A stretch of 64,000 bases of DNA, taken from the NCBI RefSeq assembly GCF_006345805.1, contig NC_043000.1:1922001-1986000 (forward strand), in the 5' to 3' direction. The first letter of the stretch is position 1, and every line of letters begins with the position of its first letter. Both the position numbers and the translations under genes were made by a program. This document shows, one piece after another, positions 1 to 64,000 of this stretch. Source of the DNA: Octopus sinensis. Taxonomy: Eukaryota. The notes beneath the pieces were generated by a model. The model saw only the letters and a list, made by a program, of their open reading frames with translations. It was not told the DNA's origin and did no database searches.

Positions 1-269
1 TTAACATAGTTCTCGGGGATATTCAGCGTGACACAGAGAGTGACAAGGCCGGCCCCTTGAAATACAAGTACAACAGAAACAGGAAGTAAGAGTGAGAGAA
101 AGTTGTGGTGAAAGAGTACAGCAGGGATCACCACCATCCCCTGCCGGAGCCTCGTGGAGCTTTTAGGTGTTTTCGCTCAATAAACACTCACAACGCCTGG
201 TCTGGGAATCGAAACCGCGATCCTATGACTGCGAGCCCGCTGCCCTAACCACTGGGCCATTGCGCCTCC
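1..269 (-). mobile_element. tRNA-derived SINE family A (5' part; runs off the window edge)
   Basis: Reverse complement of the head GGAGGCGCAATGGCCCAGTGGTTAGGGCAG...GGTTTCGATTCCC (A/B boxes), shared with five other copies in the window. Confidence 0.85.
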
Positions 270-271
270 AC

Positions 272-1745
272 TAGTACGGTTAGTAACAAAGACTGAACTC
301 AACGCTGCAAACAAAATAGAAGCCATTAACACTCTTGCAGTACCAATCATAACTTACAGTTTCAACATATTCTGTTGTGTCTGGGGAGAGTCATTTTCTT
401 TTTGTGCCTTATAATGTAACACACTCACCGGTAAAATTTCCGCTTTTTTCTTATTTTTATTTTCCTAAAATTTTCGTTGCATCTTGCAACCTTTTCAATA
501 GGAAAATAAAAGTAAGAAAAAAGTGGAAATTTTACCGGTGAGTGTGTTACATTGTAAGGCACAAAAAGAAAATGACTCTCCCCAGACAAAACAGAATATG
601 CTTCAACACACTAATTCATATAAAGAATCTTGCAAACCAAATCCAAAAATGAAATAGTTTCAACATAATCAACTGGCAAATGAGTGAAATAAAGAAGCTA
701 GACTCCAAGACAGAAAACTACTAACCATGGTTCGAATGAACCACCCAAAAGAAGCATGAGAGGAAGAGGACTAACTCAATTAGAATTATCTTACAAAACC
801 ACCACTGTAGGATTAAATACATATCTTGAGCTGTCAAAAGAGTCTCTAATGAAGCTTGTGCACCAGCATGATAAAGTAAAAAAGCTATACTTGGTATACA
901 AAGAATCTGTACAGTTTAAGAAACAACTGATGACAGAGGAACCTAGGATGAAGGTGAGTGAGAAAGTAACCCAGTTTGCTAAAAGAGTTAAGGAAGAGAT
1001 GAAAAAAAAAGTCCAGAAGAAGAGCAAAGAAGAATAGCTAGAAAAACCGATGCATGGCCAATACCCATGTAGAGTGAATGCAGAATGTGTCATGAGCAGG
1101 ATGAAACAGTGAACCACATCTTAACTGGATGCACAGCACTTGCAAAAACCGAATATATTCATAGACATGATAGAGTTGTGCAATATATCCATTGGAAGAT
1201 ATGTAAATACTACCAGCTTCCAACTTCAGAAAGATGGCACCAGCATAATCCTGAAACTGTGACCGGAAAATATTATGTAACAGTACTCTGGGACATGCCA
1301 ATCAACACAGATAAAGAAATCAAGGCAAACAGGCCAGACATAATCATCAAAGATGGGAAGAATAAGAAATGCTTAATGATAGATGTGACAGTACCATCAG
1401 AGAGAAATGTGTCCTTTAAAGAAGTTGAGAAGTTATTTAAGTACAAAGACCTAGAAATAGAAGCGACCAAGATGTGAGGAATGAAAAGCTGCACAGTACC
1501 AGTGGTGATTGGAGCATTAGGGCTAATTAAAAAGGGCCTTGATAAGCAGCTCAACAAATTCTCTTGCAGTGTTAACGTGTGAGAACTTCAGAAAATAGTG
1601 TTGCTAGGTTCCGCACACATTTTACGCCATGTACTCTCCATGAGATGAGGATCTGCTGTGACCCTAGAGTCAAGGGATGACCCTGGTTCAGCAGAAGACA
1701 ACGGACCATATTTTATTTTAAAAATAATAATGATAATAATAATAA
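272..1745 (+). mobile_element. R4/Dong-like non-LTR retrotransposon, 3' part, disrupted
   Basis: Late-RT peptide (AINTLAVPIITYSF), CCHC knuckle (MC..ETVNHILTGC) and restriction-like endonuclease (NRPDIII..LMIDVTVP..EK..KY); ends in a (TAA)n tail; frameshifts and an insertion at 370-655. Confidence 0.85.
370..655. mobile_element. Hairpin-forming insertion flanked by a 12-bp duplication
   Basis: AGTTTCAACATA at 358-369 and 656-667; about 85-bp inverted arms; the sequence also occurs at about 38250-38365. Confidence 0.75.
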
Positions 1746-1764
1746 TATCAAAAAATACCTTAGG

Positions 1765-1925
1765 AATGAGAACCCAAGTTCAAAATTTCCCCAAGACACT
1801 TGAAGAAGGCTGGAAGGTATATCAGCCAAAACATTGTGTTAACAAACAAGATGAGGACAAATATCCATCAAATGTAAATAATGTACATAATTCCTCATCT
1901 CTTAAATATAGAACTGTACATGTAA
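1765..1925 (+). mobile_element. Penelope-like terminal repeat fragment with a mutated hammerhead core
   Basis: GACAC-TTGAAGA-AGGCTG..CAGCC-AAAAC-ATT-GTGTT; matches the reverse complement of 21050-21176. Confidence 0.55.
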
Positions 1926-1992
1926 ATATATCAATAAATCTTTCATAAGCATTCTACACTATTGTGTCTCTCTCTTTTACAACTGGCACGTT

Positions 1993-2380
1993 ATGGAAGC
2001 ACTCCGTCGGTTACGATGATGAGGGTTCCAGTTGATCCGAATCAACGGAACAACCTGCTCATGAAATTAACGTGTAAGTGGCTGAGCACTCCACAGACAC
2101 GTGCACCCTTAACGTAGTTCTCGGGGATATTCAGCGTGACACAGAGAGTGACAAGGCCGACCCCTTGAAATACAGGTACAACAGAAACAGGAAGTAAGAG
2201 TGAGAGAAAGTTGTGGTGAAAGAGTACAGCAGGGATCACCACCATCCCCTGCCGGAGCCTCGTGGTGCTTTAGGTGTTTTCGCTCAATAAACACTCACAA
2301 CGCCCGGTCGGTCTGGGAATCGAAACCGCGATCCTATGGCCGCGAGTCCGCTGCCCTAACCACTGGGCCATTGCGACTCC
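1993..2380 (-). mobile_element. SINE family A, near full length
   Basis: Matches the full-length copy at 55160-55544. Confidence 0.85.
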
Positions 2381-2484
2381 ACAACAACTGGCACATTATA
2401 TGTATTATTTCAGCCTTCTGATATGAGTCATTATTAGATGGTCACACTACACATCACCTTGACCATCTATAACCCTAATGCTTC

Positions 2485-2902
2485 TGTAACAGGATCTGGA
2501 ATCGGTATCACTGGAGGGGTGTCCGATCCGATCCCGTCACATTCAATTCAGTTAAATATAACAGACGAAATCAGGTTATCTGGGAAAGACAGCAAATGTT
2601 GTTTTATTACTTGTGATGGTGTTGATCTGGTGTGCCTATATCTGAGGGGGACCGACAGTGCCGTGTCTGTTGTACTGCTTCTTGTAGGCTGGTCGAAGTG
2701 GTTCGATGTGGTCCGCTGCTAAGTCGATGCATAGTTCTCAGAGACTTCTAATGCACGTCTGTTCACGAGTGCTGTTGGGGCCAGAGAGAGTGAGTGAGTG
2801 GACTGTGCCTTAGGGGTCAGTTTCCCGCACATGCGCATGGGGAAGACTTCCGGTGGCCACCTGGAAGTAGTCCCATTCTGTGCATGCACGCTGAACCTTA
2901 CA
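2485..2902 (-). mobile_element. Probable solo LTR
   Basis: TGTAA...TTACA termini; on the minus strand ETS-like (CCGGAAGT) and NRF1-like (TGCGCATGTGC) motifs followed by AATAAA; no target-site duplication found. Confidence 0.4.
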
Positions 2903-3269
2903 CAGTAGCATCACTACACTTACCAATGTAATTTTATCCTCATGCAGCAGTTCATTCAGCACAATGCTAGTCACTTTCGTCTTTAATTAAAGCAAAGTGG
3001 GAGAGAGAGAGGGGAGAGAACAGAGAGAGAGAGAAAGAAACATAGAGAGAGAGAGAGAAAGAATGAAAGAGAGAGAGAAAGAATGAAAGAGAGAGAGAAA
3101 GAGAATGAGAATTAATGGTGGATAAGATGTGTCTATTTGCAGAGCTGCCACTCATGCCTACCAACTCAGAAAGTGAAACAAACAAAACTAGTAAGCATTT
3201 TGCCTGACACACTAATTACTTTTTAGCTAAATCCAATGTAAGCTTGTATTATTATTATTATTTTAATTC

Positions 3270-3635
3270 TCTCGAAATCGAAATCGAATTGAACCAGCCA
3301 GGACCCCTGGTCTGTTGGTACGTAAAAAGCACTATCCGACTCGTGGCCGATGCCAGCGCCGCCTCGACTGGCTTCCGTGCCGGTGGCATGTAAAATACAC
3401 CAATCCGACCGTGGCCGTTGCCAGCCTCGCCTGGCACCTGTGCAGGTGGCACGTAAAAAGCACCCACTACACTCACAGAGTGGTTGGCGTTAGGAAGGGC
3501 ATCCAGCTGTAGAAACATTGCCAGATAAGACTGGAGCCTGGTGCAGCCTTCTGGCTTCCCAGATCCCCAGTTGAACCGTCCAACCCATGCTAGCATGGAA
3601 AGCGGACGTTAAATGATGATGATGATGATGATGAT
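3270..3635 (+). mobile_element. RTE 3' UTR-derived short repeat
   Basis: Ends TGGCGTTAGGAAGGGCATCCAG...GGACGTTAAA(TGA)n, as does the RTE LINE at 50256-52180. Confidence 0.8.
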
Positions 3636-3821
3636 CTGATGAATTACTCATATGAGATTTCTTACATGTTGTTCTACATGTATACCTCTGCAACTCCTAT
3701 TGGTAAATAACCACATGTTATATTGAATAAATAATACCAAATACTCTACAATAATTATTTTCCATTATTAAACAGTATTATCCAGTATTTTTTTTTTGTT
3801 GTTGAATTACTCCTTCTCTCT

Positions 3822-4219
3822 TTTACTTGTTTCAGTCATTTGACTGCGGCCATGCTGGAGCACCGCCTTTAATCGAGTAACTCGACCCCGGGACTTATTC
3901 TTTTGTAAGCCCAGTACTTATTCTATCGGTCTCCTTTTGCCGAACCGCTAAGTAACGGGGACGTAAACACACCAGCATCGGTTGTCAAGCGATGTTGGGG
4001 GGACAAACACAGACACACAAACATATACACACACATACATATATATACATATATACGACAGGCTTCTTTCAGTTTCCGTCTACCAAATCCACTCACAAGG
4101 CATTGGTCGGCCCGGGGCTATAGCAGAAGACACTTGCCCAAGATGCCACGCAGTGGGACTGAACCCGGAACCATGTGGCTGGTTAGCAAGCTACTTACCA
4201 CACAGCCACTCCTGCGCCT
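3822..4219 (-). mobile_element. SINE family B (tRNA head, CORE-like segment, internal TA/TG microsatellite)
   Basis: Head GGCGCAGGAGTGGCTGTGTGG..GGTTCAGTCCC, then CTTGGGCAAGTG; tail GACTGAAACAAGTAAAAGAG. Confidence 0.85.
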
Positions 4220-4394
4220 ATTGATGTGTTTTTTTTTTCTTTTTTCTTTCCTCTTTTTCCATTTTTTCTCCCAGTTTGGTCTTGGTATTTTCAATGTGGT
4301 TTTGTATCCTATACAACTGTGTTATATTCCAATAAAAGCTACAACTACAAAAAAACTCTGTTCACCTGCTTTTCAATAATAATTATAATAATAA

Positions 4395-4730
4395 TAATAA
4401 TAATTGTGTACAGTGCTCAGGTGCACTACAACTCATCTAAAGTGTATATATAATCAGGTGTAGTTTCGGTGGATTTCGGAAAGCATGAGAGCCTTAAAGG
4501 ATGCAGTGTCATGGCAGTCAACAACTGACGCAGGCAGTTTATTCCATGCTTCAGCAACTCTGAGCGTGAAAAAATGTTTCCGAAAGTCATGGGAGCTGTG
4601 TTGTTTTCTGACTTTGTAGGCATGTCCATGTGTGTTAGACACATGGAGATCAAAAAGGTGTTCAGTGTTGTTGTTGGTGAGGTGGTTGATGCTCACAATA
4701 ACCTTGTCACTATGAGAATATTACTCTCTC
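4395..4730 (-). mobile_element. CR1-clade LINE 3' fragment
   Basis: Peptide RKHFFTLRVAEAWNKLPASVV; (ATT)n tail. Confidence 0.8.
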
Positions 4731-6229
4731 TCGCTCTCTCGCTCTCTCTCACACACACACACACACACATACACACACATATATACACACAAAGTACTAA
4801 ACAATAATATAACTCAAAATTATATGAGGTCTAGGTCAAAGGCATATGTGAACATTATCTGAGAAGCAAAGGCAATAGCTGATAGACTTAAAAACCACAA
4901 TAGTCTACAAGAATTAGCTATAAATGTCATAATATAAGGATGGCTTTGAATCCAACATAAAGAGCAGGTTTAGGAATCATCCCAGCTAAATCTGAATTAG
5001 GGTTAACCCCTTACCCAACAATTATTTTGAAAATAAATGTATTTTTTCAGACATATTTTTTAATTGTTTTATTTTACTATGTTTTGAATGGTGATTTCGA
5101 GGTATATTTCAAACCTTATTTATTATGAATTTTAATTCAATAATATTGATTTTAAATTACCGATTTGGGCAGAAACGAGTTAACCCATTTTTAGACGAAG
5201 GAACTCGTTTGCTGTCGATTTTGGCGAGTCTATCTTTTGATGAGTTAACTCGCCAGAGATAGAAAAAAACGATTTCAGTCAAAACGCATATATTCGTTTC
5301 CTGCCGGGTAAGGGGATAATCAGTAAAAAACTACTCAGTAAATTCAGCCATAATGTTAAGACAGATATGAATTTCCAGCTGTGAGGCCTGGTGAGAGACA
5401 GTATAGATGATGAGAAAATGAGGGCTGGGAGAGTTGTGAATGCTTCAGTGGAAATGAACTGAGACCAGCCATCTGCAAGGAACTGAAACTGGTAGAAGAA
5501 AAGGCAGAGAGAAGATGTAATATACCTTTGGGTCAGAGGTTGGAATGTGATTGTAATGGTTGGTTCTGGGGAAGGCCGCAATGCTATTGTTCGGGGGTCA
5601 CCACTTGTAGCAGGAGAAATTTATTTGTAAACAATATTATGAAATGTTGGAGTCAGCAGTTGTAATGATAAAAATTTGTTGTTATAATTGCATAGTATAG
5701 GGTGTGAAAGATGAACAATGCATGAAGTTTTAAGAAAGTATTTATTTACCATTATGTTACAATAACTTGCCTCGACGGGCAGGTTATAACATCCAAGAGC
5801 ATGCGAAAGAAAGTTAGATGTGATAGAATTTTTTTTTTTTGCATAGTTTGGCGTACACAAATTGTTAGTAGTAATCCACAAATAGGGATAGCTGATGTTG
5901 TAAGAGAACAGAAATAGAGCTAGTAAAAGTTGTAAGGTTGTGGGACATTGTCTCACAGTTGCTGACAGTAAACTTCATTTCTCCCTCTCACCAAGGTTCT
6001 AGCTGGTCAGCCAGACTTTGTTCTCACTGAGTTGTCATCGTAGTGGCCAACTCGTTGAGTCGTCACTGACTGATTTTTGCTTGGGGTGTTCTTGCTTTTA
6101 TAACTATCCAGAAGGATAGATATATCATTGAGAACAATAGATTTAGTTGGTGGTCTTGTTATCTCTATTCTAGCTTTTGGTGAAGTAGAAGAGGTTAGAA
6201 AGTGTCAAATGGTGAAGACATTATTTCGG

Positions 6230-6690
6230 CCTCGCTAAAAGCAATCTGGCAAAAGTCAAACTGCTGTCACAAAAAAACCATTGTTCCACCGTGAGAAAAA
6301 TTCTGTTGCAGTATTAATTTAAATTTGGCTTTGGTGGATCGAATCCACTTCATGCTTGCAACATCCACTACATGATGATGAGTAGTATCCTGTCAATCAG
6401 TTAATTACTTTTATTTGGAAGTAGTCGAAGATGTTTGTGTTAGTAGCTACTGCACCATCCCAGATGTGGAAACAGTACTCCATACTGGATTTCACCCGAG
6501 TTTTGCATCAAATTAGTAGTTGGGGGTCCGAAATCTTTTCTAGTTCTCAAAATGAAGGTCTGTCTTCCTCTGAAGACGATGGCTTGCTTGAGATCGTGTA
6601 TATCCGCAGCACAGGCAAAACTGTATCTTAAGGATGCAATTTTGGTTATATTGAAGATATTCACTATCACAAACTCCGCCTTAAATTCCA
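6230..6690 (-). mobile_element. Degenerate Jockey/CR1-like LINE C-terminal fragment
   Basis: Minus-frame peptide KSSMEYCFHIWDGA resembles the LEYCSHIW motif; stops and frameshifts present. Confidence 0.45.
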
Positions 6691-7312
6691 TGTGACCAAT
6701 ATAAACTTATGTATTTCATTTAGTGGACAAGAGAAGTATTTTAGTCATAAACATGCAAAAGAAGTTTGTTTTTTTTTTACAGAAAAATTTTATCAAGTTC
6801 CTTCTTGCTAAGTTTTGGAATTTGTCAAAACTGGCGATCTTTCGGTATAGGTACCGTAAGTACCGTAAGTGGCTTTGTTTACATTTCTGAAGATAACAGA
6901 AACCCTTTTCTCCCACCCCTAACCCTAACCCTAACCTTTAGATAAATATAAACCTACTCGAAGCTTGGGGCAAATAATCCAGCTACGTATTGCTGTAGCT
7001 CACACAGGAAAAGAACGGAATAAAAAAAATTAAAGGAAAAAAAAAACAATAAATGCGATTACCTTTAAAAAGAGAAAAGATCGGAATATTTTTCAGCGCT
7101 ACCACTATTTCGTTTATCACCGAACGCGACCGCAACTATTTTGACCTTGAGTCCATTTGACTTTGACATTGAAAGCTATTTGCTCCACACCCAGTCTCTT
7201 GACCTTTTGATTACTTTTAGAGCAAGTTTATCATTCCGAACCAATGAATGGAAAGCAACTATCCGAAAATTCACAACATCCGAGATTTTCCCTCATAACT
7301 TTTTGGAAAATG

Positions 7313-7594
7313 GGCAATCTTTCGTCTCTAGTAGACCTTTCCGTCGATTTCCGTAAAAAAACTTTTTTTTTTTACATATGGGCTTGCGGTCTCCCACACC
7401 CCATCAAACACACACACATGTACATCAATGCTCCCATGCACGGTAACTTCAAAAGAACTTCCCTCGTCATACAATCGCTTTCTCTTAGTCTCTTTCGCTC
7501 TCATTACTTCAAAAGTTCCCGCAAGCCCATATGTAAAAAAAAAAATTTTTTTACGGAAATCGACGGAAAGGTCTACTAGAGACGAAAGGTTGCC
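7313..7594. mobile_element. MITE with about 75-bp terminal inverted repeats (GGCAATCTTTCG...)
   Basis: Inverted termini read directly; shorter relative of 41538-41953. Confidence 0.75.
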
Positions 7595-7599
7595 ATGAA

Positions 7600-8900
7600 T
7601 ACCTTTCAAAAGTCACACATTACGATTATAAAGAAATTTGTGGGTAAAATCTTTTCCAAGGGGTGGGGAGAGGACTTCGGAAAATTCCCAAGATCGGAGT
7701 TTTCACCTCATAACTGGATATATATATACATAAGTATGTGTTTGTATAATGCGTAATAATGAAATTATTGTATACAGTGCTCAGGTGCACCACAACTTAT
7801 CAAAAGTGCATATAAAGTATATATATATATATATATAGGAAAATGGGTTTTTTTTTTCAAGGAAATTTTATATAAATGCCTTTCAAAAGTTGAGGGAAAA
7901 ACTCGGATCTTGTGAATTTTCCCCACCCTCCCGTTGATTTGCGCGCATTTTTTTTTCTTATTCTTTTCCTATACATTTTTTTTACACCTGTTGCCCTGTT
8001 TTTTTTTTCTGATTTTCGTTTCCGGGTCGGTAGGGGAAAGGACTTTCGTAGAGAAAGAAATTCATTAATTATTTTGCTTGAGTGTAATGGAAATAAGTTT
8101 GAAAAAAAAAAAAAAAAAACAACAACTTGGCACTACTTTAAATACAGAGATCCCTTACAGAGGTACCTACTTATATTAAGAGGTACCTCTTAAACACAGG
8201 TGTTAGTACAAAACATTTTAAATGTACACTGTGTGGACGTATAATGATACCCTAGAAACTAACCCTCCCCTTCATATCGTTACGTAGATGCATCGGGACC
8301 TCTGTAATTAAGTAGTGTCAAAAATTTTTAGATTCATTTATCTTTTCGTTTGAGTAATAGGAAAAGGTGGCGTAACAAAAAACCCCAGATCCTAACTGTA
8401 AACTCTAACCCTAAACACCGGGTGTATGTATTCTTCACTTTCGCCAAAAAGGTTTTTAAAATGATCCCATATATCATGGTGAGAAAAACAAATTCATTAA
8501 TACGGTGTTTAATAGGTTTCACTATGGAAAAAAAGAAAAAGTTAAGGGTGATTTAGCTGTTGTTTTTAGCACATCTCCACCGTTGGTGATCGTTTTTAAA
8601 ACCTTTTTCTATTACTCAAACGAAAGATAAATTAATGTAAAAATTTTTTTAAAAACTTATTTCCATTACACTCAAGCAAAAAAAAAAAAAAATTATGAAT
8701 TTATTTCTCTTCGAATGTCCTCTCCTCACCCCCTCTCAAAAACATTTCCCCACAAATTTCTTTATAATCGTAATCTATGTCGTTTGAAAGCTATTTATAA
8801 AAAATTTCATTAAAAGATATCCATTTTCCTAAAAGTTTTGAGGGAAAAAAACGGATCTTGTGAATTTTCCGAAAGTCCTTTCCCTACCCCCCCCCCGGTT
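7600..8900. repeat. Foldback-like cluster of inverted and direct modules
   Basis: About 7603-7675 is inverted to 8725-8795; about 8035-8110 is inverted to 8645-8725. Confidence 0.55.
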
Positions 8901-10201
8901 CGTTGGCGCAAATTTTTGTTTCCATATTCGTTTAATACACAATTTTGGCAAGTCTTCTGCCCCTCCCACAAACCACCCTTTAAAAAAAAATTATTTTGTT
9001 TCAACACAAACCCCTCTTTTCGGCCACGGGGAATACGAATCTGCGAAAAAATTGGGAAAAATCAACATTTCAAAATTACCACCGCACCCCTATTTCCATC
9101 ATTTAAAACTTTTTTCAGAGTTTTTTTTTTCAAAATATGCATAAAGGGTTTTAGGGTTAATGTTGGTGAAAAAATCAAAATTGAAGAAGTTGTGGGGAAA
9201 GGGGTGTGTGGAAATTTCACAATGCCGATTTTTGGCAATTTTCCGGAGCCTCTGTATCCGAAAACGGGGATTTTTGGCAAAAAAATTTACAAAAATAAAC
9301 AAATTTGGGAGAAAATGGGGGTGGAGACGGGCAGAAGTCTTTTCCACATTTTTTTTACACCTATTACACTTGATTTTTCCTTTTTTGTTTTGGCAACCGG
9401 GAGTGAGAGTCAATATTAACCGAATCTTGTATGCATTTAATATTTGTAAAATAATAAAAATTCGTGTACCGTGAAGATACGCAAGTATTTAGCAGTTTGA
9501 ACAGCACCCTTAGAAGAAATGGGAAGTCTGTTAAATACAAAACTAAAGCTTATTCTATTTCACAACTTTCATTAACGCTTTTCACAGACATGAGGAAACC
9601 ATTACTAGTTACTTTGATTCTTTATTTGCAAAAAAACCCCCAGTAATTTTATTCAGCTGAATACACGTCATTGATTGGTTGAAATTACCAAAATACTACA
9701 ACTTTAACGTGAAATAGCTTCATAAATATAAGCTTTTCTCAAAAACGCTAAGAGTAAAAGATGTTTTATATGACACATTCTACCAGTGGCCGAAGTTTGA
9801 AAGTGTTTGGTTACAAAAAATTAGTCAAAAAGTAAAGATCCAATTATGCCGTTCTTTTTTTGGTTTGCTACTGTGTTTAAGGGTACTAAATAATATTCAC
9901 AAAATTTATTTACAACAAACAAAGTGTGGTGTGGTGATGAGGGAGTGTGACAGAGAGGGAGGGAGCGGAAGTGGGTCTTGCAGGTCTCGCAGGGCGCATG
10001 CGCCGGCGGAAGCGGAAGTGAGAGACAGAACGCACGTGCGGCATCGACCAGGGCAGTGAGACTCGAGAACAACGCCAAGACGACAAGACGCTAGCAAGTT
10101 GGCTCAAGGCGAATCCGGCTTCATCTCTGCAGGTAAGACCAAATTACACTTCTAATTCTTTTCCTTGTTCTGTTACGCTCCTTTTCACCACACTTATCAC
10201 A

Positions 10202-10213
10202 AGCTATTTCGGC
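10202..10213 (+). promoter_or_regulatory. Putative primer-binding site complementary to tRNA-Phe nt 1-12
   Basis: AGCTATTTCGGC abuts the 5' LTR; its reverse complement GCCGAAATAGCT is the 5' end of human and Drosophila tRNA-Phe(GAA); second copy at 10706-10717 on minus. Confidence 0.7.
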
Positions 10214-10663
10214 CATCGGCATCGAACGCACGTTCGGGAGCTTCTGTAGCTCGACCGACATGATGTCGGGAAAGCCGGTCACGAACGCTAACCTGACCGT
10301 GCGTTCTAGCGACTCTCCCTCATATCCCGCAAGTTTTGCCAACCTTCTAAGCTCGCCGGCGAACACGTCCACCTGCTGTCCTGTCCACCTCATCCTACCC
10401 AGTCGAGTGTACGCTTCGAACATTCCTTCCGCGAAGGCCTCCATAAGTCAGATCTCCACCTTGTCCGCGCTGCGTTGGTCCGTTTCCTCCATCTCCAGAT
10501 ATAACGCCAATGCTGGGCCATCCAAATACAACGGCATAAAACTAGCCAGGTCAGCTATGCCGTGTAGCTTCGCCACCAACTTCACCCTCCTCAACCAAGC
10601 GACCACGTCGGTGTCGCTGCAAAACGGTGTTATAGGGTCGCGTGAAATCATAGCAGTCTGCAT
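10214..10663 (-). pseudogene. gag: gag remnant, inverted relative to the LTRs
   Basis: DVVAWLRRVKLVAKL..ASFMPLYLDGPALALYLEM..EAFAEGMFEAY..VDVFAGELRRLA; one in-frame TGA at 10448-10450; truncated at 10214. Confidence 0.75.
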
Positions 10664-10847
10664 AATTTTTATTTTTTATTTTCACGAAACCGAGTGATTA
10701 TTTTTGCCGAAATAGCTTGTGATAAGTGTGGTGAAAAGGAGCGTAACAGAACAAGGAAAAGAATTAGAAGTGTAATTTGGTCTTACCTGCAGAGATGAAG
10801 CCGGATTCGCCTTGAGCCAACTTGCTAGCGTCTTGTCGTCTTGGCGT

Positions 10848-11315
10848 CGTTGTGTTTTGGTACAACATGTCGCCCAGATCAGGACAGGCCGAGGAGTCGG
10901 TGCCACACAGGGCAATATTCAGGTACGAGTGGAGGCATCCGTGTACTACATCAATGCGACCCGGGGCAGAGGAAGAGCACGCCTTCGTGCAGGTCGGGGA
11001 GGAAGTCTGGGTGAAACCCCCGAACGCACGGTGTACATCGCAATGGGGAAAGGGGACAATAACCTCCGTAAATTCAAAGAATACATCTCGGTAGATGGTA
11101 TGCCACGCCACGTTTTGGACATACGGAGGATTGTCCATGCCCCGGAGGATGGGACAAGCAACAGTGGGCAAGACGATAACAACAGACAGGATGACGAGGT
11201 CGGCAGCAACACGCCAGAAACAAGTCCTAGGGTCGCACTGCGACCACAGAGGGAGCGGCACCCTCCTTCCTGGTTGGCTGACTACGAAACCAGTTTCAGG
11301 TGCGGGAGCGAGTGA
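10848..11315 (+). pseudogene. Integrase C-terminal remnant
   Basis: VFWYNMSPRSGQ..FRYEWRHP..VGEEVWVKPP..WGKG, then a frameshift to ISVDGMPRHVLDIRR; lies just upstream of the PPT. Confidence 0.65.
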
Positions 11316-12029
11316 GGAAGCCGGTTCAGTGATCTATAGATCAGGGGGGCGTGTGGTGTGGTGATGAGGGAGTGTGACAGAGAGGGAGGGAGCGGAAGTG
11401 GGTCTTGCAGGTCTCGCAGGGCGCATGCGCCGGCGGAAGCGGAAGTGAGAGACAGAACGCACGTGCGGCATCTTGTTCTGTTACGCTCCTTTTCACCACA
11501 CTTATCACACAAAGTTTATACACAATTGTACAACATAAAAACATGATTTAAATGAACGTAATGTTAAAAGGTCAATAGACACACGCAATTATTACTACTA
11601 AAAATGTATATGTTTCTTAAAAGCTGGAGATGAATTGTGAATAAGATAAAAATTTTCCAAGTTATTGGTTTCATCAATCAAGTTAAAATACATGCATAGA
11701 AGACAGGTTACAAAAGGTGGATGAAAAAGCTGATAAACTGGGTTCCAAGAGACTGCAAAAAAACAAAAATAGAATAAAATTAAAAAAACAGAAAGAGGAC
11801 GACCCTGAACAACATGAAAGGATGAACTGGATATATTTGACAATAATTAAGGGTTCCTTATAACTGGGGACGGATCTCTAAAGCTGAAAGTTATAGAGAT
11901 AAGAGGAAGAGGGAAAGGCTGATATGGTTGATTGGTTGGTAAACGTGGTGTCCATACAATATTTTATGTATATACTCTTAAGTTAGAGTTATTAGTCTGC
12001 AAAATAATCATAGAGGTTTCTGTTGTGTT

Positions 12030-12428
12030 AGCGAATGGCTGTGTGGTAAGTAGCTTGTTTACCAAACACATGGTTCCAGGTTCAGTCCCACTGCGTGGCA
12101 TCTTGGGCAAGTGTCTTCTACTATAGCCTTGGGCCGACCAAAGCCTTGTGAGTGAATTTGGTAGATGGAAACTGAAAGAAGCCCGTCGTATATATGTATA
12201 TATATATATATATGCGTTTGTGTGTCTGTGTTTGTGCCCCTAGCATTGCTTGACAAACCGATGCTGGTTTGTTTATGTCCCCATTACTTAGCGGTTCGGC
12301 AAAAAGAGACCGATAGAATAAGTACTGGGCTTACAAAAGAATAAGTCCCGGGGTCGAGTTGCTCGATTAAAGGTGGTGTTCCAGCATGGCCGCAGTCAAA
12401 TGACTGAAACAAGTAAAAGAGTAAAGAG
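12030..12428 (+). mobile_element. SINE family B
   Basis: Matches the other family B copies. Confidence 0.8.
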
Positions 12429-12832
12429 AGAGTATATATGGTGAAAGTAGCAGTCCAATAATTGCTTCTTTGTACAATTATTCTGCAATCATCTGAAATA
12501 TATATTAGTTTCAAGGGGATATGTTTGTGGAAAGAGTAAGTAGGATGTGTTACAAACTTTTTCTTAGAGTAGTAACAACAGAAAATAGCTTTTGTCTCTG
12601 TTTCCCCCCTCCCCCACCACTTGACAACCGGTGTTAGTGTTTTTACATCCTCCATAATTTATTAGTTGTTCAGCAAAAGATAAAGATAGAATAAGCTCTC
12701 GGCTTACAAGAAAAATAAGTTCTGAGGTCGATTCATTCGACTAAAAATTCTTCAAGCCCCAGCATGGCCGCAGACTAAATTGACTGAAACAAATAAAAGA
12801 GAAAAAGATATTTCTCGAATGAAATTTGGATT

Positions 12833-13140
12833 CATCATCATCATCATCATTGTTTAACGTCAATTCTCCATGCTAGCATGGGTTGGACGGTTCGACCGGG
12901 GATCTGGGAAGCCAGAAGGCTGCACCAGGCTCCGGTCTTATCTGGCAAAGTTTCTACAGCTGGATGCCCTTCCTAACGCCAACCACTCCGTGATTGTAGT
13001 GGGTGCTTTTTACGTGCCACCTGCACTGGTGCCAGGCGAGGCTGGCATCGGCCACGGTCGGATTGGTGCATTTTATGGAAGCTAGTCGAGGCGGCATTGG
13101 CTTCGGCTACGATTCGGATGGTGCTTTTTACATGCCACCG
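12833..13140 (-). mobile_element. RTE 3' UTR-derived short repeat
   Basis: (CAT)n followed by TTTAACGTC..CATGCTAGCATGGG. Confidence 0.8.
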
Positions 13141-13918
13141 ACACGCAAAAGAAAATTATGCATTCATTAATTTTATAATGAATTTTCGAAGCCATTTTGC
13201 AAATTCACACAAGCATTAAAATATGTCAGCAACTACAGCCACTAATGAGGAAGCCTCTGCATTCTCACCAAATACCTCTGAAAAGCATACCCTATTGTCT
13301 TAAAAATTAGGTATTAGATATAGCAGTTCTGCTTACAATATGTCTAAATAAAAGACGAGATAGTCTTGGCTGGAACATTTTAAATTATTGTTTTCCTGGA
13401 TAAGTTAGATAATAACCACTACAAAAGGAAAATCTTGCTTTGTGACAACACCTGGCCATATTTCCCAGAAATGACTAATGTACATTACAATGAGATAATT
13501 CTGTATATGAAAATATTGTTAATCTCTCTTATAAAGTAAATTTGAAAGTGAAAGTGTTTTTACATAATCTAAATATTGTGTGCAGATCTATGAAGTTGGT
13601 AGGACTTTGACAATAGCTTTGTCTATCTGTTCACAAAACACTGTCATTAGAAGCATTTCCCATTTTTTTTTGTGTTTTTTTTTTCAGCAATAAAATTCTC
13701 GAAATGAACCGAAAAGCGTGATTAGCAATTCACATAATTTATATAGATGGTAAAACTATGAGTTTTGTGTTATAAGTTGTAAGTTTCACCACTTGTAAGA
13801 AATGAGCTGTAAGTCAAAATTATACTCTTTGCCAACTATTGTTTCAACCACCAGACTGAATGGGGAAGGGTTGACTTAGTTAGCATTAGTGATTATTTAT
13901 TTAGCTTTGTGTCGGGAA

Positions 13919-14325
13919 ACCCGATGTCTGGCAGCTGACTTGGCAGACACCCATAAAATTATCAACCATCGTACAAACAATAACTCTGAGCACCTTTTCA
14001 AACTCCACCCATCTAACACCCGTGGACATATTTACAAAGTCAGAAAACAGCACAGCTCCCATGACTTCAGGAAACATTTTTTCACGCTGAGAGTTGCTGA
14101 ATCATGGAACAAACTGCCGGCATCGGTTGTTAGTTGTCGGAGCACTGCATCCTTCAAAACTTCCATGCTTCCTGAGATTCGCCAACACTACACTTGATAC
14201 ACACACAAGCATGTTCACTTTCCAGACATTTCTACATTACTGCATGTACTTTATATGCACTTTGTGACAAGTTGTGGTGCACCTGAGCACTGTATACAAT
14301 AATTTCATTATTATTATTATTATTA
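13919..14325 (+). mobile_element. CR1-clade LINE, 5'-truncated
   Basis: LAADLADTHKII..RGHIYKV..FFTLRVAESWNKLP; (ATT)n tail; near-identical to 62108-62660. Confidence 0.85.
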
Positions 14326-14990
14326 AAAACAGTCATCTATATATCAGCTAAAAATTATCTTGTTCCACTTGAATCAGAAAATTCATGGATTCACTAAACA
14401 AGGGACTAAACTCATACGCACTGGATACACTCGTACTTGCTATACTATGATTTTGTAAGCGTAATTGTTTGGTGAATGTGTTGATTAAGTGTCAAGTATT
14501 AAGTGTGTACATTTACCTGGTGGACCTGATTTCAAAATCTCGGTCAGCAAAACTCTGTATACTCTAGTTGAAATGGAATGAGTGTCACAAACAGCGTCAC
14601 AAATAGGATAAATAATTAGTACAAGACTATTGCTAACATGGACAACAGAATGAAAACAATCTACATCTGTGGACCGAATAAAAAGTTTCGTTTGAAATTC
14701 CAAGTTACCAACTAGGCATCTAAAGAAGGCTGAAGGATACATACAATGGCTGAAACAATGTGACTATAGCAACCAAGATGAAGTCCCTTGCTTGAACATA
14801 TCAGTAGATAATAAAACTAGAACAATCAGCTAAGATAGTTCAGTAAAATTTGTAACTAAATACTATATTTACTCATGTATAATTCATACACATAATTTAG
14901 TGTTAAATCTTGGTTCAAAATGTTTTCATTTCATAGTTTTAGCTTTGTCCCATGTTTAGGTCACACCCTAGTTTTATCAGTTAAAATCAA

Positions 14991-15158
14991 GGCGCAGGAG
15001 TGGCTGTATGGTAGGTAGCTTGCTTACCAACCACATGGTTCTGGGTTCAGTCCCAATGCGTGGGACCTTGGGCAAGTGTCTTCTACTATAGCTTTGGGCC
15101 AACCAAAGTCTTGTGAGTGGATTTGGTAGATGGAAACTGAAAGAAGCCTGTCGTACAA

Positions 15159-15210
<52 letters not shown>

Positions 15211-15466
15211 TATATAATATATATATATATGTGTGTGTGTGTGAGTGTGTGTGTGTGTGTGTCCGTGTTTGTCCCCCCAACATCACTTGACAACCGATGC
15301 TGTTGTGTTTACATCCCCGTAACTTAGCGATTCGGCAAAAGAGACCAATAGAATAAGTACTAGGCTTACAAAGAATAAGTCCCGGGGTCGACTTGCTCGA
15401 CTAAAGGTGGTGCTCCAGCATGGCCACAGTCAAATGACTGAAACAAGTAAAAGAGTAAAAAGAGAG
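14991..15466 (+). mobile_element. SINE family B with a long (TA)n
   Basis: Family head and tail present. Confidence 0.85.
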
Positions 15467-16294
15467 TATAAAATAAGTGTGACTAACACACGACTTAATA
15501 AACAGCTCTGAAAAAAGGTTACCAGGCATGAATTTAGTATTTAATAACTTTCAAAGCTTTAAGGCAGCAAGTTGGCAGAAACATTACCATGCCAGGCAAA
15601 AAGTTTAGCGGAATTTTTCCATCTTCACATTCTGAGTTCAAATTCCACCAAGGTTGACATAGATCTTCATGCTTTGGGGTTGATAAAACAAGTACCAATT
15701 GAGTACTGGAGTCGATATAATTCACTTAACCTCCTCTGAAATTGTTGGCCTTGGGCCAAAATTTGATACCAATAACTTTCAAAGATTATCTCTGACAAAC
15801 CACATTTCATATTGGTTTCAGATTTTGGCACTAGGCTGATACTTATTTTATTGACCTCAAAAGGAGAAAGGTTAAGTCGACCTCTATGGGATTTGAACTC
15901 AGAACATAAAGACGGATGAAATGCTGCTTAACAGTTTGCCTGGTGTGTTAACGGTTCTGGCAGCTCGTCATCCTAACCGCATTTTATATTGCCTTTATAA
16001 ATAAATCCATTTGTACCTACACTAAAGTATGTGTATACAGTTAACTGGGTTGTACTACTTGCGAGTTTGGTATCTTGACTATGGATATGACACAAAACTG
16101 ACACTGGAATATATGAAGCAGAACTATCGATTCTACTGGTGCTAATCACTAAAATCAATAGTTTATACTGATAAAACTAGAAATCAGTTGAAACTATTGA
16201 TTTTATTATTGAATCAGTATTGATTCAATAGGAGAATCAATTGTTTGGTGGCCTTAAAGAATGTTTGTGTGTGTGTGTATGTGAGAGAGAGAGG

Positions 16295-16800
16295 ATAATA
16301 TTTATTTCTTTATTGCCCACTTGGGGCTAAACATAGAGGGGACAGACAAAGGTATTAAGTCGATGACATCGACCCCAGTGCGTAACTGGTATTTTATTTA
16401 TCGACCCCGAAAGGATGAAAGGCAAAGTCGACCTTGGCAGAATTTGAACTCAGAACGTAGCGGCAGACAAAATACCTATTTCTTTACTACCCACAAGGGG
16501 CTAAACACAGAAGGGACAAACAAGGACAGACAAACGGATTAAGTCGATTATATCGACCCCAATGCGTAACTGGTACTTATTTAATCGATCCCGAAAGGAT
16601 GAAAGGCAAAGTCGACCTCGGCAGAATTTGAACTCAGAACGTAGCGGCAGACAAAATACCTCTAAGCATTTCTGCTCACAAGGGACTAAACACAGAGGGG
16701 ACGAACAAGGACAGACAAACGGATTGAGTTGATTACATCGACCCCAGTGCGTAAAAGGTACTTAATTTATCGATCCCGAAAGGATGAAAGGCAAAGTCGA
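16295..16800 (-). repeat. Tandem trimer of the SINE family C body (184-bp period)
   Basis: GAACTCAGAACGTAGC at 16446 and 16630; conserved core GCCTTTCATCCTTTCGGGGTCGATAAA on minus. Confidence 0.8.
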
Positions 16801-17417
16801 TGCACACTCTGAAACCCTGACAGACGAAGATTTGTTGGAGTTGACTAAGTTTGCCAGCGAAAAGGAGGAACCTCCAGATCCAGAGAAAGAGGAGGATGAG
16901 GTGGGCCTGACACTCGAACGCCTGTCCGACCTTTTAAGGACAGCAAAGGAATTGCAAGGGAAGGCGAAAGCATGGGATCTCTATATGGCTCAGTCTCTCC
17001 AATTTAAAAATGACATCGATGCTGCCATACAGACATATAAAACTCTCTCACCACCTTGACGAAACAGTGACAGCAACTTCCAATCACAATGTTCCCTAAG
17101 CCCATCAAGAAAGCCACGCAGGAAGATACATCTCCTAAAACACTTGAAGATGTGTCCGTCACCTGAAGAGCTTCAAATCTTTGCTGGGCAGTCATTACCT
17201 TCATTATTTTCATCATTATCATCTTAAAATCAATATCATTGATTATTGGTGAGTAACCGTACATTTTACTTTATTTTTTAAATTATTATTATCATTATTA
17301 TTATTATTATATATATAATATTTTACGTTATATTTTGACATTAGAGGCATTGTGGACCACTTCCAATATTCGCGGGGGCTCTAAGAACGTAACCCCCGCG
17401 AATACTGGGGTCTACTG
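16800..17417 (+). mobile_element. Tigger/pogo-like DNA transposon, 3' end
   Basis: Transposase C-terminus (HSETLTDEDLLEL..LTLERLSDL..QLPITMF); terminus GGGGTCTACTG followed by TA. Confidence 0.7.
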
Positions 17418-17475
17418 TATATATATATATATGTACCGTTGGCGATTTTTTTCCCTCTGTCTTCCCTTCTCTGGA

Positions 17476-18007
17476 TCTTTATATATATATAAAACTGTAG
17501 TTTTATATATATAAAACTGTAGTTGTGTGAGTGTCTGTCCCCTTCGATTTAGATTCCTAACTACTCCCACATTTTGCGGTGCAGTTTAACCAAATTCGGG
17601 TATCTTATAGTCGTGAGTCATATCGAGCTCGTCTGAGTATTAGCGCGCGTCTACGATGAGTCTACGATTTTAAAAATAATTTAACATCATTTTTTATTCC
17701 ATTTTAATGCATAAAATGCATCGTATGTCGATGGCGGCGGAGTTGGCGTCCACGCTCACAGCTGCACCTGTTTGCTTCTCCCCCTTCCCTCCCTCGTGAA
17801 GCTGTGGGGAAGGGAGTGTAAAGAAATCAACGTCGTAATGCGTTGTGAAGGAAACCAGCGTTCTTTTAGAACAACGACTTCATGGCTTGAAGACACCAAA
17901 ACAAAAATGGCTAAGAAAGCCCGAATTTATAAGGGAAGTAACTCTCTAAAAATGCTTATATAGTTATTTCCCTTACAAACCCGAGCAACGCCGGGCGATA
18001 CTGCTAG
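17476..18007 (+). mobile_element. Non-autonomous Helitron, copy 1
   Basis: 5' (TA)nAAA start; 3' hairpin CCCGAGCAACGCCGGG then CTAG. Confidence 0.75.
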
Positions 18008-18964
18008 TCTATATATATAAAAGTGAAGTTGTGTGAGTGTCTGTCTCCTACGATTTAGATTCCTAACTACTCTCACATTTTGCAGTGCACTTTAACCAAA
18101 TTCGGGTATCTTATAGTCGTGATTCATATCGAGCCCGTCTGGGTATAAGCGCACGTCTACGATGAGTCTACGATTTTAAAAATAATTTACCATAATATTT
18201 TTCCATTTTAACGCATATTTTTTCCCTCCCTCGTGAAGCTGTGGGGAAGGAAATCAACGTCGTAAAGCGTTGTCAAGGAGACCAGCGTTCTGTTAGAACA
18301 ACGACTTCATGGCTTGAAGACACCAAAACAAAAATGGCTAAGAAAGCCCGAAAGCAAATTCTACAAAATCGGGAAACATGCCACACGGGGAAGGTTTCCC
18401 GTGCAAATAATTTGCACAACCGAATGTTATAGTTGTTGCACAACTTTTACTTAAAAAATATTATCCAAACACAAACTTTTGAAGGCAATATTGTATGGCG
18501 ATGGTACTTGTGAAATATGGTAATGGATTTAGTAGCCAAAAGGAGAGAGCAGAGGCATATTATGGTGGTGGTGGAGGCGGTGGTAGTGGCAGCGGTGGTG
18601 GCGGTGGTGCTGGTAGTGGTGATGGTGGTCGTGGTTGTGGTGGTGGTCGTGGTTGTGGTGGTCGTCGTGTTTGTGGTGGTGGTGGTGGGGGTGGTGGTGG
18701 TGGTCATGGGTATTAGCGCACGTCTACGATGAGTCTACGATTTAAAAAATAATTTACCATCATTTTTTTCCATTTTAACGCATATTTTTTTTAATATAAG
18801 GGAAGTAACTCTCTAAAAATGTCTACGATGAGTCAACGATTAAAAAAAAAATTTACTATAATTTGTTTTTCCATTTTCAATGCATTTTTTTGCTATAACT
18901 CTCTAAAAATGCTTATATAGTTATTTCCCTTACAAACCCGAGCAACGCCGGGCGATACTGCTAG
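18008..18964 (+). mobile_element. Non-autonomous Helitron, copy 2 (head-to-tail), carrying a (GGT)n tract
   Basis: Junction CTAG|TCTATATATATAAA at 18007/18008; same 3' hairpin and CTAG; (GGT)n at about 18560-18705. Confidence 0.8.
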
Positions 18965-19294
18965 TATATATATATATATATATATAATCAGTTTCACAGT
19001 ACTGGGTTTTCAAACGAAAGTGACCTTTAAATATTGAAGGAATGTCATCCGAGAAAGACAGGCACCTATATATATTTATATATATCAAAGGAAACGGTAA
19101 AGGTGTCAAGACATTAACTAGTTCGAAAGTTCAAACATCTACATGTTGTACCAAATAGCAACATTCTGTGATTATTGACTTCACGGTTGTTAAAGAAGCA
19201 GCCGAAATTTTGGGGTTTCATTTCTATAGAGAGAACTCTCCAGTTCTTCAGTATTTGGTGTCTGTTACAGTTGTCTCACCTTGCAGCTCCAACA

Positions 19295-20098
19295 ATGGCG
19301 ATCCACCTGACAAACCTCGTGTCGAAAACATTAGACACGCATATTCGGAGAACATGTGTTCATATTTTTAGGTTACTGTCGACATTCGATCACCGCTCAT
19401 CAGATGCCGAAGAATTACCAAAGCCTCCGAAGAAACCGTACACTATGTTTTTCGAATTCTTAGACAGAAATCGCCAAGCCGTAGTTTCAAATAACCCTGG
19501 AATAAAGAACCCAGAAGTTATTAGTTTGATATCGAACATGTATCGTAATTTGTCTGAGGCCGACAAAACGCTTTTGAGAGAGGAATCGGTAAAAAGATTC
19601 CAGGCTTATAAGGAAGAATACGTTAAATTTAAGGCATCTTTGTCTCCACAACAACTCCAAGCGATGACAATTTTATCTCAGAAGAAAAAGGCGAGTCGCT
19701 TAAAAAGAGAAAAGAAGCGAGCTGAAAAGAAATACGGTCATCCACAGAGGCCGATCAGTTCTTACGGCGTTTTTGTACGGGAAAATAAAGGAAAACGTGG
19801 AAACATGGGTTTTGCAGAGTTTTCCAAATACTTGTCTCGAATCTGGAAAGAAATGTCCGATAAAGAAAAGTCTGTCTATCATGATATGTCTCTGGCCGAG
19901 AGAGAGAGATACGCCGTTCAGATGGTAGACTGGGAACAACTGATGCTGGAGGAAGGTCGGCCCGAGTTGATAAGAGGTTACAAGAAAACGAAACAAAAGA
20001 AAACGAAAACGAAACCTAAAACAAAAACAAAAACTAAAGCGAAAAAGAAGAGAAAAACGAAGAAAAAAACGAGCAAGAAGAATCTTGAGGATATTTGA
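19295..20098 (+). CDS. TFAM: Mitochondrial transcription factor A-like protein (two HMG boxes), single coding exon, 267 aa
   Basis: Arg/Leu/Ser/Thr-rich N-terminus resembling a presequence; HMG1 PKPPKKPYTMFF; HMG2 PQRPISSYGVFV; WEQLMLEEGRPELIR parallels human WEEQMIEVGRKDLLR; ATG in context ACAATGG; no frameshifts. Confidence 0.85.
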   Translation: MAIHLTNLVSKTLDTHIRRTCVHIFRLLSTFDHRSSDAEELPKPPKKPYTMFFEFLDRNRQAVVSNNPGIKNPEVISLISNMYRNLSEADKTLLREESVKRFQAYKEEYVKFKASLSPQQLQAMTILSQKKKASRLKREKKRAEKKYGHPQRPISSYGVFVRENKGKRGNMGFAEFSKYLSRIWKEMSDKEKSVYHDMSLAERERYAVQMVDWEQLMLEEGRPELIRGYKKTKQKKTKTKPKTKTKTKAKKKRKTKKKTSKKNLEDI

Positions 20099-20643
20099 TC
20101 TGCAAAGTTTGAATGTTTTGCGATCATCTTCGAGCATTTTCTATGAACAAGTAGGAAGTTGTATTTCTAATTTATTTTCATTTAATAATCTACCTAGCTA
20201 CATTATTATTGTATACAAGAGCAGTGTTCCGAATAGCAATCTGTGTATCTCGACGAGGATATACGGATCTTTTTCTGTTTGGCTTTCACTTTTTGAAAAT
20301 TTAAAATTAAGTGAAAATTTTAAAATTTAGTATGATGATGTAATTTTTCATGCTGAATCTGATGCTGTTATTTTATTGTGCCAGAAAATTTTTAGGAAAA
20401 TATTACAGCAGTTTAAAATTTGATTATTTTTTACTGGTAATTCAGATTAAAAGTAAATAAAAATTAAGGGGAGATAAGTAGTAAAAGAAGCAAATTCTAA
20501 GAGAAATCGTGGAAATGCTGGAGACAACATTCTTCAGTGATTGGCACGGCGTCGACTAATTATGAGTATGTTTACATGTGAAAATTGTAATTCACCATAT
20601 GGCCTTACTACACCTGCTGACGTCAATTATAATAATAATAATA

Positions 20644-20752
20644 ATAATAATAATTGTGTACAGTGCTCAGGTGCACTACAACTCATCTAAAGTGTATATA
20701 TAATCAGGTGTAGTTTCGGCGGATTTCGGAAAGCATGAGGGCCTTATGGCAC
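20644..20752 (-). mobile_element. CR1 3' end fragment
   Basis: Nearly identical to about 4395-4500, with an (AAT)n tail. Confidence 0.7.
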
Positions 20753-21049
20753 TGCAAGTGTTGTAAAAGGGGCAAATCTTTTCGTTACCGTTCATTTTTT
20801 TTGAGAGAAGTCATATTCCGCCAGTTTAGGTTGTGAAAAAAAAGTAACTTGAATCATCCCCGCCTCCTTAATTTTTATTTTTTAATCTAACCAAACTGAA
20901 CAATTGCAGTTTTTACCCTATCAGAAAACAGGATTTGGAAGCTAGCATATTCTGCTAGCTTTCATTTGAAAATGAAAAGCAATATGTTACGACGATGTAA
21001 GTTGTAAGAAGTTTTGAAATTTTAATAAATTTAAGTGAATAAGCCATAC

Positions 21050-21176
21050 AGTTCTATATTTAAGAGATGAGGAATTAATTATGTACATTATTTACAATTG
21101 ACGGATATTTGTCCTCATCTTGTTTGTTGTTAACGCAACGTTTCGGCTGATATACCCTCCAGCTTTCATCAGGTGA
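21050..21176 (-). ncRNA. Penelope-type repeat with a minimal hammerhead ribozyme-like core
   Basis: Minus strand CAC-CTGATGA-A-AGCTG-gagggtatat-CAGCC-GAAAC-GTT-GCG; core nucleotides intact, helix I imperfect. Confidence 0.5.
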
Positions 21177-21353
21177 ACCCAGGTTCGAAATAAGTAATGT
21201 GAAACGTTGGAATAGGCAATATAAAAAGGAACAAATCCTCAATGAATTTTTTTATCGCGAAGAATTATAAAAATACAAAACAAACTACGTTATACCACTA
21301 GTTCACTTCATGTAAGCAATACCGAAAATTAAAACCGAAATTTGAGATATACT

Positions 21354-21600
21354 AAGGCTAGGGTTGGGGTTTTAGAGTTAGAATTTGGGTTTAGGGTCAG
21401 AGTTAGGGTTTAAGGTTTGAATTAGGGTTAGAGTTGGAATATCGGATTGGGTTTAGGATTAGAATTGGAGTTTAGGGCTAGGATTGGAGTTTAGGGTTAG
21501 AATTAGGGCTAGGATTGAAGTTTAGGGTGAGAATTAGGGTTAGAATCAGGGTTTAGGTTTAAAATTAGAGTTAGTGTTTAGGATTGGAGTTTAGGGTCAG
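21354..21600 (+). repeat. Degenerate interstitial (TTAGGG)n-like array
   Basis: Mix of TTAGGG, TTAGAG, TTTAGGG, TTGGAG and TTAGAA units over about 250 bp. Confidence 0.75.
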
Positions 21601-22431
21601 CCCAACCAGTGGATAACCTGGGGTTAATCAATTGGTAACATATATTTTGTGAACATTTTCCTAAAATTTTTCTGGAGCAAGTGAATAACAAAATTAGATC
21701 CTGCATGGAAAATAACAACAAAATACCAAATTTGAAAATTTTCACTCAATTTCAAAATCTTTGACAGCAATAGAAAAGACCCATTAGTTTTTTTGTCAGA
21801 TAAAAAAAAAAAAAATAAGAAACAAACATTTGAACAGGCATGTAAACAATTTAAAAACGAAAAATCTACAAAATTTTTTTGCGAAAAATTACAAAAAAGC
21901 AAAGTGTATGTTATGCTGTAGTAATAGTTCAGTTCATGTAAACAAAACATTTTTTGTAGCAAAGTTCAGAATATAGGTATTGATTGTAGTAGTTTTAATC
22001 AGACAACAGCTTGGCACCAATGTGTCTGGCTTTCGATTTGCTAAAATTACCAAAATTTGCAAAATTTAAAAATTAGTAACTTTTTGTTTATTAATTTATG
22101 GCGTAAATGAATTTCATTTCCATAATTAGCAAACAAATCTACTTCAATACACCAAATTTGAAATCAACTGGAACAAAATTAAAGGAACTGAAAAGTAAAA
22201 GTCAACCAGGAAAGATCTGGATATACCTTAAGAAAGCCACAATACTGTGGTATACATCTTCAGAAAGTGTCTCGTATAGATGTATAGTGCTAAAAAGTGT
22301 ACTACTGGTACTTCTGTGCTTTTATAGCACTATACTTCTATGTTCTATGTGAGGTGCCTTCTCTTGATAAATACCACAATATTGTGGCTTCCTTGCAAGT
22401 ATATCTATCCATGTTATGATATACATATATA

Positions 22432-22475
<44 letters not shown>

Positions 22476-22767
22476 ATATATATAGATACATAGAAGCATT
22501 GTAGTTTGCTTGAAGCATTGTAATACTGAATAAAGAAAAGAAAAGAGACAATAAGAAAGCTTCTTTCAATGCTGAAAGTTTTACAAAACCTTTATATTTC
22601 AGGTGCAGTCGGAAGCAGTCTGGATACACCTATTACATTACCTTACTCAAACTTGTCAGTGTTAATGCTGAGGAGTTTGTAAGGTAACAGAATTGGTGTA
22701 ACTGGGCATTTGTTAACCTTTCTGCATTGGTGGAAGCTTCCTTATTTTTTCTTTCTTTTCCTTATTA

Positions 22768-22800
<33 letters not shown>

Positions 22801-23894
22801 GTATGTATATATATATAAACCAGGGTATATGTCAGCCCAGTTGGAGAATCGCTTCTCTTGACCATACCAAGCACCATCAGTTGGTTTAAGCACTGTTTTG
22901 AGCAGAAAAATATCAAGACTATTGAAAATGTTCTCTTAAACAAATAGAAGCCCGTAGAAAAAAAATCTGCCTCTTTTTTTGAGTAAGGAGTCAGGAAAAT
23001 ATTAGCTGATAGAAAATATGTGAATATAATCATTCAGTAGACAAACTGATTGAATTTCGGTGAATGGCTGTGAAGATAAACAAATATTTGGATATAGTTA
23101 CCTTTTCTGTAGCTCCAAAATACCTTACCATCAATTGTTTTGTTTGTTCTTATTCATGGTAGCATTTTCATAACAGTTCTCACCAAAGAAGAACATAGAA
23201 AAAAGTTCCCAATTCAAATTTATAACTTTCTTACCATGGAAGAACATACAACTTAAGTTTCCAAATTTAGTGCAAATGTTGCTTTTTTACAATTTATCAT
23301 TGCTATTATGTATTATACAGTATTGCAAAAAAAAAAAAAAAAAACCCCAAATACCCAAACGCAATATATACATTCAGAGAATTGTTCTCTGGATAATCGC
23401 TGACATTTTAATATGTTGAAGTAAGACTGACATCAGAGTGCTGTTCACATATCTTGAATGGTGTTGTTACACATACAGACATCCTGGACTAGATCCACAA
23501 TTGTTTTCTCTTCAGATCTCAAAACTCTTTCACCCTATTCAGTTGCTGTCTCTTTTACAAAGCTCAAGTAAGTTCCACTGTGGAATATTGCTCAGATATT
23601 TTGGAGAATACTTCAGCTTCACATACAAACATTCTGGATTGCATTCAAAAGCAAACCATTTGTTAACTGGCAAAAATTCACTCAAAATAAGATGACAGAG
23701 ATGATGTTTCTTCTGGGTTTAAAAAAAATTTTTCCTGGCTTCTTTTGTTCTTTTGAGCTTGCTAGATGAATATCCCTCTCTCCTAGGTATCACTCTTTTT
23801 GTCCTTATAGTGTGTCAGTTTTTACATCCAACCACTAAACCGTTTTTCCAGTCTTCTGGCCTAACTGCAAGCCCTGAATTTATTAATAGTTTAA

Positions 23895-24113
23895 CCCTTT
23901 AGTATTTAAACCGGCCATATCCGGCCAAAATAACTAATCTGTTTTATGTTCAAACTGACCAGATCCAGGCTCTCACACCTACCCTACAATGTTATTCTAC
24001 ATTAAGTAATTACACCATCAAGATCTTGAAGATATGAGATAATGCATGATTAATTCAAATCAATATGAATCAATAAGCATTATGTTTGATAGGATAATCT
24101 GAACACTAAAGGG
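23895..24113. mobile_element. piggyBac-like MITE, family 1
   Basis: TTAA|CCCTTT...AAAGGG|TTAA. Confidence 0.8.
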
Positions 24114-25880
24114 TTAAAACATTAAAAGAAAACAAAGCAATTCATATTTTCATCTTTTAGATTTATTATTTTTCAGACTACACTTAACATTTCTAGGATG
24201 AAGAACCCACTTCTTTCTCTCAAACTCACATACCTGTAGGTATGAAACATAGATACCTGGCACATCCATCTCACACACATATCTAGGATACAGTATACAC
24301 TTCACACACATAGGCATATGTCTAGGATGCTGCACTCTACAGGCACACACACATTTATGACAAAATGTCTACACGCCGCTAGATTAGTACACACATACAC
24401 ATGCAATGAATTACCACAGTCACACATGCATATGCATCTAGAATGGAGTACCCACCTTATTTATGTTTACGTAGCAAACTGCATCTGAAATAAATCATCG
24501 ATTTGTGACTCTGAAATTTTATTCAGTAAAACTTTTGAAACCTATCCACAGTTTAACTTTTACTGTAGAAGATGTACATGTGTCGAAAAAAGCTATGGAA
24601 ACTGTCTCTGTGTTAAATTAACAAATAAATGAATTATATTTTTACCCAAATTAGTTTCTTGTTTGCTTAAGTATTTCAACTTTAGTAAAATATGAAATGG
24701 AAAAGACAAACTTTTCAATTTGATATGAGTAATTGTGTTAATTGTGTTACATTTTATACCAACGATAAAAGTTAATGACACGTTTAACAATGATTATAGA
24801 AAGAACAGAAATTCACATTTTTTCTTAACTGTCTTTCATAGGGTTCCACCTGCTTAACATTAGCAAGGATTGATTTTATGGTGGAGGGAATTTACTCTTT
24901 TACTTGTTTCAGTCATTTGACCGTGGCCATGCTGGAGCATTGATTTTTTTTTTTTAATAACTTCTATTCAGTCATTTGTTTTAAAATGACTATATTTAAA
25001 TTAAAACCATCTGTCATAATTTTATTTCTGAACCTTTTGCTACTATATAATGATTATTTTACTAAATTCTTAATCATTTCCAAAATTAATAGAAACAGCT
25101 AAGCATTGTTTTTGATTAGAAATATGGTTATGGGGGAATTAATTTATTACAGTATTATATTCCATATAAAGATGGAAATCTAGGCTATGACCATTTTCCA
25201 ATTTCATTAAATATGTGCAATCAATAAAACCAAAGACATTTTCCCACTCATTTATGTCCCATTTATTTCACTCCTGTGTGAAACTTTATTTTTCCTTAAA
25301 AAAATGATGTGAAAATTTGCTGAAAATTTTCTCTTTTGTGCTCCGACTTTTTTTCTAAATAAAGATTTAAGACTTGATTCATTCCTTTTGAAACCCATTT
25401 ATTTATGTGGATGGCTGTGTGAAGAAAAAGTTGAAAGATGAATGGTAGTCTTTTATATTTATTTAGTTTTTAAATCGCCTTTCCAGGGCATCTTTCAGAC
25501 TAGTCCATTCGGCATTCAGCTTCAATATCTGTTTTGGAAAATAAGGATGGGATAGAAATTCTAATGAATAACCAGCTTTGGGATGGAAGGAAGATAACTG
25601 GAAGCGAAAATGTTCAGTGTAGGTTCTAAGAGTTGAACAATACAGTACAGATCATGAAAAGAGAGACCTGTATATTGAGTGACTGAATAGAGAAGATGTG
25701 TAGTTTAAGTAATAGTATGAGGGACTGAGAAAGGAAAACATCTGTGAATTAGCTGTGTTGCTGAGTGAGTCTTTGCCAACCTGTAAAATATCTTTCTTTA
25801 GGATGTGTGTGTAGCAGTAGTATGAACAATATTGTATTGTGAGACCTACTTGATGTTTGTACAGTGATTAGAGCTAAAAA

Positions 25881-26231
25881 GGAGGCGCAATGGCCCAGTG
25901 GTTAGTGCAGCGGACTCGCGTTCGTAGGATCGCGGTTTCGATTCCCAGACCGGGTGTTGTGAGTGTTTATTGAGCGAAAACACCTAAAGCTCCACGAGGC
26001 TCCGGCAGGGGATGGTGGTGATCCCTGCTGTACTCTTTCATCACAACTTTCTCTCACTCTTACTTCCTGTTTCTGTTGTACCTGTATTTCAAAGGGCCAG
26101 CCTTGTCACGCTGAATATCCCCGAGAACTACGTTAAGGGTACATGTGTCTGTGGAGTGCTCAGCCACTTACATATTAATTTCACGAAGCAGTCTGTTCCG
26201 TTGATTCGGATCAACCGGAACCCTCATCGTC
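25881..26231 (+). mobile_element. SINE family A
   Basis: Family head and body. Confidence 0.85.
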
Positions 26232-26910
26232 TAAAGGGACTGTTTTGGCAAAGTTATAAATATGGAGTCATTTGTAAGAGATCATAGCAATTGAGAGAGT
26301 GTCTGTTTGATGGCTCTGTCGTTTTAGAAAAGAACACATTGGATAATGTGGTTTCGAGTTGCCTGAACATAGGAAAATGATGGGACGGCCATGGCTGAAA
26401 TACTTTTGCCCAAATGTCTGATCAGGACTGCTCTGGTGCTAAACAACAACATCTGAGAATGTAAGGCATAGAATTTGAAGTGATATGAAAGTTTTTGATG
26501 TGTAACAGTTCCTTGATATATCTAGAGCTTGTGTCTGGATATCGAAAGAGGTAAGGTCATCAATGTGGTTCTTACTTGAGGTTTGTATAGTTAACAACTG
26601 ATCTGGACTGAAGTATTTTCTGATCCAACCCTAAAGACAAATCTTTGTGATTCACTTTTGGCAATGTTTTATGCTGAGAACAGGGGATGGGAATCACTGT
26701 AAGAGATTATCAAAGATTAGGAGGCTTTGCATTTGTGACTGAATGTTTTAGTTTTATGTTGTTCATGATTAGAGAAAATGATTAGTAAAACTGTTAAGTC
26801 TGTCACAAGCCATTGGGCTTATTAAGCCCGAGCTTATCCTTGTTTCCATAGTGTATAATTAATGAAGGTTGTCTGTTGCAAAATTAATCTGGTACTCGTT
26901 TCCAGTTTGT

Positions 26911-27205
26911 GGAGGCGCAATGGCCCAGTGGTTAGGGCAGCGGACTCACAATTGGAGAATCGTGGTTTCAATTCCCAGATCGGGCGTTGTGTGTGTTTAT
27001 TGAGCGAAAACACCTAAAAGCTCCACGAGGCTCCGGCAGGGGATGGTGGCAACCCCTGTTGTACTCTTTTGCCACAACTTTCTTTCACTCTCTCTTCCTG
27101 TTTCTTGAGTAATGCTGCAATGGACTAGCATCTCATCCAGCTGGGGGAAACACATACGCCACAGAAACCGGGCCCATGAGCCTGGCTAAGCTCGAAAAGG
27201 GCAAG
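26911..27205 (+). mobile_element. SINE family A head with a different 3' body
   Basis: Same tRNA-like head and first about 170 bp, then diverges (TTGAGTAATGCTGCAATGGAC...). Confidence 0.65.
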
Positions 27206-27996
27206 AAAAAGAAATTTCCAGTTTAGTTGACTGGAGAACCAGAAATGAAGCATTTTGCTCAAGAATACAATGCACTGCTCAGTTTGGGAATTGAAACCAC
27301 AACCTTATGATTGTGAGTCAAATGCACTAACTGCTGTTGTCTTTATCACTGACTATATTACAAGAATACAGACAATTAGTTGATTTCAGGTTTATACTGT
27401 GGAGAATATTTTGTTGTATATTATCGCCTCCTCTTGGCACAAAGGACAGAGATGTGAGTAAAGGTGGACAGGATGGCCAAGTGGAAAAGATAAATGAACT
27501 ACCAGGTTCTTATAAGTTTTAGAATTTGTTTTGTGTTGAATCACTGCTTTTGGATCTGGTCCATGTGTTTTTCTGTGAAGAATGCAGATGTTACCATGTG
27601 ATTAGAAGTTTGTTTTCCAACCACATGGTTCCAGGTTTAGTCCCACAGTATAGCACCTTGGGCAAGTGTTTTCTACTATAACCCAGGTCTAAGCAAAGTC
27701 TTGTGAGTGGATTTGTTAGATGGAAACTGGAAGAAGTCCATTGTATATATAATTTGTAGATGATTAAATAAATGACAAAGGAACAAGAAATTATGTAATG
27801 AACTTAGGCTATAAGTTGCAGTGCTTGTGTAACACTCTATAGCTTTGCTGAAGCTTCAAAAAAATTAATGTGTGTGTGATTTGTGTAATAGTGGTGTATG
27901 AGTGTCACTTTCATACAAAGCAGTGTCATTCATTTCCAGTATTCTGCAAGAAAATCTACCTCAAATAAACTCTTCCTACCCCTGCAGACATGGAAA

Positions 27997-28360
27997 ATCA
28001 TCATCATCATCATTGTTATTGTTTAACGTCTGTTTCCCATACTGGCTTAGGTTGGATGGTTTGACTGGGGACTGGCAAGCTAGTAGGCTGCACCAGGCTG
28101 ATTTGGCAAGCTTTCTACAGCTGGATGCCCTTCCTAATGCCAGACGTTAAATGAAGATGATGATGATGATCATCATCATCATCATTTAACGTCTGTTTTC
28201 CATGCTAGCATGGGTTGGACGGTTCGACCGGGGTCTGGGAAGCCAGGAGGCTGCACCAGGCTCTAGTCTGATTTGGCAGTGTTTCTACAGCTGGATGCCC
28301 TTCCTAATGCCAACCACTCCATGAGTGTAGTGGGTGTTTTTTACATGATGATGATGATGA
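27997..28360 (-). mobile_element. Two RTE 3' UTR repeats joined by a small fold-back
   Basis: Palindromic junction CAGACGTTAAATGAAGATGAT..ATCATCATTTAACGTCTG at about 28141-28196. Confidence 0.7.
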
Positions 28361-29258
28361 ATATACATTGTTTGACAAGTATTTATGTTGTGACAAAGAA
28401 GAAATCTCAACGTCTTTTCTGATATTATTTTATTCAGTATATTCACTCATTTTAAAGACAAGATGGTTCTCAGATGGTGTATCAACAAATAAGGTTTTGA
28501 AGAAAGGTGATTACTGAGTACTGACTGCCTGGTCAGCATGAAAACTTGGAGTAACAGTTAGAATGGAACAGTAGTCACTTCTAGTAATAAAAATAAACGT
28601 TTAAACTATCTATATCTACTATATGTGTCGGATTATATGTTATGATTAACACTGAATGTTTGCATGTGATAAAGATGTTTGTAAGACTACATGAAAAGTG
28701 AGTTTATCTGATTGAATTAAGAATTAAAGATGTAATTTAATGACTTGAACATTTAAGAACTTGAATAAAATAACTGTATTGACTGAAACGTTGATAAACT
28801 TTGGAAAGCCACTGAGAGCAACATCCAGGAAACTGAATGTAGTTCCAAGATAAAAGAGTTTTTTTAAATTTCTTTTTAATGGAAAATTCTTAATGGAAAA
28901 TATGTATGAAAAGTAACATTTCAAATGGGTAACAGGTAAAATGAAAAAAAAATCTTATAATTGTGTGAGTGAAGGCATGTTTAAATCAATATGTATAGAA
29001 TGATTAAAGCTGAGAGTTCATATGATAAATATATGTGTATCTATATATGTTGATATATGTGTGCGTGTGTGTGTGTGTGTATACACACACATAACAACAA
29101 CAAAGATAGAGAAAGGTATACTAAATACCATACAAGAGAAATTTATTGGAAATATCTTTGCTTCCAGAGAAAGTAATGAAATGCCTTGTGACAATAGTAA
29201 CTGACTCCAAATGAGAAGGAAAGATGATTTCAAGAATCAAGAATTGTTATATCATTAA

Positions 29259-29469
29259 CCCTTTAGGATTTAATCCGGCCCAAATAATCCATTTGTTTTA
29301 TGTTAAAACTGTCTGGATCCAACCTCTCACACCTACCCTACAATGTCCTTTTAAAAATATATAGCCACACCATTTATATTTTGAAGCTGCAAAATAATAT
29401 GTGATTAATTCAAAAACAGTATGGATAAATAAGCAATAAATTTCACAAAGAAATCTGAATGCTAAAGGG
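29259..29469. mobile_element. piggyBac-like MITE, family 1
   Basis: TTAA flanks and CCCTTTAG/CTAAAGGG termini. Confidence 0.8.
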
Positions 29470-29687
29470 TTAAGGGAAAGATGCTATTTTCATCCTGGAG
29501 ACAAGAGGACAACTGTTGGCACATTTGTTTCTCATTGGCCATCAGCAACACAGAAGTTGTCCTATCTTGACTGCAGCCATGAATGCAACTTAGACATCAA
29601 TAAATAAAGAATTCATTTTGTACGTTATTTGGTACACCTTTGTTGTTATTGTGCAAATTTATGCCACTGGTCATTCTGATTTGTTTA

Positions 29688-30068
29688 CTCTTTTACTTGT
29701 TTCAGTCATTTGACTGCGGCCATGCTGGAGCACCACCTTTAGTCGAGCAAATCGACCCAAGGACTTATTCTTTGTAAGCCCAGTACTTATTCTATCGGTC
29801 TCTTTTTGCCGAACCGCTAAGTGACGGGGACGTAAACACACCAGCATCGGTTGTCAAGCAATGCTAGGGGGACAAACACACACACATATATATATACATA
29901 TATACAACAGGCTTCTTTCAGTTTCTGTCTACCAAATCCACTCACAAGGAATTGGTCGGCCCGGGGCTATAGCAGAAGACACTTGCCCAAGATGCCACGC
30001 AGTGGGACTGAACCCGGAACCATGTGGTTGGTTAGCAAGCTACTTACCACACAGCCACTCCTGCGCCT
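29688..30068 (-). mobile_element. SINE family B
   Basis: Full head and tail. Confidence 0.85.
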
Positions 30069-31029
30069 ATGTTTGTCTCAGTTCATTTTCATTTTAACTA
30101 TGTTAACAATGGTTACCTTTGCCCATAAATGTTCTCTACTGTTTTTAGATATTGCATTTGTTGATGAAATGAACAGATTATACAATAATGAACAAAATTC
30201 TTGAAATGTGATTTTGCACACTTTAAATTTGCATTGACAGACGATGCTTAAGAATGCATATGCAAATGTGAGGGAACAAGGTATCAACCTGCAATTTATG
30301 TTGGTCTATCAGGTAATTACCACAGTAATTACAAGGACATATGGATCATCACAATCATCTTTGTATTAATGTTCATGTTTGCATGGGTTAGGCAGATTTA
30401 TTTGCGGAAGATTTTCTACAGCCAGATGCTCTCCCTGTTGCCAATCCTTACATGTTACGAAGCAACGTAATATTTCCCCATAGCCAGACATGTTTTCATG
30501 GAAAATTGGAAACAAATGGCACTGTTTATATGACAGCTAAACTCACAACTATCATACAATGTCAAGGCAAGCAGACATACATATATATGATAGTCTGCTT
30601 TCAGTCTTCATCTACCAAATTCAGTCACGAGGCTTTTGGTTGGCCATATGCTATAGTACAAGACATTTGCCCTATGTGCCATGCAGTGGGACTGAACCCG
30701 AAACCACATGGCTGGTAAGCAAAGTTCTTAATTACACAACTAATAACCCTTGTAGGAAACAAACCAAAGTGAGAATCATTCCTAGTTGAAGTTATCTGAT
30801 AAAATATGCCACTGAAATTGAAATGTTAACCTAAGTTTTGTATTGCCTTATAATTATTGGTGTGTTCTAACTTAGTGCATTGCATGGAAAGTTGAAATGC
30901 TTAGATTTGGGTCACAAAAACTACTTTTTTTTCAGGAACCTGCTCAAGCCTCTTGTGATGACTAAGAAAGTCAAGGATTACTAAAAGTAATGCTTAAGAT
31001 GTGTGTATTGGATATCACCAATTTTCTTT

Positions 31030-31393
31030 TTTCTTTTATTTGTTTCAGTCATTTGACTGGCCATGCTGGAGCACTGCCTTTAGACCCCAGGACTTATTCT
31101 TTGTAAGCCTAGTACTTATTCTATCGGTCACTCTTGCCGAACCGCTAAGTGACGGGGACATAAACACACCAGCATCGGTTGTCAAACGATGCTGGGGTGA
31201 CAAACACAGACACACATATATATATATATACGACGGGCTTCTTTCAGTTTCTGTCTACCAAATCCACTCACAAGGCTTTGTTTGGCCCGAGGCTATAGTA
31301 GAAGACACTTGCCCAAGGTGCCACACAGTGGAACTGAACCCGGAACCATGTGGTTAGTAAGGAAGCTACTTACCACACAGCCACTCCTGCGCC
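31030..31393 (-). mobile_element. SINE family B
   Basis: Full head and tail. Confidence 0.8.
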
Positions 31394-32009
31394 ATTGTAA
31401 TGGTTTAGATATAAAATTTGATTATTATTGGTAGATTGGCATAAAGTTTGGTGGAGGCTTCACATGACAAGTTGAGAAGGCTGCATGTTGGTAATTTCTG
31501 GATTCTTGAAATAAATTAACATCTCCATTGATGTCTTATGTTGGCTCTTTACTGATTGCATAGTACTTATATAAATTCCTCATTTCAGAAATACAGAATT
31601 GTATTATCCAATTCGTATGGAGTTGACATAAGACATCAAAGATTTATAAACCTTAAAAATTCACTCTAATACTGCCTATGGGCATAGCGTAGTAGATAAA
31701 GGCTCTGAAAAGCAGTGCAATCATGTAGAGGCTCTGAGTTCAATCTCAGGCAAGGTACTAAAGCGAATCACAAGACGCCAAAATGTAGTGAAAACAACAA
31801 TCAAGATAAGGACACCACTTTTATTCAATCGTTAGCAATTTTAATTACACTCTTATTTGAGTTGGAAGATTACAAATGCTAGTCTGTTTGAGAATTTCTG
31901 GTTGTTGTTGAACATGGTTCACTAAGTTAATATGAAAGGAGGCAGATAGTAATAAAGCTCATGAGAGATTTGCCATTGATAAGTTGGTTGATAGAAAAAA
32001 AGAGTGAGA

Positions 32010-32590
32010 AAGGCGGCGAGCTGGCAGAAACGTTAACGCGCCGGGCGAAATGATTAGCAGTATTTCGTCTACCATTACGTTCTGAGTTCAAATTCCGCCG
32101 AGGTCGACTTTACCTTTCATCCTTTCGGGGTCGATAAATTAAGTACCAGTTACGCACTGGGGTCGATGTAATCGACTTAATACCTATGTCTGTCGTTGTT
32201 TGTCCCCTCTATGTTTAGCCCCTTGTGGGTAATAAAGAAATAGGTATTTCATCTGTCTTTAGGTTCTGAGTTCAAATTCTGCAGAGGTTGACTTTACCTT
32301 TCATCCTTTCGGGGTCGATAAATTAAGTACCAGTTACGCACTGGGGTCGATGTAATCGACTTAATACCTATGTCTGTCGTTGTTTGTCCCCTCTATGTTT
32401 AGCCCCTTGTGGGTAATAAAGAAATAGGTATTTCATCTGTCTTTAGGTTCTGAGTTCAAATTCTGCAGAGGTTGACTTTACCTTTTATCCTTTTGGGGTT
32501 GATAAATTAAGTACCAGTTGTGTACTAGGGTCAATCTAATCAGCTGGCCCCCTCCCCAAAAATCTCGGGCCTTATGCCTAGAGTAGAAAA
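32010..32590 (+). repeat. SINE family C head followed by a tandem body array (184-bp period)
   Basis: Head GGCGAGCTGGCAGAAACG; TTCTGAGTTCAAATTC at 32080, 32264 and 32448. Confidence 0.85.
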
Positions 32591-32794
32591 GAAAAAAAGC
32601 ATGAGAGAAATTACTGCTCTGAAAGTTGCAAAGTAGAGAGGGTAAGATGGGACATGTTACAACCACCAAACAATGAGCAAGAGACAGTAACTCTCTGACA
32701 GTGCTGAAGAAAGAAGGGATATTTTGTTAGAAATGTCTTGTTTTTATATTTGATCTAAACTAAGAATCGTCTATCTACGACGATTTCATCTAAA

Positions 32795-32993
32795 TCGAAG
32801 GAGAGGGGCTTTCTCCGTCCCGGTTGCGGATCCGTGGAATAAGCTGCCGGACGAGATAGTGAAGATGCTGACGACTGCTCGGTTCAAAGTCTCTCTTGAC
32901 CAGAAATGGCCTGAACTCTTTGTATGACCACCCTCCCTGTCCCCCTATATGGCCTTGCTTTTGCTTTTTGAGCCAATAAAAATTGATTGATTA
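32795..32993 (+). mobile_element. Second CR1-like family, short 3' fragment
   Basis: FSVPVADPWNKLPDEIV..FKVSLD; AATAAA and an (ATTG)n tail. Confidence 0.7.
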
Positions 32994-33344
32994 AAGAAAT
33001 AGGTCTGTATAACAATGAAAATTTGGTGAGTTATCTGGGTTGAACTGAATGTTACCAAAGACGGTAAGTAATATGACAAAAGACACACATATGTTCTGAG
33101 TGCAAACTCTGAGAATACTGGGAACTAATATGCTAGAGATTTCAGATCAAAGTTTCACTTCCAGGTTGAGAATTCAGTGTCTATTTGCTGCTCTATTTTA
33201 AATTTGTTGTAGGCATTGATGTGATGAAACAGATGATGCAGATTTATTAATGTAACTAATTTTTGTAAATAAACTATTTTATGAAATGTATTCGTCAACA
33301 TCAAAATAAAAATTCAAATGGAAATTGTAGTTAAGACACCCATG

Positions 33345-34762
33345 CCGGTGACACGTAAAAAGCATCGTCCGAACGTGGCAGATACTAGCATCGCCTGACT
33401 AGCGTCCGTGTCGGTGACACGTAAAAGCACCAACCAATCGTGGCTGTTTGCCAGCCTGCTCTGGCTCCTGTGCCGGTGGCACGTAAAAAGCACCCATTAC
33501 ACTCATGGAGTGGTTGGCATTAGGAAGGGCATCCAGCTGTAGAAACACTGCCAAATCAGACTAGAGCCATGGCTTACCAGACCCCGGTCGAACCGTCCAA
33601 CCCATGCTAGCATGGAAAACGGACGTTAAATGATGATGATGATGATCACCTTCCCATATATGCATGCACAAATGAATAGAAATAGTGTAGTTAATGCAGA
33701 GATTGAATAGCCTGAAGTTTTTGAATGTAGCCAGATAGATGAGAAGGAAGTAGATTCCTGTAGTGTTGCAGTCCATGAAATAAAAAAAAAACTTCATGTT
33801 ATTTGATATAAGACTTATGAAGTGGGCCTGAGATGAGAAGGGGTTACAGTTAAGCCCCACTAGAACTCAATGAGAGGCATGAACAAATGCATCCCAGCCT
33901 TGACTATACTATTTCTCTTTCAGTAGTACAGGACTACATAATCTAGTGTGACTTTTTTTTTTTAGCGCCGCCTTGGCTGGCACGTTAAAAGCTCCAACCG
34001 ATCGTGACCGATGCCAGACCCCCCCTGGCACCTGTGCAGGTGGCACGTAAAAAGCACCCACTACACTCGCGGAGTGGTTGGCGTTAGGAAGGGCATCCAG
34101 CCGTAGAAACTCTGCCAGATCAGACTGGAGCCTGGAGCAGGCCCTGGCTTCCCAGACCCCGGTTGAACCGTCCAACCCATGCTACCACGGAAAACGGACG
34201 TTAAACGATGATGATGATGATGACAGTAGTATATAATATAAAGAAGATCGGGTTACTATTTCTATCAAATTGAGCGAATATGTAGAGCTCTCCCATGTCT
34301 CATTAAGATGTAGGTGTATTAGGTATTGTATTTACTGATGCATAAGGCATGCTTTTTCTATTTCTAAAGTACCATAAAATTGTCCAGCATCTTATGCAGT
34401 TACATCATGGGAGGCCAAGCCCAGAGGCTAGTAATAAAATATTAAGAATGTGGCACATAAAAAACACCATCCGAGCGTGGCCGTCTGCCAGCCTTGTCTG
34501 GCACCTGTGTCGGTGGCACATAAAAAAAAAACACCATCCGAGTGTGGCCGTTCGCCAGCCTCGTCTGGCACCTGTGTCGGTGGCACATAAAAGCACCCAC
34601 TACACTCTCGGAGTGGTTGGCGTGAGGAAGGGCATCCAGCTGTAGAAACACTGCCAGATCTGACTGGGCCTGACGAAGCCTTCCAGCTTCACAGACCCCA
34701 GTTGAACCGTCCAACCCATGCTAGCATGGAAAGCGGACGTTAAATGATGATGATGATGATGA
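33345..34762 (+). mobile_element. Three RTE 3' UTR-derived repeats (about 33345-33648, 33975-34222, 34450-34762)
   Basis: Each ends GGACGTTAAA(C/T)GATGATGAT. Confidence 0.8.
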
Positions 34763-35349
34763 AACCAAATTATCATGGTCTGTTACCACAGTCTTACAAA
34801 AATTTGCTTATGGCAGTTTTGTATGGAGGTCATATCCTCTCTCTCTGTATCTTATAACGCTCCATAAAAACCTACATGTGATATACATCTGACTTTATTC
34901 AGTGACTATGTTACCTTTAAGAAACATCTATTAATTATCTAAATAATTCTATAAAGATGAAAGGGATGTGAAATTTTCATCATCCTCCAGTCGACTATTT
35001 GTAATTAAGTGAATGACAACAAAACGATAGTGGTGGTCAGTTGTGGTTACACAAAACATTACAACCAGAAATAAGAGTTTCATATCTTGTATGGTAATTC
35101 TCTTGACCAAAATATAAATAACTATACAGTTGGTCTGAAAAAAGATAGAGCTAAGATACATTACTCCCACAATATAGCTTCACATTCTTTGTTTAATGTC
35201 TGTTTTCCAGGCTGGTATGAGTCATACAGTATGACAGGAGCTGACCAACCAGGGAGCTGCACCAGGCTCCAACAGTCTGTTTTGGTATGGTCTCTGGCTG
35301 GATGCCCTTCCTAACATCAACCACTTTACAGAGTGTACTGGGTTATATT

Positions 35350-35925
35350 TTCAACCCCTTCCTCCTCTTCCCATTGTTTCTGTTTGTAATTTTAAAACAC
35401 TGGAGAGCCTGAGAAGGTCATTTCTAGGATTTTAAATCCAGTGATTAAAAAAGAGGTATGCAAAAGATAATTTATTGCCAAATTTATTTTAATAACAACC
35501 TACTTTTCTGTTAGTTTATATATTTTTTCTTACACACGCTCATACACGGACTCGTTTGATTCGGGGATAGAAATTTAAATTTCAATATTTTTTCTTACTT
35601 ATAGCCCAGCAATGGACCACGCGTGTGTTACTTCTGCATCATCATTCCATAAAATGGGTTTATGGGAGAAAATATTAAGATGGTCGTGGAATGTGCTAGA
35701 AATAACAGCAAAGCCTCCTTTACATCACAAACCTTTTCGTCTGAAAATATTTACAATTTGTTTTCTTTTACCGAAAATGCTTCTCCCACAGTTTTTAAGT
35801 GCAGAGTACAAAAAAAAAAACCGGCTAAAATCGGTCCCTAGAGATCGCTGGGTAAAAGTTAGGAAAAGTATAAAATTTTCAAAATTTATTTTGTTTTTGT
35901 ATTTGGTTTGCAAGATTCTTTTATG
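35350..35925. repeat. Interspersed repeat, direct copy of about 37709-38285
   Basis: About 570 bp of high similarity read directly. Confidence 0.8.
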
Positions 35926-36367
35926 TGGCACTGGCATAAGTGCTTTTACATGACACTGACACTAATATGGGTGTCTTTTAAGTGGCACTAAAATGGGTGC
36001 TTTTCTACATAGCACTAACACCCACAAGCTCACAAGACAAGGACTGCTTGGCGGAGGACAGGGAGTGGGAGGTATTCCTCCCACTCCCTGTAAACATAGA
36101 TGGCCATGATTTTACTTAGCTTGATGTATCTTCTCAAGTATAGCAAATTGTCAGAAGTTTCAGTCCCTTGGCATCTTCTCATACTTCTTGTATACTGTTA
36201 CAATATTGCATTTACATGCACAGAATCAGACCACTTGCCTTTTCAATAAGTACATGAGAACACTACTAAAATTGCCTTTTTCCACAAAATATCCTAGTGA
36301 AATAAGAGTATGTCAATAATGGCAAATACAGTTTGTTGATGTATATACTTTGTTGACTGTTTAAATA

Positions 36368-36745
36368 TCATCATCATTCATCATTGTTCGACTGTGGTCG
36401 AGACAATGGAATTTACCATGCTACGCCAGACTTCACGGTCCATCATGGCATTACGGAGGTCCTGTTGCTGGATGCCTGTATCCCTGGAGATTACATCAGG
36501 GTAGGAGAGTGTGCGCCCTCTGGTATTGCGAGTAGATGGCTTCCAGAGGAGAAGAGTAGAAATTACTTCTTTTTCAGCTCTACAACAATGTCCAGCAAAC
36601 TGGACTCTCCTACCTTTCACAAGAGATGACACAGGTGGTAGTTTCCCATATATTTGCATTTTGGTTGGATGGCGCTTCCACGAGAGATTTTGAGCTCTCA
36701 TAAGGAGGCAAGTGTAGGTTCCATCCAACCGCCTCTCAAGCTTCT
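36368..36745 (-). mobile_element. RTE-clade LINE family 2, 3' fragment
   Basis: LDGTYTCLLMRAQNLSW..RRVQFAGHC..MMDREVW; (TGA)n tail; matches 61597-61996. Confidence 0.8.
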
Positions 36746-36821
36746 TTAAATATACACCAATTAGAGAGGGTCACTGTAGATATAATATTAAATTATCTGT
36801 CACAGAACTGTTTCAGTGCTC

Positions 36822-37210
36822 TCTTTACTCTTTTACTTGTTTCGGTCATTTGACTGTGGCCATGCTGGAGCACAGCCTTTAGTCAAGCAAATCAACCCCA
36901 AGACTTATTCTTTGTAAGCCTAGTACTTATTCTATCGGTCTCTTATGCTGAACCACTAAGTGACGGGGGCGTAAACACACCAGCATCAGTTGTCAAGCGA
37001 TGTTGGGAGGACAAACACAGACACAAACGTATACACACACATACATATATATGATGGGCTTCTTTCAGTTTCCGTTTACCAAATCCGTTCACAAGGCTTT
37101 GGTCGGCCCAAGTCTATAGTAGAAGACATTTGCCGAAGGTGTCACACAGTGGGACTGAACCTGGAACCATGTGGTTCATAAGCAAGCTACTTACCACACA
37201 GCCACTCCTT
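36822..37210 (-). mobile_element. SINE family B
   Basis: Family match. Confidence 0.8.
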
Positions 37211-37708
37211 GCTTAAATAAATAAAATTTTTGTGAAGATGACTACAGTTTGGTCCCAATCCCACCCGTAATTGTTTTCCTTTTTTTTTTTTATAAATGCT
37301 CATTTTCCTAACATTTTGCAGAAATGTTTCGGATCAGGATGCCCACGTAAGTTTGATTTTCTCCATTTTGACGTGGATTTTTCCAATCTTTTATTCCACC
37401 TCAGCTTTTGAAATGATGGGGAAGGGGTGGGAATCTTTTTATGAAAAAAATATTTGGGAGAATTTATGATTTTTTAAAACTTCTTCTCTCACCACTCCCA
37501 CTGGACCTATTTGGGCCCATTTTTTTTGTTTGCAGTAAAAAAAAAAGTAAATATTTACAGACGGAAAGGTGATTTCAAGTAAATTTGAATGTTGTTTCTA
37601 GCACATCCCACGACCACCACGTTTCTTCCTCACTTGTATTGATGTTTTTCAATATTTCTCCCTATAAAAACATTTATGCTATTTAAAAAAAATTTGGAAA
37701 ATTTATAG

Positions 37709-38365
37709 TTTCAACCCCCTCCTCCTCCCATTGTTTCTGTTTGTAATTTTAAAATATTGGAGAGCCTGAGGTCATTTCTGGGATTTTAAATCCAGTGATT
37801 AAAAAAGAGGTATGCAAAAGATAATTTATCGCCAAATTTATTTTAATAACAACCTACTTTTCTGTTAGTTTATAATTTTTTCTTACACACGCTCATACAC
37901 GGACTCGTTTGATTCGGAGATAGAAATTTAAATTACAATATTTTTTCTTACTTATAGCCCAGCAATGGATCACGTGTGTATTACTTCTGCATCATCATTC
38001 CATAAAATGGGTTTATGGGAGAAAATATTAAGATGGTCGTGGAATGTGCTAGAAATAACAGCAAAGCCTCCTTTACATCACACACTTTTTCATCTGAAAA
38101 TATTTACAATTTGTTTTTTTTTTACCGAAAATACAGCTCCCACAGTTTTTAAGTGCAGAGTACAGAGGAAAAAAAAAAAAAAAACGCTAAAATCGGTCTC
38201 TAGAGATCTTTGGGTAAAAGTTAGGAAAAGTATAAAATTTCCGAAAATTATTTCGTTTTTGGATTTGGTTTGCAAGATTCTTTATATGAGTTCGTGTGTT
38301 GAAGCATATTCTGTTGTGTCTGGGGAGAGTCATTTTCTTTTTGTGCCTTATAATGTAACACACTC
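37709..38365. repeat. Interspersed repeat, longer copy including the segment found as a hairpin at 370-655
   Basis: GAAGCATATTCTGTTGTGTCTGGGGAGAGTC at about 38301. Confidence 0.8.
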
Positions 38366-39075
38366 AATTTCGAAAATTACTTTTCATAGAAAGATAAGCC
38401 CCCCACCCACCCACCATTTCCAAGGCCATGGTGAAAGGAAATTGGAAAACTTCGCCAAAACGCAGAAAACGGAACTTATATAGCGCGTCCTGATCCGAAA
38501 CTCCGTTTATTTCGCACTGCTGTTTCAAACATAAATCTGGAAACAAAAGGAAAAAAAACCCAAAACACAAAACAAAGATAGGGCTAGTAAGAACGATACG
38601 GAACTCTTCCAAACATGTTTGTTCCCAAACTTCATCCCTATAATTATAATCTGCATCCCCGAAAACGTATCCGAAAAAAAAATTCGTTAAAACCATGTGC
38701 TTTTGTAGAAAGTTAGGAGTAAACAAGATCAAGAGATGAATATCAGTTCCTATTTTTTTGGCAGGAGATATTAAAATTTTGTTAATTCTATTTGATTTTT
38801 ATATAGTGTATGTACATTTTTAAAGTCACATTATATGTAAAATCATATCGCTTCACTGATCCCATCAGTTGTTCTGTCCATTTCTGTTTGGCCCCCGGTG
38901 GGCAATAAAGAAATTGATATTAAAATTTTGTGGTAAATTAATGGTAATTTCTTCCTGAGACATGGGACTTCGAATTTGGGGGAACGTATTATACGAACAC
39001 CAGTTACTTAGTTTATCTACTCTGGAAGGACAAAAGTTTGTTGCCCTCGGCGATATTCAACCAACTTCAAAGAGC

Positions 39076-39269
39076 CGTGGTTAAATACCTATTTCTTTAT
39101 TACCCACAAGGGGCTAGACACAGAGCGGACAAACAAGGACAGACATAGGTATTAAGTCGATTACTTCGACCCCAGTGCGTAACTGGTTACTTAATTTATC
39201 GACCCCCGAAAGGATGAAAGGCAAAGTCGACCTCGGCGGAATTTGAACTCAGAACGTGGTTAAATACCG
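39076..39269 (-). mobile_element. SINE family C body unit
   Basis: Bounded by the direct repeat CGTGGTTAAATACC. Confidence 0.75.
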
Positions 39270-39544
39270 CACATCTTTTTGTCCGATGTTTTACCGCACC
39301 AAAGTTCATAAGCCACAGAGTTACTTCTGAAGAACTACATTTTTTTTGTTTTGCAAGCCTGTTACGGTTTATATCAGGAAAAGAAATCTTCACGGAAGTT
39401 CGGTATAACTGGGGCGTGCGTGTGTGTGTGTAATAAGTTACTATCCCAGTTAAACGTAGGTGAGAGAATAACCTGCGCGCAACGTAACTTAACCAAGAGT
39501 AAGTGGTTTGTCTTTATTGACCGGCTGTGAGTACTTTAACGAAC

Positions 39545-39620
39545 GTCAGCCAATCAGAAGGATAATAAGTGTTCACGTGATCGGTATCTTCCATCCTCCC
39601 CCTTTCAGCGCCATCTTGCA
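39545..39620 (+). promoter_or_regulatory. SLC25A3: SLC25A3 core promoter region
   Basis: CpG-rich; CCAAT 39550-39554 (AGCCAATCAG), E-box CACGTG 39574-39579, YY1-like CGCCATCTT 39609-39617. Confidence 0.6.
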
Positions 39621-39636
39621 TCGCAGTCACCGGGAG
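39590..39636 (+). other. SLC25A3: Probable non-coding exon 1 (5' UTR); start approximate
   Basis: Donor GAG|GTTGGT at 39636/37; pyrimidine-rich acceptor TTTCAG at 39788, 10 nt before the ATG. Confidence 0.55.
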
Positions 39637-39798
39637 GTTGGTTCGCTTTCTCTCGTTCCTCTTCTTATTTCACCTTCCATTATCGATCATATTTATTTAT
39701 TCACTTAAATATCGAGACTTAAAGAATCGCCACAACGATCTTTATTGTCAAATGCTTATAATTCGCTGTTTTTTCCCCCGTGTTTCAGGCTTTCAAAA

Positions 39799-39922
39799 AT
39801 GTTCGAGTCTCTTATAAAGGCAGCCAAGGTGAACCCACCGTTCAGCAATCCGTTCTATGCCAAGTGCGAAAGCTTGCTGCCTGTCAATGAAACTCGGACA
39901 ATAGCGGCAGCCAATGCAGCAG
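39799..39922 (+). CDS. SLC25A3: Mitochondrial phosphate carrier, coding exon 1 (presequence)
   Basis: MFESLIKAAKVNPPFSNPF..TIAAANAA resembles the vertebrate PiC leader; donor CAG|GTGAG, phase 1. Confidence 0.85.
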
Positions 39923-40569
39923 GTGAGTTATCATACATCCTAATACAACATCCATCAACCAGCACCTCTGCTATTATTATACCACAAAAGAAATAATTAC
40001 CATAACTTGTCATTTCATTTTCCGTCTCGATATTCTTCACGTGGAGGTCGAACGAAGGCCATTGTGACTCTTATTAAAACATCGACAATTGTTTCGTGAC
40101 ATTCTACTTGTTTTCTTGTTTGATGTCTCTTATTTTGCCGACCTTACTTAAGCTCGTGGTTAGGTCGATCGAGGCAATCGAAAATTTTCTTCCTTCCTTC
40201 GACGAAGGCTGTTCGGCCACTCCTGTCAAAAATGACCTGTCACAGATATTTCCCCTTCCTATTTTCACTAATTTCCCCTCATCTTTATTACATGTAAGCT
40301 AAAGCTGTATATATAATGTTCGGTTCCTTGTCTCGAGATGCGTCAATACAAGTTAATGATGTAATAAACTGGCGAAGATGTGAAACCGTTGTTGATGTAG
40401 CATGACCTTGTCTTTTGCTTAAACTCCCGAGATAGAGGTTACGTCCACTCTTGGAATCATCCGACGTTCGATCTAGCCTTTCAGCTTTCCGGGACCAATT
40501 AAATATCTGTCAGTTATTGTATTGACTAAGTTCGCAGTTTTACGTCTTAAAAATCATTATTATAGAAGC

Positions 40570-40740
40570 TTACGTTCCGAATTCAAATTCCGCCGAGGTC
40601 GACTTTGCCTTTCATCCTTTCGGGGTCGATAAATAAAGTACCAGTTACGCACTGGAGTCGATATAATCGACTTAATCCGTTTGTCTGTCCTTGTTTGTCC
40701 CCTCTGTGTTTAGCCCCTTGTGGGTAGTAAAGAAATAAAT
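40570..40740 (+). mobile_element. SINE family C body (intronic)
   Basis: Family core sequence. Confidence 0.75.
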
Positions 40741-41537
40741 ATGAATGCCGACTTGACAGGTGGTAACTATTCATGTTCTTTGAAGGACACCGACTGATCT
40801 TTTCCAACCCTGTTGTACACATACTTTACACTAATACACATAATACGCAAGTTCGTCTACTAATCCGGCTTTTATCACTTCAGATGTCCTTGAGAATTAC
40901 TTTAATGCGACAAAGTTGAAATCTTACTCGTAGTGTGTGATAAGTTGTCTAAATAACACCTTCCTTCAATCACTGTTTAAACTGTTGTGTGTTTGTTTGT
41001 CCTTATTTCTGATCTTTGTCTATTGTAGTCTCACTTTCCCTGACATTCACGTTATCGTATCACTGAAGTATGTCTCCCACAAATGTGAAGTAGGTTAGGT
41101 TGTTACATAATACAAACGTTTTCTTAATCAAATTCCTGTCTCTTGAGTATAATCTCAGCTATTTCATTTACAAAAAAAAAAAAAAAAAAGAGGACCCTGT
41201 CCGTCTCCAGTTTCGGTCGATGCCTTTTCTGGTTTATTTCTGCCAAAAAAAAAATAATGTATGTACTGTTATGTTTTAAGTCCTGAAAATAGATGTCTTC
41301 AGGTTGCTTCGATCTGTTTTCATGTATCGATAGCGAGATTCCAAAATCAGGGGGAGGTAATAAAAGCATTGGAAATCGACAACTAATTATGGAAATTTTT
41401 TAATTTATTTTTTAAAAACCTTTTATGTCATTTGCCGTGTACGTGTAAATCCGTGAATTGTTTTTCAGTGGACATCATCGACAATGAATTTATATTGTAA
41501 TTGTGAACATCACTAATGATTTAGAATTTCATGTACC

Positions 41538-41953
41538 GGCGATCTTTCGTCTCTAGTAGACCTTTCCGTCGATCTCCGTAAAAAAAATTTTTTTCCTTTA
41601 CATATGGGCTTGCGGGAACTTTTGAAGTAATATACATACATATACACATGCACCGAGTAAAAAATTTCAGTTATCTCTTTCTTTCACACATTACTCTGTC
41701 TCTTCACACACACTAACAGAAGCACTTCACTTACACAACATACTGTTTGTCTCCCACACCCCATCAAACACAAACACACACATGTACATCAATGCTTCGG
41801 TAACTTCAAAAGAACTTCCCTCGTCATAAAATCGCTTTCTCTTAGTCTCTTTCGCTCTCATTACTTCAAAAGTTCCCGCAAGCCCATATGTAAAAAAAAA
41901 AAATTTTTTTTACGGAAATCGACGGAAAGGTCTACTAGAGACGAAAGATTGCC
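41538..41953. mobile_element. MITE with about 95-bp terminal inverted repeats, Merlin-like
   Basis: GG...CC termini; 8-bp flanks CATGTACC and CATGCACC (one mismatch). Confidence 0.7.
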
Positions 41954-42914
41954 CATGCACCCATTAACTGATCTTTACATCAAAACGGCTGAAAACATTT
42001 GGGAAATATGTACAATTTCTCAATTATGTTTAGCGTACAAAGAATGACTTCACCAAGTCCCTTCGATGAAGACATGTGGTGTCAATTAAGAAACCCGTGC
42101 TGTTTGGTCTGTCCTTTAAACTGAATACATAAAGGACATTTTCAACTAAATAAATATACATTTTTTTCGTTAATCTTTAATAACTGATAATAAATTCTTT
42201 TCATAGATCTCTCTGATTTTGGGATGGGACCTCGGTACGATCTGAGAGCTATTATCATTACATAACTCAATCACGAGTTACTGTATACAGTAAATTCATG
42301 ATTCAGTTTTTGACACCAAGTTGACCTCCTTCAGTATTTATCTTGTGTATTCTTGATACCTTTACCCTTTATATTGCTTACAATTTTTTTAAAAACTCTA
42401 TCTCGGATATCTCTGGAGTATTCCTCTAATATACTTCGAAAGACCACTATGTACAAACAACATTAAGCGATCACCCTCTGTGTATAATTCTTTAAGGTCA
42501 TTTTAACAATTTTGCTCCTAAATAGATTGTCAAGAGCGACAGCCCATGTCGGACCTGTGGTGTTGGTACTTTAGGTGGGTTTTCTTGCTATTCTAGTGTT
42601 ATAGGGTCATCTGATTATTTCTCTGGTAGCTGCTTATCTAGAGGGTTGGTGATTTGTCTCAATTCATGTTATATCAACTACTGCCGAGCAAATCTTTATT
42701 CCATTTGAAATCTAGAATTAAAAAGAAAACCGCATGGTTTCAGGTTTAGTCACTCTGCTGCATGGCCCCTTGAGCAAATGCCTTTTACTATCACCCTGGG
42801 TTGGTCAATGTCTGACGGGTTAATTTGGTAGATGTAAACCGTTTTAAACCTGTTGTATGTATCTCTGTGTCTATAGACAGGAGTGTGTGTGTGTTTTTAT
42901 ATATCATGGTACTC

Positions 42915-43240
42915 CGGTTCCAGTTGATCCGATCAATGGAACAACCTGCTCGTGGAATTAACGTGCAAGCAGCTGAGCCCTCCACAGACACGTGTACCCT
43001 TAACGTAGTTCTCGGGGAGATTCAGTGTGACAAGGCTGGCCCTTTTAAATACAGGTGCTACAGAAAGAAGAAAGTTGTGGTGAAAGAGTACAGCAGGGTT
43101 TGCCACCACCCCCTGCTGGAGCCTCGTGGAACTTTAGGTGTTTTCGCTCAATAAACACAAACAACGCCCGGTCTGGAAATCGAAACCACGATCCTACGGC
43201 TGCAAGTCCACTGCTCTAACCACTGGGCCATTGCGCCTCC
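42915..43240 (-). mobile_element. SINE family A (intronic)
   Basis: Family match. Confidence 0.8.
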
Positions 43241-43764
43241 ACTTATATATGAGAGAGAAAGAGAGATGCGTATGTATAGATGAAGTGCTAATGTTGAAAT
43301 TTTGCTTATCACACTGCTTGAGTGTGGTGGTACTCTCGGCATTATGACCAGTCAATCTGCACTTTGGAAGACCTATGGAATATAAAAACCTTGTGAAAGT
43401 TGGCAACAGGAAGAGCATCTGGCCAGTTAATTCTGCCTCAAAATCAGTTCTCATCTTAGCCATATTAACATAAGACGTTTATGATATTTAACAGATTAGT
43501 GCCTCTTTTAGTCATCCTCATTTATATAAAATTAACATTTTTATTTAAAAAATTTTTTTCCAAAGCTTAGTGAGGTACTTTATATTTGCTATTGATTTAT
43601 TGACTAGAAATAGTTTATTATTTTGAATGTATTAAAAATTATCTATTAACAAGAGTGATATCCTCTGCATAGGATTAGCTTTGTTATATCTCTAACAATT
43701 ATACTATCTCTCACTGTATTTCTCATGACAATCCTGTTAAAACTAATATTTGTTTCTCTTTCAG

Positions 43765-44069
43765 AAACCACCAGCTGTGAATATGGTTCTGCCAAATATT
43801 ATGCTTTGTGTGGATTTGGTGGTATTTTGAGTTGTGGTATTACACACACTGCTGTTGTTCCTTTGGATCTGGTAAAATGTCGAATCCAGGTTGATCCTGC
43901 AAAGTATGGCAACATTTTCAGTGGTTTTAAAGTTACTATCAAAGAAGATGGAAAAGCTGGTTTAACTCGAGGATGGGCTCCTACATTCATCGGATATTCT
44001 TTGCAAGGTCTTGGGAAGTTTGGTTTCTATGAAGTCTTCAAAATAACATATAGTAATCTACTCGGTGAA
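43765..44069 (+). CDS. SLC25A3: Phosphate carrier, coding exon 2
   Basis: SCEYGSAKYYALCGFGGILSCGITHTAVVPLDLVKCRIQ..GWAPTFIGYSLQGLGKFGFYEVFK; AG/GT boundaries, phase 1 to 0. Confidence 0.97.
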
Positions 44070-44314
44070 GTAAGTTTATTCTTAGTTCTCTCTATTACAT
44101 AAAACTATTAAGTTTTACTTAATCTCTCACTAATTGCCACAATAGTTATATCTTACCAGATGTCACCATTGGCTGTTATTCACTAGATGTCATCGATATG
44201 TTTCTACCAGATATCATACTTATGACTAACTAGCTGTTGTGATTCTCTCCCCGTATTATTGTCTACCAGGTGCCATCTTAGTTACACCTCATCGGATGTC
44301 CTATTGGAAATATT

Positions 44315-44665
44315 ACTCTTTTACTTGTTTCAGTCATTTGACTGCGATCATGCTGGAGCACTGCCTTTAGTCAAACAAATTGATCCCAAGACTTATTCTT
44401 TATAAGCCTAGTACTTATTCTATCGGTCTCTTTTGCCAAACCACTAAGTTATGAGGATGTAAGCACATCAATATCGGTTTTCAAGCGATGGTGGGGGACA
44501 AACACAGACAAATATATATATATAAATGACAGGTTTTTTTTGGTTTCCGTATACCACAACCACTCAAGACTTTGGTCAGCCCGAGACTAGAGAAGACACC
44601 TGCCCAAGGTGCTTCATAGTGGAATTGAACCCGGAAGCAAGTTTCTTACCATACAGCCATACCTG
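44315..44665 (-). mobile_element. SINE family B (intronic)
   Basis: Family match. Confidence 0.75.
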
Positions 44666-44978
44666 TTGTGTATTATTTCATGGAGCATTGATTTTAACAA
44701 AAGTTGGTATTTTACCAAAAGTTAGAGTTGTTGTGTGTAGGTGGATGTGTTAGTTTTTTTGTCTTGATGTGATAATTGTAAATGAGCATCACCATTTTAG
44801 AAAAGGTGCCCTTCATTTGTCCTTCTGTGAAAACATGTCTGGCCTTGGAGAAATATCTTTGTTGGAAACTGAAGGTTGCTGACAGAAAGGATATCCAGCT
44901 TTAGAAAATTTGCATCCAATCCAAATAAATATGGAAGTGTGTATATGTGTGTGTATGTATATATATATATATATATAT

Positions 44979-45069
44979 ATTTATTTTATAGAAGGAGCTT
45001 CTACAGGACTAGTACTGTTTCATTCAAAGCTCCTTCTAGTCCTGTAGAAGCTCCTTCTATAAAATAAAT
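44979..45069. repeat. Perfect 34-bp inverted repeat with a 23-nt loop
   Basis: ATTTATTTTATAGAAGGAGCTTCTACAGGACTAG and its exact reverse complement at 45036-45069. Confidence 0.85.
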
Positions 45070-45140
45070 TGATTTACTCTGCAATGTATTGAGTACCTTA
45101 TTTACTGAGGTTAACCCCGACTCAACCCAGGGCTTACATT

Positions 45141-45175
<35 letters not shown>

Positions 45176-45479
45176 TACATACAGGGTGTAGCAAAAGTAA
45201 TACTTTTTTTTATTTATTAACTTTTATTGGACAAAAATTGCTGTAGTTTAAATTTGCTGAAAGTAAATCATCGTTTAACACCCACTTTCCCTACTGGTAT
45301 GGGTCAGATGGTTTGACTGGAACTGGTAAGCTGGATATTCTTCCCTACATCAACCACTCCATAAGTGTAATGAGAGTGGTATCAACCACGGCTACAATTT
45401 CACTTACTGAGTTTTAAGTACAGCATATTGCCAAAGGTCTTGGTCATTTCTCATTGCCTCCATGAGGCCCCTAACATTT

Positions 45480-46150
45480 GAAGATCATGTTTCAACACCT
45501 TGTCCCTTGTCTTCATGGGTATACGTCTTCACAGTTAGTGATTGGCACTTCTTTACACAGCTGTATCACATGACCGTACCAGTGCAGTCTCTCTTGCAGA
45601 CCATATCTGATCCCTGTTGTACCCAGTTTTCCTCTTGATGCTACCACTGTGTTGTACCTGCACACTGATGTTGCATATCCAGCAAAACATACTAGCTTCA
45701 TTTCTGTCAAGCCCTCACATGTCCTCTATGGTCACAGCCCACGTTTCACTGCCATGTAGCATGGCTGTTCACACAAAGGCATCATACAGTTTGCCTTTCA
45801 CTCTGAGAGAGAGAGAGAGAGGCCCTTTATTACCAGGAAGGATAGCTCTCTGAACTTTGCCCAATCTAGCAATTACACTTATGGAGCGCTTACCTCCTGA
45901 TGCTGACTTGGTCACCTAGATAACAGAAGCTATCAACTACTTGGTATCCTCCCTGGCATTTGATGGATTCTATTTTCTGTACATTTCTAGTGTTGATTGT
46001 ATCTGTACATCTGCCACACATACTGACTATATCCCCTGTTAACCTTCATCTGATATTGCTGCGTCTCTTATATGTCCATAACTTGCATTGGGTACATTTT
46101 ACAGACTTTCTACCTACACCTTTTCTACAATTGTGGCAGGACCTTGTAAC
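45480..46150 (-). mobile_element. Degenerate RTE LINE fragment
   Basis: GIRYGLQERLHWYGHV, plus EVVDSF- and zinc-finger-like traces that parallel 50978-51850. Confidence 0.6.
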
Positions 46151-46461
46151 ACATAGAAAATTATATAAAACTTTAAAAAAAAAAATGATACAGTAGAAAA
46201 CTAAAAATTAATAAAAAAAGGTGTTACTTCTGCTGCATCTTGTCGTCATTTAGCATCCGTTTTCCACGCTGGCATGCATTGGATGGTCTGACTGGAGCTG
46301 GTACGGTCGAGGGCTGCACCAGACTCTAATTGTCTGTTTTGGTTTTTATGGCCCGCGCCCTTCCTAACGCCAGCCACTCAACTGAGTGTATTGGGTGCTA
46401 TTTATGTGACACCAGCATTGGGATCAATTCTGCTGTGGTGGACATATCTATCATTTTTTAA

Positions 46462-46658
46462 CCCTTTAACATTCAGATTTCTTTGTCAAATGTAGCTCCT
46501 TATTCATTCACATTGTTCTGAATTAATCATGTAGCTTCAAGATTTTGATTACGTGATTATTTTCAGAATGACATTGTAGGGTACATGTGAGAGGTTGGAT
46601 CTGGTCAGTTTTAGCATGAAACAAGTCAAATATTTGGGCTGGATTAAATGCTAATGGG
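46462..46658. mobile_element. piggyBac-like MITE family 1, diverged
   Basis: CCCTTT...ATGGG termini with TTAA/TTAG flanks. Confidence 0.6.
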
Positions 46659-46819
46659 TTAGTGTCTGTCTTCCATGATGGCATGGGTTGAATGGTTCAG
46701 CAAGTGATAATGAGCCAGTGAACTGTGCCAAGTTCCAGTGTCTGCTTTGGTTTGGTTTCTTTGTCTGGATACCCTTCCTGATGCCAACCAGGGGTATATA
46801 GTATTGTGAGAGGCTTTAT

Positions 46820-47900
46820 GCTAGGTAACGAGAGGTTAAAATAGGATAGAGGGACAGAAACTGTTTTGCAGTAGAATATAAGAGAAGTGTTTTGGATGAT
46901 TGGAGATGAATGGGTAGGTAAGTTCACAAGTGTGTGAAAGCAGAGTAGCAGATGGTTAGAGATGGAGGTGGAAGTGAATGGCAAACATGTCTTGCATGCA
47001 TGGGGAAGGTGGAAGCAATAAGAGGCAGCACAAGTGATATGAAGTGTGGGTCGTGTGAGAGATGTACAGTGCCTGGGATGAGGTCAGAGGTATAGAGAGG
47101 TGGAAATAGTGGGAGATGAATACAGGTCATTAAGGTTGCCTATTGCAGATGGGACATACAGGAAAAAAGCGCAGGAGTGGCTGTGTGGTAAGTAGCTTGC
47201 TAACCAACCACATGGTTCCGGGTTCAGTCCCACTGCGTGGCATCTTGGGCAAGTGTCTTCTGCTATAGCCCTGGGCCGACCAATGCCTTGTGAGTGGATT
47301 TGGTAGACGGAAACTGAAAGAAGCCTGTCGTATATATGTATATATATGTATGTATGTATGTGTGTGTTTGTGTGTCTGTGTTTGTCCCCCTAGCATTGCT
47401 TGACAACCGATGCTGGTGCGTTTACGTCCCCGTCACTTAGCGGTTCGGCAAAAGAGACCGATTGAATAAGTACTGGGCTTACAAAGAAAAAGTCCCGGGG
47501 TCGATTTGCTCGACTAAAGGCGGTGCTCCAGCATGGCCGCAGTCAAATGACTGAAACAAGTAAAAGAGTAAAAGAGTGATAGGGGTATTCAGTGGAAATT
47601 GTAAAGGATGATACTGAGAAAGTAGGAAACAAAGGAAATGGTTTCAGGGAATGATTTGGAGCATAAAAGACATGAGGAAAGAAATGTCTGCTGTCCCTCA
47701 TCTAACTACTGCAGCTGAGTGATGGAAAGGAGGGTGTTAAGAAAGATGAGTTCTTGGAGAAAGACTTGTCAAGAAGAGATTTAGTGCAGAGGCATAGGCA
47801 TAAATGATCCAATTTTGCTGTGATGGATGGGTCTTTTCAAGCGCATTCCTTTGTTATCTCTGTGAGACTCAACATCCAGTGATTATTCTTTTCTACTTCA
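46820..47900 (-). mobile_element. Possible degenerate Penelope-like (GIY-YIG) fragment interrupted by a SINE
   Basis: Minus trace P-I-C-N-R-Q resembles the PCNR..C..C motif that precedes GIY-YIG; heavily decayed. Confidence 0.3.
47168..47577 (+). mobile_element. SINE family B, full length
   Basis: Near-consensus head and tail. Confidence 0.9.
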
Positions 47901-47914
47901 TTCCACACCAGCTC

Positions 47915-48945
47915 TGTCTGGCACCTGTGCGGGTGGCACATAAAAAGCACCCACTACACTCACGGAGTGGTTGGCGTTAGGAAGGGCATCCAGCCATAGA
48001 AACACTGCCAGATCTGACTGGGCCTGATGAAGCCTTCCAGCTTCCCAGACCCCAGTTGAACCGTCCAACCCATGCTAGCATGGAAAACGGACGCTAAATG
48101 ATGATGATGATTCCACACCTTCTTGGGTCTCCCTCTTCCGAGGGTTCCTTCCATGTTTAGTGATTGGCACTTTACGCAGCTGTCCACATGTGCATCATGA
48201 CCATACCAGTGCAGTCATCTCTTTCACGCTACATCTTGTGCCTATTATATCCAGTTTTCTCTCAACACATTTGCACTTTGTCATACATGGACACTGGCAT
48301 TGCACATCCAGTGGAGCATGTTAGCTTCATTATTCTCTGGCCTTCATATGTCATCTGCATTTCACTAAACCATGTTGCATTGCTGTTTGTACACAAGCAT
48401 CATACAATCTGGCTTTCTCTCTGAGAGCAAGGCATTATGTTACCAATGGAGATTACAGCTCTTTAAACCTTATCAGTGACTGCTTTCAGAACATCCTCCC
48501 CCACTGCTAATTCGGTCCCTACTTAGGTTTGTTTGAGGTGATAGACCGTTTCTATTTGACATTCAGGAAAATCTATTTCTTGTGTTCTTATTGTTTATTG
48601 CTCCTGTGCATTTTCCACAGTCAAAGCCTATCATCATCATCATCATCGTTTAACGTCCGCTTTCCATGCTAGCATGGGTTGGACGGTTCAACTGGGGTCT
48701 GGGGAGCCCGAAGGCTGCACCAGGCCAGTCAGATCTGGCAGCGTTTCTACAGCTGGATGCCCTTCCTAACACCAACCACTCCGAGAGTGTAGTGGGTGAT
48801 TTTATGTGCCACCGACACAGGTGCCAAACGAGGCTGGCGAACGGCCACGCTCGGATGGTGTTTTTTATGTGCCACCAGCACAGGTGGCAGACGGCCACGC
48901 TCGGGTGGTGTTTTTTATGTGCCACCGACACAGGTGCCAGACGGC
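47915..48945. mobile_element. RTE cluster: 3' UTR repeat (+, 47915-48111), degenerate ORF end (-, 48112-48430), 3' UTR repeat (-, 48630-48945)
   Basis: EGTLGRGRPKKVW peptide on minus; family tails. Confidence 0.7.
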
Positions 48946-49344
48946 TATATTCTTTATTAATCTTCCTGTAATTCCAATATACCTTGTGTGTCCACAATCT
49001 ACACTGGGTATACTGTATGCAAATATCTACCAAAACCTTTTCTACGTATTCAATAGGTCCATTTTCCTGGAAGGATAAGTGGCTTATTTGTTTTTCTGCT
49101 TACTAGAACTTAGATCTTTGCTAAGTTAACTTTAAGGCTCTTTGCAAGTGTACACACATATATGTATGTGTGTATATATCAATTTAAATAAATTGCACTT
49201 CATGTTTAAAGCTCTGATGAAGCTGTGAGGTGTTACTCAGGCACCCAACTAAGTCCATTGTATCTTATAGTGGAAACAGTTGTAAGCTAATGAAGTTTGA
49301 TAATCTGTTATTCCTCTGTCATCTCTTTTTTTTTTTTCTATATT

Positions 49345-49685
49345 GCACAGGAGTGGCTGTGTGGTAAGTAGCTTGCTTACCAACCATATGGTTCCAGGTT
49401 CGGTCCCACTGCGTGGCACCTTGGGCAAGTGTCTTCTACTATAGCCTCAGGCTGACCAAAGCCTTGTGAGTGGATTTGGTAGACGGAAACTGAAAGAAGC
49501 CTGTCATGTGTGTGTAAATTTGTGTTTGTTCCCCTTCCCCCCACCATCACTTGACGACCGATGTTGGTGTGTTTGTGGTTCGGCAAAAGAGACTGGTAGG
49601 CTTACAAAGAATAAGTCCTGGGGGTCAGCTTGTTTAACTAAAGATGATTCTCTAGCATGGCCACAATCAAGTAACTGAGACAAAA
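49345..49685 (+). mobile_element. SINE family B, diverged
   Basis: Family match. Confidence 0.7.
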
Positions 49686-49688
49686 GGG

Positions 49689-49721
<33 letters not shown>

Positions 49722-49910
49722 CTTGTTTCATCATTAGACTGAAGCCATGGTGGGGCACCACCTTGAATGAAACCCAGTATTTCTTTTTTTGAGCCTAGTA
49801 CTTATTCTATTAAACTCTTTTACTGATCCACTAAGTTAATGGGGCACAAACATGGGCTGTCAAGCAGTGTTCGGGGACAAACACACACATATATACAGGT
49901 GTGTGTGTGT

Positions 49911-50072
49911 GTCATCATCATCATCATCATCATCATTTAACGTCCGCTTTCCATGCTAGCATGGGTTGGACGGTTCAACTGGGGTCTGGGGAGCCCGAAA
50001 GCTGCACCAGGCCACTCAGATCTGGCAGTGTTTCTACAGCTGGATGCCCTTCCTAACGCCAACCACTCCAAC
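49911..50072 (-). mobile_element. RTE 3' UTR-derived repeat
   Basis: (CAT)n followed by TTTAACGTCCGC. Confidence 0.8.
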
Positions 50073-50098
50073 ACTGTGTATATATATATATATATATA

Positions 50099-50405
50099 TA
50101 TGGTGCTGCTGCACCAGTCATTGGGTATGACTCCATTGTGAACTACCTGGTTTACAATGCGGGTGACTATGGCATAGCCCACATAGCCAGCTGTTTTAAG
50201 CATCTCAGCAGTGATTCCTGATAGGCCAAGGGCTTTGCCTGGTTTCATATCCTTAATGAAACCAGGCAAAGCCCCTGGCCTATCAGGAATCACTGCTGAG
50301 ATGCTTAAAACAGCTGGCTATGTGGGCTATGCCATAGTCACCCGCATTGTAAACCAGGTAGTTCACAATGGAGTCATACCCAATGACTGGTGCAGCAGCA
50401 CCATA
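50099..50405. repeat. 150-bp-arm palindrome at the 5' end of the RTE LINE
   Basis: Arms 50099-50248 and 50256-50405, one mismatch, no indels, 7-nt loop. Confidence 0.9.
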
Positions 50406-52180
50406 GTCAACTGCTACAAGGGTAAGGGTGATGCTCTAGATAGAAATAACTACAGAGGTATCAAACTGTTGGACCAGGTGATTAAGGTCTCAGAGAAGGT
50501 CATAACCCATCTCATTAGGGAGAGAATTTGTTTAGATGAAATGCAGTTCGGTTTTGTACCAGGTAGAAGCACCACTGATGCTATATTCCTGGTCCGACAA
50601 CTGCAGGAGAAGTACCTAGCTAAAGATAAACCCCTCTACATAGCTTTTGTAGACTTGGAGAAAGCCTTTGACAGGGTTCCCCGTTCCCTCATCTGGTGGT
50701 CGATGCGGAAACTGGAGATTGAAGAATGGCTAATAAGGGCTGTACAGGCTCTATACAGAGAGACTGTCAGCAAGGTTAGGATTGGCAACGAATATAGTGA
50801 AGAATTCCGGGTAGAAGTAGGTGTGCACCAGGGCTCAGCCCTCAGTCCCCTTTTATTCATCATAGTCCTTCAGGCAATAACAGAGGAATTCAAAACGGGA
50901 TGCCCCTGGGAGCTCCTCTATGCCGATGACCTAGCTCTCATAGCAGAATCACTACCGGAACTAGAAGAGAAATTTCGGTGTGGAAGCAAGGGTTGGAATC
51001 AAAAGGCCTTAGAATAAATGTAGCAAAGACCAAAGTATTAGTAAGCAGCAAGAGGTACTCAGCACACACCCCCTCGGGTAGGTGGCCCTGCTCAATCTGT
51101 AGGAAAGGTACAGGTAGAAACTCCATAAGATGCACCCAATGTAAGTTATGGACACATAAGAGGTGCAGCAACATTAAAGGGAAATTAACAGATAAGATAG
51201 CTTTCATGTGCGGCAGATGCACAGGGACAATAGACACAACAGACACTCAGAAAACAGATTCCATCACACTCCAGGGAGAGAAACTAGAAGTAGTTGATAG
51301 TTTCCGCTACCTGGGTGACCAAGTTAGTAGCGGAGGTGGATGCACAGAAAGTATCACCACTAGAATACGAATAGCCTGGGCAAAGTTCAGAAAGCTCCTA
51401 CCCCTACTGGCAACAAAAGGTCTCTCCCTCAGAGCGAAAGGTAGATTGTATGATGCATGTGTGCGAACTGCCATGCTTCACGGTAATGAAACATGGGCAG
51501 TGACTGCAGAGGACATGTGTAGACTTGAAAGAAATGAAGCTAGCATGATCCGCTGGATGTGTAGTGTCAGTGTGCATGCAAGACAGAGTGTAAGCATCCT
51601 AAGAGAAATGCTGGATATAAGAAGCATCAGATGTGGTGTGCAAGAGCGACGCTTGCGATGGTATGGTCATGTGCTGCGGATGGATGAAGAGAGATGTGTG
51701 AAGAAGTGCCACTCCCAAACAGTTGAAGGTATCAGGGGGAGAGGTAGACCCAGGAAGACATGGGATGAGGTAGTCAAGCATGACCTCAGAGCATTGGGCC
51801 TCACTGAGGCAATGGCGAAAGACCGAGATCTCTGGAGATATGCTGTGACTGCAAAGACCCGGGCTGCTTTCTGCAGCAATTCCACATACCCCCTACCCAT
51901 TCAAAGTACCCCGGACCCAGTTGCCCCCGTGCCGCTGGCACGTTAAAAGCTCGAACCGATCGCGACCAATGCCGGACCCCCCGGCCCCTGTGCAGGTGGC
52001 ACGTAAAAAGCACCCAATCCACTCACGGAGTGGTTGGCGTTAGGAAGGGCATCCAGCCGTAGAAACTCTGCCAAATCAGACTGGAGCCTGGAGCGGCCCC
52101 TGGCTTCCCAGACCCCAGTTGAACCGTCCAACCCGTGCTAGCGCGGAAAACGGACGTTAAACGATGATGATGATGATGAT
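50256..52180 (+). mobile_element. RTE-clade LINE, 5'-truncated, RT nearly intact
   Basis: MKPGKAPGLSGITAEML, NYRGIKLL, QFGFVPGRSTTDAI, FVDLEKAFDRVP, GVHQGSALSP, LYADDL, internal Cys-rich finger, RRLRWYGHV, GRGRPRKTW; one frameshift near 50985; 3' UTR and (GAT)n tail. Confidence 0.93.
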
Positions 52181-52349
52181 ATGAGATGGTCTTCTTTCAG
52201 TTTCACAAGACAGGCTTTGGTCAGCTCGAAGCTATAGAAGACACTTGCCCAAGTTGCCACACAGTGGGACTGAACCTGGAACCATGTGGTTGGGAAGCAA
52301 GCTTCTTACCACATAACCATGCCTGCACCTATATACATATATCTGTGTG

Positions 52350-52388
<39 letters not shown>

Positions 52389-52391
52389 CAG

Positions 52392-52575
52392 CAGGTGGCA
52401 CGTAAAAAGCACCCACTACACTCACGGAGTGGTTGGCGTTAGGAAGGGCATCCGGCTGTAGAAACACTGCCAGATCAGACTGGAACCTGGAGCAGCCCCT
52501 GGCTCCCCAGACCCCGGTCGAACCGTCCAACCCGTGCTAGCGCAGAAAACGGACGTTAAACGATGATGATGATAT
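52392..52575 (+). mobile_element. RTE 3' UTR-derived repeat
   Basis: Family tail. Confidence 0.8.
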
Positions 52576-52972
52576 ATTACTCATTAACATTGAGAAACTG
52601 CAGTTTAAAAAGAAAGATTATAGGTTAAATTCTTCTGTAGATGTAATTACATCAGTTCAGAATTGTTAATGATACAGCATTTACTAGCATTGATTATCCA
52701 GAATAGAACCAATGATTAGCAATTGTTAGAGGAGCCACTTGGTAATGGCTGGTTATAATATACAGGCTTGTGAAGCTGTTATTTAAATCTCACATGTTGT
52801 ACGAACCCAGTTGGTTGTGGATTGCTGATCAATATCATTGAAGCAGTTTCCACATTAAAATCTGAACTTTTGACATTTGAAATATGAGTTGACCAAAAGT
52901 CCTTGCTCTAATTTTAGACTGCTCCTTTAGTTGAAAAGTAAGCTTTACCTTATCCACCAGCTCTATGTTTAA

Positions 52973-53193
52973 CCCTTTAGTGTTTGCATTATTCTGCCAA
53001 AGTTAATCCTTTTTTATCCACATTGTTTTGAGCTAATCATGCATTATCTTGTAGCTATGAGATTTTGATGAGGTAGCTGTTAATTTTTAAAGCAATATTG
53101 TAGGGCTGGTATGAGAGACCAGATCTGGCAAGTTTGAACATAAAACAGGCAGAATACTTTTGGCCGGATATGGCCGGTTTAAATGCTAAAGGG
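52973..53193. mobile_element. piggyBac-like MITE family 1
   Basis: TTAA|CCCTTTAG...CTAAAGGG|TTAA. Confidence 0.85.
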
Positions 53194-53496
53194 TTAAACA
53201 TTCTGGTGTAATCATGCTTTTTTTCCTGGATATGTCCAGAACTACATTATCTAGTAGCTACAGGTCTTTTAGTAAATCCACTACCAATTCTTTGTTATGT
53301 TGAAAACTAAGACATAGTCTAGTCATAAGAAATATTGTCATGATAAGGTTCAAATGCATTTTTCTTAAATGTTTTTTTTTTTCACTTTTTCTTAAAATAT
53401 ATTTAATTTCTAATGGTGTTTATTATTATTATTATTTCTTTTTAAACTATTTCAACATATTTGTTTCTGACCCTTTCACTCTGTTGTATGTTGTAG

Positions 53497-53678
53497 GAAA
53501 ATACCTTTTTATGGCGGACATCTCTATATTTAGCTGCCAGTGCATCCGCTGAATTCTTTGCTGATATTCTTCTCTGCCCTATGGAAGCAGCCAAAGTGAA
53601 GATTCAGACATCTGCAGGTTATGCTAATACTTTGAGAGAATGTATTCCAAAAATGATCAAGGAAGAAGGCATGTCTAG
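53497..53678 (+). CDS. SLC25A3: Phosphate carrier, coding exon 3
   Basis: ENTFLWRTSLYLAASASAEFFADILLCPMEAAKVKIQT; phase 0 to 2. Confidence 0.97.
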
Positions 53679-53982
53679 GTGAGAAACCCTTTTTCCAGCA
53701 TTGTACATGTTTACATCATTTGAGAGTTAAATACTTTAACATGTTAACTGCCATGGCCTGTTACTGACAGTTGTGTAATGTTTGTAATGAACCACTGGTG
53801 GTACATAGGTTTCATGTGTTAAGAAAATTTCATTCTCATTTCTGTTGTGAAAATGGCATTTTAGATTAGAATTTTGATGAACAGATAACATTTACAATAA
53901 ACATGATCTTTGTAAACATTTCTATAGATAAAAATTAAGAATTACATTTGTAGGAAAATAAAAAAGCAAAATCTGTCACATA

Positions 53983-54657
53983 CGCGCAGGAGTGGCTGTG
54001 TGGTAAGTAGCTTGCTAACCAACCACATGGTTCCGGGTTCAGTTCCACTGCGTGGCACCTTGGGCAAGTATCTTCTGCTATAGCCCCGGGCCGACCAATG
54101 CCTTGTGAGTGGATTTTGTGAGCAAATTTTAAAACTTTCTCTCAGCTAATTATTCCTTAGATCTTGCAAATTTGTACAACTCCTGTACAATATTGTACAC
54201 ATTCTTAGTGAGTCTTCCAACAGTATATTAAGCCTTTAACATTGTAATGCTATCAAATGTAATGTTTATTTATTCACATTGTTTTGAATTAATCAGAGGA
54301 TTAATCGAAATTGAACCAATCCTATGACTGGCACCCGGCAGAAGCCAGGACCCCTGGACTGGTGGTACGTAAAAAGCACTATCCGAATCGTGGCCGATGC
54401 CAGTGCCGCCTTGACTGGCTTCCGTGCCGGTGGCACATAAAATGCACCAATCCGACCGTGGCCGTTGCCAGCCTCGCCTGGCACGTAAAAAGCACCCACT
54501 ACACTCACGGAGTGGTTGGCGTTAGGAAGGGCATCCAGCTGTAGAAACATTGCCAGATAAGACTGGAGCCTGGTGCAACCCCTGGCTTCCCAGATTCCCG
54601 GTCGAACCGTCCAACCCATGCTAGCATGGAGAACGGGCGTTAAACGATGATGATGAT
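53983..54657 (+). mobile_element. Partial SINE B (53983-54117) and an RTE 3' UTR repeat (54300-54657) nested in a MITE remnant
   Basis: Family matches. Confidence 0.7.
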
Positions 54658-54923
54658 AGGGTTGGATATGGCTGGTTAAATGTTAATGGGTTAATTACTC
54701 TGTAGTTGTCTCTCATACTTGCTACACTAATTGAATACTAGTCAAATGGTTTTTTTTCTATTTGTGTAATTGCTTGTGATTATTTTTTGTAATACTCTAG
54801 TGCAAGTGAAACCCACAAAAAATCCTTCTTTCACATCTATGACTACTGTTGTATCCCAAAACACATCATTCAACAGATTGATATTCTACATTTAATATTG
54901 TTCTTTATTTTTATTTTTTCTAG

Positions 54924-55096
54924 TTTCTATAAAGGTATTGTTCCATTGTGGGGACGACAAATTCCTTACACAATGATGAAGTTCGCTTGTTTTGAAAGAA
55001 CCGTTGAATTTTTGTACAGTAACGTTGTACCTAAGCCTCGTGCTGAATGTTCCAAACCAGAGCAGTTAGTTGTCACATTTGCTGCTGGTTATATCG
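54924..55096 (+). CDS. SLC25A3: Phosphate carrier, coding exon 4
   Basis: FYKGIVPLWGRQIPYTMMKFACFERTVE..QLVVTFAAGYI; phase 2 to 1. Confidence 0.97.
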
Positions 55097-55159
55097 GTAA
55101 GTTTTTATCATGCTTCCTCTGGTAGTCTGTCATGTTGCATGTCAGTTATATCTTTGAAA

Positions 55160-55544
55160 GGAGGCGCAATGGCCCAGTGGTAAGGGCAGCGGACTCGCGG
55201 TCATAGGATCGCGGTTTCGATTCCCAGACCGGGCGTTGTGAGTGTTTATTGAGCGAAAACACCTAAAAGCTCCACGAGGCTCCGGCAGGGGATGGTGGTG
55301 ATCCCTGCTGTACTCTTTCACCACAACTTTCTCTCACTCTTACTTCCTGTTTCTGTTGTACCTGTATTTCAAAGGGCCGGCCTTGTCACTCTCTGTGTCA
55401 CGCTGAATATCCCCGAGAACTACGTTAAGGGTACACGTGTCTGTGGAGTGCTCAGCCACTTGCACGTTAATTTCACGAGCAGGCTGTTCCGTTGATTCGG
55501 ATCAACCGGAACCCTCGTCGTAACCGACGGAGTGCTTCCATACC
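55160..55544 (+). mobile_element. SINE family A, full length with TSD
   Basis: 12-bp TSD ATATCTTTGAAA at 55148-55159 and 55545-55556; 64 nt downstream of a splice donor. Confidence 0.92.
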
Positions 55545-55934
55545 ATATCTTTGAAAATATCTGGGTGTCTAAAGTTTTAATGCAATGTCTTGTAAAAGAC
55601 AAATTACAGCCTGTCCTTGTGCGACTAACTTAGATGGTCTCTGTAAAACACTCTGCACATTCACCTGGCTGTCTATGCTGGGATAGATCGTTACAGGTCT
55701 GCAATACAACATTCCATGAGTATTAGTTTTGTGTTGCCTTTTTCTCTGAAGTTCAAGCGTCTCAGATATGATATTATTTTCTCCTAAATCTCTCCTGGTG
55801 TACCTCTGTCAGAGACACATTTCAGAGAGTCTTCATGCAGCATGTCTCTGCCTGTTTTGCACAAACATTTATACCAGTCCAATTATTTTTTACATTGATT
55901 AATCTCTGTAATACTTGACTACTAATCTGAAGTT

Positions 55935-56093
55935 GCCGGAGTGGCTGTGTGGTAAGTAGCTTGCTTACCAACCACATGGTTCCGGGTTCAGTCCCACTGC
56001 GTGGCATCTTGGGCAAGTGTCTTCTGCTATAGCCCTGGGCCGACCAATGCCTTGTGAGTGGATTTGGTAGACAGAAACTGAAAGAAGCCTGTC

Positions 56094-56129
<36 letters not shown>

Positions 56130-56316
56130 TTGTCCCCCTAGCATTGCTTGACAACCGATGCTGGTGTGTTTACGTCCCCATCACTTAGCGGTTCAGCAAA
56201 AGGGACCGATAGAATAAGTACTGGGCTTACAAAGAATAAGTCCCGGAGTCGATTTGTCGACTAAAGGCGGTGCTCCAGCATGGCCGCAGTCAAATGACTG
56301 AAACAAGTAAAAGAGT
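55935..56316 (+). mobile_element. SINE family B
   Basis: Family match. Confidence 0.85.
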
Positions 56317-56621
56317 ATAATAAATCCTTATTTTAAAACGCGTATCAGATCATGTTCAATTGTATATTTGTCACTTGTCCCAATAAGTCTGTTATAAATA
56401 CTGTTATACAACCTTACCTAGAGTCTATCATTTGTGCAGTGAAAAAATTTTGCTACAATTTTTCACGGGAGCTGCTTTATTGGCTTGAATGAAGTGTTAG
56501 ACTGAAATACTAATGGAAATCCACCTGTTTGCTAAATCATTTATTCTGCTGTTAACCCTAACTTGGATATAGCCTGAACATTTTAATGAGCCATTAGCCT
56601 GCATTTTAATTTATCCTTTAA

Positions 56622-57052
56622 CCCTTTCGTTACTGTATTTATTTGGAGATGCTCTGCGTTTCTTTCATTTACTTTAAATATAATAAAGAATCTAGTAAAA
56701 TAACTTAGTTATCATTAAACTAGTGTTAGGAACACAAATTGTCACTAAGGTTTGGTGGAAGATTTTAATTCAGAACTTATGAAAGCAAGACATTTGTACA
56801 ACAGAGCCAGAGCCGGTTTCAGCCGGGTTGGTAATGAAAGGGTTAAACCGGCCATATCTGGCCAAAAGTATTCTGCCTGTTTTATGTTCAAACTGGCCAG
56901 ATCTGGTCTCTCACACTTACCCTACAATGTCGTTTTAAAAATTAACAGCTACCTCATCAAAATCTCAATGCTATAAGATAATGCAGGATTAGTTCAAAGC
57001 AATGTGGATAAAAAAGGATTAATTTTGGCAGAATAATGCAAACACTAAAGGG
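56622..57052. mobile_element. piggyBac-like MITE family 2 (56622-56842) abutting family 1 at a shared TTAA
   Basis: TTAA|CCCTTTCGTTAC...GTAATGAAAGGG|TTAA, then the family 1 body to CTAAAGGG|TTAA. Confidence 0.75.
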
Positions 57053-57356
57053 TTAATTAATAAAAGCATCTGTTGCTCCATATTCTGGTGCAAGTTTGAA
57101 CTATTTTTCCACATCCATAACCAGATGGCTTGTTCTGCTCTTTTAATATTTTCATCTAAAGATTTAGGCTTCTCTAACTCTTTTAGTGACTAATTTAATA
57201 TTTCCACAATTTCACTAAATATTGCTAAATGTCCTCTGCTTAGATTTTTTTTATTGTAGAAAAACTGGGAAAAATTGGATACCTTATAAAGTAGAAATTT
57301 AAATATTTAAAATGTTGGTCTTCCTACAATTTAAAACTTTGTTATTCTCTTTTCAG

Positions 57357-57467
57357 CTGGTGTATTCTGTGCTATTGTATCTCACCCCGCCGACACACTC
57401 GTATCGAAACTGAACCAAGCTAAAGGGAAAGGCATGGGCGACATTGTTAAAGAACTAGGATTTGCAG
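57357..57467 (+). CDS. SLC25A3: Phosphate carrier, coding exon 5
   Basis: AGVFCAIVSHPADTLVSKLNQ; phase 1 to 1. Confidence 0.96.
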
Positions 57468-57619
57468 GTTGGTATATTGTATTTATTGATTGTTTTACTT
57501 GAGATAAATATAAAGCATGAGATGTTCATTATTTCATGAGTCAGTTCACATTCATAGAACATTGTTTTAACACATCTGTCTTGTGTCTCTAAGGTAAACA
57601 ATCATTAAAACTATTAATG

Positions 57620-58007
57620 GTACCAGTGCCGGTGGCACATAAGAAAACCATCCGAACGTGGCCGTAGCCAGTACCGCATCGACTGGCCTCCGTGCTGTGG
57701 GCACGTAACAAACACCATCCGATCGTGGCCGTTCGCCAGCTTCGTCTGGCACCTGTGTCGGTGGCACATAAAAAACACCATCCGAGCGTGGCCGTCTGCC
57801 AGCCTCGTCTGGCACCTGTGTCGGTGGCACATAAAATCACCCACTACACTCTCGGAGTGGTTGGCGTTAGGAAGGGCATCCAGCTGTAGAAACACTGCCA
57901 GATCTGACTGGCCTGGTGCAGCCTTCGGGCTCCCCAGACCCCAGTTGAACCGTCCAACCCATGCTAGCATGGAAAGCGGACGTTAAACGATGATGATGAT
58001 GATGATG
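57620..58007 (+). mobile_element. RTE 3' UTR-derived repeat with tandem 63-bp units
   Basis: CGGTGGCACATAA at 57759 and 57822; family tail. Confidence 0.85.
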
Positions 58008-58239
58008 AATATAAAATATGCTAAGTGCTGTAGTTGGTTGACTCTATAACCTGCTTTTGATTGTTGGTTATGATTTTAACAATAAGCTTAAGAAAAGGCA
58101 TGAATGTCATACAGTTTCATATCTGTGATATACCTGTGTATCTGAACATTTCTTACAAATGTGTTAGTGATGTGTGGTTGAAATAAATAACTGACATTGA
58201 TCTGGTTTGTGCATTCACTGGTCAGTGCCACACTTAAAA

Positions 58240-58609
58240 TCTCTCTATATATAAACGGCAGTTTGTCTGTGTGCGTATCTGTGTGTCTGTTAGGTTGTAC
58301 CCTCACCCTGACCACGGCTTTCAACCGATTCTGATGAAACTTGACACACACATAGCCCAATGTCATAATTCAAAACTAACGCAGAGAAAATTTTGAAAAG
58401 TTCCCCCAGTTCTGAAAAAAATCGATAAATTCGACATGGGGTCGAGAATCAGAAACACAAACCACAGACTGTCTAGGGGACGCAACTCGACCTTTTTAAC
58501 TCTCAAAAAATTTACCATAATTTTTTGCTATTTTTTGGCTATAACTCTCTAAAAATGCTTTATAGTTATTTCCCTTACAAACCTGAGCAACGCCGGGCGA
58601 TACTGCTAG
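58240..58609 (+). mobile_element. Non-autonomous Helitron with a different 5' body
   Basis: A|TC...CTAG|T insertion; 3' about 75 bp shared with 17476-18964. Confidence 0.8.
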
Positions 58610-58755
58610 TATGTGATACATTCATGTAAAGTTGTGATTACTGGTCACCACTACAAACTAGATACTCCATCTAATGAATGAGAAAATTTCAAATATTAAC
58701 AAAAAAAACCCCTTTATCTGACTGCTGTTACTAATGCTGTTTTTTTTTGTTATAG

Positions 58756-58916
58756 GTCTGTGGAAAGGACTCGGTCCCCGTATTATCATGATTGGTACGT
58801 TAACAGCTCTGCAGTGGTTTATTTATGACACTGTAAAAGTAGTGTTTAGACTTCCACGACCACCACCACCATCAATGCCGGAAAGTCTAAAGAAGAAACT
58901 TGGTATAGTTGAATAA
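58756..58916 (+). CDS. SLC25A3: Phosphate carrier, final coding exon
   Basis: [48 protein letters not shown]; joined CDS is 1056 nt, 351 aa, in frame. Confidence 0.97.
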
Positions 58917-59246
58917 GTTTAGGAACTGATGACACATCCTTCCTGTTTTTTCTCTCTCCTTCACTCTCTACGACCATAAACAGTTGATTAGTCCATAAGT
59001 TGATGGAATGTTCCATCAGTAATTAGCAAAGAAGTTCAGCAACCCAACTGAACTGTTACAATGCTATTTGAGATCGTTTTTGCAGAATACCAATTCATGA
59101 AGCAATATTTAAGTTGCTAATCTTCACTGATCACTCCACTCGTGACTGCAGCAAAAACTGCAGTAGATGCAGCTGCAACAGTGGTGATGTTTCACTTCAG
59201 CCAGCTGCAAGCAACAACATTGTACAATGTACACCAGAACTAGTGA

Positions 59247-59252
59247 AATAAA
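59247..59252 (+). terminator. SLC25A3: Candidate poly(A) signal
   Basis: AATAAA about 330 nt after the stop, followed by U/GU-rich sequence. Confidence 0.55.
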
Positions 59253-61596
59253 ATATAACTTAACTAATCTTTTTGTTCATCTTTTCTCATAACCGTGTGT
59301 TGATGTTGTTGTTGTTGTTGTTGTTAACTAGCCCAAAGTCGATCCTGATCAAAGAGATTATCTTTAACCCTTTAGTGTTCAAACTGGTCATATCCTGCCC
59401 AAATGTTCTACTAGTTTTATGTTGATACCAGCCAGGTCAAGCCTCTCACACATGCCCTACAATGTTATTTTAACCATAAACAGCTATACCATCTTGAAGC
59501 TATGATATAATACATGAATACTAAGTTGCTCCATGTATGACAGTTGGTGTTGGTTTGTATACATCCCTGTAACTTTGGCAAAAGAAACCAGTGGAATAAG
59601 TAAGTACTGGAGCTGATTCAGTTAAACACTTCTACATATGTTCATTCAGTCCAAAGTTCAGTATCAAATTTGAATGTGTTGCAATTGTCAGTAGGAGCCA
59701 AAATATGAACATATTTGTGGAAGGTATGTAGTGGTGGTTTAGTCTAAAAGAGACTAGAGAATTGATTTTTTAATTTTTTAATGTCATTCTTACAAGAAAG
59801 AACACGAGTGTCATAAGGAAATTGGTTTGCAAGTTGGTTGAACCTAGCCAGCTTACCATAGGATCGATACCTTATTTTCACATAACCACTCTAGTGTATT
59901 TGTTTGCATATATGTTGAGGTTTAGTCAGAGGCAGTAAAGTGCCTGGGCCTTTTGAGAATGATAGGGTAAAGGAAATAAGAAAATACCAGCAGATTGTTG
60001 TAGAAGGGTGCAGTGTATCAGGATATGAGGTTTTCTTCAGACTGGTGATCTGGCCCAAATGCTTACAACAGAGCAGACTGCTGTAAGCTTCCAACTAGCA
60101 GGTGTTGAACAGATGCAGTCCATCTGACAGGTTTAACATAGTTTCCATGTACTCAATTTCACTCACAAAGGAAATATTTACTCAGTAAATATTACTACAT
60201 GTAGTAGTGAAGCAACATTTATGTATGCATGGCCATAAATGTTGGAAAATTAGGGTTTGTGGCTGATACTATAAAAAATCAAAGCTACTGACATCATGGA
60301 CACAAAGGTACAGATATGGCCGTGTGGTTAAGCTTACTCTACACTAACATGGTTTCAGGTTTGGCCCAGCTACGCAGCACCTTGGCCAATAGTCTTCTGA
60401 TGTAGCCCTGGACCAACCAATGACTTAGAAGTTAATAAGAGCATAGTAGTTTGCTTGAAGCATTATAATACCAAAGGTAAAAGAAAATAGTTTCTGACAG
60501 TATGGAAAATTTTACAAAACCTTTATATTTCGGGCACAAAGGCCCATCTTCAGTAGAAAGCAGTCTGGGAAATGTCCAGTTATGTAGGTTCTGTTAACTC
60601 ATTCAAATTACTTCTCTCTTTAGTAGATGGAAACCCATCATATATAGGTATGTGTCTTGGTGAGTTTGTTCCCCCACCACTACTTGACAGTTGGTTTTGG
60701 TTTGTATACATCCCTGTAACTGGCAAAAGAAACCAGTAGAATAAGTACTGGGGCTGATTCAGTTAAACACTTCCAAGGTGATATCCTCAGCATGGCTGCA
60801 GTCCAATGACTGAAACAAGTAAAAGATGCAGGATAGATTTTATTAATTTTGAGACCTCACTGAAGATGGTCAGTCTTGACATGATAATTGTGTGTATATA
60901 CGTCTTATCGTGTTCCAGTCATTAAACGGGCACCACCTTGAATTTTTAGTCAAACGAACTGACTCTGTTATAAGTCATCTTGTTAAACCTGGTATTCATT
61001 CTGTTGGACTCTTGTCAAATCACTAGGTTACGTGGATGTAAACATACCAACACCAGTGGTGGTAGGGGACATACATATACACTATGGGCTTCTTTCAGTT
61101 TCTGTCTACCAAATCCACTCACCAGGCTTTGGTCAGCTTGAAGGTTATAGTTCAGTGGGGCTGACCCCAAAACCAAGTGGTTGGGAAGCAAGCTTCTTAT
61201 TAGGGCAGGAACTATTGTGGTTTTGTTAGAGTTGTAACAACCGTTTAAAAAAGTTGTGGCACTGAGTGTCGGGTAGTGTGTGGTGTTTTGTTGATTAACG
61301 GAAGATCATTGATAGGAGAAATATGTGAAAAATAAGTATTGCTTCTGAAATAATTTTGCAACTGATTAAATATGTGGCAAGACAAGGTTTGTATTCTATA
61401 TTTTATGAAAAGCATTTGGCAATATAAAAACTTTCGGTTTTTTGTTAGATAAGGTTATCTAATTATTAGGGCCATCTGGGCCAACTTGATGTATATTTGA
61501 TTCCCACACACCTTACATTGTTACCAGTCCTCTTTCACCAAGATGGCTTAGTCAGTAGAACTTGCTCTGAAAAAGCATCCACATTCACTGCTCATT

Positions 61597-61996
61597 TTGC
61601 CTCCAGAAACCTGGACGTTATCAAAGAAGCTTGAGAGGCGGTTGGATGGAACCTACACTCGCCTCCTTATGAGAGCTCAAAATCTCTCGTGGAGGCGCCA
61701 TCCAACCAAAATGCAAATATATGGGAAACTACCACCTGTGTCATCTCTTGTGAAAGGTAGGAGAGTCCAGTTTGCTGGACATTGTTGTAGAGCTGAAAAA
61801 GAAGTAATTTCTACTCTTCTCCTCTGGAAGCCATCTACTCACAATACCAGAGGGCGCACACTCTCCTACCCTGATGTAATCTCCAGGGATACAGGCATCC
61901 AGCAACAGGACCTCCGTAATGCCATGATGGACCGTGAAGTCTGGCGTAGCATGGTAAATTCCATTGTCTCGACCACGGTCGAACAATGATGATGAT
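61597..61996 (+). mobile_element. RTE family 2, 3' fragment
   Basis: ETWTLSKKLERRLDGTYTRLL..; (TGA)n tail. Confidence 0.8.
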
Positions 61997-62107
61997 TGCC
62001 TCCAACTCAACATTGTACATTAACAGTCTCCTACTGTGACTTCTAACAATACACAACACTCTTATACACTTCACACTCAACCTAAAAGCCTTATAACAAA
62101 CATATGC

Positions 62108-62660
62108 TGAAACCACGATCAGAAATCTCGACAGTCCTTCAATAAGAACATCTTAATCAGGCATTTGCCATATCCTGAACGCCTTACTTCCCTGGGCATG
62201 GACACATTGAAACTCCGACGTCTGGCAGCTGACTTGGCAGACACCCATAAAATTATCAACCATCGTACAAACAATAACTCTGAGCACCTTTTCAAACTCC
62301 ACCCATCTAACACCCGTGGACATATTTACAAAGTAAGAAAACAGCACAGCTCCCATGACTTCAGGAAACATTTTTTCACGCTGAGAGTTGCTGAAGCATG
62401 GAACAAACTGCCAGCATCAGTTGTTAGTTGTCGGAGCACTGCATCCTTCAAAACTTCCATGCTTCCTGAGATTCGCCAACACTACACCTGATTTTCTCCC
62501 CTCCATACACACACAAGCATGAATCTGACTCATACATTGTTCGCTTTCCAGACATTTCTACATTACTGCATGTACTTTATATGCACTTTCTGACAAGTTG
62601 TGGTGCACCTGAGCACTGTATACAAAAATTTCATTATTATCATTATTATTATTATTATTA
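62108..62660 (+). mobile_element. CR1-clade LINE, 5'-truncated
   Basis: YPERLTSLGMDTLKLRRLAADL..WNKLP; (ATT)n tail. Confidence 0.88.
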
Positions 62661-62887
62661 TTAACTACACAAAGATTCTGTCATTACATATCAAGAAGAC
62701 AGTTTTATATCTTATTCTCCAGTCGACGAATCCAAGTGTTTCCTTGTTTTTAAGAATGTTCCTGGGTTTGTTTAGTCCAGAGAAAGTTTTGTATGTTTGA
62801 TCTCTACAATGTTTGGTATCCAAAGCCCCTGTATCTATATTAAACTGTGTTGAGATGGGAAGCTTGTTTGATTGATGCTGGAGCCAT

Positions 62888-63261
62888 AGGCGCAGGAGTG
62901 GCTGTGTGGTAAGTAGCTTGCTAACCGACCACATGGTTCCGGGTTCAGTTCCACTGCGTGGCATCTTGGGCAAGTGTCTTCTGCTATAGCCTCGGGCCGA
63001 CCAATGCCTTGTGAGTGGATTTGGTAGACGGAAACTGAAAGAAGCCTGTCGTATATATGTATGTGTGTCTGTGTTTGTCTCCCTAGCATTGACAACCGAT
63101 GCTGGTGTGTTTGCGTCCCCGTCACTTAGCGGTTCGGCAAAAGAGACCGATAGAATAAGTACTGGGCTTACAAAGAATAAGTCCCGGGGTCGATTTTCTC
63201 GACTGAAGGTGGTGCTCCAGCATGGCCGCAGTCAAATGACTGAAACAAGTAAAAGAGTAAA
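62888..63261 (+). mobile_element. SINE family B
   Basis: Full head and tail. Confidence 0.85.
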
Positions 63262-64000
63262 GTGTATGTCATGATCTGTTCTAATGCCTTTTTTCAGTGC
63301 TAGATGGTCATATTCTAAATTTAGAATGCAAACAACTAGAATAGATACCTTCAGGCAACTCATCTGATGTTCTAGAAAGTGTGCTTAATTGATGAATAAG
63401 TCAAATAAAACCCTCCTGAGCTCACAATATCTTATCTCTCAAGGTGACCTTATAGGCATAACATTGCCAAAACTACATTACAAAGACTAAGATTTCTCTT
63501 AAAGGTCAGAAAAATAATTTGACTGATTTGTCAATTCTCACATATTTGGGATAATGCAACTTCTACACATGCAGACTTCTGAGACTGAATCCAAAAGCAG
63601 GTTCTCTGTTCGTTTGACAAAGGCTCAACCATCCACACACTACAACCACTAGCTCATAGAGGTGGTTTGTTCTTCATGCACCTTCAAGAAAGATATAGAG
63701 AATACACAAGGAAACCAGAGAAAATGATGTGTCAAACTGGATGCACCAAAGAAACAGTCCATTCAACAAAGCTACATTCAGACTCAATGATTGAAATGAA
63801 AATTGAATACAGCAATTTGGACACTGGAGATTTGACACAGTTAACTGGACACAACCTGTTTTGGTGACTATTTTTTGGCACTGGAGGTAAACACACTCAT
63901 GTATGTGTAGAAATATCCACTAACAGAGAGAGGGGAGAGAATGAGAAGTATCTGATGTAAAGTTGAATCAGCAACATCAAAACAGCTCTGCTAAAATGTT

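Follow-up and report, generated by a model that had tools for sequence, protein, structure and literature searches.

A putative primer-binding site complementary to the 5' end of tRNA-Phe in compact gag-pol LTR elements of molluscs and crustaceans

The window analyzed here, a 64,000-nucleotide stretch of Octopus sinensis DNA, contains a rearranged and dead derivative of a compact gag-pol LTR element. Its features, in window coordinates, are as follows.

9920..9924, no strand: left target-site duplication CAAAG, the pentamer being repeated after the 3' LTR at 11510-11514.
9925..10201, plus strand: 5' LTR of 277 bp, TGTGG...ATCACA, 100% identical by BLAST to the two parts kept in the 3' LTR (11352-11509).
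10202..10213, plus strand: putative primer-binding site AGCTATTTCGGC, complement of tRNA-Phe nucleotides 1-12; this copy adjoins antisense gag and not a normal leader.
10214..10663, minus strand: inverted N-terminal fragment of gag, about 150 codons, with the ATG at 10663-10661 and an in-frame TGA at 10450-10448.
10664..10705, minus strand: native leader from the 12-mer to the gag ATG, as read from the sequence.
10706..10717, minus strand: second copy of the 12-mer, in the native order LTR end, 12-mer, leader, gag, according to the sequence and the family alignment.
10718..10851, minus strand: inverted partial LTR (LTR nucleotides 144-277, 99% identical), from the inverted repeat and BLAST.
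10852..11291, plus strand: remnant of the integrase C terminus (pol residues about 845-985) with one stop and a frameshift, detected by tblastn.
11330..11351, plus strand: palindrome TGATCTATAGATCA and, behind it, the polypurine tract GGGGGGCG, adjoining the 3' LTR and conserved in relatives.
11352..11509, plus strand: 3' LTR, internally deleted for LTR nucleotides 122-239; nucleotides 1-121 and 240-277 are both 100% identical by BLAST.
11510..11514, no strand: right target-site duplication CAAAG, the same pentamer as at 9920-9924.

The original prediction had placed a 12-nucleotide primer-binding site immediately behind the 5' LTR of this element, and this position was confirmed at 10202-10213, with the end of the 5' LTR being fixed by the 3' LTR and by the CAAAG duplication and thus without the help of the 12-mer itself. 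The junction in the window reads ...CACTTATCACA/AGCTATTTCGGC/CATCGG.... The inverted copy of the 12-mer that had also been described was found at 10706-10717 as an exact reverse complement. These two are the only matches to the 12-mer with at most one mismatch in the 64 kb, where 0.13 would be expected, and they represent a single event because they lie in the arms (10068-10213 and 10706-10851) of one inverted duplication of 146 nt. The inverted block (10214-10851) follows the 5' LTR and the 12-mer and contains, on the minus strand, the last 134 nt of the LTR, which are possibly R-U5, the 12-mer, a leader of 42 nt and about 150 gag codons with one in-frame stop; therefore, the native context of the site is that of the minus-strand copy at 10706-10717. 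By comparison with an intact gag of Octopus sinensis, the inversion breakpoint coincides with the end of the 12-mer and shows a microhomology of 2 nt (GC). A plus-strand strong-stop DNA copied from a 12-nucleotide primer would be expected to end at this same point, a coincidence that is suggestive only, as it concerns a single event that involves microhomology.

The gag fragment of the window is 60% identical to residues 5-152 of the gag of a related element, L005, and 77% identical to Octopus sinensis LOC118764022, and the integrase remnant shows 58 and 43% identity to the L005 pol (tblastn for the L005 comparisons). The protein fragments of the window gave no Pfam matches, and therefore the classification was taken from their relatives. 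Neither ARAGORN nor Rfam detected a tRNA or an RNA family in the 64-kb window.

The relatives make up a family of compact LTR elements of 4.2-4.4 kb that encode a gag of the CCHC type and, over about 950 amino acids, a pol consisting of protease, reverse transcriptase (RVT_1), DUF7047, RNase H (RVT_3/RNase_H) and integrase. In L005, Pfam recognized zf-CCHC, gag-asp_proteas, RVT_1, DUF7047, RVT_3 and rve, and the genes are arranged as PR-RT-RNaseH-IN. The homologues of pol number at least 577, and the named hosts include Argonauta and the sea hare Aplysia, which like the octopus are molluscs, and two crustaceans, the crab Petrolisthes and the mantis shrimp Oratosquilla. The host assemblies are GCA_006345805.1 (Octopus), GCA_054771915.1 (Argonauta), GCA_000002075.2 (Aplysia), GCA_034508575.1 (Petrolisthes) and GCA_046742065.1 (Oratosquilla). 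The RNase H matched RVT_3/RNase_H and not the RT_RNaseH families of Pfam. The nearest solved structures of reverse transcriptase and integrase are retroviral (MLV, foamy virus and MMTV), with weak E-values, and Ty3 gave no match. Membership in BEL/Pao was rejected because the families Peptidase_A17, DUF1758, DUF1759 and DUF5641 were absent from the gag and pol of L005 and from the 120 homologues listed, and Odin retrotransposons, with their cnidarian hosts and dual RNase H, were also dropped as a candidate. No relative of the pol was present in IMG/VR, and tblastn revealed no gag/pol elements in 120 metagenome loci.

Five of the copies are intact and have LTRs that are 97-100% identical, as listed here.

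L009, Petrolisthes: LTR 274 bp, LTR identity 100%, target-site duplication TAAAC.
L010, Argonauta: LTR 351 bp, LTR identity 100%, target-site duplication TCAGT.
L011, Aplysia: LTR 214 bp, LTR identity 99%, target-site duplication GATCA.
L132, Oratosquilla: LTR about 390 bp, LTR identity 97%.
L133, host not named: LTR 237 bp, LTR identity 99.6%.

All five retain the 12-mer. The insertions that carry it are recent, because three 5-bp target-site duplications were verified and the LTRs of the five copies are nearly or fully identical. The Argonauta LTR ends in AG and not in CA. A G-run precedes the 3' LTR in each of the eight elements checked, and in most of these it is accompanied by a TGATC..GATCA stem; in Argonauta a shorter stem, GATG..CATC, was found before the 3' LTR.

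When the family was considered as a whole, the LTR was followed without any intervening base by the 12-mer in 12 elements, which come from five or more named hosts. The information per alignment column reaches its maximum in the last LTR bases (Y-ACA) and in the 12-mer, and it falls abruptly to background from base 13. The variation within the site is located opposite positions 4-6 of the tRNA acceptor stem, which read GAA, UAG or GGG, and defines three types.

GAA type: AGCTATTTCGGC, pairing with GCCGAAAUAGCU; the Octopus window, Argonauta, Aplysia and two loci without a named host.
UAG type: AGCTATCTAGGC, pairing with GCCUAGAUAGCU; Petrolisthes, Oratosquilla and four distinct elements without a named host.
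GGG type: AGCTATCCCGGC, pairing with GCCGGGAUAGCU; one locus without a named host.

The positions that would pair with tRNA nucleotides 7-12 (AUAGCU) are invariant, and those opposite nucleotides 1-3 vary only at the last base of the site in an old copy, L002, which shows a C-to-T change. Another old copy from Octopus sinensis, L001, has an indel in the site and reads ATTGGTATTTCGGC; this sequence was considered as a TGG-type counterexample and set aside, the deviation being interpreted as decay because L001 is an old gag-only remnant whose LTRs are 89-93% identical. The UAG elements do not form a single clade in the pol tree, which is weakly resolved; this is consistent with a site whose sequence tracks the host and not the lineage of the element.

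The initial observation that the site lacks TGG extended to the intact copies and to the other elements examined. A TGG-type site between the LTR and the gag ATG was found in none of the 12 elements, all of which have AGCTAT... directly after the LTR, and a conventional primer-binding site, which would pair with a tRNA through its CCA end, was thus rejected. In many copies gag starts only 4-25 nt past the 12-mer, and therefore there is no space for another site.

The site is exactly complementary to GCCGAAATAGCT, i.e., nucleotides 1-12 of the human and Drosophila tRNA-Phe(GAA). This 12/12 match, which formed the core of the original prediction, was borne out by published oligonucleotides: a forward primer for human tRNA-Phe(GAA) opens with GCCGAAATAGCT, the 5' end being GCCGAAATAGCTCAG... 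(PMC10505166), and a northern probe for the 5' part of Drosophila tRNA-Phe ends with the complement of GCCGAAATAGCT (PMC7038984). According to our own arithmetic, a 12/12 match to one of about 50 cytosolic tRNA 5' ends at a fixed position has a probability of about 3e-6, and chance is ruled out as an explanation because the site is conserved across the family. The paired span takes in the complete 5' acceptor strand, U8 and A9, and three bases at the start of the D stem, and the duplexes predicted between the sites and the tRNA are stable (-18.7 to -23.5 kcal/mol). In agreement with the orientation proposed at the outset, with the 3' end of the primer pointing into U5, U12 of the tRNA faces the first base 3' of U5, and extension from it would therefore enter U5. 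No other tRNA-Phe complement of at least 7 nt recurs near the site, and the bipartite arrangement used by Ty1 and Ty3 was discarded on the grounds that no additional complementarity to tRNA-Phe is recurrent.

The 5' ends of animal tRNA-Phe genes were also sought in metagenomes. Scanning metagenome contigs for GCCTAGATAGCTCAGTNGGNAGAGC retrieved mainly bacterial tRNA-Phe genes, together with about 15 animal-type copies that ARAGORN typed as tRNA-Phe(gaa). The animal-type tRNA-Phe(GAA) genes found on animal metagenome contigs start with GCCUAGAUAGCU, their 5' end being GCCTAGATAGCT. The D, anticodon and T arms of the animal-type copies are identical to what we take to be the insect and vertebrate (Drosophila and human) tRNA-Phe, and a compensatory sequence, TCTGGGC, makes up the 3' acceptor strand. 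One of the contigs bearing an animal-type tRNA-Phe also contains SLC12A9 exons, whose best named matches are only about 60% identical and scattered over animal phyla, and it was therefore assigned to animal DNA. The animal-type copies have a common conserved 3' flank, and therefore some of them may not be bona fide genes but SINE-like or tandem units. The UAG site of the crustaceans equals a real animal tRNA-Phe 5' end, which crustaceans themselves may carry, and we infer that site and host tRNA-Phe match in the five named hosts. A tRNA-Phe gene was not found in the element-bearing loci, and no tRNA starting with GCCGGGAUAGCU was encountered in the literature or in IMG/VR, where no GCCGGG-type tRNA-Phe was detected.

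Taken together, these sequence comparisons suggest that in the compact gag-pol family of molluscs and crustaceans the 12-mer is probably the minus-strand primer-binding site, pairing with nucleotides 1-12 of the host cytoplasmic tRNA-Phe(GAA). According to this proposal, the zinc-knuckle domain of Gag would open the tRNA and anneal it to the site, and the primer would be a 12-nucleotide 5'-terminal fragment of tRNA-Phe paired over its full length, with reverse transcription starting from the 3'-OH at U12. As a 3'-OH is needed at nucleotide 12, cleavage of the tRNA between U12 and C13 would be required, for which a host nuclease or, in the manner of Tf1, the RNase H of the element cleaving the 12-bp RNA:RNA duplex could be responsible; we know of no host pathway that cuts the D stem after nucleotide 12. 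The plus-strand strong-stop DNA would then run off the 5' end of the 12-nucleotide primer, and the 12-nucleotide site would therefore be defined without a stop at a modified base. No modification that blocks reverse transcriptase is known within nucleotides 1-12 of tRNA-Phe; in the yeast tRNA-Phe the only modification in this stretch is m2G10. Over time the site would follow the sequence of the host tRNA-Phe.

The short site of 12 nt (11 in Tf1), its position directly after the LTR and the lack of TGG are also features of elements that prime themselves in the manner of Tf1 and the sushi elements, in which the transcript of the element itself pairs with the site through its 5' end and is cut by RNase H to yield the primer, so that the match to tRNA-Phe would be coincidental. 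Among the 12 loci searched, one of which is the window, there is, however, no other exact copy of the primer sequence, and the best ungapped pairing of any LTR 12-mer with the site, G:U pairs being counted, reached only 9-10 of 12 positions and was equalled or beaten by 248-500 of 500 shuffles in all seven elements analyzed. Hence any pairing of the 12-mer with the LTR or 5' end of the element itself, which had been raised at the outset as a possible objection, is no better than chance, and self-priming of this type was rejected for this reason; it would, moreover, leave unexplained why the site variants match real tRNA-Phe 5' ends, and we regard it as extremely improbable. Sequence conservation by itself is no proof of priming, and the 12-mer might instead be a cis element with another role, such as recognition of the end by integrase, packaging or dimerization, with priming taking place elsewhere and a likeness to tRNA-Phe that is fortuitous or regulatory (a decoy or a target of tRNA fragments). 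Against this interpretation, the site occupies the canonical position of a primer-binding site, its 3' limit corresponds to tRNA nucleotide 1, its variable positions are the acceptor-stem positions that vary among tRNA-Phe genes, two of its variants equal known 5' ends, and there is no other candidate site between the LTR and the gag ATG. A role of this kind is thus decidedly unlikely.

Two further explanations accept the pairing and differ in the origin of the 3' end that is extended. An intact tRNA-Phe might be merely anchored by its 5' strand, with synthesis starting from the CCA end at a nearby site, and opening of the acceptor stem would indeed free the 3' strand of the tRNA. Nevertheless, no complement of the tRNA-Phe 3' end of at least 7 nt recurs in U5 or in the leader, the single TGGTGCC lies 122 nt upstream in the crab LTR and is absent from the other elements, and the LTR boundary falls exactly at the base paired with U12, so that there is very little chance that synthesis starts in this way. 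Alternatively, the primer might come from a host-made 5' tRNA-Phe fragment, from a pre-tRNA or from the RNA of a tRNA-Phe-derived SINE, without any cut by the RNase H of the element. The SINE-like tRNA-Phe units with a conserved 3' flank on animal contigs are in line with such a source, and so is the Argonauta element, in which 13 nt could pair and yet the LTR boundary set by the target-site duplication implies a primer of 12 nt; this favors a measured cut or a pre-made 12-mer over a cut at the end of the duplex. However, the known 5' tRNA fragments of hosts exceed 12 nt in length, a range of 16-35 nt being quoted (PMC7515703), and a fragment of more than 12 nt would have an unpaired 3' tail opposite the ACA of the LTR end. 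We consider such an alternative source unlikely.

The proposed use of tRNA-Phe can be compared with the three modes of priming distinguished in reviews, i.e., from the 3' end of a tRNA, from the "half-tRNA" of copia, and by self-priming as in Tf1 (PMC5371799). As is proposed for the octopus family, copia and Ty5 use a 5' fragment of a host tRNA as primer, the 3' end of which requires a cleavage within the tRNA, and their site lacks TGG and is not a complement of the CCA end. Their primer, however, is a fragment of about 39 nt from tRNA-iMet that is cut in the anticodon arm and paired only through its 3' part, whereas in the octopus family the partner would be tRNA-Phe, the predicted cut lies in the D stem after nucleotide 12, and all 12 nt would be paired. 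In agreement with this distinction, the site pairs with tRNA-Phe nucleotides 1-12 only and is not of the type that pairs with the anticodon arm of tRNA-iMet. The gene order also differs, being PR-RT-RNaseH-IN in the octopus family, whereas in Ty1/copia elements the integrase precedes the reverse transcriptase. Half-tRNA priming is also known from Tca2/pCal of Candida, Tca2 using tRNA-Arg. With Tf1 and the sushi elements the family would share a short RNA:RNA duplex of 11-12 bp directly after the LTR, a primer 3' end that requires a cut at the end of the duplex, and independence from a modified-base stop; the primer of Tf1 is the 5' end of its own mRNA, whereas that of the octopus family would be the 5' end of a host tRNA, with no self-complement. 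With the 3'-tRNA priming of retroviruses and Ty3/gypsy elements it would have in common a host tRNA, besides a site adjoining U5 and the layout of LTRs, polypurine tract and 5-bp target-site duplications, and it would differ from them in the use of the opposite end of the tRNA, in a site of 12 and not 18 nt and in the lack of TGG. With 3' primers the plus-strand strong-stop DNA ends at m1A58 (PMC13191261), a stop that could not apply to a primer from the opposite end of the tRNA.

Priming by a tRNA fragment is, as a kind, already known, and it is its variant with the 12-nucleotide 5' end of tRNA-Phe for which we found no description; the comparative support for this variant, as judged from the sequences, is strong. 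In a search of the full-text literature, with subscription papers and Repbase notes thinly covered, neither of the 12-mers turned up in connection with retroelements, and no account of a tRNA 5' end serving for priming was found. On balance, we lean somewhat towards a scenario in which a protostome clade of elements primes from a 12-nucleotide 5' fragment of tRNA-Phe that is cut by the RNase H of the element itself; such priming would constitute a fourth mode and a possible evolutionary bridge between tRNA priming and self-priming, with the site being rewritten to fit the acceptor stem of each host.

Priming from the 3' end of a tRNA is regarded as a near-hallmark of LTR retroelements, and standard annotation looks at tRNA 3' ends only. 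A recent (2026) metazoan survey likewise used only the 3' 12 nt of tRNAs, and searches limited in this way would label a widespread family as lacking a primer-binding site. Silencing of elements by 3' tRNA fragments operates via the conventional site (PMC7472051), and a site directed at the tRNA's 5' end would evade such silencing. The three variants of the site would provide a natural experiment on how primer-binding sites follow the evolution of host tRNAs. If the RNase H of the element makes the cut, the family would join the duplex cleavage of Tf1 to priming by a host tRNA, and its simple 12-bp substrate would make it possible to study the way in which an RNA:RNA duplex is measured and cut by a reverse transcriptase.

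In the rearranged LTR element of the window, the segment 10068-10851 includes an inverted block that ends at LTR nucleotide 144 (window 10851), where sense-strand integrase sequence follows. Assuming that this block is a copy of the genomic RNA as far as the RNA 5' end, LTR nucleotide 144 (window 10068) would be the transcription start, which would give an R-U5 of 134 nucleotides and a U3 of 143 nucleotides, as we infer purely from this one rearranged copy.

Of eight family members checked, most share a conserved palindrome, TGATCT-NN-AGATCA, directly 5' of the G-run of the polypurine tract, at the following positions.

11330-11351, window copy, palindrome with the G-run
~4170, L005, the member used for the domain and structure searches
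~9618, L009, Petrolisthes element
~8415, L011, Aplysia element
~8494, L132, Oratosquilla element
~8858, L133, further family locus
~4006, L134, further family locus

The Argonauta element carries in its place a shorter stem, GATG..CATC. The palindrome may form a hairpin that positions the cut of the plus-strand primer. The LTRs of the Argonauta element are 100% identical but end in ..TCAAG instead of ..ACA (L010, 4971-4988 and 9027-9036). With the final G, pairing with tRNA-Phe could reach C13, although this G belongs to both LTRs.

In the pol region of L005, the reverse transcriptase matched the retroviral structures of MLV and foamy-virus reverse transcriptases, and the integrase those of MMTV and lentiviral integrases; Ty3 was not among the structure matches of either domain. 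For the RNase H the Pfam type is RVT_3/RNase_H, and the reverse transcriptase has a DUF7047 domain after it. The superfamily placement of the protostome lineage looks unsettled.

The window also contains other repeats, among them a short interspersed repeat (..CAGTCATTTGACTG.GGCCATGCTGGAGCA..) that is present in several copies. A tRNA-like stretch lies at about 12030-12100.

12377-12425, 15411-15459 and 24891-24939, short interspersed repeat
12033-12213 and 14998-15178, other dispersed repeats
18551-18718, GGT/GGC-rich tandem array with a 9-12-nt period, within a ~500-bp repeated unit (17504-18976)

One tRNA gene was found beside a family element.

4095-4167 of L132, minus strand, tRNA-Val(CAC), upstream of the Oratosquilla element and ~195 bp from its 5' LTR

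This single case may be due to chance or may hint at insertion near tRNA genes. Animal-type tRNA-Phe copies with a GCCTAGA 5' end have a conserved 3' flank of one of two kinds, ..CCCCAGGTTAGCCCCGGGG.. or ..TTACATACCCTCA..CCTGGG (L013, L078, L079, L085, L094, L096, L118 and L121; and L073, L084 and L125). These conserved flanks suggest that the copies are tRNA-Phe-derived SINEs or tandem units in animals.
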